Origin: Planctomycetota bacterium
Lineage (GTDB): Bacteria; Planctomycetota; UBA1135; UBA2386
Reading direction: 5' to 3'
Length of the DNA stretch: 64,000 bases
Assembly (NCBI GenBank): GCA_965223545.1
Contig: OZ245006.1
Span: 256,001-320,000 of the forward strand
This document shows positions 1-64,000 of the stretch, piece by piece. The position numbers and the translations under genes were made by a program. The notes beneath the pieces are model-generated. The model was not told where the DNA came from. It was given only the letters and a program-made list of their open reading frames with translations, and searched no databases. Numbering within the stretch: the stretch's first letter is position 1; each line of letters begins with the position of its first letter.

Positions 1-507
1 GAACACGACGCTGCCGGCGTCGACCGCGCGCACCGCGAACCGCCCGTTCTGCGCCGGCGTCCGCCCCTGGTCGGGGAAGCCGAAGAAGTCGTGCCAGTCG
101 ATCAAGAACTCGTCCAGGAAGCCCCCGGTGGTGTGCAGCAGCGGCAGCTCGACGCCGAGCTCGAGCTCCGCGCCGAGCCCGACGCGCGCCGCGAGGCCGG
201 CGCGCAGGATCTCGCCGTCCATCTCGAAACCGCTGCCGCCGGCGCCGGGGCCCCCGTTGGTGGAGCCCGCCAAGAACAGGCTGCTGTAGGAGAGATCGAG
301 GCGCACCCGCCCCGCCCCGGCCGGGGCCGGCCGGGCGTCGCGCGGCTCGAGGTGGAGCACGGTGAGCTGCGCCGGGTGCTGGTTGCGCACCGGGGCCGGG
401 CCGCGCAGCACCGGCCGGGCGGCGCACCCGACCAGCGCCGCGGCCAAGACCACGCCCATGACCCCGCCGAGGGGCGCCCCGCTCCAGACCGCGATCCGCA
501 TCCGCAT
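1..507 (-). CDS. DUF3187-like outer-membrane/secreted protein (runs off window start)
   Basis: Manual translation from ATG 507: MRMRIAVW...AAALVGC (lipobox-like), PVRNQHP, and LPLLHTTGGFLDEFLIDWHDFFGFP, which resembles DUF3187; not in ORF track because it lacks a stop in the window. Confidence 0.6.
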   Translation of the reverse strand, partial: MRMRIAVWSGAPLGGVMGVVLAAALVGCAARPVLRGPAPVRNQHPAQLTVLHLEPRDARPAPAGAGRVRLDLSYSSLFLAGSTNGGPGAGGSGFEMDGEILRAGLAARVGLGAELELGVELPLLHTTGGFLDEFLIDWHDFFGFPDQGRTPAQNGRFAVRAVDAGSVVF

Positions 508-611
508 GCCACCTCTACGCGCCGCGGGCGCGGATGTAAAACCCACATCCCCCGTCCGGGATCATCGCTACACTCGCCCACCCCGCCGCCCCCACGCTCA
601 ACCGCAACGCC

Positions 612-1784
612 ATGGCTCTCCGTTCCACTCTTTCGCTCCTGCTCACCCTGCTCGGGATCTCCTGCGCCGAAGGCGGCGAAGAGGATCGCCCGTTGAGCGA
701 AGTGCTGATCACCGCCAGCCACCACATGTGGGCGCTGCAGAGTGATCGCGCGTTCTCGACGTTTCCGATTCCGATGGCCGAAATGGCGTCCGACCGCGGC
801 GTCCTCACCCTCGACGACCAGTCGTTGTACACGGTCACTCGCAACGGCCAGGCCAGCGGCACCGACGACTACGCCCTGGCCGAGGACGGCGTGCTCAGCA
901 TCTTGGTGAGCCAGGGAGCGCGTCTGCCCCGCATCCGCTTCTCGGGGGCCTACGGCATCGAAGGCGACACCGGCACCTACTTCTTCACCGATCGCTTCAC
1001 CGCCCAGACCAGCCAGCGCATCGGACTGTTCTGGGGCACCGAAGTCGTCGACCCGACGCCCGATCTCGAGGGCGACTGGCACGTGTTCAGCCAGCACGTG
1101 ATCTTCGCCAGCTCGATCGTGCCCGACCCCAACAACGTCGGGCGCGCCTTCGGCGGCACGCTGGCCGTCGACGACATGGACGACATCACCGGCAGCGGGC
1201 TGGAGTCGACCGGTGCCAACATCACGCTGACGGGCAACGTCGCGAGCTTCGCCGACGGCCGGGTCGACGTCACCCTCGACTACGCCGGACCGCAGACCAG
1301 CGACACGCGCACGTTCCACGGCAGCGTGGGACCCGGCATCATCCTCGGTCTGGACCCCGACGAGACCACCGGCGAGTCGGGGCTGATCGCGATGATGGCC
1401 CACCGCACCACGCCGGCGGATCGGGACGACTTCGCCGGCACCTACCTGCTCGGCCTGCACACGATCTTCGTCAACCCGACCAACCCGGGGACCGACGTCG
1501 CCTTCGGCACGGTGACCTTCAACGACACCGACGGCTTCTCGCTGGATGCCACTGGCGCCGACGGCCAGGACTTCAGCTACAGCGGCACTTACGTGCTCGA
1601 CGACGACGGCACCCTGACGCTGACCGTCCCGGGCACCAGCGAGACCTGGATGGGCGCGGTCGACGAGGAGTACCACACGGTGGTGTTCGTCGACAACTTC
1701 ATCGAGGCACGCGCCGGCGCCAAGCCGCCCGAGCTCAACCTGTTCCTCGCCCTGCGCGAGGCGCCGGTGCCCAGCAACCCCTGA
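612..1784 (+). CDS. Hypothetical lipoprotein, beta-rich with internal repeats
   Basis: N-terminal LLGISC lipobox, typical codon usage, repeated YxLxxDGxL(S/T) motifs. Confidence 0.75.
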   Translation: MALRSTLSLLLTLLGISCAEGGEEDRPLSEVLITASHHMWALQSDRAFSTFPIPMAEMASDRGVLTLDDQSLYTVTRNGQASGTDDYALAEDGVLSILVSQGARLPRIRFSGAYGIEGDTGTYFFTDRFTAQTSQRIGLFWGTEVVDPTPDLEGDWHVFSQHVIFASSIVPDPNNVGRAFGGTLAVDDMDDITGSGLESTGANITLTGNVASFADGRVDVTLDYAGPQTSDTRTFHGSVGPGIILGLDPDETTGESGLIAMMAHRTTPADRDDFAGTYLLGLHTIFVNPTNPGTDVAFGTVTFNDTDGFSLDATGADGQDFSYSGTYVLDDDGTLTLTVPGTSETWMGAVDEEYHTVVFVDNFIEARAGAKPPELNLFLALREAPVPSNP

Positions 1785-1817
1785 GCCTCGGGGTCTTGCG
1801 GTCCCGGCCGCGCTGAG
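1782..1817 (+). repeat. Minimal copy of TGAG-bounded palindromic element
   Basis: TGAGCCTC...TTGCGGTCCCGGCCGCGCTGAG has the same left and right ends as the 18452 and 21625 copies; its first TGA is the stop of 612..1784. Confidence 0.6.
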
Positions 1818-1946
1818 CGGCTGCGGCCGTCTGCTGTCGCGACCGCGCTCGGTCGTCGGGTTCCGGCCCTGGCACGCGCGCGCTGGCAACTCCGCGAGGG
1901 CCGGTCTACCATCGCCGCCCCGCTGTCGATTTCGAACGAGGCCGAC

Positions 1947-2825
1947 TTGCAAGCGCCGGTACTGACCACCGATCTCCCCCTCCCGAGCCTGGGCCGCGGC
2001 AAGGTCCGTGACCTGTACGCGCTCGGCGACGACATCCTGATCGTCACCACCGACCGCGTGTCGGCCTACGACGTCGTCATGGATCAGGGCGTCCCCGGCA
2101 AGGGGATCGTGCTGACCGCGGTGTCGACGTTTTGGTTCGAGCAGCTTGGCGACGTGGTCCCCCACCACCTGATCACCGCCGACGTCGAGGCGATGACCGA
2201 GATCCCGGCGGAGTTCCACGACCAGCTGCGCGGCCGGGTGATGCGCTGCCGGCGCGTGCAGCCCCTTCCGGTGGAATGGGTGGTGCGCGGCTATCTCACC
2301 GGCAGCGGCTGGGCGGACTACCAGCGCAGCGGCCGGGTCTCCGGCGTGCAGCTGGCGGAGGGCCTGCAGCACGCCTCGGCGATCGAGCCGGCGATCCTGA
2401 CGCCGTCGACCAAGGCCGCCGAAGGCGATCACGACGAACCGATCTCGTTCGAGCAGGTGCAAGAGCTGGTCGGGCCGGAAATCGCCGCGCAGGGACGCGA
2501 CGCAGCGCTGGCGCTCTACCAGCGCGGCCGCGACTACGCGCGCCAGCGCGGCATCGTCATCGCCGACACCAAGTTCGAGTTCGGCATGGCCGACGGCACC
2601 CTGATGTTGATCGACGAGTGCCTGACGCCGGACAGCAGCCGCTTCTGGCCGGCGGACGAAGTGCGGCCGGGGGGCAAGCCGACCAGCTACGACAAGCAAG
2701 TGCTGCGCGACTACCTGCAGACGCTCGACTGGAACAAGCAGCCGCCACCGCCACAGCTGCCGGACGAAGTCGTGCGACAGACCGCGCAGACCTACACCGA
2801 CATCCGCCGACGACTGCTCTCATGA
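1947..2825 (+). CDS. purC: Phosphoribosylaminoimidazole-succinocarboxamide (SAICAR) synthase
   Basis: RGKVRDLY, TDRVSAYD, IADTKFEFG, DECLTPDSSRFW, SYDKQ motifs. Confidence 0.97.
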   Translation: MQAPVLTTDLPLPSLGRGKVRDLYALGDDILIVTTDRVSAYDVVMDQGVPGKGIVLTAVSTFWFEQLGDVVPHHLITADVEAMTEIPAEFHDQLRGRVMRCRRVQPLPVEWVVRGYLTGSGWADYQRSGRVSGVQLAEGLQHASAIEPAILTPSTKAAEGDHDEPISFEQVQELVGPEIAAQGRDAALALYQRGRDYARQRGIVIADTKFEFGMADGTLMLIDECLTPDSSRFWPADEVRPGGKPTSYDKQVLRDYLQTLDWNKQPPPPQLPDEVVRQTAQTYTDIRRRLLS

Positions 2826-3328
2826 CCGACCGTCCGATCGCTTTCCTGATGGGTTCCGACTCCGACCTGCCGACGTTGGAGAAGGGCTTCGCCGTGCTCA
2901 CCGAGCTCGAGGTCGGCTTCCACGTGCGCGTGCTGTCCGCGCACCGCACCCCCGAAGAGGCCTGCGGCTTCGCGCGCGAGGCCGAGGCCAACGGGGTCAA
3001 GGTGCTGATCGGTGCCGCCGGCATGGCGGCGCACCTGGCCGGCGCGCTGGCCTCGCACTCGCAGCTGCCGGTGCTCGGCATCCCGATCGACTCGGGCCCG
3101 ATGCACGGCGAGGACGCGCTCTGGTCGACGAGCATGATGCCGCCGGGGATCCCCGTCGGCACGATGGGCATCGGCAAGAGCGGCGCGGTCAACGCCGCGC
3201 TGCTGGCGGCGCGCATCGTCGCTCTGACCGACCCCGGCCTGGCCGAACGACTGCGCGCCTACCGCGAGGCCGACCGGCAGAAGACCCTGGCCAAGGACCG
3301 CGCCGTGCGCGATCGATTCGGCTGCTGA
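2822..3328 (+). CDS. purE: N5-carboxyaminoimidazole ribonucleotide mutase
   Basis: MGSDSD, SAHRTP, AGMAAHLAG, MPPGIPV, NAALLA motifs; ATGA overlap with purC. Confidence 0.96.
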   Translation: MTDRPIAFLMGSDSDLPTLEKGFAVLTELEVGFHVRVLSAHRTPEEACGFAREAEANGVKVLIGAAGMAAHLAGALASHSQLPVLGIPIDSGPMHGEDALWSTSMMPPGIPVGTMGIGKSGAVNAALLAARIVALTDPGLAERLRAYREADRQKTLAKDRAVRDRFGC

Positions 3329-3334
3329 GGTTCG

Positions 3335-4360
3335 ATGAAGCCCGCGATCGAATGGGCCGGCGGCGTCGACGGCCACCTCTGCCTCCTCGACCAGACCCGA
3401 CTGCCACACGACGAGGTCGTGCTCGAGCTCCGCACTCTGCAACCGGTGATCGACGCGATCCGCCGGCTGTCGGTGCGCGGCGCGCCGGCCATCGGCGTGT
3501 CAGCGGGCTACGGCATGCTGATCGGGGTCCGCGAGCGCCAACCGGCCGACGCCAAGGCCTTCGCCGCCGCCGTCGATGAGGTCGGCGCCGCGCTCGACGC
3601 CAGCCGGCCGACCGCGGTCAACCTGGCCTGGGCCACGCGCCGCGTGCGGGAACGGGCAGCGCGCGAGCCGACGCTCGAGGCGTTGCTGGACGAGGCCCGC
3701 GCCATCCATCGCGAGGACGAGGCGTTGTGCGCCGCGATCGGAGCGCACGGCGAGGGCTTGATCGAGGACGGCATGACGGTGCTGACGCACTGCAACGCCG
3801 GCCGGCTGGCGACCGCTGGCATCGGCACCGCCCTCGCCGTGATGTTCGCCGCGCACGAGCGCGGCCGGCGCTTTCAGGTGCTCGCCGACGAGACCCGCCC
3901 CCTGCTGCAGGGCGCGCGACTGACCGCACTCGAGCTGGCCGACGCCGGCATCCCGGTCGATGTCGTCGCCGACGGCGCCGCGGCGGGCTTGATCGCGCGC
4001 GGCGCAGTGTCGCTGATCGTCACCGGCGCCGACCGGATCGCGGCCAACGGCGACGTCGCCAACAAGGTCGGCACCTACGGCCTATCGCTGGCGGCAAAGG
4101 CACACGGGGTGCCGATGTACGTCGCCGCGCCGGCCTCGACCTTCGACCTGTCACTCCCCGACGGCAGCCACATCCCGATCGAGGATCGCGATCCGAGCGA
4201 GGTGCTGGAGCTCGGCGGCGCCCGCATTGCCGCGGCGGGAGTCGGCGCTCGCAACCCGGCCTTCGACGTGACGCCGGCCGCCAATCTCAGCGGCCTGATC
4301 ACCGACCGCGGCCTGATTCGCCCCATCGGCACGGATCGCATCAAGGAAATCATCGGCTGA
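3335..4360 (+). CDS. mtnA: S-methyl-5-thioribose-1-phosphate isomerase
   Basis: LLDQTRLP, VRGAPAIG, RPTAVNL, THCNAG, ETRPLLQGARLT, GADRIAANGDVANKVGT, NPAFDVTP. Confidence 0.96.
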   Translation: MKPAIEWAGGVDGHLCLLDQTRLPHDEVVLELRTLQPVIDAIRRLSVRGAPAIGVSAGYGMLIGVRERQPADAKAFAAAVDEVGAALDASRPTAVNLAWATRRVRERAAREPTLEALLDEARAIHREDEALCAAIGAHGEGLIEDGMTVLTHCNAGRLATAGIGTALAVMFAAHERGRRFQVLADETRPLLQGARLTALELADAGIPVDVVADGAAAGLIARGAVSLIVTGADRIAANGDVANKVGTYGLSLAAKAHGVPMYVAAPASTFDLSLPDGSHIPIEDRDPSEVLELGGARIAAAGVGARNPAFDVTPAANLSGLITDRGLIRPIGTDRIKEIIG

Positions 4361-4376
4361 AGCCGAAGGGGCTCCC

Positions 4377-4835
4377 ATGGGGAGCGCCAAAGCCAGCGGG
4401 TCCAAGCCGTCGAAGTCGAGCCGCGCCAAGCGCACGCCGGTGACGGCGCGCAAGACGTCGGCAAAGAAGGCGGCCAGCAAGAAGGCAGCCCGGAAGAAGC
4501 CGGGCACAAGCAAGGCCCCGAGCAAGAAGCCGGCGGCGAAGAAGACCAAGAAGGCCGCACCGAAGAAGGCGGTCACAAGCAAGACCGTGGCGTCCAAGGG
4601 GCCCAAGCCGCAGGTGTCGAAGAAAGCGACGGCGAAGCGGGCCAACACCAAGCCCGCCACCGGCAAGAAGAAGCCGGTGAAGCGCGCCAAGCCGGTGCCG
4701 GACATCGAGGTCGGCGCCGACGTGCTCGAGTTCATCGAGGCCATCGACGCGTTCAAGCTGGAGCACTCGCGCCCGTTCCCCAGCTGGAGCGAGGTGCTCT
4801 ACATTCTGCACAAGCTCGGCTACCGCAAGGTCTGA
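4377..4835 (+). CDS. Lys/Ala-rich histone H1-like protein with small C-terminal helical domain
   Basis: About 100 aa of KK/AA/P low complexity, then EFIEAIDAFKLEHSRPFPSWSEVLYILHKLGYRK. Confidence 0.75.
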   Translation: MGSAKASGSKPSKSSRAKRTPVTARKTSAKKAASKKAARKKPGTSKAPSKKPAAKKTKKAAPKKAVTSKTVASKGPKPQVSKKATAKRANTKPATGKKKPVKRAKPVPDIEVGADVLEFIEAIDAFKLEHSRPFPSWSEVLYILHKLGYRKV

Positions 4836-4860
4836 GCCCGCGCGTGAGCGCGTCGTGCGC

Positions 4861-5739
4861 CTACAGCACCCCGGCGAAGCACAGGGCCAGCAGCGCCGCC
4901 CCGGCGAGGACGCGGTAGAACGCGAACGGCCGGAACGTGTGGTCCTGTAGGAAGCGCACGAACGGCCCGACGATCAGCAGGGCGGTGATGAACGACGCCA
5001 CCGAGGCGATCACCAGATCGGGCAGGGCGGGGCCCGCGAAGCGCTCGAAGTCCGACCACAGCTTGAGCGCGCAGGCGCCGTAGAGGATCGGCAGCCCGAC
5101 CAAGAACGAGAACTCCGCCGCCGCACCGCGCGACAGGCCGCAGACCAGGCCACCGGCGATCGTCGCTCCCGAGCGGCTGGTGCCCGGGATCAAGGCCAGC
5201 GTCTGCCAAAAGCCGATGATCAGCGCCTGGCGTGGCGTCATCGCCTCCATCGGCAGGGCCGTTTCTACACCGGCGGCAGCCCGCCGGTCGCGCCAGGCCT
5301 CCAGCACGAACAGGCCGACGCCGCCGACGATCAACGCGATGGCGACCACCTCCGGCGAGAACAACCGCGCCTCGATCCACTCGTCGAACAGCTTGCCGAT
5401 GATCGCCGCGGGCAGCGCCGCGATGAACAGCAGCCACAGCAGGTTGGTGCCGCCGCCAACACCTTTCGCCGTCGAGCGCAGCGAGACGAGCGACTGCCAC
5501 AGCCGGCGCCAGTACAACACCAGGATCGCGGTGATCGCACCCGCTTGGATGGCCACCTCGAAGGCGGGATCGGAGCGACCGAAGGCAGCGCTGGTGACGA
5601 TGAGGTGGCCGGTGCTGCTGACCGGCAGAAACTCGGTCAGCCCCTCGACGATGCCCATCACGACGCTGTACAGAACGCCGCCACTGGCGTCGGCCGACCC
5701 GTCCTGCACACCCATCAACACCTCCCTACCGTCGGCCAC
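4861..5739 (-). CDS. uppP: Undecaprenyl-diphosphate phosphatase (BacA)
   Basis: [18 protein letters not shown] and [10 protein letters not shown] motifs; start could be 5718 or 5658. Confidence 0.95.
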
Positions 5740-5751
5740 CGCGCCGCGCCG

Positions 5752-6864
5752 CTACAGCACTTCGCCCGGCGCGCGACACTCCATGCCAAACGCCTCGGCC
5801 ACGCCAGCATGCGTGACCGCGCCGCCGAGGACGTTGGCGGCGGTGCCCAACACCGGGTGCCCGGCCGCGGCGCCTGCGCCCATGCCGGCGAGCCGGCGCA
5901 CCCAGGGGCCGGTGGCGTTGGTCAGTGCGAAGGTCGAAGTCCGCGCCACCGCTCCCGGCATGTTGGCGACGCAGTAGTGCAGCACGCCATCGACGACGTA
6001 GGTCGGGTTGGCGTGGGTCGTCGGCTTGCAGGTCTCGATGCAGCCGCCCTGGTCGACCGAGACGTCGACCACCACCGGGCCGTCGTTCTTCATCAGCGCG
6101 AGGTCCTCGCGCCGCACGAGCACCGGCGCGCGCGCACCACTGACCAGCACGGCACCGATCAGCAAGTCCGCCTCCGGCAACTTCTCGCGTATCGCGAACG
6201 GGCTGGAGTGCAGCAGCATGACGTTGGCGGGCATCACGTCGGACAGGTAGCGCAGCCGCTCTAGGTCGATGTCCATGATCATCACCCGCGCGCCGAGTCC
6301 GGCCGCCATCTTGGCGGCGTTGGTCCCCACCACGCCCCCGCCGATGATCATCACGGTGGCGGGCTCGACGCCGGGCACACCACCGGCGAGGATGCCGCGG
6401 CCGCCGTTGTGGCCCTGCAGATGCGAGGCGCCGACCTGCACCGCCATCCGGCCCGCGACCTCGCTCATCGGCGTCAGCAGCGGCAGCGCATCGCCGTCCT
6501 CGGTCAGCGTCTCGTAGGCGAAACAGTGTGCGCCGCTCTCCAGCATCGCCTCGGTCAGGCTGCGCGAGGCGGCGAAGTGGAAGTACGTGAACAGCAGCTG
6601 TCCGGGGCGGATCAGCGCGTACTCGGCGGGCAACGGCTCCTTGACCTTGACGATCATCTCGGCCGCGCCGTAGATCTCGGCCGCGGAGTCGACGATCTCC
6701 GCCCCGGCGGCGCGAAAGTCGTCATCGGCGATGCCGGCGCCCAGCCCACCGCCACTCTGCACCAGCACGCGGTGACCGGCGGCGACCAGGTCGTGCGCCA
6801 TCGCGGGCACGGCGCCGATGCGGTTCTCTTGCTCTTTGATCTCTGTCGGGATGCCGATGATCAT
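5752..6864 (-). CDS. ald: Alanine dehydrogenase
   Basis: [53 protein letters not shown]. Confidence 0.96.
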
Positions 6865-6977
6865 GGTCGACGCAACCCCGCTGCTACGCGGGAGAAAGGG
6901 GCGGGAGGGGCCGGGAGTATAGCGCCGTGCCCCCACCGCGGAGAACGACGGAACGGCGCTGGCGAGAGAGCGCCGGC

Positions 6978-7976
6978 TCAGCCGGCGCCCGCGCGGGGCG
7001 TGCGCGCCAGCGCGGCCAGCTCACTGGCGATGCGCGCGGCCTCGTGCTCGGCTGCAATCGGCGTCAGGTGGAAGCGCGCGCGGACGCTGGCCGCCCCCAC
7101 CTCGACGCGCGGGGCCGGGCGGGCGAGCACATGGGGCTCGTCGCGCAGCCAATCGCGCAACATGTCGCCCAAGACTCGCGGTTCGCCGTGGCGGAACTCG
7201 TGCACGCGTTCGATCGGCGCGCGCTCCGGGGATGGGTCGGGGTCGGGTCCGCGCACGGCGTGCGCGGGGGGCGGCGGCGCGAGCACGACCCGCTCGGGGG
7301 CCTCCTCGACCGGCGTCCGCACCGGGCCGTCCAGGGGAATGCGTTCGGCGGCGGTGCCAGCCGGCGCGGCGTCGGCCAGCGCGGTCTCCCCGGCTTCGCC
7401 GACCAGCGGCACGGCGACCTCGTCCTCGCCGCGCCCACGCCAGACGATCATCGACAGGATCGCGAGTCCGAGCGCCGCGATTCCCGCCAACCACCACGTC
7501 GGGTCGCCGGCGGCATTGGCGGTCGCCGGCGCCGTGCTCGCGTCCTCCGGCGCGTCGCTTGCGGCCGGCGTGGGCTGTTCGGGCACAACGACACTCGGGT
7601 CGCCGGCGCGGACCAGCCGCAGCACCTCGTCCAGCTGCCGCGTGGTGCGCTCCAGCGCGCGCACCACCAGCTCGTCGTCGGCCCGCTGCTGCGCGGCCGC
7701 CGCCTCGAGCGCCGACAGTCGCTGCTCGATGACCACCAGCGCGTCGGGATCGCTGCCGGCACCGGCCCGCAGCGCCGCCACCGCGCGCCCGACTTCACCC
7801 GCCAGCTCGCCGACGCGCTGCCGATCGGCGGCCTGCGCTTCGACCAACGATTGCATCGCTTCTCGCAGCGGTGCCATCGCCGTCGCCACCGGGCCGGCAG
7901 CGACGCCGGAATGGCGCACCTCGCCGCACGACAGCGACAGCAAGAGGCCGGCACCCAAGAGCCAGCGCCAGCTCAC
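6978..7976 (-). CDS. Hypothetical membrane-anchored lipoprotein with coiled coil
   Basis: LSLSC lipobox, coiled-coil region, internal TM segment WWLAGIAALGLAILSMIVW. Confidence 0.6.
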   Translation of the reverse strand: MSWRWLLGAGLLLSLSCGEVRHSGVAAGPVATAMAPLREAMQSLVEAQAADRQRVGELAGEVGRAVAALRAGAGSDPDALVVIEQRLSALEAAAAQQRADDELVVRALERTTRQLDEVLRLVRAGDPSVVVPEQPTPAASDAPEDASTAPATANAAGDPTWWLAGIAALGLAILSMIVWRGRGEDEVAVPLVGEAGETALADAAPAGTAAERIPLDGPVRTPVEEAPERVVLAPPPPAHAVRGPDPDPSPERAPIERVHEFRHGEPRVLGDMLRDWLRDEPHVLARPAPRVEVGAASVRARFHLTPIAAEHEAARIASELAALARTPRAGAG

Positions 7977-8641
7977 GACGCCTCTCCGACGAACGCGCGC
8001 ACGCGCTCGCGCAACCTGCCGGGCGCTTCGGTGCGCAGCCGGCGCGGTGCGCCGACGGTGCGATCGGGCAGCACGCGCAGCTCGCCGTCCTCGAGCCGCA
8101 CCTCGAAGTGGCGGATCACCGCCGGCGCCGCGGTCGGGTTGTCGAGCTTGACCGGAACCACCGCGTCGGCTTCACGCCGCGCCTTGCGCCGAGCCGCACC
8201 CAGCCGCGCCTCACACCACTGGACGTAGCGCCCACTCGGGTCGTCGCCGACCCAGGCGAGCTTGAAGCCGATCGGCCGCAGGACTCCGGCAGCAGCCGCC
8301 GGGCCTTCATCGTCGCGCGTCGCGCGACCGTCGGCGGCGGGCTCGAACGACCAGCGCAGCCGCAGCGGTACGCGCAGCCAAGCGCGCGCGCGCTGCCCCG
8401 GCCCCAGGTCGAGGGGTTGGTCCAGCACCCCGCGCACCGGCCACTCCGGCACCGCCAGCTCGAGCTGCAGCCGTCCGCCCGTGCGCACGCCCCATTCGAC
8501 GCGGTGCACACGCCGCCCGTCGTGCGCGACCATCGCCGCGCCGTTGGCACCGTTCTCGAGCAGCGCCTGCCACCGCCCCAGCGCGGTGTGCACGACGCGC
8601 CCCGGCGAGGGCAGCTGCAGACATCGACGGCACGGGTTCAC
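7973..8641 (-). CDS. Hypothetical protein, weak resemblance to DUF432
   Basis: GTGA overlap with downstream gene; start uncertain (8698 would overlap the tRNA promoter, so 8641 or 8533 preferred). Confidence 0.45.
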   Translation of the reverse strand: MNPCRRCLQLPSPGRVVHTALGRWQALLENGANGAAMVAHDGRRVHRVEWGVRTGGRLQLELAVPEWPVRGVLDQPLDLGPGQRARAWLRVPLRLRWSFEPAADGRATRDDEGPAAAAGVLRPIGFKLAWVGDDPSGRYVQWCEARLGAARRKARREADAVVPVKLDNPTAAPAVIRHFEVRLEDGELRVLPDRTVGAPRRLRTEAPGRLRERVRAFVGEAS

Positions 8642-8692
8642 GGGGAGAAGTGTACCGCCCGCGCGGCGGCTTTTTGCGGCCGCCGTTTTCCC

Positions 8693-8722
8693 TTGCAAAC
8701 CGGCCCTTCCGACCGGTAGAAC
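8693..8722 (+). promoter_or_regulatory. Probable sigma70 promoter of the tRNA
   Basis: TTGCAA, 18-bp spacer, TAGAAC, then a GC-rich discriminator, 12 nt upstream of the tRNA. Confidence 0.5.
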
Positions 8723-8734
8723 GCGCGCACCTGA

Positions 8735-8811
8735 GGGCGATTAGCTCAGTTGGCTAGAGCACCAGCTCGACAAGCTGGGGGTCAAAGGTTCGAGTCCTTT
8801 ATCGCCCACCA
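8735..8811 (+). tRNA. tRNA-Val (GAC)
   Basis: Cloverleaf: acceptor GGGCGAT/ATCGCCC, D-arm GCTC/GAGC, anticodon arm CCAGC-TCGACAA-GCTGG, T-arm AAAGG-TTCGAGT-CCTTT, encoded CCA. Confidence 0.95.
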
Positions 8812-9074
8812 TTCCAACGGCGAATCACGGCACCGTCGCGGAACCGTGAAAAGTAGATGCAGGGCGCGCCAACCAGTCGTTTACACGACGCGCCTTTCTC
8901 TACAGAGGCTGCCGACCTCGCGCGACTTCACGCGGTAGGGTTCAGCAGTGCCGTTCGGCCGCGCAGAGCTGGCCGACCACGTGGGGCAGAGAAGAAGGCC
9001 ACGGCGAACCGCGAGCTAGCAAGAGACCGAACCCGAGGCGCGTCGATCGCGCCGCAGCTCGCTGGAGGCCCGAC

Positions 9075-9263
9075 ATGGGTACCGCCGAGACCGCTGTTCT
9101 TCTCTCGCCCAAGGCAACCGCGCGTCGCCTGGGGTTCTCCGTCGTGACCTTGTGGCGCTGGCGCCGTGATGGCGTGGGCCCGCGCTTCGTGAAGGTCGGC
9201 GCCGTCGTGCGATACTCCATCGAGGAGCTGAACGCCTTCGTACAGGCAGGAGGCGCGAGATGA
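9075..9263 (+). CDS. Excisionase/AlpA-like helix-turn-helix protein
   Basis: LLSPKATARRLGFSVVTLWRWRRDGVGPRFVKVGAVVRY, the MerR-like HTH pattern of integrative-element recombination directionality factors. Confidence 0.8.
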   Translation: MGTAETAVLLSPKATARRLGFSVVTLWRWRRDGVGPRFVKVGAVVRYSIEELNAFVQAGGAR

Positions 9264-9960
9264 GCGCTCCGCCCCCGCTGGTCTTCACCGAGATGGCCGA
9301 CGCCGGTCTCGCGCGTGCTGCAGCAGGAGGTCATCCGGCGCGACGATCGACCGGACCTCGTGACCCTGATCATCGACCGGCGCCACGAGTTCGGCCAGTG
9401 CATGGCACGCACCACCACGAAGAAGCTCGCCAGCCAGCAGGCCCTGCTGGACTGCTCGACCGCGGCGCGAGCGTCGCCCAGGCCGTCGAGTCGCTGGGCA
9501 TCGGACTCTCCACCCTCTACGCCTGGGCTCGCCGCAAAGCAGCGTTCGCGCGGAAGTTCAACGAGGCCCTCGACTGGGCCGCGCCCGCCGCGATGGGGAA
9601 CGCCAACGCCCGGCGCCAGCTCGACAAGGTCGAGGCGAGGATCGAGGAGATCGACGAGGGGATCGAGAACCTCGATCTGGTCCTGGCCAGCGCCGAGCAG
9701 CACCTCGCCCGGGCCCGCGAGCGAGAGCAGGCCGAGGAGCGCGCCGCCGCGCGGGCCGAGGTCGACGAGCTGCGCGAGCGGCGCCAGGAGAACGCCAGGG
9801 ACATCGACCGGCTGCTGCGGGAGATGAACGAGTGCGTCCTGCGCGAGCAGGAGCTGGGCGCCGCGGAGCAGTCTGCCGGGCGCAAGGCCGGCGTGCGGAT
9901 CAAGTCGCTGCACCAGGTCTCCTGCGTTCACCACGGTTTCATGGCTCGCCCCCGGCGCGG
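9260..9960 (+). pseudogene. Frameshifted phage-like remnant (HTH fragment plus coiled coil)
   Basis: Protein-like text alternates between the 9260 and 9315 frames (MARTTTKKLASQQALL / LDRGASVAQAVESLGIGLSTLYAWARRKAAFARKFNEA), followed by a coiled coil; end approximate. Confidence 0.5.
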
Positions 9961-9993
9961 ACGCGCCTGGACACGTCTGCTAGTCTACGGTGC

Positions 9994-10938
9994 ATGGCTT
10001 CGCGGCGGTCGACCGGGATCCTCTTGGCGGTGATCGGCGTCGGGGGGCTGATCGTGGCGAGCGTGTTCGTGGCGCCCGTGTGCATGCTGGGGTTCGCGTT
10101 GTCGTGCCGCGACGACCCAGAGCTTGACGCTGCGCTGGACAGGTACTTCCAGGGGCACGAGCTGTTCGACGAGGGCCGGTACGCCGAGGCCGCGGAGCAT
10201 TACCGGGCCTGGAAGGACTACGAAGACGCTCACGATGAAGACTCCAGCGAGGTGACGGGGCTGATCGGCCACGCGCTCGACCTCGCGGGTCGAACTCAGG
10301 AGGCCAAAGAGCTGATCGACGCATCGTTGGCCATCGAGAAGAGGTGGTACGTCTGCCTCTACAAGGCCCACTTCCTTGCCCGCCACGAGAGCGATGAGTC
10401 TGCGCTGGCCTGGCTGAACGAAGCACAGCTGCCAGATGCCAGCCGGGCGCGCGCCATCGCGAGCTTCTACCGAGAACGGGGACGGTACGCGGACGCGATC
10501 CCGGTGCTGAAGGACCTCCTTGAACAGGTAGAGGGTCGGCGCTTCCTCGTCGACGGCGCGATTCGCGTGCCCCCCGTGATCGACACGGCGACGCACAACC
10601 AGATCTCCAGCTTGCTCGATCCGCTGCAAGACCTCGCGGAGAACCACCTACAAGTCCGCGACTTCGACGCCGCGGACAAGTACGCCCAACTTGGAATCAC
10701 CGTGGGACAGATTCTCAATCGCGACGCGACCTACGCCGGCGACAAGTACGTCGAGGCCGGTGACGTTCGGTGCCGGATCGTGCGAGCCCGAGTTCTGATG
10801 CAGCGGGGCGAGTGGGATGCCTCCGGGGAAGAGATCGGGTTCGCGAAGGCCATCGCGGACTGGTCGGGATACTCGGGATCGGTCGAGGCGGTGCAGTCAG
10901 CAACTCAGGAGCTTCAGCATCGTCGGTCCAAGCGCTAG
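9994..10938 (+). CDS. Membrane-anchored TPR-like protein
   Basis: N-terminal TM helix, helical repeats such as GRYAEAAEHY and GRYADAIPVL. Confidence 0.7.
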   Translation: MASRRSTGILLAVIGVGGLIVASVFVAPVCMLGFALSCRDDPELDAALDRYFQGHELFDEGRYAEAAEHYRAWKDYEDAHDEDSSEVTGLIGHALDLAGRTQEAKELIDASLAIEKRWYVCLYKAHFLARHESDESALAWLNEAQLPDASRARAIASFYRERGRYADAIPVLKDLLEQVEGRRFLVDGAIRVPPVIDTATHNQISSLLDPLQDLAENHLQVRDFDAADKYAQLGITVGQILNRDATYAGDKYVEAGDVRCRIVRARVLMQRGEWDASGEEIGFAKAIADWSGYSGSVEAVQSATQELQHRRSKR

Positions 10939-11118
10939 CGTGACCCTGCCAATCGCCCACTGCGGGCCGCAACGTGACCCGAAATGCGAGGCGAAGCTGC
11001 TGAAAGTCACCTGACCCGGCGGGGGGCCGTTGGTTGGAGTGCGCGCCGGCTTCCACTGTGGAGGCGGCTGTCCGCGGCATATGCAGGGGGCACGTCAACT
11101 GTTGACGAGCCTCACCAG

Positions 11119-11370
11119 CTAGCTCGTCCGCAGTTCGAGTACGAGTTCGCCTCCGTCCTGGCAGGACAGCTGCCTCTCTTCTCCTAGCGCGGTCAGCGTA
11201 GCTCGACCACTTGGCACGTTGCGCAGCTCGAATCGTCCGTCCGCGTCGGTCCACGCGCTGTAGCCACAGACGGGCTTCGGGCCGGAACCGTGGCTGTGCA
11301 CCTGCACGAACGCCCTCGGTCGGGGAATCCCGCGCGCATCGGTGGAATGTACCGACCAAACGACGGGGAC
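11119..11370 (-). pseudogene. Carboxypeptidase-regulatory-like (transthyretin-fold) domain fragment
   Basis: AWTDADGRFELRNVPSGRATLTA motif with no convincing start; 5' boundary approximate. Confidence 0.4.
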
Positions 11371-11463
11371 GCCCTTCGGCAAGCGGGCTTCCGGCGCTCG
11401 CGGGAAATCGCCGGCCGAAATGGCAGCCGGACACCCCATCTGACGCTTAGCTGGATCGTGACC

Positions 11464-12030
11464 ATGTCCGAGCCGTCCGATGTCACGCGTTTGCTGCAGG
11501 AGTTCGACCAGCGCGACGATGCCGCCGAAGAGCTCATGCCGCTGGTCTACCAGTCGCTGCAGGAGCTGGCGCGCGCCCGCTTGCGCGACGAGCGCGGCGA
11601 CCACACGCTGCAGGCGACGGCGCTGGTCCACGAGGCGTGGATCCGCATCGCCCGGGGCCGTGATCTCGGCTGGCAGGAGCGATCACACTTCTTCCAGACC
11701 GCTTCCGAGGCGATGCGGCGCGTGCTGATCGATCACGCCCGCCGGCACACGAGCAAGAAGCGCGGCCAGGGCAAGCGCGCCGTACCGCTGAGCCGCCTCG
11801 ATCTGGTCGAAGAGCGCGATCTCGACGAGGTGCTGGCGCTCGACGAGGCGCTGGAGCAGCTCGAGCAGGAAGACGCCCGCGCGGCCCGGATCGTCAAGCT
11901 GCGCTACTTCGCGGGGCTCGAGGTCAAGGAGACCGCCGAGGCGCTGCAGATCTCCGAGCGGACGGTGGCGCGGGAGTGGGCTTTCGCGCGCGCGCGGCTG
12001 TTCGACTTGATGGGCTACGAGGCCGAGTAG
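11464..12030 (+). CDS. ECF sigma factor, planctomycete kinase-associated type
   Basis: DVTRLL, ELMPLVY, HTLQATALVHEAW, AMRRVLIDHAR, LRYFAGL, REWAFARA. Confidence 0.93.
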   Translation: MSEPSDVTRLLQEFDQRDDAAEELMPLVYQSLQELARARLRDERGDHTLQATALVHEAWIRIARGRDLGWQERSHFFQTASEAMRRVLIDHARRHTSKKRGQGKRAVPLSRLDLVEERDLDEVLALDEALEQLEQEDARAARIVKLRYFAGLEVKETAEALQISERTVAREWAFARARLFDLMGYEAE

Positions 12031-12043
12031 TCGCGGCGACTCC

Positions 12044-15250
<3,207 letters not shown>

Positions 15251-15348
15251 GGTCGAGTCGTGCCAAGGGTATGACGCGCGCGCCAGTTCACCTACTCCAC
15301 CGCCGCAAATGGCAGGTCGCGGGTCGCTCTTGCGCCAGGGGAAGAACA

Positions 15349-16149
15349 ATGCTCGACGCGGGTTCAGCGCACCCTCGCTCCGACGTCGCTGGCCGCGCTG
15401 CGTTCGTCTACGGCATCGCGTGCTACTGCGCGTTTGCCAGCTGCTTCGCGGTCACGGTGCTGTTCGTCAGCGATTTCGGCCTGACGCAGACGATCGACCG
15501 CCCCGTGACGGCGGCTCCCCGCACGGCTTTGGCCATCGACATCGGCCTGCTGCTCGGGTTCGGCGTGCAACACTCGGTGATGGCGCGCGCCGGTTTCAAG
15601 CGGCGATGGACCCGGGTCGTTCCGGCGGCGATCGAGCGTAGCACCTACGTCCTGGCCACTGTGGTAGCACTCTCGGCGCTGTTCTGGCAATGGCGTCCGA
15701 TCGAAGCCGTGGTCTGGGACCTCGATTCCCCCGTCACGCGCACGCTCGTCCACACGGTCCTCGTATGCGGTTGGCTGCTCGTGCTCATCGCGACGGCGCT
15801 GATCAACCACGCCGACCTGTCCGGCCTGCGGCAGGTGTGGTGTCGCGTGCGCGGGCGGCGGTACTTCACGCCAGGGTTCGTCACCCCGGGCCCGTATCGC
15901 ATCGTCCGCCACCCCCTGTATCTGGGATGGATCATCGCATTCTGGGCTACGCCGCACATGACTGCGGGTCATCTGTTGTTCGCGACGGCGATGACCCTCT
16001 ACATCCTCGTCGCCATCCGTTTCGAGGAACGCGATCTGCTGCGCGACCACGGTGATGCCTATCGCAACTACCGCGATCGCGTGCCGGGGCTGCTGCCGCG
16101 CATCGGCACACGCATCTCGAGAATGCACTCCGGCCGTGGCATGCGCTGA
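15349..16149 (+). CDS. mddA: Methanethiol S-methyltransferase-like (ICMT family) membrane protein
   Basis: QHSVMARAGFKRRWTRVVP, ERSTYVL, FWQWRP, VRHPLYLG, FWATPHMTAGHLLFA, FEERDL. Confidence 0.75.
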   Translation: MLDAGSAHPRSDVAGRAAFVYGIACYCAFASCFAVTVLFVSDFGLTQTIDRPVTAAPRTALAIDIGLLLGFGVQHSVMARAGFKRRWTRVVPAAIERSTYVLATVVALSALFWQWRPIEAVVWDLDSPVTRTLVHTVLVCGWLLVLIATALINHADLSGLRQVWCRVRGRRYFTPGFVTPGPYRIVRHPLYLGWIIAFWATPHMTAGHLLFATAMTLYILVAIRFEERDLLRDHGDAYRNYRDRVPGLLPRIGTRISRMHSGRGMR

Positions 16150-16294
16150 CTCCATCTTGCGCTAGGAGCAATTGGCGGGCGAACGCTCGCCCGCGTCGTG
16201 GCGGCGCTGCGCTGGTCATGCCGGCCTCCCCTGCAGCTTGCACGGGCGAGCTGGAGTGCATCCGCGACGTGACCACATCCAAGCAACGGAGACC

Positions 16295-17929
16295 ATGATG
16301 TCACAGCACACTCTTCGCGGCGCAAGAGCCGCCTTCGCCATCGCCCTTACCTCGCTCTCGCTGCCGTCCCTCTCGCTGCCGGCCCAGTCACCGTCGGAGC
16401 TGTTCTCGGTCCGTAGGGCGGAGTCCTTCGGCCGCTTCGGCTGGCAAGTGTGCGTTCCCGGCGACCTGGACGGTGACGAGCTCGACGACTTCGTCGTGGG
16501 CAGCCACGACGCCGACGTCGTTCGAGCCTACTCGGGACGAACCGGGCGACAGCTGTTCGAGCTCTTCGGTCAGCCCGGAGATGCGTTCGGCTACAGCATC
16601 GAAGCCGCTGGTGACGTCGACGCGGACGGGACCGACGACTTTGTCATCGGTGCGCCGCAGTTCCCGCTCGGATTGTCCGCGCCGGGCTATGTCGTGGTGG
16701 TCTCCGGCCGTACCGGAAGCCCCCTCCGCACGATCGCGGCGCAAGCCGGCGGTCTTCGCTTCGGGGAGCATGTGGCTGGCGCCGGCGACTTCAACAGCGA
16801 TGGGTTCGATGACATCGTGGCCAGCTGGCATGCCAACGGCGGCAACAACGCGATCGTGCATTCCGGTCGCGACGGCGCGGTGCTGTTCAACACGGGTCGC
16901 GGCGACCCGATACACTCGGTCGCGGGCGTCGACGACCTGGACCGAGACGGCTTCGACGACATCGCGATCGGCCAGGGTGACGCGGTATCGGTGTACTCGG
17001 GCCGCACCCGTACACACTTGACCGCGATCCCGAGCCCAACCGGCGCGATCGCGTTCGGAGATCGAATCGCCGCTGGTGATCTCGACGGCGACGGAAGCCT
17101 CGAGATCGTCATCGCGGACGCCGCGGCAGTAGTGGCGCGTCATCCCGGCTCCGTGTTCGCCTACTCCTTCCCCACGGGCAACCTGGTCATGCAGCTGAAC
17201 GGCGCCTCGCCAGGAGACCACCTGGGCAGCTCGCTGCGCGTTGTGGACGTAACCGGGGACGGCCAAGCCGAGATGGTGATCGGGGTGCCCGGGGCGGACC
17301 CGAGCGCCGGCTTCGTCCAGGCGGTCGCTTTCGACGGCACGCTCACCGGGAAAGTCGTCGCGATCGTCACCGGGAACTTCGGCGGCGAGCAGTTCGGCGT
17401 CTCGCACGACACCGGCGATCTGGATGGCGACGGCCTCCCCGACTTCGTCGTTGGAGCCGACCACGCCGCAGAGCTCGCTCCCATGGCGGGCCGCGTCACC
17501 GCGTTCGTGAACAACTTCACTGCCGATCCGGGTCGGGTGTTTCGGCACGGAGCCGGGTGCGACGACAGTTTCGGCCGCCGGGCTGCGATCAGCATCCGTG
17601 GCCGGCCAGTCCTCGGAGAGACGTTCAGCCTCACCGCGCGCGCCGCACCGTTCTCGTCACCGAGCTTCCTTGCGCTCGGTGCCCAGCGCGCCAACCTCCC
17701 TCTTGGCGTGATCGGCATGCCGGGCTGCGGGTCCCATGTGTCTTTGCTGGTGATCCTCCCGTCATCCACGAGCGCTTCCGGCACCTGCTCGGTGCAAATC
17801 CAAGTCCCGAACGCGCCCAGCCTCACGGGGGGCCTGATCCAGGCGCAGTGGCTGTTGGTCGACCCCCCGGCCAATCAGCTCGGGATGGTCGCTTCCGGTG
17901 GGCTGGAACTTCGCGTTGGTGCAGGCTGA
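16295..17929 (+). CDS. Secreted FG-GAP (integrin-alpha-like) propeller protein with C-terminal beta domain
   Basis: Signal peptide ending LPAQ; repeated FG...GDxDGDGxxD...GAP units. Confidence 0.88.
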   Translation: MMSQHTLRGARAAFAIALTSLSLPSLSLPAQSPSELFSVRRAESFGRFGWQVCVPGDLDGDELDDFVVGSHDADVVRAYSGRTGRQLFELFGQPGDAFGYSIEAAGDVDADGTDDFVIGAPQFPLGLSAPGYVVVVSGRTGSPLRTIAAQAGGLRFGEHVAGAGDFNSDGFDDIVASWHANGGNNAIVHSGRDGAVLFNTGRGDPIHSVAGVDDLDRDGFDDIAIGQGDAVSVYSGRTRTHLTAIPSPTGAIAFGDRIAAGDLDGDGSLEIVIADAAAVVARHPGSVFAYSFPTGNLVMQLNGASPGDHLGSSLRVVDVTGDGQAEMVIGVPGADPSAGFVQAVAFDGTLTGKVVAIVTGNFGGEQFGVSHDTGDLDGDGLPDFVVGADHAAELAPMAGRVTAFVNNFTADPGRVFRHGAGCDDSFGRRAAISIRGRPVLGETFSLTARAAPFSSPSFLALGAQRANLPLGVIGMPGCGSHVSLLVILPSSTSASGTCSVQIQVPNAPSLTGGLIQAQWLLVDPPANQLGMVASGGLELRVGAG

Positions 17930-17977
17930 CAGTCGAATTCGTGTCCGCCGCCTCCCGTGCCGTCGTTATCCGCTTCG

Positions 17978-18454
17978 ATGAGAACAATGCAAACGCGCTC
18001 CATCCGATCGTGGCTCACGATCGGAGCCGCGTTCCTGGCAGGGAGCCTCGTGCTCCCCACCGCGCAGCGGCTCTGGCTCGGCACGCCCGGCGTCGAGGAC
18101 GCGGGATACCCGATCAACGCCATGATCCAGCAGGTCCGCGACGAGCTGTTGGCCGCGGAGGGTTCGTTCAACGACAAGGGCGAGGACCCGATGTTCCAGG
18201 TCAAGCATCTGGACTTGGAGCTCGCGTTCACGGTCAAGCGCACGAACTCGGCGAGCGCTGATGGCAAGTTCCAGCTGGTCGCCGTCAGCAGTGACACTCA
18301 GACCGCGACCGAGAACGTGCAGCGGATCAAGCTGCACTTGGAAGCGGCCGGCGGGCGAGAGATCAGGGTGATCACCGCCGACGCCGACCCGGTTGCGCCG
18401 ATTCCAGCCGACGCGATCCAACAGGCGCCACCGCGCCGAAAGCCGAAACCATGA
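17978..18454 (+). CDS. Trypco2-like domain protein with N-terminal hydrophobic segment
   Basis: INAMIQQVRDELLAA...FQVKHLDLELAFTV...GKFQLV...VQRIKLHL pattern; start 17978 or 17987. Confidence 0.65.
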   Translation: MRTMQTRSIRSWLTIGAAFLAGSLVLPTAQRLWLGTPGVEDAGYPINAMIQQVRDELLAAEGSFNDKGEDPMFQVKHLDLELAFTVKRTNSASADGKFQLVAVSSDTQTATENVQRIKLHLEAAGGREIRVITADADPVAPIPADAIQQAPPRRKPKP

Positions 18455-19422
18455 GCCTCAGGGTCCGCAAGTCTTCGGGCGGCGACAACCTTTCGGAAGG
18501 CTCGATGCCGCTGGAACTTCGACAACGCAGCTCCCGGAGGCTCGAAGACAACACTGGCCTCTGGGCTCAGCGCGGCCGCCGGCGACCGCGGGAACCGCGA
18601 CCGACGCTCGGGTCGCGGAATGCTCCGTGTTTGGTTGCGGCCTCGGCCGCGCTGAGTTGCGCCGCCAGAGTCTGCTTTCTGGTCGCCGCTGCCCTGGGCA
18701 GCGCGACCCCGCTCGCCGCCCAACCCGATCCCAAGATCCAGATCAGCGTACAGAGAGCCGGGCCGAGCACGGTCGTGTTCGGGATCGATCTACGTCAGCT
18801 CACCGAGCGCCCGTTCCTGAGCTCAGTGACCCTGCGGGCCAAGTTCTTTCGAGGGAAGGACAACATCGGCGAGGCGCTGTACTCCTATCGAGACTGGGAG
18901 CTGCCACGTCTCGAACGCGGCGAGTACTACGCACTCGCGCTTCCGCACGAGCACGGCGAGGCCGACCGCGTGGTCGGCGCGCTGGAAGGGGCACTCGCGG
19001 GCGGAAAGGCCGACGTCATCGGCGTGGAAAGGCAGGCGTCCGGCAGGGTTGATCCGAAGATCACGCCGTCGTGGCCCAAGCCGCTCCGGCCCGGCAACGC
19101 GCGCAGAGGTCGGGGGGACCATCCGCCCTTCGCGCGAGGCACAGTCGTCCAGCGGAGCGCCGTGGCCACGGCGCTCCCACCGATCATTGCAATCGCTCGT
19201 GCGCTCGACCCGGAGAGCCAACGCGCCATCCAACTGGCGAAGGAGAGCATGGCAGCCCAACGGTGGAGTGAAGCAGAGCTCGTCTTGCTGCGCGATCTGG
19301 AACGCCACCCGACCACGAACGGCGCGCAGCGGGCCGTGCTCCTCGATCAGCTGGCGGTGCTCATGGATCGGCGGGCGGCCGACTACCGCCGCCTGGCAGC
19401 GGAAGCGCGCCGGGGCGGCTAA
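18451..19422 (+). CDS. Hypothetical secreted protein carrying an in-frame 201-bp repeat insertion at its N-terminus
   Basis: Removing 18452-18652 restores MSCAARVCFLVAAALGSATPLAAQ, a signal peptide. Confidence 0.6.
   Translation: MSLRVRKSSGGDNLSEGSMPLELRQRSSRRLEDNTGLWAQRGRRRPREPRPTLGSRNAPCLVAASAALSCAARVCFLVAAALGSATPLAAQPDPKIQISVQRAGPSTVVFGIDLRQLTERPFLSSVTLRAKFFRGKDNIGEALYSYRDWELPRLERGEYYALALPHEHGEADRVVGALEGALAGGKADVIGVERQASGRVDPKITPSWPKPLRPGNARRGRGDHPPFARGTVVQRSAVATALPPIIAIARALDPESQRAIQLAKESMAAQRWSEAELVLLRDLERHPTTNGAQRAVLLDQLAVLMDRRAADYRRLAAEARRGG
18452..18656 (+). mobile_element. TGAG-bounded palindromic element (MITE/REP-like), two-module copy
   Basis: TGAG at both ends 201 bp apart; shares CGGCGACAAC, CCGGAGGCTCG, GGCTCAGCGCGGC, TTTGGTTGCGG and GGCCGCGCTGAG with 21625-21823. 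Confidence 0.75.
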
Positions 19423-19511
19423 CCGTCAATCGGCGCGATCGTGGCGTCGCACGCGCGCGGCCTGGATAACGGTCTGGCCGCACTCCGGCGCCAACCCATA
19501 ACCTACGGAAT

Positions 19512-21149
19512 ATGCGAACACCGGCCGCCGCGACGATGAGCTGCTGGCTCGCCCTGGCGACGGGGTGTGCCGCACCGTGGAGCCAACATCCGCCGGGAAC
19601 AGCAGAACCGCTGTTCGACGGGCTCGGCGATCATCACTTCGCCATCACCACCGACTCTCACCTCGCGCAACGATACTTCGACCAGGGCAGGATGATGCGC
19701 TACGGGTTCGCCTTCGAGGCGTCCCGGCGCGCGTTCGACCCAGCCTGCGCCATGGCCTGGTGGGGTGTCGCGTGGAGTCGGGGGCCCGACTTCTGGAGTC
19801 CCGTCGTCTCTCCGGAGGACGGAGAGCGAGCCTGGCAGGCGATCGAACGGGCACGCTTCGCCTCCGACAACGCCACCCCGCGGGAAAGAGCGCTGGTCGA
19901 AGCCGTAGCCAAGTGGCACTCCCGCGCACCGGACCACGAACGCCCCGCCCTCAACCAAGCGTATGCGGAAGCGATGGCTCAGCTGTGGCGCGAGTATCCG
20001 GCCGATGCCGAGATCGGAACGCTCTACGCCCAGGCGCTGATCGCGTTGCGCCCCCGCGGCCTGTGGACGTACGACGCGCATCGGCATCCCGTCACCAAAC
20101 AGCTCGTTGCAGTCCTCGAGCAGGTGCTGGCACTCGACGCCGACCACCCGGGCGCCAATCACTTCCTCATCCACGCAGTGGAGGCCTCGCCCGACTTTCG
20201 TTCCGGCCAAGCAGCCGCAGACCGGCTGCGGACGCTCGCCCCACGAAGCCCGCATCTGCTGCACATGCCGTCACACATCGACATCCGCACCGGCAACTGG
20301 GACCAAGCCATCGAGCAGAGCCATCGTGCGAATGCGGCGACCCGCTCCTTCCTCGACGCCACCACCGATGGCCTCGTCTACTCCCCGGCGTGGACGCACA
20401 ACTACCACCTGCTGGCATTCGCCTGCATGATGGGCGGTCGATACGAGGAAGGCCTGGCAGCTGGCCGCGCGCTCGAAACTGCCGTGCTCAAAGATCGCAC
20501 GGCCACTCGAGTGTTCGACCGCTGGCGGCTACCGATCCTGTACGAGGTACACATCCGATTCGGCCGCTGGCAAGAGATGCTGCATGAGCCTGCGCCGCCC
20601 GAGGAGATGCCGTTCGTCCGCATCATGTGGCACTTCGCACGGGCCGTTGCGCGCGCCGCACTCGGTCAAGTCGACGACGCCGAACGCGAGCACGCTCGGT
20701 TCGTGGCGTTGACCGCTGCGTTCCAGCCCAGCGCGCGGATCCACCGCGACCTGACCCCGCAGATCCTGGCCGTCGCCGATCTCGTGGTGCGCGGCGAAAT
20801 CGCGTTCCAGCGCGGCGACACGGCGGCGGCCGTCCGGCTGTTGCAGCAAGCCACCGAACGCGAGGATCGCCTGAAGTACTACGAACCGCCGCTCTGGCAT
20901 CAGCCTGCGCGCCACGCCCTCGGCGCGGTGCTCGTGAAAGTCGGCAGGCTCGAAGAGGCAGAGCAGGTGTATCGCGAGGACCTGCGGCGGTGGCCCAACA
21001 ACGGGTGGTCACTGCACGGCCTGGAGACGTGCCTGCGCGCCCGCGGTGCCACCGACGAGGCCGCGCATGTGCGCAGTGTGTTCGAACGCGCTTGGGCGAA
21101 TGCAGACACAAGCATCGCGGCGAGCTGCCTCTGCGTGCTCGAGCGCTAG
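19512..21149 (+). CDS. TPR-repeat lipoprotein with conserved His motifs
   Basis: LATGC lipobox, AQRYFDQG, HPGANHFLIHAVE, HLLHMPSHI, YYEPP, PNNGWSL. Confidence 0.85.
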   Translation: MRTPAAATMSCWLALATGCAAPWSQHPPGTAEPLFDGLGDHHFAITTDSHLAQRYFDQGRMMRYGFAFEASRRAFDPACAMAWWGVAWSRGPDFWSPVVSPEDGERAWQAIERARFASDNATPRERALVEAVAKWHSRAPDHERPALNQAYAEAMAQLWREYPADAEIGTLYAQALIALRPRGLWTYDAHRHPVTKQLVAVLEQVLALDADHPGANHFLIHAVEASPDFRSGQAAADRLRTLAPRSPHLLHMPSHIDIRTGNWDQAIEQSHRANAATRSFLDATTDGLVYSPAWTHNYHLLAFACMMGGRYEEGLAAGRALETAVLKDRTATRVFDRWRLPILYEVHIRFGRWQEMLHEPAPPEEMPFVRIMWHFARAVARAALGQVDDAEREHARFVALTAAFQPSARIHRDLTPQILAVADLVVRGEIAFQRGDTAAAVRLLQQATEREDRLKYYEPPLWHQPARHALGAVLVKVGRLEEAEQVYREDLRRWPNNGWSLHGLETCLRARGATDEAAHVRSVFERAWANADTSIAASCLCVLER

Positions 21150-21357
21150 GCACACCTGCTGCAGCCCGCGCCGATCGTCACCTCGAGGCCGCCGGAGGCG
21201 ACTACGCCGAGGTGGCGGCAGGCGAACCGTGCACGAACGGTGCACGGGCGTGTGCAAGATCTGCAGTCGGCGTGAGGGGGTCGTGCTCGCGGCGGGCGCG
21301 GGCGGTGCAGCACGCCCCGGTCACGCCCGGCACGGGGCTTGCTGAACCGGGCAGACC

Positions 21358-21519
21358 ATGCTCCGCGCATCCATTGCCTTCTTCGTTCTCGCGATCATCG
21401 CGGCGTTCTTCGGCTTCGGCGGGATCGCCGAAGGCGCGACCGACATCGCGAAGATTCTTCTCATCGTCTTCATCATCCTCGCCGTGATCAGCTTCGCGCT
21501 CGGCCGGCGCAAGGTGTGA
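21358..21519 (+). CDS. DUF1328 (UPF0391, YtjA-like) small membrane protein
   Basis: MLRASIAFFVLAIIAAFFGFGGIAEGATDIAKILLIVFIILAVISFALGRRKV; below the ORF-track size cut-off. Confidence 0.9.
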   Translation: MLRASIAFFVLAIIAAFFGFGGIAEGATDIAKILLIVFIILAVISFALGRRKV

Positions 21520-21567
21520 ACGCACCCCACACCCAACCACGCAGACAGACTTCAACCGAAAAAGCCA

Positions 21568-22207
21568 ATGTCCAACGACTTTCGCAACGAAGACATCGAT
21601 CAGCTCAACTCGTTCCTCCGCGGGTGAGCCTCCGGCGCCACGAATCGTCGAGCGGCGACAACATTCTCGAGGCGACGCCGCTGCCATGGCAACGTCGCCG
21701 CGGCGCCGGAGGCTCGGAGAGACAGTGCCTCCTGGCTCAGCGCGGCGGCGGATGGGTCCGGCCTTCCAAACCGTTCCGGCGAGAGCGGCATCCGAGTTTG
21801 GTTGCGGTCGTGGCCGCGCTGAGCTCGCCGCCGTCGAGACCTACGATCAGGCCCTGGAGAAGGCCGACCACGCGATCTCACAGTCGATTCTCCGGCACAA
21901 CCGCGGGTGCCATGCCGAGCGCGTCGACATGCTGACGGGCCAGATCCGCGAGCTCGGCGGCACGCCGGCCGACGGCAGCGGTGCGTGGGGCGCGTTCGCC
22001 CAGGCCATCCAGGGCGGTGCCAAGCTGTTCGGTGAGTCGACGGCAGTGGCCGCTCTGGAGGAGGGCGAGGACCACGGTCTGGCGAACTACTGCAAAGACC
22101 TCAGCGCGCTCTCGCCCGGCGCGCAGACCCTCGTACGTTCCAAGCTGCTGCCGGCACAGGAGCGCACCCACGACCAGGCGCGGCGGCTGAAGACGATCCT
22201 CGACTGA
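21568..22207 (+). pseudogene. DUF2383/PA2169-like ferritin-like protein interrupted by a repeat element
   Basis: MSNDFRNEDIDQLNSFLRG | insertion | ELAAVETYDQALEK...LGGTP...AALEEGEDHGLANY; the motif LNSFLRGELAAVETY is split. Confidence 0.82.
21625..21823 (+). mobile_element. TGAG-bounded palindromic element (MITE/REP-like), two-module copy
   Basis: TGAG(C) at both ends 195 bp apart; 14-bp stem GAGCCTCCGGCGCC/GGCGCCGGAGGCTC; 11-bp inverted repeat CTCAGCGCGGC/GCCGCGCTGAG. Confidence 0.85.
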
Positions 22208-22494
22208 GGGGCCGTCATCGGCGCGCGCGCGGCCACAGGCACGCACGCACCAGGTGCGCGGGTCCGCGGAGCGCGAAGTCCACCGCCGGGTGGTGCCCAA
22301 AGCGCGCGGCAATCAACGATCGGAAATGGTCGTCGAAATCGACCGTCGCGCGCGCCACGGCGCGCAGCTCCGCGACGACCGCGGAACCGGCAAGCCTGCT
22401 GGCCACCTCGAACGCCCATCGTCCCATGAGACGGCCATCGTCACTGGCAGGGCTTCGAGTTGAGTCGGGCGGGCACGCGGCGACTGCAGATTGG

Positions 22495-24063
22495 TCACGG
22501 ACACTTCCACACGACCTGCAAACCCCGCCTTCCGAACACGACGATCTCGTCCCGTCCACCGGCGAAGAAATCGGCAGTGGTCGCGCCGAAGGCCGAGATG
22601 CTGCCGACACCCGTCGGCCGATCGTGCCCGAACACCTCATTCCAGACGTACGGCAGCGCCGGATCGGAGCCGTCGAACCTCAGGCGCCACACCGAGTAGC
22701 GGTTGTGCGAGAACGAGAGCACCTCGTCGGTCGTGCCGCCGTCCCAATCGATGACTTGCAAGAGACCCCCGCGCGGGCCGACCGGCAAGGGCGTGCCGTT
22801 GTTGTTCGCGATCACCAACTCTTGCCCTCGGGCGTTCACCGTCACGGTGCCCGCGAAGTAGAGCGGCGGTCCCTTCGCCGCCGCGACGTAGTGGTAGCCG
22901 TCGAAGCCGAACGCGTCGGGCCCATCGATCAGCCGAGCGCTGACCGCCTGTTGCCCGTGGTAGATCGCCTCGGTCAGGTCGTTCTTGCGCGTGTTCTCCC
23001 AGATCTTCGCCGGTGCGCAGCCGGTGCCGCCCGCGGTCGTCAGCAGGTCGTAGCCGTCGTGCAGGATCAGCAACAGCGGCGCCGCGCCGGTGTTGCCGGC
23101 TGGGTAGTACGGCATCACGGTGTCGGCGTGGTTGTAGTTGCCGGTGTGATTGGTCAGGAACGAGATGCTGGTGCGGAAGTCCCAGCTGCAGTTGTTCCAG
23201 ACGTCGATGACGCCATTCTCGAGAATGTCTTCGTGGCCATCGCCGTTGACGTCGACGTGCTGCGGATAGTGCGTCGCCGCACCGGACGAGCCGCGCTGGA
23301 AGAAGGCGTTCAGCGCGCCGACTGCGTACTCGGCCAGCGCCATGCGGCCGGCCTGGGTACCGAACAGATAGACGTCGTCGGTCGCCGTTCCTCCGCGCAC
23401 GCGCGCGCTCTGCACGACGAAGTTCGAGCCGCCCGCGCCGCCGCCGGTGTTGTTGGCGTGAAACGTCCAAGCGGTGGCGAAGGTGTCGACGTCGACGGTG
23501 GCACCGATGATCGGCGTCGGCTCGCCAAAGATGGGATCCGCAGCGCCGGCTCCGGTCTCGATGATGACCAACCGCGACGACCCCGAGCCGGCACAGCCGC
23601 CGGCGTGGCCGATCACCGCAGCGACCTCGTTGCGGCCATCGCCGTCGAAGTCGGCGATGGCGGCGCTGTCGGTACCCCAATCGTGCTTGTACAGGTCACC
23701 GCACGCGTCGAAGTGGACCCACAGCACACTGGGCTGCGCCAGCATCGTGCCGGCGGCGTTCATCACCTTGACGGCCATCAGCAGTCGCTGCTCGGCCTGG
23801 AACAACAGGTCGGGTTGGCCGTCGTTGTCGATGTCGCCGATGCTGACCGCGATGGGCGTGTAGTTGGGCCGGCCCGCGGGCGCGGGCGGCATGCCGTTGG
23901 GATTGTTGACCGATTGCGCGCGCAAGGTGACGAACGCACCGGTGTTGGGAAAGCTGCTCTCGATCAGACCGCACGGCGCGGGAAACGCCTGTTGGGCCGC
24001 GAGCGAGAGGACAGGTGTACAGAGGAAGAACGCGGCGCAACGCGCGCGAGAGAGCGGACTCAT
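22495..24063 (-). CDS. Secreted beta-propeller protein with DxDxDG calcium-binding repeats
   Basis: Signal peptide ending LAAQQ; GDIDNDGQPD, ADFDGDGRNE, VDVNGDGHED, ADFFAGGRDE. Confidence 0.8.
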   Translation of the reverse strand: MSPLSRARCAAFFLCTPVLSLAAQQAFPAPCGLIESSFPNTGAFVTLRAQSVNNPNGMPPAPAGRPNYTPIAVSIGDIDNDGQPDLLFQAEQRLLMAVKVMNAAGTMLAQPSVLWVHFDACGDLYKHDWGTDSAAIADFDGDGRNEVAAVIGHAGGCAGSGSSRLVIIETGAGAADPIFGEPTPIIGATVDVDTFATAWTFHANNTGGGAGGSNFVVQSARVRGGTATDDVYLFGTQAGRMALAEYAVGALNAFFQRGSSGAATHYPQHVDVNGDGHEDILENGVIDVWNNCSWDFRTSISFLTNHTGNYNHADTVMPYYPAGNTGAAPLLLILHDGYDLLTTAGGTGCAPAKIWENTRKNDLTEAIYHGQQAVSARLIDGPDAFGFDGYHYVAAAKGPPLYFAGTVTVNARGQELVIANNNGTPLPVGPRGGLLQVIDWDGGTTDEVLSFSHNRYSVWRLRFDGSDPALPYVWNEVFGHDRPTGVGSISAFGATTADFFAGGRDEIVVFGRRGLQVVWKCP

Positions 24064-24168
24064 GGTGGAACTGCCTGGGGTTTCGAGAAAGCGCGAGCCG
24101 TCCTCGCGCGACATCCCGAACGCGCTCCGTGATCGGGGCCGAGTTTCAGAAACTCGAGCCCGCGCCCG

Positions 24169-25500
24169 TCACTCGGCAGTCGCCCATCGCTGCCACCGGC
24201 CACGTGCCTCGGTCAGATCCGTGCGCACCATGCGCAGATGCAGGCGGAGGTGATACAGCTCGTCGGCGTAGCCGAGCGGCACAGCGACGTCTGCCAGCTC
24301 GGAGTCGAGCTCGTCGAGCTCCTTGGCGGCGGCGGCGAGCCGCGCGCGATCGGCGCCCGCCGCGCGCAAGTCGGCTTCCAACGCACGGACGCGCTTGTAG
24401 TAGGTCAAGATGCGGCGCCGCACACGCCACCGGTACAGCGGGGGCGCCAGCCGCGCCAGCGGCAGCAGCAGCGTGAGCAGCGGCAGCGCCAAGATCTTCA
24501 GCCGGTCCACCGCCGCCGCGACTTGGAATGGCAGCACGCGAAACAACCACGACGGCCCGTGCTCCAAGGCGCGCAACCCCGCCTCGGACGGCGCGACGTC
24601 GAGCAGTCGCGCGCTCGGAAACGCGCCGGCTTCCTCCAACACACCCCGGCCACCGTAGTGGGCTTTCGCCGCCTCGACCAGCAGCGCCACGACGGCCGGA
24701 TGCAGCTCTTCCCGCGCCACCATCGTCGCGGCGGCCGCCACGGTGTGCACGTCGCGGGCGGGCAGATCACTGCCGAGATCGATCGCACCGCGCGGGATGC
24801 GCGCCGTCTGCAAGAACGGCAGGTGTCGACAGATGCCGGCGGCGCGGACCAGATCGGCCACCTCGATGCCGTCGGCGACCAGCAGGCGGCGCACGGTCTC
24901 ACTGCGCGGCGCGGCGACCAAGACCACCGCGTCCAGCGCGCCGTCGAGGAGCGCACTGCCGGCGTCGGCCGGGCCGCGGTCGTCGACCTGGAGGGCGGCC
25001 ATCGACACTCCGGCGAGTTCGAGCAGGCGCTCGCTCAGCGCCCTGCTGCCGCTGCCCGGCGCCCCGAGCGCGACCCGGCGGCCGGCGAGGTCTTCGAGCT
25101 GATCGATGGGCTCGCGACCGAAGACCCAGAGCGGCTCCAGGTACAGGCTGGCGACGCCGACCAGCCCCGGCTCGTCCGGCGCAGCCAAGCCGCCCTGCAC
25201 CAGACCGACGTCGATCTCGCCGGCGCGCAAGCGGGCCAGGTTGTCGGCCGACCCCGCGCTCTCGATCGGCACCGGCGTGATCCCCGCCGCCGAGAGGGCA
25301 GCGCCCAGCACCGCGCCGGCGGCTGCGTAACCGCCGCCCGCCTCACCGGTGCCGAGCCGCACCCGCTCCGGCGGCGGCGCGCCCGCGTAGCGCAAGGCCA
25401 CCGCGAAGCCCACCACGGTGAGCAACGTCGCCACGCCCCAAAGCCACCAAGCCTCGCGGCGCGCGGAACTCTCGGCGCGGTCGACCATCGGCCTGACCAT
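24169..25500 (-). CDS. TAXI-family solute-binding protein with N- and C-terminal membrane segments
   Basis: TGEAGGGY, SAGSADNL, VQGG, LYLEPLWVF, GAPGSG, C-terminal LYRWRVRRRI and LYHLRLH. Confidence 0.85.
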   Translation of the reverse strand: MVRPMVDRAESSARREAWWLWGVATLLTVVGFAVALRYAGAPPPERVRLGTGEAGGGYAAAGAVLGAALSAAGITPVPIESAGSADNLARLRAGEIDVGLVQGGLAAPDEPGLVGVASLYLEPLWVFGREPIDQLEDLAGRRVALGAPGSGSRALSERLLELAGVSMAALQVDDRGPADAGSALLDGALDAVVLVAAPRSETVRRLLVADGIEVADLVRAAGICRHLPFLQTARIPRGAIDLGSDLPARDVHTVAAAATMVAREELHPAVVALLVEAAKAHYGGRGVLEEAGAFPSARLLDVAPSEAGLRALEHGPSWLFRVLPFQVAAAVDRLKILALPLLTLLLPLARLAPPLYRWRVRRRILTYYKRVRALEADLRAAGADRARLAAAAKELDELDSELADVAVPLGYADELYHLRLHLRMVRTDLTEARGRWQRWATAE

Positions 25501-25565
25501 AGCGCTATGCAGAAGCGGAGCCACCGCGCTGCTGAAGCGTGGCGGCGGCCTTGAAAGACCCCGCT

Positions 25566-26036
25566 TCAGCGAGCCCCGTCTTGCGGCGCGCGGGTCGCCG
25601 GCGCGTGCACCTCCGGAGCGCACACCTCGCCCATCACGAGCTCTGCGTCCGGCGGCACCGGCGCCACCAGCTGCCCGGGCGTCGGGTCTCCCGCCCCGGC
25701 CGGTTCGACCGGCTGCCGCCGGCATGAGAACGCGCCGCACAACACCATGCCCAGCAACGCCGTCGTCCTGGCGAACGCACGCCGCGCCCGGTGCCGCAAA
25801 CCCACCGGGCAGTCCGCGGTCAGCACGGTGCCGTCGGCGCGGCGGAAGAAGCGGACACACAGCCGACCTTCGGCCTGCGCCACCAGGCGCTCGGCCGCGC
25901 TCCGGCTCATTCCGCTGAGGTTGTAGACGTTGCGCTCGCACTGCGCGCAGAAGCGCCGCCGGTCGTCGCCGGCCATCGCGCTCCAGTCAGCGCTGCACGG
26001 CGCGGCGACGCGCATCGAATCGAAGGTGTCGGTCAT
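25566..26036 (-). CDS. Conserved Cys-rich hypothetical protein
   Basis: PCSADWSAMAGDDRRRFCAQCERNVYNLS...LCVRFFRRADGTVLTADCP. Confidence 0.75.
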   Translation of the reverse strand: MTDTFDSMRVAAPCSADWSAMAGDDRRRFCAQCERNVYNLSGMSRSAAERLVAQAEGRLCVRFFRRADGTVLTADCPVGLRHRARRAFARTTALLGMVLCGAFSCRRQPVEPAGAGDPTPGQLVAPVPPDAELVMGEVCAPEVHAPATRAPQDGAR

Positions 26037-26224
26037 GGTTGGGCAAGGCTGGGTCACAGTCGTCTCCTGTTGGTGTTCGGCAAGGCATCAACCACGGCCG
26101 GCGGCGCGGGTTCCCCGCCGTCCAGAATCGGGACCGACCGCGCCGCCGCCGACGGCGGCAGCCGGACGCCGAGGCGGTATGCTGGCAACGCGCGCCCCCG
26201 GCCCCTGACAGCCCGCTGCCGCCG

Positions 26225-27409
26225 ATGCACCGACCACCCCACCGGATCTTCGCCGCCCTGCTGCTCGCCGCCGCCGTTCTGCCCGCCCAGAAAGACGACG
26301 CTGAGAAATGGCGCGAGGACCCGCATACCCGAGGCGAGCGCGAGGCGTTGGACCGCGCCGGATACGTCAACCTCGGCCACTTCGCACTCGGCGACAACCA
26401 CAACAGCATGGACGTCGAGCACGTTCTCGGCGAAGAGGTCAAGATCCTGTGGATCGAGACCGCGCACTTCCGCCTGGGCTGCAACCTGCCCGAGTACAAG
26501 ATCACCGAACGCGAGGAACGCGACAAGATCGGCGCCGAGGTGCGCGCGCTGCGCGACATCCTGCCCCGCATTCCACGCCGCGTCCGCACGCTGTCGCCGT
26601 GGTTGCGGGCGCACCTCTACGCGTACCGGCTCGAGCAGCAGTACCAGGACTTCTGCGAGCGGCTCGGCGTCACCGATGCCGACTTTCCCGCCGAGGCCCC
26701 GATCCTGGGCCAGCCGTACAAGTTCCCCGTGCTGCTCTTCGAGAAGGCCAGCAGTGTCGGCCACTACGCCACCACGTTCATGGCGATGCAGCCGCCCGAC
26801 AACGCCGTGCGGCACTACTTCGACAACACCAAGGCGTTGGTGTTGGTGACCTGCACCGAGTTTGCCGGTGAGACCTTGAAGATCGACACCGCGATGCACT
26901 GCGAGGTGGCGTTCAACAACGCCCACAACATGGTCGACGCCTACCGCGGCTACCGCCACCGGATGCCGCACTGGTTCGGCCAGGGTTTGGCCCACTGGTA
27001 CCTGCGCCGCGTGAGCCCGAAGTACAACGTGTTCGCCGAGGAGGTGCGGTTCGACGCCCGGCCCAAGATGTTGTGGGACTGGCCGCCGAGGGTGCGGGCC
27101 CGCGTGGAGCACGGCGTGTTCCCGCCGGCCGCGGAACTCTTGCGGTGGCGCTACGAGGACGAGGCCAAGCTGGTCGACAGCATGTTCCTCTGGTCGCGGC
27201 TGGACTTCTTGATGAGCCTGGGTGACGAGCGGTTTCGCATTTTCCTACACCGCATGAAGGGGCGCATCCCCGCCGAGGGGTTCATGCCGACCGAGGAAGA
27301 AGTCCACAAGGAGCAGCTGCTCGCGATGGAGGAAGCCTGGCAGCTGACCCCGGAGCGGTTCGACGAGGATTGGGCGGCCTGGGTCCTCCAGACCTATCCC
27401 CGCAAGTGA
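26225..27409 (+). CDS. Secreted hypothetical protein, possible degenerate zincin-like fold
   Basis: Signal peptide ending LPAQ; NNAHNM...PHWFGQGLAHWY resembles HExxH...PxWxxEGxA with substitutions. Confidence 0.75.
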   Translation: MHRPPHRIFAALLLAAAVLPAQKDDAEKWREDPHTRGEREALDRAGYVNLGHFALGDNHNSMDVEHVLGEEVKILWIETAHFRLGCNLPEYKITEREERDKIGAEVRALRDILPRIPRRVRTLSPWLRAHLYAYRLEQQYQDFCERLGVTDADFPAEAPILGQPYKFPVLLFEKASSVGHYATTFMAMQPPDNAVRHYFDNTKALVLVTCTEFAGETLKIDTAMHCEVAFNNAHNMVDAYRGYRHRMPHWFGQGLAHWYLRRVSPKYNVFAEEVRFDARPKMLWDWPPRVRARVEHGVFPPAAELLRWRYEDEAKLVDSMFLWSRLDFLMSLGDERFRIFLHRMKGRIPAEGFMPTEEEVHKEQLLAMEEAWQLTPERFDEDWAAWVLQTYPRK

Positions 27410-27524
27410 GCAAGGCGGCCGCTGGCCGAACCGCCCCGAGCCCTTGGCGCGGACGGCACCAGCAGTTACACTTTGGCTCCCCATAGGCGCCTGCCCGAGC
27501 CGAACTGACCCTGGAGGGTTTTCG

Positions 27525-28463
27525 ATGCGCGAGTCTCTGTTGAACGTGGTCCCGATCGCACTGGCTCTCGGCCTGCTCGCCGCACCGGCCACCTCGCAGT
27601 GATGAGCGGGCCCTTCGGCCTCCGGTTCGGGGGCCCCGAGTCCTGCGGCACCTGGTGGTGGCGGCCTCAACGGCCCACGACCCGGCGGCGGTCCGCCCGG
27701 CGCCGGCCCGATGACGGGCGGCGGCGCGCGCGGGGTGCCGATCTCCTTCGAGCGGCGCAAGACCAGTAAGGACCGTCTGCAGATCGACTGGGATTTCCCG
27801 GCCAGCCTGCAGATCGAGGACCAGACCGGTCAGCACACCGTCGTCGGCCAGCGGATGTACGCGCTGCCCCTCGACGAGGCCTTCGACCGCCTGGCGGCCG
27901 AGGATCTGCGCCCCCTGCTCGTGCTGCGCGAGTGCGGCCGTTGCGCCGGCACCGACGACGCGCTGCTGAGCCGGACGCTCGACAACGAGAAGACGCTGCT
28001 GCTGGCCAAGTTCTTCCACTGCGTCAAGCTCAAGGAGCACGTCGTCGAGGAAGACCACTCGTTCCACCGGCTGTTCGACGGTGATCGTCCACCGCACCTT
28101 CTGCTCGCCACGCACGACGGCGGCGTCATCGCGCCGCTGCCCGGCACCCAGTCGCAGAAGGAGCTGTGGCAGCACATGCTCAAGATCCTCGACCTGACCT
28201 ACGAGAAGGACGCCGAGCTCGCGGTCAAGGGCATGCTCAAGCTGCTGTCCCACTACGACCACTTGGACAGCATGGAGGACGGCTACCTCGAGCAAATGGA
28301 CATCGAGATCGAGCGCCGCGGGCCGAAGTCGCCCAAGCTGCGCCGGCTCAAGGCCAAGCTCGACACGATCCGCGAGAAGAAGGAAGCCGCGCTCGCTCGC
28401 GAGCAGGAGCTGCTCGATCTCGGCCTCAAGGCGGAGATCGCGGCCGACGCCCGCTCCAACTGA
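27525..28463 (+). CDS. Secreted CxxC thioredoxin-like protein with two tandem in-frame UGA codons (candidate selenoprotein)
   Basis: GGAGG RBS, ATG 27525, signal peptide to PATSQ, TGA TGA at 27600-27605, frame continues through a Gly/Pro linker into ORF 27711..28463 (RPLLVLRECGRC). The body is clearly coding; read-through is inferred. Confidence 0.6.
27608..27636 (+). promoter_or_regulatory. Hairpin directly 3' of the UGA-UGA pair (possible SECIS-like element)
   Basis: GGGCCCTTCGGCC-TCC-GGTTCGGGGGCCC folds as a long stem with G-U pairs; the loop is not the canonical E. coli type. Confidence 0.35.
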
Positions 28464-28666
28464 GCGGCGCGTCCCCGCCGTCGGCCCGGCTCAGGGTCGG
28501 CGGCCCGCGCGGGCGGAACAGGCGAACCGGTGCGGTGACGCCCGGTCTCGCTGCGCGCTGCAAAAACTCGGCGAAATCCGCAAACCTTCGCGCCGCTCGG
28601 CAGAATGGGTCTTCGCCCTAGCGTCCGGCAACCAGGTGCCGGTGCGCGCAAACTCCGGAGACATAC

Positions 28667-29389
28667 ATGCTGCTCAAGGCCACCGCCGTCGGTTTCATCC
28701 TCGCGTCCACGCCGCTGTTCTTCGTCACCCCGCAGGACACGTTCACGGGAGACGACTCCCCCGCGGCCCTCGGCGACGGCAGCGCCGTCGCCGAGCTGCG
28801 CAGCCTGCGCGAACAGGTGGCCGCCATGCGCGGCGAGCTGCAGGTGATGCGGGAGCGCTGCGGCAGCTTCGCGCAGCAGCTGGAGGAGGCCCTCGACATG
28901 CTCGAGGCCGCGCAGACCACCGAGCGGCGCAGCTGCAGCCCGTCGCGCTCGCAGCGCCGCTCTCTGCTCAGCCAGTACCAGTGGATGCGCAAGTACGGGC
29001 ACGACGAGCGCGCCGGCCGAGCGCTCGCCCGCTTGCTCCGCACGGTCGGTGACGACCGCGACAACCTCAACCGCTTCTCCTGGCACTTGATGACCGAAAC
29101 GGCGACGCAAGGGCAGTTCGACGATGTCGCGCTCGTGCTCGCCGACCGCATGGTGAAGCACGGCCACTTGCGCCACAACCACTATGACACCATCGCGCTG
29201 GCGGCCTTCCTCAACGGCGATGTCGACCGGGCGATCACCATGCAGGGCGAGGCGGTCAAGCAGAAGAAGAACGACAGCGACTACCGCCGCCGTTTGCGCA
29301 CGTACGAGGCCTCCAAGCTGCTCGCCGCAGCGGCTCCGGAGAGCGCTCCTGACGTCGCCAAGCTGGTCGGCGAAGAAGAGGAGGAGTGA
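28667..29389 (+). CDS. Secreted coiled-coil/TPR-like protein
   Basis: GGAG RBS, signal-like N-terminus, coiled coil, LNRFSW...YDTIALAAFLNGDVDRAITMQ. Confidence 0.75.
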   Translation: MLLKATAVGFILASTPLFFVTPQDTFTGDDSPAALGDGSAVAELRSLREQVAAMRGELQVMRERCGSFAQQLEEALDMLEAAQTTERRSCSPSRSQRRSLLSQYQWMRKYGHDERAGRALARLLRTVGDDRDNLNRFSWHLMTETATQGQFDDVALVLADRMVKHGHLRHNHYDTIALAAFLNGDVDRAITMQGEAVKQKKNDSDYRRRLRTYEASKLLAAAAPESAPDVAKLVGEEEEE

Positions 29390-29395
29390 ACCGAC

Positions 29396-30385
29396 TCAGC
29401 GCGGCGGCGGCCGCGTGATTCCCGCGGCCACCGCTTCGGCCAGCGCCCAAGCCGACTCCGGCGCACAACCCTCGGCCTTGTTGTTGACGACGACATAGGC
29501 TTCGCGCCCGGCGGCCAACGCCTCGCTGCACAACCGAGCCAGGCCGGCGCGGGCCCCCTCGTCCGGCGCCACGCGCCGATTGAAGGGCTTGTAGCGCGCG
29601 ACAGCATCGTCGTAGCGCAAGCCATGCCCGAGCATCCAACGCGCGACCAGCGGCGCGCCGGGCTGCGCGCCGACGACAGCGCTCTGCTCGTCCAACGAGG
29701 GCATCGACGGATGCACGCTCAGGCAATGCTGCGCGCCCGACGCCACCAACGCCGCCGCGTAGTCCGCGGTCAGCAGCGCCGCGTCGCGCAGCTCGACGGC
29801 ATAGCGCGGCCCCCGCGGCAGGGCCCCAAGAAAGGCACCGAGCGCTTCGGCGAACAACCCGGGCTGCCGCGTCGTCGATGCCCCTTGCGGGGGCAGCTGC
29901 AGCACCAGGGCGCCGGCGCGCGCGCCGAGCCCTTCGACGTAAGGGGCGACGACCATATCGGTGGCGAAGCCGGCGTCGAGGTACAACGCGTTGGGTTCGC
30001 CCCGCCCTCCGCCGGCCGCGCGCTGGTGCGGCGACAGGCACTCCGCAGCCATCTTCACCAGGAAGCGGAAGTCCGCCGGCGTGTCGTCGGCGTATGCGCG
30101 CAGCTCGTCGGCGGTGACCGGCGCGTAGAACGCTCGATCGACGCAGACGGTGCGCAGGAGCGGGTGGCTGGCGTAGGCAGCCAAGCCGTGCCGGGCCAGC
30201 GCCCGTTGGGGCTCGGCGTCCGCGTAGACGATGCCGCGCCAGCCGGGGAACGACCACGAACACGTACCCACCCGCAGCCCCGCCGGCGCGCGCCGCGCCA
30301 GCGCGCGCTGCGCCTCGCTCGGCGCGGCGGGCCGCACGGCAGGCTCGTCATCCGCCGGCCCGAACAGCAGCCCCTGGCGCGGCAC
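29396..30385 (-). CDS. DUF72 family protein
   Basis: VGTCSWSFPGWRG, FRFLVK, LQLPP, YAVELR, VNNKAEG. Confidence 0.88.
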   Translation of the reverse strand: MPRQGLLFGPADDEPAVRPAAPSEAQRALARRAPAGLRVGTCSWSFPGWRGIVYADAEPQRALARHGLAAYASHPLLRTVCVDRAFYAPVTADELRAYADDTPADFRFLVKMAAECLSPHQRAAGGGRGEPNALYLDAGFATDMVVAPYVEGLGARAGALVLQLPPQGASTTRQPGLFAEALGAFLGALPRGPRYAVELRDAALLTADYAAALVASGAQHCLSVHPSMPSLDEQSAVVGAQPGAPLVARWMLGHGLRYDDAVARYKPFNRRVAPDEGARAGLARLCSEALAAGREAYVVVNNKAEGCAPESAWALAEAVAAGITRPPPR

Positions 30386-30391
30386 CTGGAC

Positions 30392-32194
30392 TCACTCCGG
30401 CCAGAGCTTCGGCACCAGCTGCTCGATGACCTGGCGCAGCTTCGGCAGCGCATCCCGACCACTGGCGGTCAGCGTCAAGTCGCGCACCTCCAGCGGATCG
30501 GTCTTCAAGTTGTAGAGCTCTTCGCCACCGTCGCCGGTGCGGATGTAGTGGATGTCGCCCACCACCACCGAGATGTTGTCGCCCTGCCGCCGGCCTTCGG
30601 TCACCAGCGCTTGCGACAGCACCACGTCGGGCTCCGTGCTGGCATCGTCACCGACGTACCGCAGCAGCGAGTGGCCCTGCAATCCGCCCGCGTCCTCGAT
30701 GCCGACGAGATCCAACACCGTCGCGGCCAGGTTGCGCTGACTCACCGCCTGCTCCACGCGCACGCCGTCGGCCAGCCGCTTGGGATAGTGAACCAACAGG
30801 GGCACCAGCACGCACTGCGTATAGAGGCTGTTGCCGTGGTCGTACAGCTGATGCTCGCCGAACTGCTCGCCGTGGTCGCTGGTGACGATCACGACCGTGT
30901 GGTCCAGCACGCCGGCCTCGCGCAGCCGGTCCAGCAGCAGCGCGATCTCCTGGTCGAGACTTTGGATCGTGCCGTCATAGCACGCGCGCTCGGCCTGCAC
31001 TTGCTCGGGCGTCAACTTCGACCAGTCGTCGGTCTCGATCAAGTTGGTGTCGTAGCGGAACGCTCCGCGCTCGAAGCCGGGCTCCAGTGGATCGAACGCC
31101 GGCGGCGGCAGGTACGGCGAGTGCGCGTCGTACAGATTGAGGAAGGCGAACCACGGCCGGTCCTCGACGGTCGACCGCCAGGCCTCGAACTCGTCGGCCA
31201 CGCGGGCGGCGGTCTTGCGGTTGAGGTTGTCGTGATAGCCCCAGACCTCGCGCAGCGCCTGCCAGTTGGTCAGGGCGCGGCCCCACGACGTGCTCAGCAC
31301 GACCTGGCCCGCGGTCACCGGGTGGTCTTCGTAGTGCGCGAAACCGCGGCTCAAACCGACCTCCCAGCTGCAGTAGTTGAGGTTGGCGACGAAACCGCCG
31401 CAGGCGTAGCCGTTCTTGGCCAGCACTTCGGCCAGGGTCGGTGGCGTCGACTCCAGCGGATCGGCCCAATTGGCGCGAAACTCGTGGTGGAACAGGCCGG
31501 TGAACATGCTCGCGTGGCTGGGCAGAGTCCACGGAGAGGTCGAGAACGCGCGGTCGAAGACCACCGACGCGTTGGCCAGCTGGTCGAGCCGCGGGGTGGT
31601 GGGATGCTCGTAGCCGTGCAGGCTCAGACTCTCGGCGCGCACGGTGTCGAGCACGATCAGCAAGACGTTGGGCCGGCCCGGCGTCGCCGCCGGCAGGCCC
31701 GCGACCTCCTGCTGCCCCTGCCAGGCTCGCCACCACGGCACCGCGAAGGCCGCGACCGGAAGCGACACCGCCGCCACCACGCCGACGCGGCGGGCCAACC
31801 GCAGCCAGCTGCCGCGCCGCGCGAAGCCGCGCCCGAGCTGGATGCCGACGCCGAGGGCGACGGCACCGCTCGCCGCGGGGTGGATCTCGTCGAACAGCAG
31901 CAGAACCGACAGCACGGCGAGACCGAAACCCAAACCGGCGACGACCGCCGGCCGGCGGAGCGGTCGCACGGCGGTTCCCAACACCCACAGGACCGCGGCG
32001 AGGACCACGAGCAGCACGGCGCCACCCAGGGGAGCCATCCACACGACGTCCCGGGAGACGAACAGCAACTCGCCGAACCCGTAGCGGCGCACCGCTTGCG
32101 CGATCAGCTCGGCGATGCCAGCGAGCAGGCCGAAGAACGCGGCCATCGCGAGATGAGAACCGAGGGTTGGGGCGTCGTTGGGGCTTCGCTGCAT
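30392..32194 (-). CDS. Membrane-anchored sulfatase-like (alkaline phosphatase superfamily) protein
   Basis: N-terminal TM helices, PNVLLIVLDTVRA, SPWTLPSHASMFTG, DAHSPY, TSDHGE, ELYNLKTDP. Confidence 0.9.
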   Translation of the reverse strand: MQRSPNDAPTLGSHLAMAAFFGLLAGIAELIAQAVRRYGFGELLFVSRDVVWMAPLGGAVLLVVLAAVLWVLGTAVRPLRRPAVVAGLGFGLAVLSVLLLFDEIHPAASGAVALGVGIQLGRGFARRGSWLRLARRVGVVAAVSLPVAAFAVPWWRAWQGQQEVAGLPAATPGRPNVLLIVLDTVRAESLSLHGYEHPTTPRLDQLANASVVFDRAFSTSPWTLPSHASMFTGLFHHEFRANWADPLESTPPTLAEVLAKNGYACGGFVANLNYCSWEVGLSRGFAHYEDHPVTAGQVVLSTSWGRALTNWQALREVWGYHDNLNRKTAARVADEFEAWRSTVEDRPWFAFLNLYDAHSPYLPPPAFDPLEPGFERGAFRYDTNLIETDDWSKLTPEQVQAERACYDGTIQSLDQEIALLLDRLREAGVLDHTVVIVTSDHGEQFGEHQLYDHGNSLYTQCVLVPLLVHYPKRLADGVRVEQAVSQRNLAATVLDLVGIEDAGGLQGHSLLRYVGDDASTEPDVVLSQALVTEGRRQGDNISVVVGDIHYIRTGDGGEELYNLKTDPLEVRDLTLTASGRDALPKLRQVIEQLVPKLWPE

Positions 32195-32336
32195 ATGGCT
32201 TCTCGCCGGGCGAGCCTAGTGGATCCCCGCGCCCAGAGCCAGCGAGCGGCCCGGGCTTGGTTCCCCTTCCGCACACCGCCACACTGACTCGTACTCGGCA
32301 GCACACCTCTTCCGAGTGCTTTCCGACAGGCTCGAC

Positions 32337-33425
32337 ATGAACGACACGACTCCATCGCCCGTCCGCGTCCTCGTCATCGGCTGCGGCAACATGGGTGCCT
32401 CCCACGCGCGCGCCTACCACCAGCTCGCCGGCTTCGAGTTGGTCGGGGTGGTGAGCCGCGGCGCCGCCAGCCGCGAGGCGCTGTCACGTTCGCTCGGCGG
32501 GGTACCGACGTTCGACGACGACCGGAAAGCGCTGGCCGCGACGCGCCCGGACGCGGTCTCGATCAATACTTACCCCGACACGCACGCGGCCATCGCCCGC
32601 CGCGCGCTGGAGGCCGACGCGCACGTGTTCGTCGAGAAGCCGTTGGCCGAGACCGTCGCCGAGTCCGAGGAGATCGTCGCGCTGGCGCGCCGCCGGTCGC
32701 GCGCGCTGGTGGTCGGCTACATCCTGCGCGTGCACCCGGCTTGGCAGCTGTTCACCGAACAGGCACGGAGCCTCGGCAAGCCCTTGGTCATGCGCATGAA
32801 CCTCAACCAGCAGAGCGCGGGCGCCGAGTGGCAGACCCACAAGAACCTGATGGCGTCGATGTCGCCGATCGTCGATTGCGGCGTGCACTACGTCGACGTG
32901 ATGTGCCAGATGACGCGCGCCAAGCCGGTCCGCGTGCACGCCATCGGCGCGCGCCTCACCGACGAGATCCCCGCCGAGATGTACAACTACGGCCAGCTGC
33001 AGGTGGTCTTCGACGACGGCTCGGTCGGCTGGTACGAGGCCGGCTGGGGCCCGATGATGAGCGAGACCGCCTACTTCGTGAAGGACGTGATCGGCCCGCA
33101 CGGCAGCGCCAGCATCGTCGAGGCGGCGGCCGGCGAACGCGAGGCGGGATCGGCCGACATCGACTCGCACACCCGCACCAGCCGGATCAAGGTGCACCGC
33201 GCGGCGCGAGGTCGCGACGGCGGCTTCGAGACGCCCGACACCCTGCTCGACACCTCCGACGAGCCCGACCACGACGCGCTGTGCCTTCGCGAGCAAGAGC
33301 TGTTCTTGGCCGCGATTCGCGGCGAAGTCGATCTCGATGACCACTTGGCAGACGCGGTCAACAGCTTGCGGATCGTCCTGGCCGCGGACGAGTCGGTGCG
33401 CACCGGCAAGGTCGTCGCGCTGTAG
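32337..33425 (+). CDS. Gfo/Idh/MocA family oxidoreductase
   Basis: IGCGNMG, HVFVEKP, DCGVHYVD. Confidence 0.92.
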   Translation: MNDTTPSPVRVLVIGCGNMGASHARAYHQLAGFELVGVVSRGAASREALSRSLGGVPTFDDDRKALAATRPDAVSINTYPDTHAAIARRALEADAHVFVEKPLAETVAESEEIVALARRRSRALVVGYILRVHPAWQLFTEQARSLGKPLVMRMNLNQQSAGAEWQTHKNLMASMSPIVDCGVHYVDVMCQMTRAKPVRVHAIGARLTDEIPAEMYNYGQLQVVFDDGSVGWYEAGWGPMMSETAYFVKDVIGPHGSASIVEAAAGEREAGSADIDSHTRTSRIKVHRAARGRDGGFETPDTLLDTSDEPDHDALCLREQELFLAAIRGEVDLDDHLADAVNSLRIVLAADESVRTGKVVAL

Positions 33426-33488
33426 ACCTGGGCGGGGATCGAGGTCCGTCGAGCCGGTCCCGCTGGCGGCCGCGCAGATGCCGAGGAA

Positions 33489-34568
33489 TCAGCCGACGGC
33501 CAGCGACACCGACGCGGGCAGCCGCAGCTCGAAGGTGGCCTCTCCGTCGCCGTCGACCGTCGCGCGCACGTCTCCCCCGTGCGCGCGTGCCACCGTGCGC
33601 GCCAGGGTCATGCCCAGGTCGGAGCGGACCGCGGTGCTGCTCTCGGCCTGGGGGTTGAGCGCGTCGAACAGGAGGTCGGCACTGCCCTCCTCCAGGCGCA
33701 GCCCGTCGCCCTGAATCTGGACCACGGCTTCGTCGTCGTCGAGCTGCGAGACCACACGCACCTCGCTGTCGGGAGCCGACATGCCGACCGCGGCCTCGAG
33801 CATGGCGATCAGGCTGGTCGCCAGCTGCTCGCGGTCGGCGGACAGCATCACCGAGTCGACGGCCATCCGGCGCAGGGCGATGCGCCGGACCCGGGCGTCG
33901 GCCGCGACGGCATCGATCGCGTCGTCCAGAATGGCGGCGAGGTCTTGCCGTTCGCGCGCGAGCTCGACGCCTTCGGTGCGCCACGCGCACAGCATCAGGC
34001 CGCGGTCGGCGAGGGAAAGCAAGCGGCGCGCGCTCAGAGTGACGATCTCGCCCCACATCCGCCGCTGCTCGTCGTCCATCTGCGGCTCGTTCTGCAGGAT
34101 CTCGCCGGCCGGAACCATGCCGGTCAGCGGCGTGCGGATCTCGTGCGCGATCATCGACAGCAGATCGCTCTTCATCCGGTCGACGCTCTCCGCCGAGCAC
34201 AGGCGCAAGTAGACCCGGACCTTGGCCTCGAGCTCGTCCCCGTCGAACGGCTTGGTGACGTAGTCGTCCGCCCCGGCGGCGTAGCCCTCGAGCCGCTCGT
34301 TCGGCATCGCCTTCGCCGAGACCAAGACCACGATCACGTGCTGCAGCTTGGGATTGGCGCGGATCCGGCGGCAGGTCTCGTAGCCGTCGATGCCCGGCAT
34401 CATGATGTCGAGCAGCACCACGTCGGGACACCGCTCCTCCATGGCCGCCAACGCCTCTTCACCGCTGGTCGCGGTATCGAGCTCGTAATCGTCCCCGAGA
34501 AGCTCTTCGACAACGGCCAGATTGACCTCGTTGTCGTCGACCGCCAGGATCTTTCGCTTGCCTGTCAT
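33489..34568 (-). CDS. Receiver-HisKA hybrid protein with degenerate ATPase domain
   Basis: AVDDN, LLDIMMP, TKPF receiver; AHEIRTPL H-box; N, G1 and G2 boxes eroded. Confidence 0.85.
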   Translation of the reverse strand: MTGKRKILAVDDNEVNLAVVEELLGDDYELDTATSGEEALAAMEERCPDVVLLDIMMPGIDGYETCRRIRANPKLQHVIVVLVSAKAMPNERLEGYAAGADDYVTKPFDGDELEAKVRVYLRLCSAESVDRMKSDLLSMIAHEIRTPLTGMVPAGEILQNEPQMDDEQRRMWGEIVTLSARRLLSLADRGLMLCAWRTEGVELARERQDLAAILDDAIDAVAADARVRRIALRRMAVDSVMLSADREQLATSLIAMLEAAVGMSAPDSEVRVVSQLDDDEAVVQIQGDGLRLEEGSADLLFDALNPQAESSTAVRSDLGMTLARTVARAHGGDVRATVDGDGEATFELRLPASVSLAVG

Positions 34569-34694
34569 CTCCCCCCCCAGGGCTGCGGCCTCGCGATCAG
34601 CGGGCCCGTACGCCGCTCTTGTGATCGACCACCGCCGCGGACGACTTGTGTCTCGTTCTGAGATGCGCCACGGACGAAACCCTTCCCGCCTCGG

Positions 34695-35384
34695 ATGACC
34701 CTCGATCGCTTCGCCGCATTCGCCGCACGGTTGAGCAGCGCGGGGCTGGATCTCGTCGGCTGCGCACTCGCCGCGCACTGCGGCACGCTCTGCCGACAGC
34801 CCGCCCTCCTACCGGATGGCGGCTCGGTCATCCTCGTCGGCAGCGGCGGAACGCGGCACTGGGAAGGCCTCGACGCCCGCCAGCGCGCACACCCCGATCC
34901 GATCGACCGGGCGGCGGCGACCGCGATCGACACCGCCGTCGAGCTGTTGGGCGACGGCACGCGGCGGCTGCCCGCCGCCGCGCAGAACGCGTTCGACCTG
35001 CGCAGCCTCGGCGCCCTCACCGGCATCGGCGTGGTGTCCCCGTATCTCGAGATGCTCATCCATCCCCGGTACGGACCTTGGATCGGCATCCGCGCAGTGC
35101 TGGTCAGCGACTCGCCCTGGCCCGCGACTCCGGCGCTCGCCAGCTTCGATCCGTGCGGGCCCTGCACGCGCCCCTGTCTCGAGGCCTGCCCGGTGGATGC
35201 CTATCGACACGGCGCCCCCTGGTCGTTCGCGGGCTGCGCCGCGCACCGCCGGGCAGGGCGCGCGCCCGAAACGCACTGCGATGACGGCTGCCACTCCCGT
35301 CTGGCCTGCGTGGTCGGCCCCGAACACGCATATGGAGCGCTCGAGTATCGCCACCGCCACCGCGCCAACCTGGCGCATCTCTGA
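34695..35384 (+). CDS. CblC/QueG-like protein with ferredoxin-type Cys motif
   Basis: LIHPRYGPWIGIRAV, CGPCTRPCLEACP, CDDGCHSRLACVVG. Confidence 0.7.
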   Translation: MTLDRFAAFAARLSSAGLDLVGCALAAHCGTLCRQPALLPDGGSVILVGSGGTRHWEGLDARQRAHPDPIDRAAATAIDTAVELLGDGTRRLPAAAQNAFDLRSLGALTGIGVVSPYLEMLIHPRYGPWIGIRAVLVSDSPWPATPALASFDPCGPCTRPCLEACPVDAYRHGAPWSFAGCAAHRRAGRAPETHCDDGCHSRLACVVGPEHAYGALEYRHRHRANLAHL

Positions 35385-35403
35385 AAGGGGCGGAGGTGCG
35401 CCG

Positions 35404-36408
35404 TCAACGGCTCGGCATCCCGGCGCGGTCGTAGCCCCAGAGCCGCAGCAGGTCTCGGTCGAGCAGGGCGCTCAGCCGCTCGACCTCGGGGCGCCATTCG
35501 GCGCGCAGCCGCGCCCGCAGCGACTGCTCGAGGGCCGGCCGCGGCGCCTGCTTGGTGTTGAGCCGGTCCAGCAGGCGCACGACGCGCCCCTGCAGGCGCA
35601 GCGGAACCAACGGCAGGCGGCGCACGGGAATGCGTGGTCCCGGCGGGAAATCGCCGTGCCGGTAGGCCTCGTACAGCAACGGGTGGCGCGAGGCGAGCAC
35701 GTCGGCGAGCCAACGCGAGCGCGGCGCCTTGGACGCGTTGACGCGTTCGAACTTGGGCTCGAACGCGCGCGGCTCCAGGCCGGCGAACGCGAGCACGTCG
35801 GCGTAGACTGCCGCGGGGTCGGCGGCCAGGTCGTCCTGCACGATCACCTTGATCTGGTTGTCCGGAAACAGCGCGCGGTAGCGCTCGATCTGCGCCGAGA
35901 AGCGCGCCATCTCCGAGTAGTACAGCAGCGACGGCACCCGCGCGGTCCGCGGCAGCTCCTCGCCACGGCGGCGGGCGGGTTCGAGCGCGAGCGCTTCGGC
36001 AAACGACCGCCGGTCCTCGTCCAGATGGAACAGATAGACCGAGTGCAGCGAGTGCAGGAAGCTCACCGGCTCGCGGATCATGCAGATGATCTTGGCAGCC
36101 GGATCGAACGCTTGGATGTTGGCCGCGGCGACCTTCGAGTAGAGGTAGAGCACCGACGCCTCGCCGACGACCGGCTGGGTTCCGGCATCGCGGAACAGCC
36201 AGAGGTACTGCTCGAGGTTGCGGAACACACCGAACTCAGGCCGGCCGCGGTGCCGGTCGCCTTCGGCGGTCAGATCGTTCGAGAAGAAGTGCGGCTCCTT
36301 CTCCGGCGACATGAAGACGTCGGGGTGCGCGGCGAGATAGTGGTGCATCGACGAAGTGCCGCAACGCGGAGCGCCGACGATGAACAGATTGGGCCGGCGG
36401 CCACTCAC
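35404..36408 (-). CDS. PAPS-dependent sulfotransferase
   Basis: PNLFIVGAPRCGTSS (5'-PSB), KEPHFF, GEASVLY, IREPVSFLHS (3'-PB); GTGA overlap with the upstream PKS. Confidence 0.9.
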   Translation of the reverse strand: MSGRRPNLFIVGAPRCGTSSMHHYLAAHPDVFMSPEKEPHFFSNDLTAEGDRHRGRPEFGVFRNLEQYLWLFRDAGTQPVVGEASVLYLYSKVAAANIQAFDPAAKIICMIREPVSFLHSLHSVYLFHLDEDRRSFAEALALEPARRRGEELPRTARVPSLLYYSEMARFSAQIERYRALFPDNQIKVIVQDDLAADPAAVYADVLAFAGLEPRAFEPKFERVNASKAPRSRWLADVLASRHPLLYEAYRHGDFPPGPRIPVRRLPLVPLRLQGRVVRLLDRLNTKQAPRPALEQSLRARLRAEWRPEVERLSALLDRDLLRLWGYDRAGMPSR

Positions 36409-39400
36409 CGCCGCTTGCTCCGCGCGCGTGCCCGCGCCGCCCACTGCGTGGTGCGGATCGCCTGCGCCAGCGCCTCGATCTGCGGCGTCTCCATCACCGT
36501 GCGCAGCGGCAGGGTGACATCGAGGTCGCGCTGCACCCGCGCGATCAACCGGTGGCTCGACAACGAGTCCAGGCCCAGCTCGAACCAATCGTCGTGGCGG
36601 CCGATGCCATCGATGCCCAGCAGCTCGCGGCCGATCTCCGCCAGCGCTTCCTCGATCTCGCCCTCGGGCGCCTCGAACTGCGTCGCCAACTCCGGCCGCT
36701 GATGCCCGGCCTCGACCTCGGCGGCCCCGTTGGCCGGGCGCTCGGGTGGAGGGCGGCGCGCGTCGCGCAACCGCGCATCGAACGGCGTCGTCGAGACCAA
36801 GACGTGCGGCATCGCCGTCGACAGGATCCGCGCCAGCGCCTGCACGCCCTCGGCCGGCCGGATTGCCAGGGCCAGTGCCCGCTCCCGCGCGGCCTGCAAC
36901 GCGGCTGGCACGGCGCTGCGCGTCGCCAGCCCGACCTCGGCCCACAGATCCCAGCCAACCGAGACGTAGCGCCCGGGCACCGGCCGATCGACCGTCTCGG
37001 CCAAGGCATCGAGCACCGCGTTGGCGCCGCAGTAGTCGCTGCCGCCGGCTCCGCCCAACCAGCTCGCGACCGACGAACACGCGACGAACAGCTCGACGGG
37101 TTGCTCGGCCAACGCCTCCATCAACGCAACCGTGCCCCGCACCTTGGGTGCGAGCACGGGCAGGGCTGCGGCGGCGGCGTTCTCCTGCAGCGCGGCGGTG
37201 CCGCTGGTCGGCAGACCGGCGGCGTGGATCACCGTGTGCACCGCACCGAACCGCTCGACGGCGCGCGCCACCGCCGCGCGCACCGCCGAGGGGTCGGCGA
37301 CGTCGGCACACACCAGCTCGACGTCTGCACCCGCGGCCTCCAGTGCCTGCACCGCGCGCATGCGCTCGGCGGTGCGGTCCTCGGCGTCGGCAGCGTCCAG
37401 CACTGCCGGCCACTCCTGCCGCGGCGGTAACGCAGCGCGGCCGAGCAGCACCAGCTGGCGACGCCCGGCCTCGACCAGGGCGCGGGCCAACACGGCGCCG
37501 ATGCCGCCGAGTCCGCCGGTGATCAGGCACGCGCCGTCGGCACGGGGCGGCAACACCGCGGCGGGGTCCACCGCATCGAGCCGCACGGCCTGGGTCACCG
37601 CGACCCAACGCCGCCCGTCGCGATAGGCGACCAGCAAGTCCTCGGTGAGCGTGCCGCACTCCTCGACCAGCAGCGCGCTGTGCTCGGCCGCGCTGCCGTC
37701 GCGCGGCAGATCGACGTGGCGGCAGCGCAGCCCCGGCTCCTCCTGCTGCAGAACGCGCACCGGTCCGAGTGCCAACGCCCGCTCGGCCGACCGCGGCGCG
37801 TCGCCGGGAACCACCGCGCACAGGTCGTCGCTGGCGGCGATGATCTCCAGGGCGCCGCCGCGCTCGCCGACGACGCGGCCGACCGCCAACAGCGCGGCGA
37901 AGGCATCCTGCGCCGCGGCCTCTTCCACCGCGGGCTCACACGCCAGCAGACTGATCCAGCGGCAGGGGCCATCGCCGCCGATGTGCTCCCACAGCGCGCG
38001 CCAGTCGCCGGCATCGGCCACCCGCAACGCGACGGCGTCGGCTTCGTGCACGGCGAACGCCGCAGCCGGAGTCACCACCACCGCGCGCCCGCCATCGGCC
38101 CGGAGCGCCGACGCCAACGCCGCGCCGAGTCCGCCGGCGTCGCCGACCACGACCGAACAACCGCCGACCGCCCGCCGACCGCCGCGCTGTGCGGCCCGCG
38201 GTGACGGCTGCCACGTCGGCACGTAGAACCAATCGGCCAACTCGGCGCGCTGCGCCGGCGCGTCGGCCGTCTCCCGCACCGGCTCCAGCCAGTGCCGGGT
38301 CGGTTCGAACGGATAGGACGGCAACGACACGCGCGGCCGCACCGCGCTGCCCCAGTACGCGTCGACGTCGACCGCCGCGCCGGCGACCCACAGTCGGCCC
38401 ACCGCCGCGACGAACGCCTCGCGCTCGGCATCCGCCGCCGCCGCCGACGGGTGCGGCATCGATGCCACCACCCCGCGCGCCTTGCCGCCGCGCACTTGCC
38501 GGGCCAGGCGGACCAGGCTTTCCCCCGGGCCGACCTCGAGCAGCACACGGTCGTCGTCGGCCGACAGCGTCGCGGCGGCGTCGGCGAAGCGCACGGGCTC
38601 GCGCAGGTTACGGCCCCAGTACTCCGGCTCGGCCCACGCCTCGGCCGCGAGCCAGTCGCCGGTGACGGTCGACACCCACGGCACGGTAGCGGGCCGCAGC
38701 TGGCAGCGCCGTACCGCGTCGACGAACGGCTGCACCGCCGGCTGCATCATCGGCGAATGGAATGCGTGCGAGGTGTGCAGCACGCGGCACGGCACCTGCT
38801 CCGCTTCCAGCTGCGCGCGCAGGTCGGCAACTGCCGCGGCCGGACCGGAGACCACACAAGAGCCCGGCGCGTTGATCGCCGCCAGCGACACCTCCGCCGG
38901 CAAGCGCGGCGCGAGCTCGGCCTCGGCCGCGGCAACGCTGAGCATGTCGCCCCGCGGCTGTTCGAACAGCAGCCGTCCCCGCAGCGCCACCAACCGCGCC
39001 GCATCCTCGAACTGCATCACGCCGGCGATCGACGCCGCCACCAGCTCACCGACGCTGTGGCCGACCAGCGCGCCGGGCTCGATGCCGAGCGCCATCCACG
39101 TCCGCGCCAGCGCGTACTCGACGGCAAACAGCGCGGGCTGCGTCAGCCAGGTCTCCGCCAGCTGCGCCGCGGCGGCCTCCCGGTCCGACGTCGCGAACAG
39201 CACCGTGCGCAGATCCAAGCCGAGATCGTCGCGCAGCACTTCGGCGGCCGCGTCCAGGTGCTGGCGGAAGACCGGCTCGTGCTCGTAGAGCGCGCTGCCC
39301 ATGCCGACGTGCTGCGCACCCTGGCCGGGAAAGGCGAACGCGACCCGCGCCGGCGACGCGGTGTGCGCGCTGGCCACGGCGTTCTGACCGCCGCGCAGCG

Positions 39401-40940
39401 CCGCGATCGCGGCGCTGCGGTCGGCGGCGACGATCGCACGGCGGTGCCAGAACACATCGCGGCCGCGGTGCAAGGTGTACGCGACGTCGTGCAGCGCCAG
39501 CGTGGGTTGGGCCTCCAGGTGCGCGGCGAGCCGGCCACTGGCCCGATCCAGCGCCGCGGCGCTCTTCGCCGAGAGCAACAGCAGATCGGGCCGCCGCGCC
39601 GGCGCCGGCGCCGGCACCGGCGCCGGTGCCGGTGCTTCTTCGAGGACAACGTGTGCGTTGGTCCCCCCCATGCCGAACGAGCTCACGCCGGCGCGGCGCG
39701 GCCGCGCCCCGCGCGGCCACGGACGCAGTGCGTCGTTGACGAAGAACGGACTCTGGCCGAAGTCGATCTCGGGGTTGGGCCGCTCGTAGTGCAGGCTCGG
39801 CGGCATCGCCTCGTGCTGCAGCGCCAGCACGACCTTGATCAAACCGGCGACGCCCGCCGCGGCGTCGGCGTGGCCGATGTTGGACTTGACCGAGCCGAGC
39901 GCGCAGTAGCCGCGCCGGTCGGTGCCGCCGGCGAACGCGCGCTGCAGCGCGGCCACCTCGATCGGGTCGCCGAGCGGCGTACCGGTGCCGTGCGCCTCGA
40001 CGAGGTCGATGCTGTCCGACGAGACGTCGGCGATCTCCAGCGCAGCGGCGACCACCTTGGCCTGGCCTTCGACACTCGGCGCGAAGACGCTGACCTTGTT
40101 GAAGCCCTCGTTGTTGACCGCCGCGCCGCGGATCACCGCCAGGATCGGGTCGCCGTCTCGCAGCGCGTCTTCGCACCGGCGCAGGGCGACCACGCCGACG
40201 CCCTCGCCACTCACGGTGCCAGCGGCGGCCGCGTCGAACGGCCGGCAGTGGCCGTCCTGCGACAGGATCGCCTCGCGCTCCAGCGAGTAGGCCGCGCGCT
40301 GCGGTACCCGCACCGTGACCCCGCCGGCCAGTGCCATGTCGCACTGGTAGTTGAGCAGGCTCTGCCAGGCGTGGACCACCGCCACCAATGAGGTGGAGCA
40401 CGCGGTGTGCAGCGTCGCGCACGGTCCCTGCAGGTCGAGCAGATGCGCGACCCGCATGGTCAAGAAGTCCGAGGTGGTCGCCGCGTTGAGGGTGGAGGCG
40501 TTGAGCGCGGCAGTGCGTTGCCGGTGCCCGCGAACACAAGTCAGGTGGTAGGTGTTGAGGCTGCAGCCGCCGTAGACCGCGGTGACCCGCGGGCAACGCG
40601 ACGGACCGTAGCCGGCGTTCTCGACCGCCGCCCACGCGCATTCCAAGAACAGGCGGTGCTGCGGATCGAGCACCTCGGCCTCGTTGGGGCTGATGCCGAA
40701 GAACGCCGCGTCGAAGCGGTCGATGTCGTCCAGGACCCCACCGACCGCGACCACGCCGCCGGCACCTTCGCCGGCCACCTCTTCGGCAGTGAAGCGGGTC
40801 ACCGTCTCCCGACCGTCGCGCAAGTTGCCCCAGAACTCGTCGAGGTCGCGCGCGCCCGGAAACCGACCGGCCATCCCGACGATGGCGACGCAGCCCTCGT
40901 ACTCGCCGGCCTGAGCCTCGGGGTCGCGGGCCTCGCTCAT
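36405..40940 (-). CDS. Type I PKS module KS-AT-KR-ACP
   Basis: KS TACSTS, EAHGTGT, NIGH; AT GHSVG, HAFHS; KR TGGLGGIG, DYCGAN; ACP ELGLDSL. Confidence 0.95.
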   Translation of the reverse strand: MSEARDPEAQAGEYEGCVAIVGMAGRFPGARDLDEFWGNLRDGRETVTRFTAEEVAGEGAGGVVAVGGVLDDIDRFDAAFFGISPNEAEVLDPQHRLFLECAWAAVENAGYGPSRCPRVTAVYGGCSLNTYHLTCVRGHRQRTAALNASTLNAATTSDFLTMRVAHLLDLQGPCATLHTACSTSLVAVVHAWQSLLNYQCDMALAGGVTVRVPQRAAYSLEREAILSQDGHCRPFDAAAAGTVSGEGVGVVALRRCEDALRDGDPILAVIRGAAVNNEGFNKVSVFAPSVEGQAKVVAAALEIADVSSDSIDLVEAHGTGTPLGDPIEVAALQRAFAGGTDRRGYCALGSVKSNIGHADAAAGVAGLIKVVLALQHEAMPPSLHYERPNPEIDFGQSPFFVNDALRPWPRGARPRRAGVSSFGMGGTNAHVVLEEAPAPAPVPAPAPARRPDLLLLSAKSAAALDRASGRLAAHLEAQPTLALHDVAYTLHRGRDVFWHRRAIVAADRSAAIAALRGGQNAVASAHTASPARVAFAFPGQGAQHVGMGSALYEHEPVFRQHLDAAAEVLRDDLGLDLRTVLFATSDREAAAAQLAETWLTQPALFAVEYALARTWMALGIEPGALVGHSVGELVAASIAGVMQFEDAARLVALRGRLLFEQPRGDMLSVAAAEAELAPRLPAEVSLAAINAPGSCVVSGPAAAVADLRAQLEAEQVPCRVLHTSHAFHSPMMQPAVQPFVDAVRRCQLRPATVPWVSTVTGDWLAAEAWAEPEYWGRNLREPVRFADAAATLSADDDRVLLEVGPGESLVRLARQVRGGKARGVVASMPHPSAAAADAEREAFVAAVGRLWVAGAAVDVDAYWGSAVRPRVSLPSYPFEPTRHWLEPVRETADAPAQRAELADWFYVPTWQPSPRAAQRGGRRAVGGCSVVVGDAGGLGAALASALRADGGRAVVVTPAAAFAVHEADAVALRVADAGDWRALWEHIGGDGPCRWISLLACEPAVEEAAAQDAFAALLAVGRVVGERGGALEIIAASDDLCAVVPGDAPRSAERALALGPVRVLQQEEPGLRCRHVDLPRDGSAAEHSALLVEECGTLTEDLLVAYRDGRRWVAVTQAVRLDAVDPAAVLPPRADGACLITGGLGGIGAVLARALVEAGRRQLVLLGRAALPPRQEWPAVLDAADAEDRTAERMRAVQALEAAGADVELVCADVADPSAVRAAVARAVERFGAVHTVIHAAGLPTSGTAALQENAAAAALPVLAPKVRGTVALMEALAEQPVELFVACSSVASWLGGAGGSDYCGANAVLDALAETVDRPVPGRYVSVGWDLWAEVGLATRSAVPAALQAARERALALAIRPAEGVQALARILSTAMPHVLVSTTPFDARLRDARRPPPERPANGAAEVEAGHQRPELATQFEAPEGEIEEALAEIGRELLGIDGIGRHDDWFELGLDSLSSHRLIARVQRDLDVTLPLRTVMETPQIEALAQAIRTTQWAARARARSKRR

Positions 40941-43900
40941 CCCGCGCCTCCCCGCCGTTTGCGCGCCGCCGCGCCCAGCTTGCCGAACGCCTGCCGCTGC
41001 TTGCCGGCACGCTCCTTCTCGGCGTCGAGCTGCGGTGCGCGGCTGCCGCCGGCCATTCGCGCCGCCTGCTCGGCGACGGTCGCGTGCTCGAACATCTCGG
41101 CCATCGTCAGGGTCGCGCCGAACTCGCTCTTCAGCCGGTGGTTGAGCCGCACCAACAGCAGCGAATGGCCACCGAGCTCGAAGAAGTTGTCGTCGACTCC
41201 CAGGCCATCGATGCCCAACAGCTCCTGCCACACTGCCAGAATCCGCGCCTCGTGCTCGTCACGCGCGGCGACGTGCGGCGTCGGCAGCGAGGGGCGCGGC
41301 GCCAAGCCCGCGCTGGCGTCCGGCGCGTTCGCCGGCTCGCCGCCGGCTGGCGACGCGCTCGCCGCCTCGCCCCCGGCGGCGGTCGCCGCGGGCTGCGCCG
41401 CGCCGGTCTCGACCCCCACCGCTATCCGCGGAGCCAGATCGCGCGTCGAGATCCATACGTGCCCGCCGCCCGCGGCGACCGCGCGGCGAAACACCTCGAC
41501 CCCTTCGTCGGTCCGCAGTCCGTGGCGCAGCACGTCTGCCCGCGCCGCGGCGAGCTCGTCCGGCACCGCGCTCTCCGCTGTCATCCCGACCTCTGCCCAC
41601 GCGTCCCAGCCAATGGTGGTCACCGGGCAGTCGCCCGGCACCGCCGCCAGCGCGTCCTGCACCGCGTTGGCGCCGCAGTAGTCGGCGGCACCGACCGCGC
41701 CGAGCAGGCTGGTGAGCGACGAGCACAGGACGAACAGCTCGAGCGGCTGGCCCGCCGTCGCGGCGCGCAGGGCGATCGAGCCGCGCACCTTGGCATCGAG
41801 CACCGCCGCCGCCGCCGCCGGCTCGCGCAGCTCCAGCAATCCTCCCCGTGCGCTGCCGGCCGCGTGCACGACACCGCGCAGCGGGCCCATCGCGTCGACC
41901 ACCTCCGCCACCGCACGCTCGACTTGCGCGGGATCGCCGGCATCGGCATGCCACACCTGCACGCGCGCCCCGGTGGCTTCCAAGGCGAGCAGCCGCTCGA
42001 CGCGGCGTCGCTCGGGATCGCCGGTCGGCCGCTTCGCGCAGATCGCCTCGAACTCCCCGCGCGCGGGCAGTGGCGAACGGATCAGCAGCGCGATGCGACT
42101 GTCACCGAGCCGCGCCAGATGCATCGCGATGCTGGCGCCGATGCCGCCCAACCCGCCGGTGATCAAGAACGCTCCGCCCGGGCGTTCCCACGCCAGAGCC
42201 TCGGGCGCGGCCAGCGGGGACGGCACCGCCACCAGCGCGCGCCAGTCGCGGTGGCGGCGGGCGAGGATCGGCTCCTCGCCGCGACCGAGCACCGCGAGCA
42301 CGGCGGCCGACTGCTCGGCACCGGCGCCGGCGGGCAAGTCCAGGAGCCGCGCATGGATGGTTGGGTGCTCTTGCCGCAGCCCCCGCACGATGCCGACCGC
42401 GGTCGCTCGCGCCGGTCCCAGCACGGGTTCGCCGGCGACCGAGAACAAGCCGTCGGTCAGCACGGTCAGGGCGAACGAGCCCGCGGCGGCGTCCTGCAGA
42501 CCGGCTTGGACCAGGGCCAACGGGGCGTAGAACGCCCGGCGTTCGGCGTCTTCCTCGCCGGCCAACGACCACAGGTGGACGAAGTGCAGCGGCGCCCCGT
42601 CGTGCCCGAGTGCATCGAGGAGGCGGCGCCAATCTTCGCGGCTGTCCGGCCGCACTGCGAACCGTTGCTCGCCGTGTCGCGTGAAGTCTCCGCCGGCCTC
42701 CACCTCGACCACCGTGGCGCCGGCGTCGCGCAGCCCGCCAGCCAGGGTCGCGGCCAAGTCCGCGCTCCCCGAACCGCCGATCCCGTCGGTCAGGAGCACC
42801 CAGCGCGCCGCCGGCAACGCGGTCGCGGCGATCGGCATCGCGCGCCACGCCGCGCTGTAGAACCAACGCGCCGGATCGGCATGGCGCTCCACGCTCGCAG
42901 CACGCGGTGCCGGGTCGACCCAGTAGCGCTGGCGCTCGAACGGATAGGTCGGCAACCGCACCGTGCGCCGGCGCGCCTCGCCCTGCACGGCCTGCCAGTC
43001 GATGGCGGCCCCGTGCGCCCACAGCTGTCCCACCGCTTCCTGCAGCACCTCGACGTCGTCCGCCCCACCGTCGGCGGGGTGGCGCATCGAGGCGACCACC
43101 TGCCGGCGTCCCGCCGTCAGCTGTGCCGCGGTCAAGCTCTGCAGCGTCCGCCCGGGCCCGACCTCGAGCAGCAGCAGCTCCTCGTCGGCGAGCAGCTTGG
43201 CGACCGCGCTGGCGAACCGCACCGGCGCGCGCAACTGCTCGGCCCAGTAGCTCGGCTGCGCAAAGGTGTCGGCTTCGGTCCAGTCACCGGTCATCGACGA
43301 CACGCAGGGCAAACCAGCGCGGCCGCGCCCCACCGCCGCGACCTCGGCCATGAACGGCTCCACGATCGGCTGCATCATCGCCGAGTGGAACGCGTGCGAA
43401 GTGTGCAATCGCCGGCAGCCGACGTCGGCTGCGCCGAGCGCAGTGCTGAGTGCGTCGACCACCTCGTTCGGTCCGGACACGACGCAAGACTCCGGCGCAT
43501 TGACGGCCGCCAGGGACAGCCCACCGAACTCCGGCCGCTGCAGCCAGGCGCCCACCGAAGCCTCGTCGGCGGCGATGCCGAGCATCCCCCCCTCGGGCAG
43601 GGCGTCCATCATCGCGCCGCGCGCCGCGACCAACGCCAGGGCGTCCTCCAGCGACAAGACCCCCGCCAGGCACGCGGCGACGAACTCGCCGACGCTGTGG
43701 CCGAGCATTGCCGCCGGCTGCACGCCAAAGGCCATCCACTGCCGCGCCAGTGCGTACTGCACCGCGAACAGCGCCGGCTGGGCCCACTTGGTCCGGCGCA
43801 GCCGCGCCGTGGCGCGTTCGACATCCGCGTCGTAGAGCACCGCAGTCAAGTCTTCACCCAGCGGCCCCGCCAAGATCTTCGCGCAGTGCTCCAGATGCTG

Positions 43901-45574
43901 GCGGAACTCCGGCTCGTGCGCGTACAGCCGCGCCGCCATGCCCGCGTGCTGCGCACCCTGGCCGGGGAACAGAAACGCCACACGGCGCGCGGCCTCCGCG
44001 CCCTCGCCGCGCACCCCCGCGCCATCGCGCAGCGCGCGCACCGCGCCGCCGGCGTCGGCCGCCACCACCGCGCGCCGGTAGCGCATCGCCATCCGGCCGC
44101 GCGCCAGCGTGTGGGCGACGTCGGCCAGCACCGTGCCGGCGTCGGCCTCCAGGTGATCGGCGAGCTGCGCCGCCCGACGCTCCAACGCGGCGGGGCTGCG
44201 CGCCGACAGCGGCAGCAGCTGCACCGCGCGCGCTGGCGGTTCCGACGCCGGCGCCGGCGGCGCCTGCTCGAGGATCACGTGCGCGTTGGTGCCGCCCAAG
44301 CCGAACGAGCTGACCGCCGCGCGCCGCGGCCCCTCGGCCACCGGCCAGGACTGCAGCCGATCGACGACGAAGAAGGGGCTGCCCGCGAAGTCGATCTCCG
44401 GGTTGGGCCGGCGAAAGTGCAGCGTCGGCGGCAGCTCGCCGTGCTCGAGCGCGAGCACCGCCTTGATCAGACCGGCGACGCCGGCGGCGGCGTTGCTGTG
44501 GCCGATGTTGGTCTTCAGCGAGCCGATCCCGCAGAAACCACGGTCGTCGGTCTGCCGGCGATACGCCTGGGTCAGCGCGCCGACCTCGACCGGATCACCG
44601 AGCGCCGTGCCGGTGCCGTGCGCCTCGACGTAGCCGATGCCCCGCGCCGGCACACGCGCCACCTCCAACGCCGCCTCGATGCACCGCGCCTGGCCGTCGA
44701 CCCCCGGGGCGGTGAAGCCGACGCGGGCGGAGCCGTCGTTGTTGGTCGCCGAGCCGCGCAGCACGGCGCGGATGCAGTCGCCGTCCTCGATCGCATCGGC
44801 CAAGCGCTTGAGCACGACGACCGCCAAGCCGTTGGCGCCGACCATGCCGCGCGCGTCGGCGTCGAAAGCGCGGCAATGACCGTCGGGAGAGTAGACGCCA
44901 CCCTCTTCGTAGCAGTAGCCCGTGTCGCGCAGGGTGGTGATCGACACTCCACCCGCGAGCGCCGCGTCGCACTCGCCGGCGAGCAGGCTCTGGCCCGCCA
45001 GGTGCACCGCGACCAGGCCGGTCGAGCAGGCGGTCTGCACGTTGACGCTGGGTCCGTGCAAGTCGAGCGCATAGGACACGCGCAGCGGCAGGAAGTCGCG
45101 ATCGGTGCCGATCGTCGTCGGCACGATGCCCGCCGACTCGGTCACGGCCCTGTTCTCCAACAGGTTGTGCAGCAGGTAGTTCGGCCGACCCGCTCCGGCG
45201 AACACGCCGACCAGGCCAACCCGTGCCGGGTCGCAGCCGGCATCCTCCAAGGCCTCCACCGCGGCCTCCAGGAACAGCCGGTGCTGGGGGTCGGTGATCT
45301 GTGCTTCGCGCGGCGCGAAGCCGAAGAACCCCGCGTCGAACTGGTCGATGCCGTCGATCAGTCCACCGCCGCACTTGACGTAGCCCGGCGCCGCCAGCTC
45401 GGCTGCCGAGACGCCGGCGGACAAGAGCTCCTCTTCGCTGAAGAAGCGCACCGACTCGCGCCCACTGCGCAGGTTGTCCCACAGCTCGATGTCGTTGGCG
45501 GCGCCGGGCAGGCGCAGGGCCATGCCGACGATCGCGATCTCATCGCCGTGATAGCTGTCGAGCGAGTCTGTCAT
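40937..45574 (-). CDS. Type I PKS module KS-AT-KR-ACP
   Basis: KS VQTACSTG, EAHGTGT, NIGH; AT GHSVG, HAFHS; KR TGGLGGIG, DYCGAN; carrier FFELGGHSL; ATGA overlap with the next PKS. Confidence 0.95.
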   Translation of the reverse strand: MTDSLDSYHGDEIAIVGMALRLPGAANDIELWDNLRSGRESVRFFSEEELLSAGVSAAELAAPGYVKCGGGLIDGIDQFDAGFFGFAPREAQITDPQHRLFLEAAVEALEDAGCDPARVGLVGVFAGAGRPNYLLHNLLENRAVTESAGIVPTTIGTDRDFLPLRVSYALDLHGPSVNVQTACSTGLVAVHLAGQSLLAGECDAALAGGVSITTLRDTGYCYEEGGVYSPDGHCRAFDADARGMVGANGLAVVVLKRLADAIEDGDCIRAVLRGSATNNDGSARVGFTAPGVDGQARCIEAALEVARVPARGIGYVEAHGTGTALGDPVEVGALTQAYRRQTDDRGFCGIGSLKTNIGHSNAAAGVAGLIKAVLALEHGELPPTLHFRRPNPEIDFAGSPFFVVDRLQSWPVAEGPRRAAVSSFGLGGTNAHVILEQAPPAPASEPPARAVQLLPLSARSPAALERRAAQLADHLEADAGTVLADVAHTLARGRMAMRYRRAVVAADAGGAVRALRDGAGVRGEGAEAARRVAFLFPGQGAQHAGMAARLYAHEPEFRQHLEHCAKILAGPLGEDLTAVLYDADVERATARLRRTKWAQPALFAVQYALARQWMAFGVQPAAMLGHSVGEFVAACLAGVLSLEDALALVAARGAMMDALPEGGMLGIAADEASVGAWLQRPEFGGLSLAAVNAPESCVVSGPNEVVDALSTALGAADVGCRRLHTSHAFHSAMMQPIVEPFMAEVAAVGRGRAGLPCVSSMTGDWTEADTFAQPSYWAEQLRAPVRFASAVAKLLADEELLLLEVGPGRTLQSLTAAQLTAGRRQVVASMRHPADGGADDVEVLQEAVGQLWAHGAAIDWQAVQGEARRRTVRLPTYPFERQRYWVDPAPRAASVERHADPARWFYSAAWRAMPIAATALPAARWVLLTDGIGGSGSADLAATLAGGLRDAGATVVEVEAGGDFTRHGEQRFAVRPDSREDWRRLLDALGHDGAPLHFVHLWSLAGEEDAERRAFYAPLALVQAGLQDAAAGSFALTVLTDGLFSVAGEPVLGPARATAVGIVRGLRQEHPTIHARLLDLPAGAGAEQSAAVLAVLGRGEEPILARRHRDWRALVAVPSPLAAPEALAWERPGGAFLITGGLGGIGASIAMHLARLGDSRIALLIRSPLPARGEFEAICAKRPTGDPERRRVERLLALEATGARVQVWHADAGDPAQVERAVAEVVDAMGPLRGVVHAAGSARGGLLELREPAAAAAVLDAKVRGSIALRAATAGQPLELFVLCSSLTSLLGAVGAADYCGANAVQDALAAVPGDCPVTTIGWDAWAEVGMTAESAVPDELAAARADVLRHGLRTDEGVEVFRRAVAAGGGHVWISTRDLAPRIAVGVETGAAQPAATAAGGEAASASPAGGEPANAPDASAGLAPRPSLPTPHVAARDEHEARILAVWQELLGIDGLGVDDNFFELGGHSLLLVRLNHRLKSEFGATLTMAEMFEHATVAEQAARMAGGSRAPQLDAEKERAGKQRQAFGKLGAAARKRRGGAG

Positions 45575-45733
45575 GGAGGCGGGGGGCGGCGGCAGGGCGG
45601 CCCCCGCACACAGGGGCCCCTTCGAAGAATAGACGAAAGCGGGTCGCCGGGTCGAAGGGCCGTTGGCAGCGAAACGACCGCCACCGCCGGCAGTTGGCGC
45701 CGCGGCTGGGTTCGGCGACGATCCTCTGCACCG

Positions 45734-46450
45734 ATGCCGCTCGATCTGCGCAACCGCCACGGCGAAGCCCTCGCCCACAGCCATGCCCCCGGTGCCACCG
45801 ACGATGCACCCCTCGTCGTCATCGGTCACGGGCTCACCTCCCAACACGACCGCCCGTGGCTGAAGGCGATCAGCGCGACGCTGAGCGCCGCCGGCATCGG
45901 CTCGCTGCGCTTCTCGTTCGCCGGCAACGGCGCCTCTCAGGGCCGTTTCGCCGACGCCACCATCAGCAAGGAGATCGGTGACCTGCAGGCTGTGCTGGAC
46001 GCCGTCGGCACCCGGCGCGTCTTCTACGCCGGCCACAGCATGGGCGCCGCCGTCGGTGTGTTGTGCGCCGCGCGCGATCCGCGGCTGGCGGGCTTGATCT
46101 CGCTCGCCGGCATGGTGCACGTCGCCGAGTTCATGCGCCGGCTGTTCGGCCACCTGACGCCGGACCGCGACGTGATGCTCGACAAGCCGCACTGCCCGCT
46201 GACCAGCGCGTTCTTGGCCGACGCCGAGGCGATCGGCGACGTGCTGGCGGCGGCCGCCGAGATCGCCCAGCCATGGCTCTTGGTGCACGGCACCGCCGAC
46301 GAGCTGGTGCCGCTGCGCGACGCCGAGGACGCGCGCGCCACTTGCCCAAGGGCCGAGCTGTGGACCATCGCCGGCGCCGACCACCGGTTCACCGGTGTCG
46401 AGGACGCGGTCGGCGCGCGGGTCGCCGCCTGGGTCGCCCGCCACGCCTGA
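45734..46450 (+). CDS. Alpha/beta hydrolase
   Basis: HG oxyanion motif, GHSMG, HGTADELVP, GADH. Confidence 0.9.
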   Translation: MPLDLRNRHGEALAHSHAPGATDDAPLVVIGHGLTSQHDRPWLKAISATLSAAGIGSLRFSFAGNGASQGRFADATISKEIGDLQAVLDAVGTRRVFYAGHSMGAAVGVLCAARDPRLAGLISLAGMVHVAEFMRRLFGHLTPDRDVMLDKPHCPLTSAFLADAEAIGDVLAAAAEIAQPWLLVHGTADELVPLRDAEDARATCPRAELWTIAGADHRFTGVEDAVGARVAAWVARHA

Positions 46451-46578
46451 CGACTGTCGAGAAATCCGACGCCGCAGCAGCGGGGTTTTTGAGCGACCTG
46501 CGCCCGCGCGAATGCCGACATCAAAGGACACCGGCACTCCTGCGGGGGCGCCGGCGCTCGACCCTGGTGCCGCGTAGG

Positions 46579-49500
46579 ATGGCCGACCCCCAGCTGCAAC
46601 CCGACGTGCAAGACGCGTACGGCCTGTCCCACTTGCAGGCCGGCATGCTGTTCCACGCCCAGTCGGCGGACCGGCCCGGGTTCGACGTGGAGCAGATCGT
46701 GCTCGAGCTGCGCGGTCCCCTGGACCGGGCGCGAATGCGGCGCGCCTGGCAGACCGTGGTGGCGCGGCACGCGGTGCTGCGCACCAGGATCCGGTTCCAC
46801 GAGCTGCGCGAACCACGCCAGGAAGTCGTGGCCGCGGTCGACGTGCCCTGGACCGAGCACGACGGGCGGGGCGGCGCGTTCCCGCTGGACGAGCTCTTGC
46901 ACGCCGACCGCACGCGGGGCTTCGACCTCGAGTCCGCGCCGCTGATGCGCTGCACGCTGGTGCACCGCGGCGCCGATCGCGCCGAGCTGATCTGGACGCT
47001 ACACCACATCATTCTCGACGGGCGCTCGTTCCCGCTGGTGCTGCGCGAGGTGTTCACGGTGTACGCCGCCGAGGACGGTCCGGCGCCGCAGCCCGACCTT
47101 CCGCCGTACCACACCTACATCGATTGGCTGGGCTCCGTCGACCACGAACAGAGCCGTGCGTTCTGGACCGAACGGCTGCGCGGCTTCAGCCAGCCGACCG
47201 CACTGCCCCTGACCTCCTTCCACCGCAGTCCACAACCCTCGACGATCGAGCTGACGGCCACCTTGACCGCGGCCGAGACCAACCAGCTCGAGGCCGCCCT
47301 GGAGCCGGCCGATGCCTCGCTGAACACCGCACTGCAGGCGGCGTGGTCGGTCCTGCTGGCCCGTTACGCCGGCGACGAAGACGTCGTGTTCGGCGCCACC
47401 CGCGCCTGCCGCTACTTCGACAGCAATCCGCAGGCCAAGGCCATGGTCGGCCTGTTCATCAACACGCTGCCGCTCCGCGCCCAGCTGCGCGGCGCCACCG
47501 TCGAGGACTTGCTGCGGCAACTGCGCACCGACTGGATCGCGCAGCGGCCGGTCGAGCACACTCCGCTGGTCGACGTGCACCGCTTCAGCGAGCTGCCGGC
47601 GGGGACGCCGCTGTTCGAGACCCTGGTGGTCTATGACAGCGAGCCCCTGGCGGCTCGAATCTGCGGCACCGCCGGCGAGCTCGAGATCGTCGATGCCACG
47701 CTGCACGAGCAACCGACCTTCCCCCTGGTGTTGCTGGGCTACGGCGGCGAGCGCTTGCGGCTCAAGCTGTTGTTCGACGATGGCCGCTTCGAGCGCGGCA
47801 TCGCCGAGCGGATGTTGGCGCAGGTCGCGGGCCTGCTGCGTTGGATGGCCAGTGGACTCGAGCAGCCGGTTGCCGAGGCACCGGTGCTGTCGCCGGCCGA
47901 GCACACCGAGATCGTCCGCACCTGGAACGACACCGGCGGGGCCCCACCCCGCGACCGCTGTCTGCACGAAGACTTCGCCGAGCAGGCACGGCAGCGCCCG
48001 CTCGACACCGCCCTGCGCTGCGCCGAGGAGACCTGGAGCTACGCGCGGCTGGAGGCGACGGCCAATCGGCTCGCCCACCGGCTGCTGCGGGCCGGCGCCG
48101 GCGCAGGCGTCCGCGTCGGCATTTGTCTGGAGCGCGCGCCCGCGCTGGTCGCAGGCCTGCTGGCGATCGCCAAGACCGGGGCCACCTACGTGCCCTTGGA
48201 CGCCGAGCTGCCCCTCGACCGCCGCCAGTTCATCGCCGAGGACGCGGACCTGGGTCTGCTGCTGACGCAGCAGGAGCTCGGCGGCGACCTGCAGCCCGGC
48301 TGCCCGGTGCTGTTGTTGCACGAGCTCGGCGCGGTGCTCGAGGACGGCCCCGACCCCGGCCCGCCGGTGGCCGATCTCGACCCCGACCGCCCGGCGTACG
48401 TGATCTACACCTCGGGTTCGACCGGCCGGCCGAAGGGCGTGGTGGTCCACCACCGCAGCGCGCTCAACACCATCGACTGGGTCAACGAGACCTACGCGGT
48501 CGGCCCGGGCGACTGCCTGCTGTTCGTGACCTCGGTTTGCTTCGACCTCTCGGTGTACGACGTGTTCGGCGTGCTCGGCGCCGGCGCCTGTCTGCGCATC
48601 GCGCGCGCCGGAGAGCTGGCCGACCCCGCGGCGCTGGCAGCGCGGCTGACGAGCGGCGAGATCACGTTCTGGGACTCGGCGCCGGCGTTCCTGCAGCAGG
48701 TCGCGCCGTTTCTGCAACAGCAGTCAGCGCCGCCATCCACCGGCGGCCTGCGCCTGGTGTTCCTCAGCGGCGACTGGATCCCGGTCACCCTGCCCGAGCG
48801 AGTGACGGCGCGTTTCCCCGGCTGCCAGATCATCAGCCTGGGCGGTGCCACCGAGGCGTCGATCTGGTCCAACTTCTACGCCGTCCAGAATGTCGGCGAC
48901 CGGTGGCCGAGCATTCCCTACGGCACGCCGATCCGCAACTGCCGCTACCACGTGCTCGACAGCGCGCTGCGGCCGATGCCAGCGGGGGCCACAGGCGAGC
49001 TGTTCATCGGCGGCGACTGCGTGGTCGCCGGCTACCACCGCCGCGACGAGCTCACCGCCGAACGCTTCATCCCGGACCCGTTCCACCCAGGCCAGCGGCT
49101 GTACCGCACCGGCGATCTCGCGCGCTACGACAGCTTTGGCACCCTGGAGTTCTTGGGCCGCGCCGACAACCAGGTCAAGGTGCGCGGCTACCGCGTCGAG
49201 CTCGGCGAGATCGAGGCCGCGCTCGGCCGCTGCCGCGGCGTCGCCGAAGCCATCGTGGTCGCGCCGCGCGACGCCGACGGGACGCGCTCGATCGTCGGCT
49301 TCGTCGAGCCCAGCGACCGCGGCGCCGTCGACGCCGATCTGCTGCGCGTGGAGATCGAGCGCTGGCTTCCGTCCTACATGGTGCCGGGACGCATCGAGAT
49401 CCTCGAGCGCTGGCCGCTGTCGCCCAACGGCAAGGTGGACCGCGCGGCCCTCGAGCGCCGCCCCGGGCACACGGCAAGGGCCCCTTCCGCGCCGGCGGAG

Positions 49501-50628
49501 ACCGACCTCGAGCGGCAGCTGGTGGCGATCTGGTGCGACCTCTTGAACCTCGACGCGATCGGCCGAGACGACAACTTCTTCGATCTCGGCGGACACTCGC
49601 TGCGCGCGGCCCAGCTGGTCGCCGAGATCGAGCGACGCCTCGGCGCCCGACTGCCACTGGAGTCCGTCCTGCAGGCGCCGACCGTCCGCCAGCTCGGCGC
49701 CACGCTCGAGCAGGGGCTCGGCACGGGTTCCGGCAGCTCCTTCGTCCACTTCAACGCGGGCGGACACCGCGACCCCGTGTTCTTGATCGCCGGAATCGGC
49801 GGTCAGGTGTTCATGTTCCGCGAGATGGCGCAGATCCTCGGCGTGGACCAACCGCTGTACGCCGGCAAGGCGATCGGCATCGACGGCCGCCGCCGCACGC
49901 CCGACCGCGTCGAGGACATCGCCGCGCAATACCTCACCGAGCTGCTCGAGCTGCAGCCCACCGGGCGCTATCGCCTCGGCGGCTACTCGTTCGGCGGGCT
50001 GATCGCGTTCGAGGTCGCCGCCCGGCTGCGCGCCAGCGGCCGCGAAGTGACCTGGCTCGGACTGTTCGACACCCTGGCCCCCGGCTACCCGAGGCGCAAG
50101 CCGCTGCCGCAGCGCCTGCGCGAGCATCTCCGCAACCTGCTCGCCGCCGACAACGACGAGGCCGGCAACTACCTGCGGGAGCGATTGCACAACATCGGTC
50201 GCCGGATTCGCCGCCGCATTGGGATGCGCACCGACATCACCACTCTGCCGGGCATGGACGCCCGCACGCAGGATCGCTTCGCCGCGGTCGAAGCGGCGCT
50301 CAACCGCGCCAAATGGCGCTATCGCCCCAGCCACAAGCTCGACGTGCCGATCACCGTGTTCTGCGCCGAAGAGGGCTTCGATTGGCCGGCGACGACGTTC
50401 GACGACCCCGGCCTTGGCTGGAGCCGCTACACCACGGCGGCCGTGCACCACCACGCGGTGCCGGGCAGCCACCTCGAGCTGTTCCAAGCGCCCAACGTCG
50501 GTCCGCTCTCACAGCGAGTCCGCGAGCAGCTGGCGCCGAGCGACACGGGCACGCGCGACGAGCATTCCGGCACCCGGGCGCAACAGGTGGCCGCCAACGC
50601 CGCCGGTCACTCCTCTTCGATGCGGTAG
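46579..50628 (+). CDS. Single-module NRPS C-A-PCP-TE
   Basis: C HHIILDG; A YTSGSTGRPKG, YRTGD, NGKVDR; PCP FFDLGGHSL; TE GYSFG. Confidence 0.95.
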   Translation: MADPQLQPDVQDAYGLSHLQAGMLFHAQSADRPGFDVEQIVLELRGPLDRARMRRAWQTVVARHAVLRTRIRFHELREPRQEVVAAVDVPWTEHDGRGGAFPLDELLHADRTRGFDLESAPLMRCTLVHRGADRAELIWTLHHIILDGRSFPLVLREVFTVYAAEDGPAPQPDLPPYHTYIDWLGSVDHEQSRAFWTERLRGFSQPTALPLTSFHRSPQPSTIELTATLTAAETNQLEAALEPADASLNTALQAAWSVLLARYAGDEDVVFGATRACRYFDSNPQAKAMVGLFINTLPLRAQLRGATVEDLLRQLRTDWIAQRPVEHTPLVDVHRFSELPAGTPLFETLVVYDSEPLAARICGTAGELEIVDATLHEQPTFPLVLLGYGGERLRLKLLFDDGRFERGIAERMLAQVAGLLRWMASGLEQPVAEAPVLSPAEHTEIVRTWNDTGGAPPRDRCLHEDFAEQARQRPLDTALRCAEETWSYARLEATANRLAHRLLRAGAGAGVRVGICLERAPALVAGLLAIAKTGATYVPLDAELPLDRRQFIAEDADLGLLLTQQELGGDLQPGCPVLLLHELGAVLEDGPDPGPPVADLDPDRPAYVIYTSGSTGRPKGVVVHHRSALNTIDWVNETYAVGPGDCLLFVTSVCFDLSVYDVFGVLGAGACLRIARAGELADPAALAARLTSGEITFWDSAPAFLQQVAPFLQQQSAPPSTGGLRLVFLSGDWIPVTLPERVTARFPGCQIISLGGATEASIWSNFYAVQNVGDRWPSIPYGTPIRNCRYHVLDSALRPMPAGATGELFIGGDCVVAGYHRRDELTAERFIPDPFHPGQRLYRTGDLARYDSFGTLEFLGRADNQVKVRGYRVELGEIEAALGRCRGVAEAIVVAPRDADGTRSIVGFVEPSDRGAVDADLLRVEIERWLPSYMVPGRIEILERWPLSPNGKVDRAALERRPGHTARAPSAPAETDLERQLVAIWCDLLNLDAIGRDDNFFDLGGHSLRAAQLVAEIERRLGARLPLESVLQAPTVRQLGATLEQGLGTGSGSSFVHFNAGGHRDPVFLIAGIGGQVFMFREMAQILGVDQPLYAGKAIGIDGRRRTPDRVEDIAAQYLTELLELQPTGRYRLGGYSFGGLIAFEVAARLRASGREVTWLGLFDTLAPGYPRRKPLPQRLREHLRNLLAADNDEAGNYLRERLHNIGRRIRRRIGMRTDITTLPGMDARTQDRFAAVEAALNRAKWRYRPSHKLDVPITVFCAEEGFDWPATTFDDPGLGWSRYTTAAVHHHAVPGSHLELFQAPNVGPLSQRVREQLAPSDTGTRDEHSGTRAQQVAANAAGHSSSMR

Positions 50629-50631
50629 AGG
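50601..50631 (+). repeat. 31-bp direct repeat, copy 1
   Basis: CGCCGGTCACTCCTCTTCGATGCGGTAGAGG, identical to 52006-52036; contains the NRPS stop. Confidence 0.92.
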
Positions 50632-50670
50632 CCGGCGAGAAGACGTACTGCCAGCCCGAACCCACCGCCA

Positions 50671-50785
50671 TGAGCCCGGAGGCACTGTCTCTCCGAGCCT
50701 CCGGCGCGGCGGCGACGTTGTCATGTCAGCGGCGTCGCCTCGAGAATGTTGTCGAAGCTCGAAGATTCGAGGCGCCGGAGGCTCA
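50671..50785 (-). mobile_element. TGAG-bounded palindromic element, first module only
   Basis: Reverse complement matches 21625-21739 at 107 of 115 positions by manual alignment; begins at the stop of the ATPase gene. Confidence 0.88.
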
Positions 50786-51946
50786 CTGGCCCCGCGGCAG
50801 ATCGAGAGTCATCCTCGATGCTGCCATCGCACGGATCCGCTCGTCCATCGGATAGCTGTCTGTCCCGGCGTGCACCACGACCAACTCGTCGAGTGCGAGA
50901 TCATCGAGCGCAACCCGCATCGAGCGTGTGATCCTCGGAGCTACGGTCCGCTTGATCTCGAAGCCGAGCTTCCTCCCCCCGTGTAGGGCCAGGAGATCCA
51001 ACTCCGCGCCTGCGTGGGTCGCCCAGAAATGCACATCCCGCTCATCCAAAGCCAGGAGGTCGCAAATCTGCTGCAGGATGAACCCCTCCCACGAAGCTCC
51101 CACTTTCGGATGACTCTCCAGCGCGTCGATGCCCTCGATTCCGAGTAGGGAATGGAGCAGGCCCGTGTCACGCAAGTAGATCTTGGGTGACTTGACTTGG
51201 CGCTTCTTGACGTTGTCAAACCAAGGCTGCAGCTGCCGCACTACGAGCAACGAAGACAGCACGTCCAGATACCACTTCGCCTGCTTGTTGCTCACATCCA
51301 TCGAGCGCGCGATCTCGGACGCATTCCAGGTCTGACCGTGGTAGTGCGCCAGCATCATCCAGAACCGACGCAGAGTTGGCGCCGGGGCCCTGATGCCGAA
51401 CTGAGGGACGTCACGCTCCAAGAAAGTCGTGATGAAGTCTCGCCGCCACGCCACGCTGGCCGCCGCGCCACGAGCTAGGAAAGAGCGCGGGAAACCGCCG
51501 CGCACCCAGAGCTTGTCCAGATCCCTACCCGCGACCTCGTCGACACCGAATCCGGGCAGCCAGTAGTACGCGACCCTACCGGCAAGCGACTCGGAGGATT
51601 GTTGCAGCAGGTCCGGAGAGGCACTTCCCAGGATCAGGAACCGGGCCGGCTTGCGCGGTCGATCGGCAAGGACTCGGAGGACTGAAAACACCTCGGGCAG
51701 ACGTTGCACCTCGTCGAGAACCACCAGACCCCGCAACCGGCGCAACCCCAACATCGGGTCGGCGAGGCGGGCAAGGTCCGCCGGGTTCTCGAGGTCGAAG
51801 TGGGTCACCTGCCCCCGCCGGCGCTCCGCGACCGCTCTGGCGATCGTCGTCTTGCCAACCTGCCTCGCCCCGAGCACGGCCACTACCGGATTGTCTCGCA
51901 ACCGCCATTCAATGGCGCGCAAGTGCCTGCTCCGGACAATCATCAA
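50783..51946 (-). CDS. AAA_14 + DUF4143 ATP-binding protein
   Basis: GARQVGKTT, LDEVQ, LGSAS, RGGFP, KSPKIYLRDTGLL, GASWEG, ELDLL...FEIK; start 51946 or 51943. Confidence 0.92.
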   Translation of the reverse strand: MMIVRSRHLRAIEWRLRDNPVVAVLGARQVGKTTIARAVAERRRGQVTHFDLENPADLARLADPMLGLRRLRGLVVLDEVQRLPEVFSVLRVLADRPRKPARFLILGSASPDLLQQSSESLAGRVAYYWLPGFGVDEVAGRDLDKLWVRGGFPRSFLARGAAASVAWRRDFITTFLERDVPQFGIRAPAPTLRRFWMMLAHYHGQTWNASEIARSMDVSNKQAKWYLDVLSSLLVVRQLQPWFDNVKKRQVKSPKIYLRDTGLLHSLLGIEGIDALESHPKVGASWEGFILQQICDLLALDERDVHFWATHAGAELDLLALHGGRKLGFEIKRTVAPRITRSMRVALDDLALDELVVVHAGTDSYPMDERIRAMAASRMTLDLPRGQ

Positions 51947-51983
51947 CCTTGAAAATTAGCCCTGTATCGACCAATTTTCCAGG
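51947..51983. promoter_or_regulatory. AT-rich inverted repeat upstream of the ATPase gene
   Basis: CCTTGAAAATT-N15-AATTTTCCAGG, 10 of 11 positions complementary. Confidence 0.45.
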
Positions 51984-52005
51984 TTCGCCCTTCGGGGGCT
52001 GCAGG

Positions 52006-52036
52006 CGCCGGTCACTCCTCTTCGATGCGGTAGAGG
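52006..52036 (+). repeat. 31-bp direct repeat, copy 2
   Basis: Identical to 50601-50631; encodes the C-terminus LYRIEEE* of the PQQ-like gene on the minus strand. Confidence 0.92.
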
Positions 52037-53256
52037 TGGGTCTTGGTGCGCACCAAGAGCGCGCTGTCGTGCACTGCCGGAGACGCCATGCAGCCGGCGT
52101 CGAGCGTGTTGCGCGCGAGTTCGACGTACTCGTCCGCCGGCTCGATCACCACCGCGCCACCGTCTCGATCGAAGTAGTAGACCCGGCCCGGGGCCGCCAG
52201 TAGCGACGCGCAGTGCGGCGCCCCGAGGCGCTGGTACCACAGCCGTTCTCCCGTCTCGGCGTCGACGCAGCTGGCGATGCCCGAGTCGCTGACCTGGAAG
52301 ATCCGCCCGTCGACGAACACCGGCGAAGGCATCGTGGGAACGCTGCGCCGCGCGCGCCAAACGACGTTGGCCTCGGTCACGTCACCCTGTCCCTCCGGGC
52401 GGACGGCCCAGAGCTCCGGCCGCATGAAGCCGGTGTTGAGGAACAGCAGCCCATCGCCGGTGATCGGCCGCGACGACATCGAGAAACCGGGATGCTGCAC
52501 CTTCCACAGCTCCTCGCCCGTTTCCGGATCGTATGCCACCGTCGCGCGCGCGCCGCTACTGATCACCCGCAGCTCATCGCCGACCGTGATCCCCAGCGGA
52601 GTGCTGTAGGCCTTGCGCAAGTCGGGTGGCAGCGAGCCGAAGTCCACCGACCGATCGCGCCGCCACAGGGTCTCGCCGGTGGCCGGATCCAGCGCAACCA
52701 CGTACTGGACGTCACCGCCGTCCATGTGCAGCACGAGCCGACCGGCGATCAGCGCGGGCGAGGACCCGGGTCCTTCCATGTGATCGCAGTGCAAATCGCG
52801 GCGCTGCCACACGACTTCGCCGCTGTCGCCATCCAGGCACGCGGTGCCGTAGGTGCCGAAGTGCAGGAACACGCGGGCGCCATCCGTCACCGGTGACGGC
52901 GACGCGTAGCTGTTCAGCGCGTTCTTCGGCTCCGGGTCGTCGATCGTGAACACCTGTCGCTCGACCGCCAGCGCGCCATCCTGCAGATCCACGGCCAACG
53001 CCCACAACGCCCGGCCGCCGTCGGTGGCGGTGGTCATCCACGCCCGGTCCCCGGCGATCACCGGCGACGACCAACCCTCGCCGGGCAGCGGAGTCTTCCA
53101 GCGCACGTTGCGCTCTTCACTCCAATGCAGCGGCAGCGTGGCGCCGGTGTGCCCCTGGCGCGAGGGACCGCGGAAATCCTCCCAAAGGGGCTCCTGCGCC
53201 ACGGCTGTTGCGGCCAAGAGCAACGGCCACGGGCCGATCCGAGCGGGCGCGATCAC
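52012..53256 (-). CDS. PQQ-like beta-propeller protein (planctomycete BamB-like family)
   Basis: WEDFRGP, NVRWKTPLPGEGWSSPV, NSYASPSP, AYSTP, MASPA, VRTKTHLYRI. Confidence 0.9.
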   Translation of the reverse strand: MIAPARIGPWPLLLAATAVAQEPLWEDFRGPSRQGHTGATLPLHWSEERNVRWKTPLPGEGWSSPVIAGDRAWMTTATDGGRALWALAVDLQDGALAVERQVFTIDDPEPKNALNSYASPSPVTDGARVFLHFGTYGTACLDGDSGEVVWQRRDLHCDHMEGPGSSPALIAGRLVLHMDGGDVQYVVALDPATGETLWRRDRSVDFGSLPPDLRKAYSTPLGITVGDELRVISSGARATVAYDPETGEELWKVQHPGFSMSSRPITGDGLLFLNTGFMRPELWAVRPEGQGDVTEANVVWRARRSVPTMPSPVFVDGRIFQVSDSGIASCVDAETGERLWYQRLGAPHCASLLAAPGRVYYFDRDGGAVVIEPADEYVELARNTLDAGCMASPAVHDSALLVRTKTHLYRIEEE

Positions 53257-53397
53257 CGCGGCATCGTAGACCGGCAGCCGGTGCACTGCCAGGTCGCGAG
53301 GGCGCGCCCTTTGCAAACACGGCGATCGGCACCGCCGAACACCTCCGTCTACGATCGATCCCATCGGAAGGCACCACCCCCATCCCAAGGAGAACAG

Positions 53398-54219
53398 ATG
53401 AAGGCCCTCGCACTCGCCCTCACCGCCACCACCATCAGCGGAGTCGCGCTCAACTCGGTCCTGTTGTTGGACGGCGTCAACGACACCGCCGAAATCGCCG
53501 ACAGCCCGTCCCTGAGCGGTCTGCAACAGATCACCGTGGAGGCGTGGTTCCGTCCAAGCTCCACCGCCGGCTCGAGCAACGGCATCGAGCTCATCGTCGG
53601 CCAGTTCAGCAGCCTGCTGGGACAACTCCCGTACCACATCTCCTACCATCGCACGATCCAGCGCGTGCGGGTCGCCATCAACGAGGCTGTCGGCGGGACC
53701 TTCTTCGATGGCGTCATCCCGATCGTGGAAGACACCTGGACCCACGCCGCGTTCACCTACGACGGCGCGGCCGTGCGCCTCTACGTCAACGGTCAGCTCG
53801 ACACCGATCGGCGCAGCTCCAGCGGCCCGGTGGACGAGTCCACCGTCCCCGTGCGCATCGGTGCGCAGGCGGGTTCCACGACCAACCACTTCGCCGGCAT
53901 GATCGACGAAGCACGCATCTGGAACGTCGCCCGCACGCAGGCCGAGATCCAGGGCGGCATGCGGGGCATCCCCAGGCACCGGGCGCCGGGACTCGTCGGC
54001 AACTGGTCGATGAGTAGCAGCGATCTGGCCGGCCAAACGCCCGATCTCAGCGGCTCCGGCAACCACGCAACCCTGCTCGATACGGCGACGATCATCGTTC
54101 CGGACGACCAGCCCAACGTCGTGGGCACGGCCCGCGCGCCGGTGGCACCCGGGTGGCCCGCGCTGCCGCCGCTCGCCCGACTGCTGCCAACCGGCGCGGG
54201 CGACTCCACCTCCAACTGA
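53398..54219 (+). CDS. LamG/concanavalin-A-like domain protein
   Basis: AGGAG RBS; ITVEAW, WTHAAFTYDG, LYVNG, GMIDEARIWNVART. Confidence 0.85.
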   Translation: MKALALALTATTISGVALNSVLLLDGVNDTAEIADSPSLSGLQQITVEAWFRPSSTAGSSNGIELIVGQFSSLLGQLPYHISYHRTIQRVRVAINEAVGGTFFDGVIPIVEDTWTHAAFTYDGAAVRLYVNGQLDTDRRSSSGPVDESTVPVRIGAQAGSTTNHFAGMIDEARIWNVARTQAEIQGGMRGIPRHRAPGLVGNWSMSSSDLAGQTPDLSGSGNHATLLDTATIIVPDDQPNVVGTARAPVAPGWPALPPLARLLPTGAGDSTSN

Positions 54220-54255
54220 TGGCGAGCGCCCGTGGCGGGACCGCCCGCCGATGGG

Positions 54256-55332
54256 CTACCAGGTCGCCAGCAGGGTGACGCCGTACATCCACAGCAGGAG
54301 CGACAGCCGGGCACGCACGCCGCCGAAACGGAACGCCAGCGGAAACGCGCAGCGCAACACCGGCACGTAGCAGGCGGTGAACGCGATCGCGAAGACCGCC
54401 ACCCACGCCGCGCCAGGCCGCGCCCAGCCGATCCACCAGGCGCCGACCGGCAGCAGGCTGAGCAGCCAGCAGTAGCCGAGCAGCGCGCGCTTGGCCGACT
54501 CGAAGCCGATGCTGCGCACCAGACTGCGGCGGCCGACGACGGCGTCGTCCGGCAGCCGCGCCAGGTCGCGCAGATGCCGCTGCACCGCGCCGGCCAGCGC
54601 GCCGATCAGGCCCGCCGCCAGCCACGCCGGATGCGCCGGGCCACCGCCGAGCGAGCCGCCGACCGCGGCCAACACCGGACCGAAGATCGCGTACAGCGCC
54701 AGGTCGCCGAGCCGCCGCCACTTCATGCGCAACGGCGGCGCCACGTACTGCCACGCAGCGAGCGCCCCGAGCGCACACAACGCCACCAGCTCCCAGCGCT
54801 GGTGCGCAATCGCCGCCGCGTGCCAAACGGCAACGCCGACCAACGCCATGACCACGGCGCAGCGCACCAGCGCGCGCGGCGCCGGCAGCGCCGCCGCGGC
54901 CTCGCGGCCGCCACCGGTGCGCGCCCCGGGCACGGTGATCTCCGCGCGTTCGTGCGCTTCGCTCAGCAGGTTGGCGGCGCTGTGTAGCAGCACCACACCG
55001 ACCACCACCGCCAGGGCGAGCGAGAACGGCGCCGGCCCGCCGATGCGCAAACCCAGCAGCAGCGGCAGCAGGCTCGCGACCAGCGTCTCGAGACGGCAAG
55101 CCGCCAGCACGCGCAGCGCGCGCGCCAGCAGCCCCGGGGCGACGCCGGCGGCCTCGGTGTAGCGCACCACCACCAGATCGTCGGTGCCGAGTGCGGCGGC
55201 GAGCTTGGACCGGCGCGCCCCACCCGCCGGATCGGTGACCGAGGCGATGTAGTCGACGCCATCGATCCGCACCCGCGGCGACCAGCGCAGCGCGCGCACC
55301 CGCGCGCTGCCTCGCGCCGCGGTTTCGATCAC
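54256..55332 (-). CDS. UbiA/MenA-like prenyltransferase, divergent
   Basis: Multi-TM; QYVAPPLRMKWRRLGD and RD...DDAVVGRRSL; first Asp-rich motif eroded (ANLLSE). Confidence 0.65.
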   Translation of the reverse strand: MIETAARGSARVRALRWSPRVRIDGVDYIASVTDPAGGARRSKLAAALGTDDLVVVRYTEAAGVAPGLLARALRVLAACRLETLVASLLPLLLGLRIGGPAPFSLALAVVVGVVLLHSAANLLSEAHERAEITVPGARTGGGREAAAALPAPRALVRCAVVMALVGVAVWHAAAIAHQRWELVALCALGALAAWQYVAPPLRMKWRRLGDLALYAIFGPVLAAVGGSLGGGPAHPAWLAAGLIGALAGAVQRHLRDLARLPDDAVVGRRSLVRSIGFESAKRALLGYCWLLSLLPVGAWWIGWARPGAAWVAVFAIAFTACYVPVLRCAFPLAFRFGGVRARLSLLLWMYGVTLLATW

Positions 55333-56378
55333 CGAGAGCGCCCCAGAAGCCGCCGCTGCAGGTCGACGAACAACCGGCCGAGGTCGTTGTCAGGCAGCTG
55401 CTCGGCATGCCGTTCGGCCAGCGCGACGTAGTCGCCCGCCAGCGCGCGGACGTCGGCAACCGCCGCCGCCAACTCGGCAGCCGAGAACAACGCGCCGCAT
55501 AGCTGCCGGCTGCGCTCCGCGGAGCGCGGCGCCGGTGAGGCAAAGTAGTCCTGCAGCCTGGGCGCCGCCTGCGGCACCCGCCGCACCAGCGCGGCGGTGA
55601 CCGCATTGGTCCGCGCCTCCTGCCAATCGCCGAAGGCCGGCTTGCCGCTGTCCGCAGCCTCAAAGTCGAGCACGTCGTCGGTCAGCTGGAACGCGACCCC
55701 GACCGTGCGCCCCATCGACGCATAGCTCCGGCGCGCGTCTTCTCCCAGCCCGGCCAGGTGCGCCGGCAACCACGTGCACAGCGACAACAACGCCGCCGTC
55801 TTCAGCTCGGCGACCTCGATGCAGGTCTCGACCGAGCCGTGGACCTCCCCCTGCAGCTCGTACTGCAGCACTTCGCCCGCGACCAAATCCTGCACTGCCC
55901 GCGCCACCCCGCGGATCGTCGCCACGTCGCCCAGCTCCGCGACGCGGTCCATCACGTCGGCCAACAGCGCGTCGCCAGCGAGCACCGGGATGCGGTTGTC
56001 GTAGCTCGCATTGGCGCTGGGTAGATGACGCCGGCGGTCGGCGCGGTCGATGACGTCATCGTGCAGGAGGCTGGCGGCGTGGATCATCTCCACCACGGTC
56101 GCGTAGCTGGCGAGCCGCGCGCCGGGGACGTCGAGCGCGCGGCCGAGGAGCCAAACCATCATCGGCCGCACCAGCTTGCCCTTCGAACGCAGCAAATGGC
56201 GCTTCGCTCCGCCCAAGCGCGGCACCAGCGCGTGCACCGGCTCCGCCTCGAGCTCGGCGAGCAACTGTTGCACGGAGGCGACGACCTGATCCCGGTGCGC
56301 ATACAGAATGCGGGCGCGCGCCGGCTTCGACCGCCGACTCGACTCTGGCACCTCCTGCTGCGGATCGATTTGGGTCAC
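55329..56378 (-). CDS. Trans-polyprenyl diphosphate synthase
   Basis: GKLVRP, IHAASLLHDDVID, RR, LAGDAL, KTA, FQLTDDVLD; start approximate. Confidence 0.92.
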   Translation of the reverse strand: MTQIDPQQEVPESSRRSKPARARILYAHRDQVVASVQQLLAELEAEPVHALVPRLGGAKRHLLRSKGKLVRPMMVWLLGRALDVPGARLASYATVVEMIHAASLLHDDVIDRADRRRHLPSANASYDNRIPVLAGDALLADVMDRVAELGDVATIRGVARAVQDLVAGEVLQYELQGEVHGSVETCIEVAELKTAALLSLCTWLPAHLAGLGEDARRSYASMGRTVGVAFQLTDDVLDFEAADSGKPAFGDWQEARTNAVTAALVRRVPQAAPRLQDYFASPAPRSAERSRQLCGALFSAAELAAAVADVRALAGDYVALAERHAEQLPDNDLGRLFVDLQRRLLGRSR

Positions 56379-56480
56379 GGACAAGAGCCACGATATCCAG
56401 CCGCGCCAGGCCAGGACAAACGCGTTTCCACCCGACCGGCGGGCGCCCGCCCATGCCAGCGGAACTATCATCGCGGGCCG

Positions 56481-57650
56481 ATGCCCGCCGCCGAGTCCGC
56501 ACCCCGACCCCCCGACACCCCGGCCGCCGGACCGGCCGATCGCCACCCGCGACGGACGTGGTTTCGCCGCCATCCGCGCCTCGCCGGCGCCGCGGTGCTG
56601 ATCGCGGGCACCGTGCTCCTCGACGTCGCGACCGCGAACATTCTTCGCGCCTGCGGTGTGCGTTGGGGCGAGGCCCCCGACGCCCAGTACCGGGTCGAGC
56701 ATCCCGTCTACCACCACGGCCTGCGCCCCAACGTGACCGTCGAGCGCGCCCGCTGGGGGGCCCACCACTATTCGGTGTTCACCAACTCCCTGGGATTCCG
56801 CGACCGCGAGGTCCGCCAGGTCGCGCTGCGGACCGACAGCGATCGCGTGCTCTTGATCGGCGACTCGTTCACCGAGGGCATCGGCCTCGACTACGACGTG
56901 ACCTTCGCCGGCCTGCTGCAGGAGCGCTTGCGCCCCCGCGGCATCGACGTGCTCAACGCCGCTGCGGTCAGCTACGCGCCCGTGATCTACGAGCGCAAGG
57001 TGCGCCACTTGCTGGATACCCAGGACTTGCAGGTCAGCGACGTCGTGGTCTGCCTCGACATCTCGGACATCCAGGACGAAGCCGAGTACTACCGCGAGGC
57101 GACCGACGGCACGCTGGTCACCGACAAGCACAACCCGATCTCCGAGGCCTACAAGCGCTTCATCGCGAACCACACGATCGCGCTCAAGACGATCGCCGCC
57201 TGGGTCAGAGCGCTGCGCCAGCGCAACGACGAAGCGATGGGTGTGACCGCGGCCACGGGGGTGTGGCGCGCGCAGTGGACCTTCGACGATCGCGCGTTCG
57301 AGCAGTACGGCCGCCGCGGGCTCGAGCTTGCCACCGCGCACATGGATGCCCTCGCGGCTCTGCTCGAAGCGCGCGGCATACGCCTGATGGTCGCGGTCTA
57401 CCCGTGGCCGGATCAGCTCATCGCCGACACCGCCGACTCGCGCCAGGTACGCCACTGGCGAGACTGGTGTGCGCAGCACGGTGCGACTTTCGTCGACTGC
57501 TTCGCGCCGTTCTTCCTCGCGGACCCGGACGCGGAGGCGGTCATCGAACGCCACTTCATTCCGGGCGATACGCACTGGAACGTGCACGGGCACGCGCTGG
57601 TCGCGAAGGAGATCGGCACGGCTTTGGCGCGCGTGCTCGGCGGGCACTGA
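56481..57650 (+). CDS. Membrane-anchored SGNH/GDSL hydrolase-like protein
   Basis: TM anchor, TNSLGFRD, IGDSFTEG, GDTHWNVHGH. Confidence 0.85.
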   Translation: MPAAESAPRPPDTPAAGPADRHPRRTWFRRHPRLAGAAVLIAGTVLLDVATANILRACGVRWGEAPDAQYRVEHPVYHHGLRPNVTVERARWGAHHYSVFTNSLGFRDREVRQVALRTDSDRVLLIGDSFTEGIGLDYDVTFAGLLQERLRPRGIDVLNAAAVSYAPVIYERKVRHLLDTQDLQVSDVVVCLDISDIQDEAEYYREATDGTLVTDKHNPISEAYKRFIANHTIALKTIAAWVRALRQRNDEAMGVTAATGVWRAQWTFDDRAFEQYGRRGLELATAHMDALAALLEARGIRLMVAVYPWPDQLIADTADSRQVRHWRDWCAQHGATFVDCFAPFFLADPDAEAVIERHFIPGDTHWNVHGHALVAKEIGTALARVLGGH

Positions 57651-57695
57651 GGCGGCGGTCCTTCGGTATCCTCGTTCAGCGGAGAGAGCCTGTCT

Positions 57696-57872
57696 TCAAT
57701 CGGCCCGCGGCGGCCAGGCGGCGACGAACCAGGCCACGGTCGCGGCCAGCGCCACCCCGGCCACCTGCGATCGGGTCAGGACACCGGCGAACGCCAAGCA
57801 CGCCGGAGCCAGGATGCCGGCCACCAGCGCGCCGTAGCCGATCGCCGCGCGCACTCGCGCACCCCCACTCAC
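57696..57872 (-). CDS. Small two-TM membrane protein coupled to the permease
   Basis: GTGA overlap with the permease stop; hydrophobic 58-aa ORF. Confidence 0.55.
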   Translation of the reverse strand: MSGGARVRAAIGYGALVAGILAPACLAFAGVLTRSQVAGVALAATVAWFVAAWPPRAD

Positions 57873-59299
57873 GCCGGCCTCCGGACGCGCGGCGCCACCA
57901 CTGCGTATAGCACCCCACACGCGAGCCACGCCGGCAACGTCGTGAAGGAGGGGAACACTCCGGCACGCCAGGCCACCGCAGCTCCCGCCACGGGGAGCAG
58001 CCAGGCGACGAGCACCGCGCCGTTGACAGCGCGGCCGCGTGCCAGCGCCCACTCGGGCTGCAGCGACAAGCGCCGCGCGAGCAGGCGGTCGACGACGATG
58101 ACCGCGCCGACCGGGGCCAGGATCGTGCCGTAGATGCCGACGAAGCCGAGCAGCTGCATGGCGAAGGCCGGGAACAGGCCGGCGACCGTCGCCAAGCCAC
58201 CGGCGAGCAGGGTGACCGCGGTGCGCGACGAGCGCGGCGCCACGGCTTGGAAGGCCAAGCCCGCGCGGTAGATCGTCGGGTTGGCCGTGGTCCAGCCGGC
58301 CACGAGCACGCACAGCACCCCGACAAGGCCGAGCGCGTCGTAAGCCATCGGTCCCGGCAAGACCGCCGGTGCGACGCCGTTGGCCAGCTGGGCCTGCGCC
58401 GCCGGCGTGCGCAGCTGCACCGCGTACAGGAGCGCCGCCGCGATCCAGGCCATGTAGTGGCCGATGAACATGCCCGCTGCCGAGGCCCAGCCGGCGCGCG
58501 GGCTGCGCGCGTAGCGGAGCACCGACAGATCGGCCATGCCGATGTGCATGGCGGCGTTGCAGAACCACGCGAAGAACACGACGTGCCAGAAGCCGAAGTG
58601 CGTCTGGCCGGGGAGCGGTGCGCCACCCGGCCAGATCTCGGTGCTCGCGACGTGCCAGAAGTCGGCCGGCGATTGCACTCCCAACCGCGGCAGGGCGACC
58701 AGACCACAGGCCAAGAACACCACCACCATCCACGGCGCGGCGACGTTGGCAAACCGCGACACCGCTGCGTAGCCGCGCGCGGCGACCACCGAGATCACCG
58801 CGCCGACGCCGACCACAACCGCGACCCAGGCAGCACCGGTGGGCATCCAGGTGTCCAGGCCCGGCATCGGCATGTCGAACGGGATGCCGACCGCAGTCGC
58901 CGACACCGTGATCATCGCCCCGGCCAAAAAGCAGAACAGCACGCCGTTGGCGAGGTTGTAGAGCACGACCAGCCGGCGGCCGCAGATTCGCTCCAGCTGG
59001 TAGTAGAGCGTCAACCGCGAGCGCGTCGCGATCTCCGCGCAGAGGAAGCGCCAGCACAGCACCGCCAGCAGGTTGCCCAGCAACAGGCCGGCGAAGAGAT
59101 CGACCGCGCTGACCCCGGCGGCGAGGAACAGCGGACCGATCATGAACTCGGTGCCGGCGGCGTGCTCGCCGGCGTACATCCCCCAAAACCAACGCGGTCC
59201 CTTGCGCGCTGCGGCTGGAACCGGCCGGCGCTCGAACTCGTCGCCGGCTGCCACCGGCTCTGCGGAGGTGGCGGGGGCCGCGTTCTCCGGGGCATCCAT
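57869..59299 (-). CDS. Purine/cytosine permease-like (NCS1) transporter
   Basis: EFERRPVP, AGEHAAGTEFMIGP, DLSVLRYA, AGWTTANPTIY; about 12 TM segments. Confidence 0.8.
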   Translation of the reverse strand: MDAPENAAPATSAEPVAAGDEFERRPVPAAARKGPRWFWGMYAGEHAAGTEFMIGPLFLAAGVSAVDLFAGLLLGNLLAVLCWRFLCAEIATRSRLTLYYQLERICGRRLVVLYNLANGVLFCFLAGAMITVSATAVGIPFDMPMPGLDTWMPTGAAWVAVVVGVGAVISVVAARGYAAVSRFANVAAPWMVVVFLACGLVALPRLGVQSPADFWHVASTEIWPGGAPLPGQTHFGFWHVVFFAWFCNAAMHIGMADLSVLRYARSPRAGWASAAGMFIGHYMAWIAAALLYAVQLRTPAAQAQLANGVAPAVLPGPMAYDALGLVGVLCVLVAGWTTANPTIYRAGLAFQAVAPRSSRTAVTLLAGGLATVAGLFPAFAMQLLGFVGIYGTILAPVGAVIVVDRLLARRLSLQPEWALARGRAVNGAVLVAWLLPVAGAAVAWRAGVFPSFTTLPAWLACGVLYAVVAPRVRRPA

Positions 59300-59308
59300 T
59301 GGAGAAGG

Positions 59309-60628
59309 CTACATCGCCCCACCATCCGGCGCCGGCGGCGCGGCCGCACCGTCGTTGATGAGGCCTTCGCTGCGCGCGACGCAGGTCGCCACCGTCGCGT
59401 CGCCGGTCACGTTCAACACCGTGCGGCACATGTCGAGCGGACGGTCGACCCCGAGGATCAGTGCAATGCCCTCGGCCGGCACTTCGATCTGCGCCAGGAC
59501 GATGGTCAGCATGACGATGCCGACGCCGGGCACGGCCGCGGTGCCGATCGACGCCAACGCCGCCGTGAGGACGATCATCAGCTGATCGCCCACCGTGAGT
59601 GGGATGCCGTAGAAGGTGGCGATGAACACCGCCGCGACGCCCTGATACAGCCCGGTGCCGTCCATGTTGACGGTCGCGCCCAGCGGCAGCACGAAGCTCG
59701 ACACCTCCTCGTCGACGCCGACTCCCTTCTCGACGCAGTCGATGGTGACTGGCAACGTCGCACCGGACGAGCTCGAGCTGAACGCGAGCAGCTGCGCCGG
59801 CGCCATCGCGGCGAAGAACTTGCGCACCGGCACCTTGCCGACGAAGCGCAGCAGCGGCAGGTAGACCAACATCGCGTGCAAGGTGAGCGCGGCGACGACG
59901 GTCAGCATGTAGCCGAGCAGGGCCGCGGCCAGATCTCCCAGCTGCTCGGCGTCACTGCCGAACTCGGCGATCACCGACGCCATCAGCGCGAACACGCCGA
60001 TCGGCGCGATACGCATGATCAGATGCACCATCTCGATGATGGCATCCGACAACAGCGAGAACACTTCGACCACGTGCTCGACGCTCTTCTTGTTGCGCAA
60101 CCGCGTCAGCGCGATGCCGAGCAACAGCGAGAAGAACACGACCTGCAACATCTTGCCGTCGTAGGCGTTGGCCAGCGCGTAGAAGGGGTTGGTCGGCACG
60201 ATGTCGACCAGCTGGTCGCCGATGCTGACCGCCTTCGCGGTCTCGACCCGCTGGCCGGCGTCGGCGGCGAACCGCTCCATCAGCCGGTCGGCGCTCTCCC
60301 GCGACAGGTTGGAGCCGGGTTGCACGATGTTGGCCACCAACAATCCGACCGTGATCGCCACCGCGGTGGTGCCCAGGTACAGCACCAGCGTCTTGCCGCC
60401 GATGCGCCCCACCTTGGCGGTGTCGTTGAGGCTGGCGACGCCCGCCACCAGCGAGAACAGCACCAGCGGCACCGCGATCATCTTCAGCAGATTGAGGAAG
60501 ATGGTGCCGAACGGCTTGATCCAAACCAGGATGTGCTCGGCGTGCCCCATCTGGGCCGCGACGATGCCGTAGGTGACCCCGGCCGCCATCGACAGAAGGA
60601 TCCACCAGTGCAGGGCGAGCTTGGTCAT
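59309..60628 (-). CDS. Dicarboxylate/amino acid:cation symporter (GltP/GltT family)
   Basis: AFSSSSSGATLP, PLGATVNMDG, DRPLDMCRTVLNVTGD. Confidence 0.95.
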   Translation of the reverse strand: MTKLALHWWILLSMAAGVTYGIVAAQMGHAEHILVWIKPFGTIFLNLLKMIAVPLVLFSLVAGVASLNDTAKVGRIGGKTLVLYLGTTAVAITVGLLVANIVQPGSNLSRESADRLMERFAADAGQRVETAKAVSIGDQLVDIVPTNPFYALANAYDGKMLQVVFFSLLLGIALTRLRNKKSVEHVVEVFSLLSDAIIEMVHLIMRIAPIGVFALMASVIAEFGSDAEQLGDLAAALLGYMLTVVAALTLHAMLVYLPLLRFVGKVPVRKFFAAMAPAQLLAFSSSSSGATLPVTIDCVEKGVGVDEEVSSFVLPLGATVNMDGTGLYQGVAAVFIATFYGIPLTVGDQLMIVLTAALASIGTAAVPGVGIVMLTIVLAQIEVPAEGIALILGVDRPLDMCRTVLNVTGDATVATCVARSEGLINDGAAAPPAPDGGAM

Positions 60629-60681
60629 CCGCAGAAGGCTATCCTAAGACCGCCCCCACACCGAAGGGCGCGGGCGCGGGA

Positions 60682-62400
60682 TCACCGCGGCGTAGTGCGG
60701 ACGCGGTGCCGCTGAGCGCTGGGCTCGACCCAGAGGAAGCGCGGCGTGAAGCCCGCGCCGGTGACCGCGCGGCCCTGGAACCGCCGGTGCAGCAACGCCG
60801 TGCTGCGCGGGTAGTAAAGCACCGTGACCGGCTGCTCGTCGCGCAGCACGCTCGCCAGCTCGTGGAACGCGCGTTGCCGCGCCTCCTGGTCGGCGGCACC
60901 GCGCACCGCTTCGAGCGCCCGGTCGGCGGCGGCGCTGCGGTAACGCATCCAGTTCATGCCGGTCGCGGTGGCTTGTGAGGAGTGGAACACGGCGTAGCCG
61001 TCGTTCCAGACGTCCGGACTGAAGAAGTAGACGTAGCCGTCGAAGTCGCGCGCACCGATCCGCTGCTGCAGCACCGGCACCGCCGCGGACTGCACGGTGA
61101 GCACCACTCCGGCCCGCGCCAAGTCGGCGGCGCACAGCTCGAGCGCGGCACGGTGGTCCGGCGTGCCCTCGTGCACCAGAAGCTCCAGCTCGAGTGGCTT
61201 CGCCCCCTCCGCTTCCCCGCGCGCCCCCCGCAACGCCGGCCGCAGCGCGCCGAGGTCGCGCCCGAGTGGCGGCACGTCGTCATCGCGCCCGTACGCCGGG
61301 TGGAACCAGCCGCGCGCCTGCTCGGCGCGCGGCCCGAGCAGCCGGGCGATCGCCGCGGTGTCCATCGCCATGCCGAGCGCGCGCCGCACCCCGGCGTCGC
61401 GGAACGGAGCGCGCTCGTGGTTCCAGACGATGAAGCAGACGCCGATGGTGCGATAGCCGTAGACCAAGGCCCGGTATTCACGCGCCAACGTCGCGTCGGC
61501 CGCGAGGGTCGCCTCGGGGTCGCGGTCGGGGGCGAAGTCGACGTCGCCGGCGCCCAGGGCGGCGCGCAGCGCCGCCGGGTCGCCGAAGTGCCGCAGCCGA
61601 ATCCCGGCGAGGTTCCAACCCGCCCGATCCGTAGCCCGCTGCCAGCTGTGCTCGTTCTGCAACAGGAGCAGCTCGCGATCGGTGGCGCTCGCCAGCCGAT
61701 ACGGCCCACTGCCGGGACCACACTCCGACACACCCAGCAGCAGCTCGCCGAAGCGGGGATCGCCCACCGCCGGCGCGGCGGCATCGCCAGCGGCGTGTGC
61801 GGCGGCGGCGACCGCGTCTTCGACCGCGGCGCGGCAAACCACGGGACAACGCACCAGGACGCGTTCGAGTGCCGCGTAGCCCGCCTCGCGCAGCGTCAGG
61901 CGCAGCCGCCACGGCCCGCTCGGCTCGACGTGCTCGACCGCGCGCAGCGCCGGCCAGATGCTGCCTGGCAACGGGTGCCCGGCAGCGGCCAACTCGAACG
62001 GCAGCAGCACGTCCTCGACCTGCATCGGTGTGCCGTCGGCGAACACCACGTCGTCGCGCAGCTCGAGCTCGAAGGTGCGCGCCTCGCGCCCCGGCTGCCA
62101 ATCGCGCACGACGGCAGGCACCAGACGGACCTCGTCCTCGTCGATCCGAGCCAGGGTGTCGTAGACCCGCGCCAAGAGATGGTTGCGGGCGAGCGAGTCG
62201 GTGCAGGTCAGGAGGTTGCGCTGCCGGATCGGGGCCGCCGTCGCCATCACCAGCAGGTCGCCCTGCGGCCGGGCGCGCCCATCCTCCAGCACCACCTCGT
62301 GCTCGTCGCGCGGCGCCGCGCCCGCCAGCGCCCAGAGGCCCAACGCGCCGATGCCGGCCACCGCCAGCAGCGACCACAACACCGTCGTGGTGGTCCGCAC
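60682..62400 (-). CDS. ABC transporter substrate-binding protein, family 5
   Basis: YDTL, LRDDVVFADG, GSGPY, PFRDAGVRRAL, N-terminal TM; start approximate. Confidence 0.85.
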   Translation of the reverse strand: MRTTTTVLWSLLAVAGIGALGLWALAGAAPRDEHEVVLEDGRARPQGDLLVMATAAPIRQRNLLTCTDSLARNHLLARVYDTLARIDEDEVRLVPAVVRDWQPGREARTFELELRDDVVFADGTPMQVEDVLLPFELAAAGHPLPGSIWPALRAVEHVEPSGPWRLRLTLREAGYAALERVLVRCPVVCRAAVEDAVAAAAHAAGDAAAPAVGDPRFGELLLGVSECGPGSGPYRLASATDRELLLLQNEHSWQRATDRAGWNLAGIRLRHFGDPAALRAALGAGDVDFAPDRDPEATLAADATLAREYRALVYGYRTIGVCFIVWNHERAPFRDAGVRRALGMAMDTAAIARLLGPRAEQARGWFHPAYGRDDDVPPLGRDLGALRPALRGARGEAEGAKPLELELLVHEGTPDHRAALELCAADLARAGVVLTVQSAAVPVLQQRIGARDFDGYVYFFSPDVWNDGYAVFHSSQATATGMNWMRYRSAAADRALEAVRGAADQEARQRAFHELASVLRDEQPVTVLYYPRSTALLHRRFQGRAVTGAGFTPRFLWVEPSAQRHRVRTTPR

Positions 62401-62497
62401 GACGTCTGATCCTACTGCTCTGCGGAGAGCCGGAGCAAAGCAAACCGACCCGCCCACGGCTGCGCGCCCCGGCGCCAGCGCCGATACTGGGATCGCC

Positions 62498-64000
62498 GTG
62501 TCGACGACCGCAAGCTCCCGTCCCCGCCGCTCGCGGTTTGCCCTGCTGCTGTTCGGTGTGGCCGCCGGCCTGGTGGCGTTCGAGCTCGCAGCGCAGACCG
62601 TGGCCTACGTGATCTGGCACACCGAGCGCCAATCGCCAAGCACCGCGACCGGCACGTCCGCGGTTCTCTGCGTCGGCGACTCCAACACGTTCGGTATGGG
62701 GGCTTCGTCGGCGGAGTATTCGTACCCGGCGCGGTTGCAGCGCCGGCTGGACCGGGCGCAGCCCGGCCGTTGGCGCGTCGTCAACGGCGGCCGCCCCGGC
62801 CGCAACTCGGAGGAGCTGGTCCGCGCCCTGCCACTGCAGCTGCAGCGCTACCGCCCGCGTCTGGTGTACGTGCTGGTGGGCTTCAACGACGGCTGGTCGA
62901 ACGCCGCGGCCGTCACCGATGCGCTGACCGTGGATGCGGACGCCTTCCCACTGCGCTGGCGGACCGGCCGCCTGCTGGCGTTGGCCGCACGGTGGTGGTC
63001 GGCCGTCTCCGACGACGGCCCGGCGCGCGAGCCGCTGACCGCGGGCGACTGGCACGACAGGGAGCGAAGGCTCGCGCTATCGCTGGCGGCGGACGGGTGC
63101 TGCACCATCAACGGTACGGACGCCTTCTGGGAGCAGCGTGGCGAGCAGCTGGTGTTCACCATGGAGAACGGCGCGCGATGGCCGGTGACCTGGCGCCGAA
63201 AGGCCGAGCGACTGATCCTCGCCCGCGCCGGCCAGCCCATCTTCGACGGTGCTCCGGGGCGCGCACCGGCGGGAGACGGCGCACCGCGCCAGGCGATCTT
63301 CTTCGCCGCGCCGCCGCCGATGCCGTCCTCCGATCCTCGCTTCGAAGCAGAGTTTGCCAAGGCGTGCGCGCAGCTGCGGACCGACCCGACCGACGCGGCG
63401 CTCTGGAAGCGACTGGCTGCGTTCGAGCTGGACGCCCACCACCTACAACAGCTGGAGCACGTCCTGCGCGATGCGATTTCCACGACGACCGACGCCCCAC
63501 CGCGGGCCCGCTTGCTGCGCGGCCTGTGCTCGGTGCCAGGCAAACCGCTCGACGACCGATTGCGCTGGGCGCTGGAGGCGGCGACGCTCGACGGCGACGG
63601 CACCGCGGTCGTGCGCCTTTTGGCGCTGGCGTCGCCGCCAGTGGACCGCGCGCGCTTCGATGCTTTGGTGACGGAGGTCGCCGATGCCTCCGGCCGCGCA
63701 GCCCTGGCCCAGCTGTTCGACCGGCGCCCCCCTCCGCATGGACCCGGCGACGTCTCCGTGCTGGCGCACAACCTCCGCCGCGCGGTGCAGCTGTGCCGTG
63801 ACGGTGGCGCGGAGTGCGTGTTGCTCGACTACCCACAGGTGGTGCCCGCCGTGCGCGCCACGGCCGACGGGCTGGCCGAGGAGCTCGGCCTCGGCCGCGT
63901 CGCCGTGCGCGCAGCGTTCGAGCAAGCGCTGGCTACGGCGAAGCCAACCGACCTGTTCGTCGCCGATGGGCACTGCAGCGACGCGGGCTACGCCGTGCTG
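62498..64000 (+). CDS. SGNH/GDSL hydrolase with large insertion (runs off window end)
   Basis: Manual translation: TM anchor, VLCVGDSNTFG, VVNGGRPG, VGFND, ...FVADGHCSDAGY. Confidence 0.8.
   Translation, partial: MSTTASSRPRRSRFALLLFGVAAGLVAFELAAQTVAYVIWHTERQSPSTATGTSAVLCVGDSNTFGMGASSAEYSYPARLQRRLDRAQPGRWRVVNGGRPGRNSEELVRALPLQLQRYRPRLVYVLVGFNDGWSNAAAVTDALTVDADAFPLRWRTGRLLALAARWWSAVSDDGPAREPLTAGDWHDRERRLALSLAADGCCTINGTDAFWEQRGEQLVFTMENGARWPVTWRRKAERLILARAGQPIFDGAPGRAPAGDGAPRQAIFFAAPPPMPSSDPRFEAEFAKACAQLRTDPTDAALWKRLAAFELDAHHLQQLEHVLRDAISTTTDAPPRARLLRGLCSVPGKPLDDRLRWALEAATLDGDGTAVVRLLALASPPVDRARFDALVTEVADASGRAALAQLFDRRPPPHGPGDVSVLAHNLRRAVQLCRDGGAECVLLDYPQVVPAVRATADGLAEELGLGRVAVRAAFEQALATAKPTDLFVADGHCSDAGYAVL

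Follow-up and report, generated by a model that had tools for sequence, protein, structure and literature searches.

In the window analyzed here (the whole stretch of 64,000 nucleotides), one gene carries two adjacent in-frame TGA codons directly after the segment encoding its signal peptide. This locus raises the question of whether the two codons terminate a short leader peptide or are decoded as selenocysteine (Sec, U), and of what a Sec pair could do at the start of an exported protein.

The gene with the TGA pair

A previous sequence-only reading had proposed that positions 27525 to 28463 encode a secreted selenoprotein, and the following elements of that reading were recovered, namely, GGAGG, the ATG at 27525, a signal-like leader, TGA TGA at 27600 to 27605, and the LRECGRC motif. 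Encoded in this order are the signal peptide, Gln, the TGA pair, a Gly/Pro linker, a CxxC thioredoxin fold, and a coiled hairpin, as listed here together with the upstream partner gene considered below.

26225-27409, forward (+) strand: partner gene, encoding a secreted protein of the collagenase (M9)/gluzincin fold without HExxH, a distant DUF1570 relative (linkage, fold)
27513-27517, forward (+) strand: Shine-Dalgarno-like GGAGG, 7 nt 5' of the ATG (sequence)
27525-27599, forward (+) strand: predicted signal peptide plus Gln25 (leader MRESLLNVVPIALALGLLAAPATSQ, 25 residues, signal-like)
27600-27605, forward (+) strand: TGA TGA, read as Sec26-Sec27 (sequence, family dyad tally, sister-lineage swaps)
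27606-27646, forward (+) strand: candidate in-ORF bacterial SECIS (RNAfold, family conservation, spacing, consensus of PMC13188914)
27606-27734, forward (+) strand: Gly/Pro/Ser/Ala linker, modeled with low confidence, whose first ~13 codons also form the SECIS
27735-28202, forward (+) strand: predicted thioredoxin-fold domain with C137-x-x-C140 and conserved C166, H178, and H191 (model, fold matches, conservation)
28203-28463, forward (+) strand: predicted antiparallel helical hairpin (helices 206 to 241 and 246 to 273 of the model, mature numbering) and terminal TGA stop

The linker, previously put at about 45 amino acids without another stop, comprises 43 residues, with the frame open from the TGA pair through to the terminal TGA at 28461 to 28463. 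No Shine-Dalgarno-like motif was found 5' of the ATG at 27711, the ORF-track start already described as lacking a ribosome-binding site, and signals ending in Gln do occur in other exported ORFs (LPAQ in 26039-27409 and LAAQ in 22495-24114). Contigs of runs X1 and X2, which belong to one study that is possibly the source of the window DNA, were identical to positions 27300 to 28600, so the read error considered earlier finds no support there; the TGA pair lies outside the sequence covered by runs X5 and X6. In the 133 TGA-bearing family genes described below, the residues before the dyad were APQ (69 genes), LPG (16), VPQ (10), and similar, with an in-frame Met 15 to 36 codons 5' of the TGA in 126 and, by eye, a lipobox ending in Cys in none. 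Q-U-U may be the exact mature start, as had been proposed, but judging from the relatives, most of which read APQ-UU or LPG-UU, Sec could instead sit 2 to 5 residues from the mature end. A genome-wide scan for a signal peptide followed by TGA, which was crude and blind to other layouts, yielded 35 hits among 609 candidates; the window gene was the sole clear case and the sole UU.

Elsewhere in the window, a secreted-looking coiled-coil/TPR-like protein with weak Pfam hits only is encoded downstream of the selenoprotein gene (28667-29389, + strand) and is not conserved beside family genes, and the secreted protein encoded at 22495-24114 (- strand) contains, by eye, FG-GAP-like D-x-D-x-D-G repeats.

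State of the two codons across the family

The C-terminal 250 residues of the window protein matched 49 of 61 relatives and 172 of the 251 genomes of the class; a contig pattern scan with the window protein alone as the query detected no relative. Named homologues, including those in Atlas clusters, were mostly labeled as Planctomycetota (3 of the 4 names giving an organism in one of the searches). Upstream DNA was examined at loci L021 to L168, comprising 48 search-returned loci and 100 regions picked among the matches listed to cover the families, which gave 159 family genes in total from genomes that are related to one another and are not independent samples. At the dyad site, TGA was present in 133 of these genes, as TGA-TGA (80 genes), TGA-Cys (38), Cys-TGA (7), or a single TGA (8, 5 of which have Cys five residues further on), while a single Cys was found in 14 and no motif was called in 12. 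The latter comprised six genes at a contig edge, one broken gene, one single-Cys gene missed by the filter, and four paralogues with neither Cys nor Sec. One of these four is L022 of the window's own genome (G000:C1:3178444-3179127, - strand), with a signal peptide, a Pro-rich linker, and CxxC and with no N-terminal Cys or Sec and no adjacent partner gene. As the earlier reading had anticipated for true homologues, the upstream DNA revealed a signal peptide with TGA or TGY at both codons; neither Trp nor Cys-Cys occupied the dyad in any of the 159 family genes, and no Cys-Cys dyad occurred among 87 long or signal-bearing database proteins.

Both dyad positions exchange with Cys separately, position 1 in the Cys-Sec (CU) genes and position 2 in the Sec-Cys (UC) genes, and the swap is seen between sister lineages, with L024 (UC) next to L021 and L023 (UU) at a support of 0.997. 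A FastTree domain tree of 146 genes, from which the dyad and linker were excluded and whose deep branches are weak, required 31 changes of dyad state, whereas shuffling the labels raised the mean to 59.6. On this tree, close relatives alternate between UU, UC, and CU, and UU occupies entire clades of 23, 10, and 8 genes. A second chalcogen is retained even where the spacing is altered, as in U-G-P-G-G-C and U-G-G-G-R-C. Mainly because each position swaps with Cys independently, we consider it highly probable from these comparisons that both UGAs are Sec. The same exchanges bear on the view that the double UGA serves mainly to make translation of an exported scaffold depend on selenium, with Sec chemistry being secondary. 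Such a switch would fit the placement of the UGAs at the gene start, where failed decoding leaves the signal peptide only, and that of the dyad on a tail disordered in the model, but Cys takes the place of a lost UGA in nearly all cases, and the paralogues without UGA mostly have Cys at the first dyad position, neither of which a pure switch needs, making this view quite improbable.

A pseudogene, a sequencing error, or a true double stop behind a leader peptide, followed by downstream reinitiation, is the remotest of the alternatives. It could draw on the use of TGA as the commonest terminal stop in the family (81 of 157 genes) and on the many members that stand in the databases as N-terminally shortened proteins. 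However, chance origin of the pair is excluded by the presence of TGA at the site in 133 of 159 family genes, in frame across widely differing linkers (the distance from the dyad to the conserved Trp ranges from 27 to 88 residues in U-bearing genes, always with the frame kept), and the run contigs agree with the window. Moreover, in 21 of the 80 UU genes, the stretch from the UGAs to the domain is devoid of ATG, GTG, and TTG, and reinitiation cannot explain these genes. The window gene is almost certainly a real selenoprotein gene. Recoding of UGA to Trp was likewise rejected, because Trp occurs at neither position and TGA terminates the family genes in the number given above.

Several loci carry more than one family gene. 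At L137 to L141, the whole two-gene unit is tandemly duplicated; one copy has UU, UC, or U, whereas a single Cys or a lone U is found in its duplicate, possibly as a selenium-independent backup. Two Sec-bearing copies share one partner gene at L078 (UU plus UU) and L117 (CU plus CU), and a family gene at L133:3462-3851 (- strand), which has a lone U and stops early, is probably broken.

A probable single hairpin for two UGA codons

Bacterial Sec insertion is usually viewed as involving one UGA per adjacent SECIS, in competition with termination. In the window, RNAfold predicted an 8-bp upper stem (27617-27624/27628-27635) under a GUU loop (27625-27627), with the loop G at 27625 lying 22 nt after the first UGA and 19 nt after the second. 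The presence of a hairpin next to the TGAs had thus been read correctly, but its start had not, as the lower stem begins at 27606 rather than 2 nt after the pair. The window hairpin satisfies the bacterial SECIS consensus as given in PMC13188914. Folding energy was not better than that of shuffles for the window region (z, -0.1 to -0.9) and not below that of synonymous shuffles for the UU set (mean z, +0.28). When a hairpin was required to have no fewer than 5 stem pairs and, at positions 18 to 28, a loop containing GU, it was present in 62 of 80 UU genes (18 failed), 26 of 38 UC genes, 5 of 7 CU genes, and 5 of 8 single-U genes, compared with 0 of 14 single-Cys genes, and after synonymous shuffling of the UU set (300 replicates), it was present in 6.0 genes on average and in no more than 15 of 80. 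Two loop types were represented by 51 and 37 distinct sequences, with 37 others fitting neither, and stem positions show G-C, C-G, and A-U exchanges. In-register Watson-Crick pairing amounted to 69% and 64%, modestly above one-base slides (45 to 61%), with larger slides at 20 to 52%. By the loop test and the stem pairing, a SECIS-type hairpin is conserved across the family, in agreement with the earlier proposal.

The distance from the UGA to the loop G was 19 or 22 nt in 24 of 26 UC genes and 19, 22, or 25 nt in 6 of 6 CU genes, while the UU genes combined 22 and 19 nt in 48 of 64 cases and 25 and 22 nt in 11. Since the single-UGA relatives use both of the window's spacings, the single hairpin appears to lie within working range of both UGAs, and one SECIS can serve both. 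We infer that SelB acts twice from one hairpin: bound to the in-ORF SECIS, it would deliver Sec-tRNA first to UGA26, 22 nt from the loop, and, after one translocation, the same SECIS-bound SelB would deliver Sec-tRNA to UGA27, 19 nt away. Such two-step Sec decoding is strongly supported by the comparative data. The Sec genes of the Escherichia coli fdhF type share with the window gene a UGA followed by a hairpin, a 3-nt loop starting with GU, an 8-bp stem, a spacer of 19 to 22 nt, and selABCD; in contrast, two adjacent UGAs share one hairpin here. In 1993, Chen, Fang, and Inouye reportedly found selenium-dependent decoding of tandem UGAs, at much lower efficiency, with an E. coli fdhF reporter. 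This reported loss, together with the frequency of UC and CU forms (45 of 159), would favor decoding of one UGA as Sec and of the other by a near-cognate tRNA (Cys or Trp), with a low-level Sec-Cys or mixed product. Yet UU outnumbers every other state (80 of 159) and makes up the clades of 23, 10, and 8 genes, a codon meant as Cys could just be TGY, and the placement of the SECIS loop puts both UGAs in range, so that we regard single-Sec decoding as improbable.

The source genome (8.1 Mb, 69.7% G+C) contains selA, selB, tRNA-Sec (selC), and selD, all above cutoffs, and hence the machinery on which the sequence-only reading depended. Its selD itself has an in-frame TGA, for which no clear SECIS hairpin was seen on inspection. 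Of the 251 class genomes, 241 have a selA match, as do all 21 of the tested genomes with more distant homologues. The 10 class genomes without a selA match are 75 to 89% complete, and five that were rechecked had selB (5 of 5) and tRNA-Sec (3 of 5), so they are not usable as Sec-free controls; among the class genomes screened for selA, no Sec-free genome carrying the family, in which a Cys-Cys form could be sought, was found. The occurrence of selA in 100 of 100 high-quality class genomes and in genomes as small as 1.8 to 2.4 Mb suggests that the class has an important, largely uncatalogued selenoproteome.

Protein architecture, partner, and possible function

In the AlphaFold2 model (141-row alignment; pLDDT 85.9), an arm of low confidence (mature residues 1 to 40; pLDDT 47 to 57) is followed by an alpha/beta domain and then by a long helical hairpin. 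Nearly all Foldseek rows were thioredoxin-like (best E value, 0.014), and DsbD-gamma matched with middling strength (Z score, 8.4; rmsd, 3.3; 115 residues aligned), which supports, at that strength, the thioredoxin-like domain proposed from the sequence. C137, C140, C166, H178, and H191 are conserved in 149 to 155 of the 159 genes and P190 is kept in 111, and a loop rather than a regular helix directly follows CxxC in the model. A Sco-like reading, with His in place of the cis-Pro, was dropped because Pro190 is mostly retained. The window protein itself had no Pfam hit, and no family for the selenoprotein was found in Pfam and NCBIfam r20, which gave scattered weak unrelated hits, each in at most 5 of 141 members, and a sequence profile found no match in the PDB below an E value of 0.07. 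The fold and CxxC are shared with DsbD-gamma, ERp18/AGR2, Thioredoxin_7, and the thioredoxin-fold selenoproteins (UxxC/CxxU), whereas Sec lies outside CxxC here, and CxxC is all-Cys in ~150 of 159 genes and absent in the distant subfamily.

A homologue of the upstream neighbor at 26225-27409 lies within 1.3 kb on the same strand, usually downstream, for 83 of the 98 family genes whose flanks are complete (50 of 52 among UU genes), and no other neighbor was general to family genes. This partner has a signal peptide and a confident model (pLDDT 94.9), which resembles VhaC collagenase (Z score, 17.0; rmsd, 3.4; 251 residues aligned), and weak hits to DUF1570 (7 of 120 members) and Peptidase_MA_2 (4 of 120) were obtained. 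It shares its fold with the M9 collagenases/gluzincins, DUF1570, and Peptidase_MA_2; in contrast to these, HExxH is not conserved in the partner family, in which the catalytic-Glu position is Asn in 88% and the equivalent helix, placed by sequence and the family pattern, reads as a variable x-N-(L/M)-x-x. A single passing mention of DUF1570 was found in the literature. The source genome has two more full-length partner paralogues that stand alone; these, L219 (G000:C1:1545963-1547072, - strand) and L220 (G000:C1:2191240-2192373, + strand), are located away from family genes. For the partner and mature residues 40 to 288 of the selenoprotein, the Sec-bearing arm being excluded, complex prediction gave a score of 0.81, versus 0.01 for the best of three controls. 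This score passes the mark used, which 116 of 157 solved pairs attain, compared with 2 of 215 mismatched ones, counts that are only approximate with the alignments employed here. The runs agreed in at least 68% of contacts, with a partner pLDDT of at least 81. The tip of the hairpin, the strand with W65, and the loop bearing CxxC form the predicted interface, to which the conserved residues W65, P68, E112, T119, K144, E239, and G242 (mature numbering) contribute, together with R271 on the partner side. The modeling supports binding of the selenoprotein body to the partner.

Across the phylum, the profile matched 43 of 301 genomes, and 20 regions examined contained 23 matching genes, 2 of which were of the long type with a partner. 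Among the remaining 21, 20 have TGA directly after the signal peptide (9 UC, 5 CU, 5 U-x4-5-C, and 1 lone U), and none is UU. CxxC was absent from all 15 distant homologues examined for it, and the partner was absent from 18 of the 20 regions, while most members of this distant subfamily have a hairpin with a CCAGU loop, as in the main family. Judged from these sequences, N-terminal Sec is more widely retained than CxxC, and neither CxxC nor the partner is needed for Sec. Because these relatives keep N-terminal Sec without CxxC or the partner, the arm probably does more than serve CxxC. The earlier idea of an arm serving the CxxC domain can be at most part of the story, and the CxxC loop is also part of the surface predicted to contact a conserved partner, which was absent from that reading. 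Short CxxC-free genes also occur as tandem pairs (UC plus U-G-G-G-R-C at L203 and L206; UC plus UC at L212), and a gene that appears sugar-phosphate-isomerase-like by reading alone lies near distant homologues in 5 of the 20 regions.

The interpretation that we favor, and consider rather likely, is a tethered Sec-Sec redox module of an exported 312-residue selenoprotein with a pseudo-peptidase partner, for which we infer the Sec insertion, export, and chemistry. After export and signal cleavage, the Sec-Sec pair would hang on a flexible tether from the thioredoxin-fold/coiled-hairpin body, which is predicted to bind the coencoded collagenase-fold pseudo-peptidase. Cycling between diselenide and selenolate, the pair could act as a mobile redox center that exchanges disulfides or diselenides, either in the periplasm or on the surface, with a client that the inactive cleft of the partner possibly holds, and the CxxC by the interface would be a relay or a structural disulfide added in the partner-bearing subfamily. 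The partner's Gly-Pro-binding cleft might hold the Gly/Pro-rich tether or a client. A redox function of the arm as such has about an even chance. The whole picture, in which a double-Sec exported vicinal-diselenide protein made from a single SECIS forms a heterodimer with a dead collagenase-fold partner as a new extracytoplasmic selenium redox module, is offered more tentatively, at slightly less than that.

The main rival to a redox center is metal binding, with Sec-Sec as an N-terminal hook for soft metals (Cu, Hg, Ag, or Ni) and with the body and partner handling a metal or organometallic substrate. According to 10.1101/2022.07.06.499078, CU dipeptides are tied to heavy-metal handling in SaoL, SaoB, SaoC, MerT, and HgcA, and the N-terminal extension of HgcA reads PCUGP, compared with QCUGP, SCUGP, and GCUGP in the CU members here; the conserved C137, C140, C166, H178, and H191 also speak for this view. 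Nevertheless, no metal transporter or metal enzyme is found among the conserved neighbors, the CUGP likeness may reflect a SECIS-coding constraint, and the distant subfamily lacks CxxC, so we consider a metal hook unlikely.

The favored Sec-Sec redox module has partial counterparts among known systems. Mammalian thioredoxin reductase has a C-terminal Gly-Cys-Sec-Gly arm and thus shares a vicinal chalcogen pair on a flexible terminus, while the family here is N-terminal, exported, without a flavin domain, and often has two Sec residues. Eukaryotic SECIS elements lie in the 3' untranslated region and are not tied to codon distance. Consecutive Sec-Sec (GUGUU) is predicted in algal PDI_e, a thioredoxin-fold protein, according to PMC7539508; this likeness is by description only, and PDI_e is eukaryotic, whereas the pair here is on an N-terminal tail apart from CxxC. 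The CU selenoproteins HgcA, SaoL, SaoB, SaoC, MerT, and KCU-star share a vicinal Cys-Sec pair, HgcA also shares an N-terminal Sec position overlooked by gene callers, and some of them are surface exposed, according to the available text of Haft and Gwadz (10.1101/2022.07.06.499078), in which CU is called rare and neither Sec-Sec nor "Planctomyc-" occurs; the family here, in contrast, is also UC and mostly UU and did not match their NCBIfam models. Table 1 of PMC13188914, a 2026 list of 119 prokaryotic families, includes CU, UC-containing, UxxU, and multi-Sec families and no UU. The passages searched in the main texts of BSepDB and deep-Sep do not mention "Planctomyc-," and in the searched portion of the BSepDB supplement, QUU and GUU occur only within species names. 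A search of the openly available literature found, among the papers listed, no case of bacterial Sec-Sec or of Planctomycetota selenoproteins.

The double-UGA family is uncatalogued and represents a new variation on Sec decoding. The catalogued selenoproteome misses it because databases store its members in shortened form, and a family present in 172 of 251 class genomes, with a conserved partner, is thereby absent from it. A vicinal diselenide is chemistry for which the search found no characterized bacterial example. With UU in 80 of 159 genes, UC and CU forms as controls supplied by nature, and a spacing rule that can be measured, the family offers ready-made constructs for the question of whether, and how efficiently, SelB decodes twice from one hairpin, and it could serve as a template for making multi-Sec proteins.
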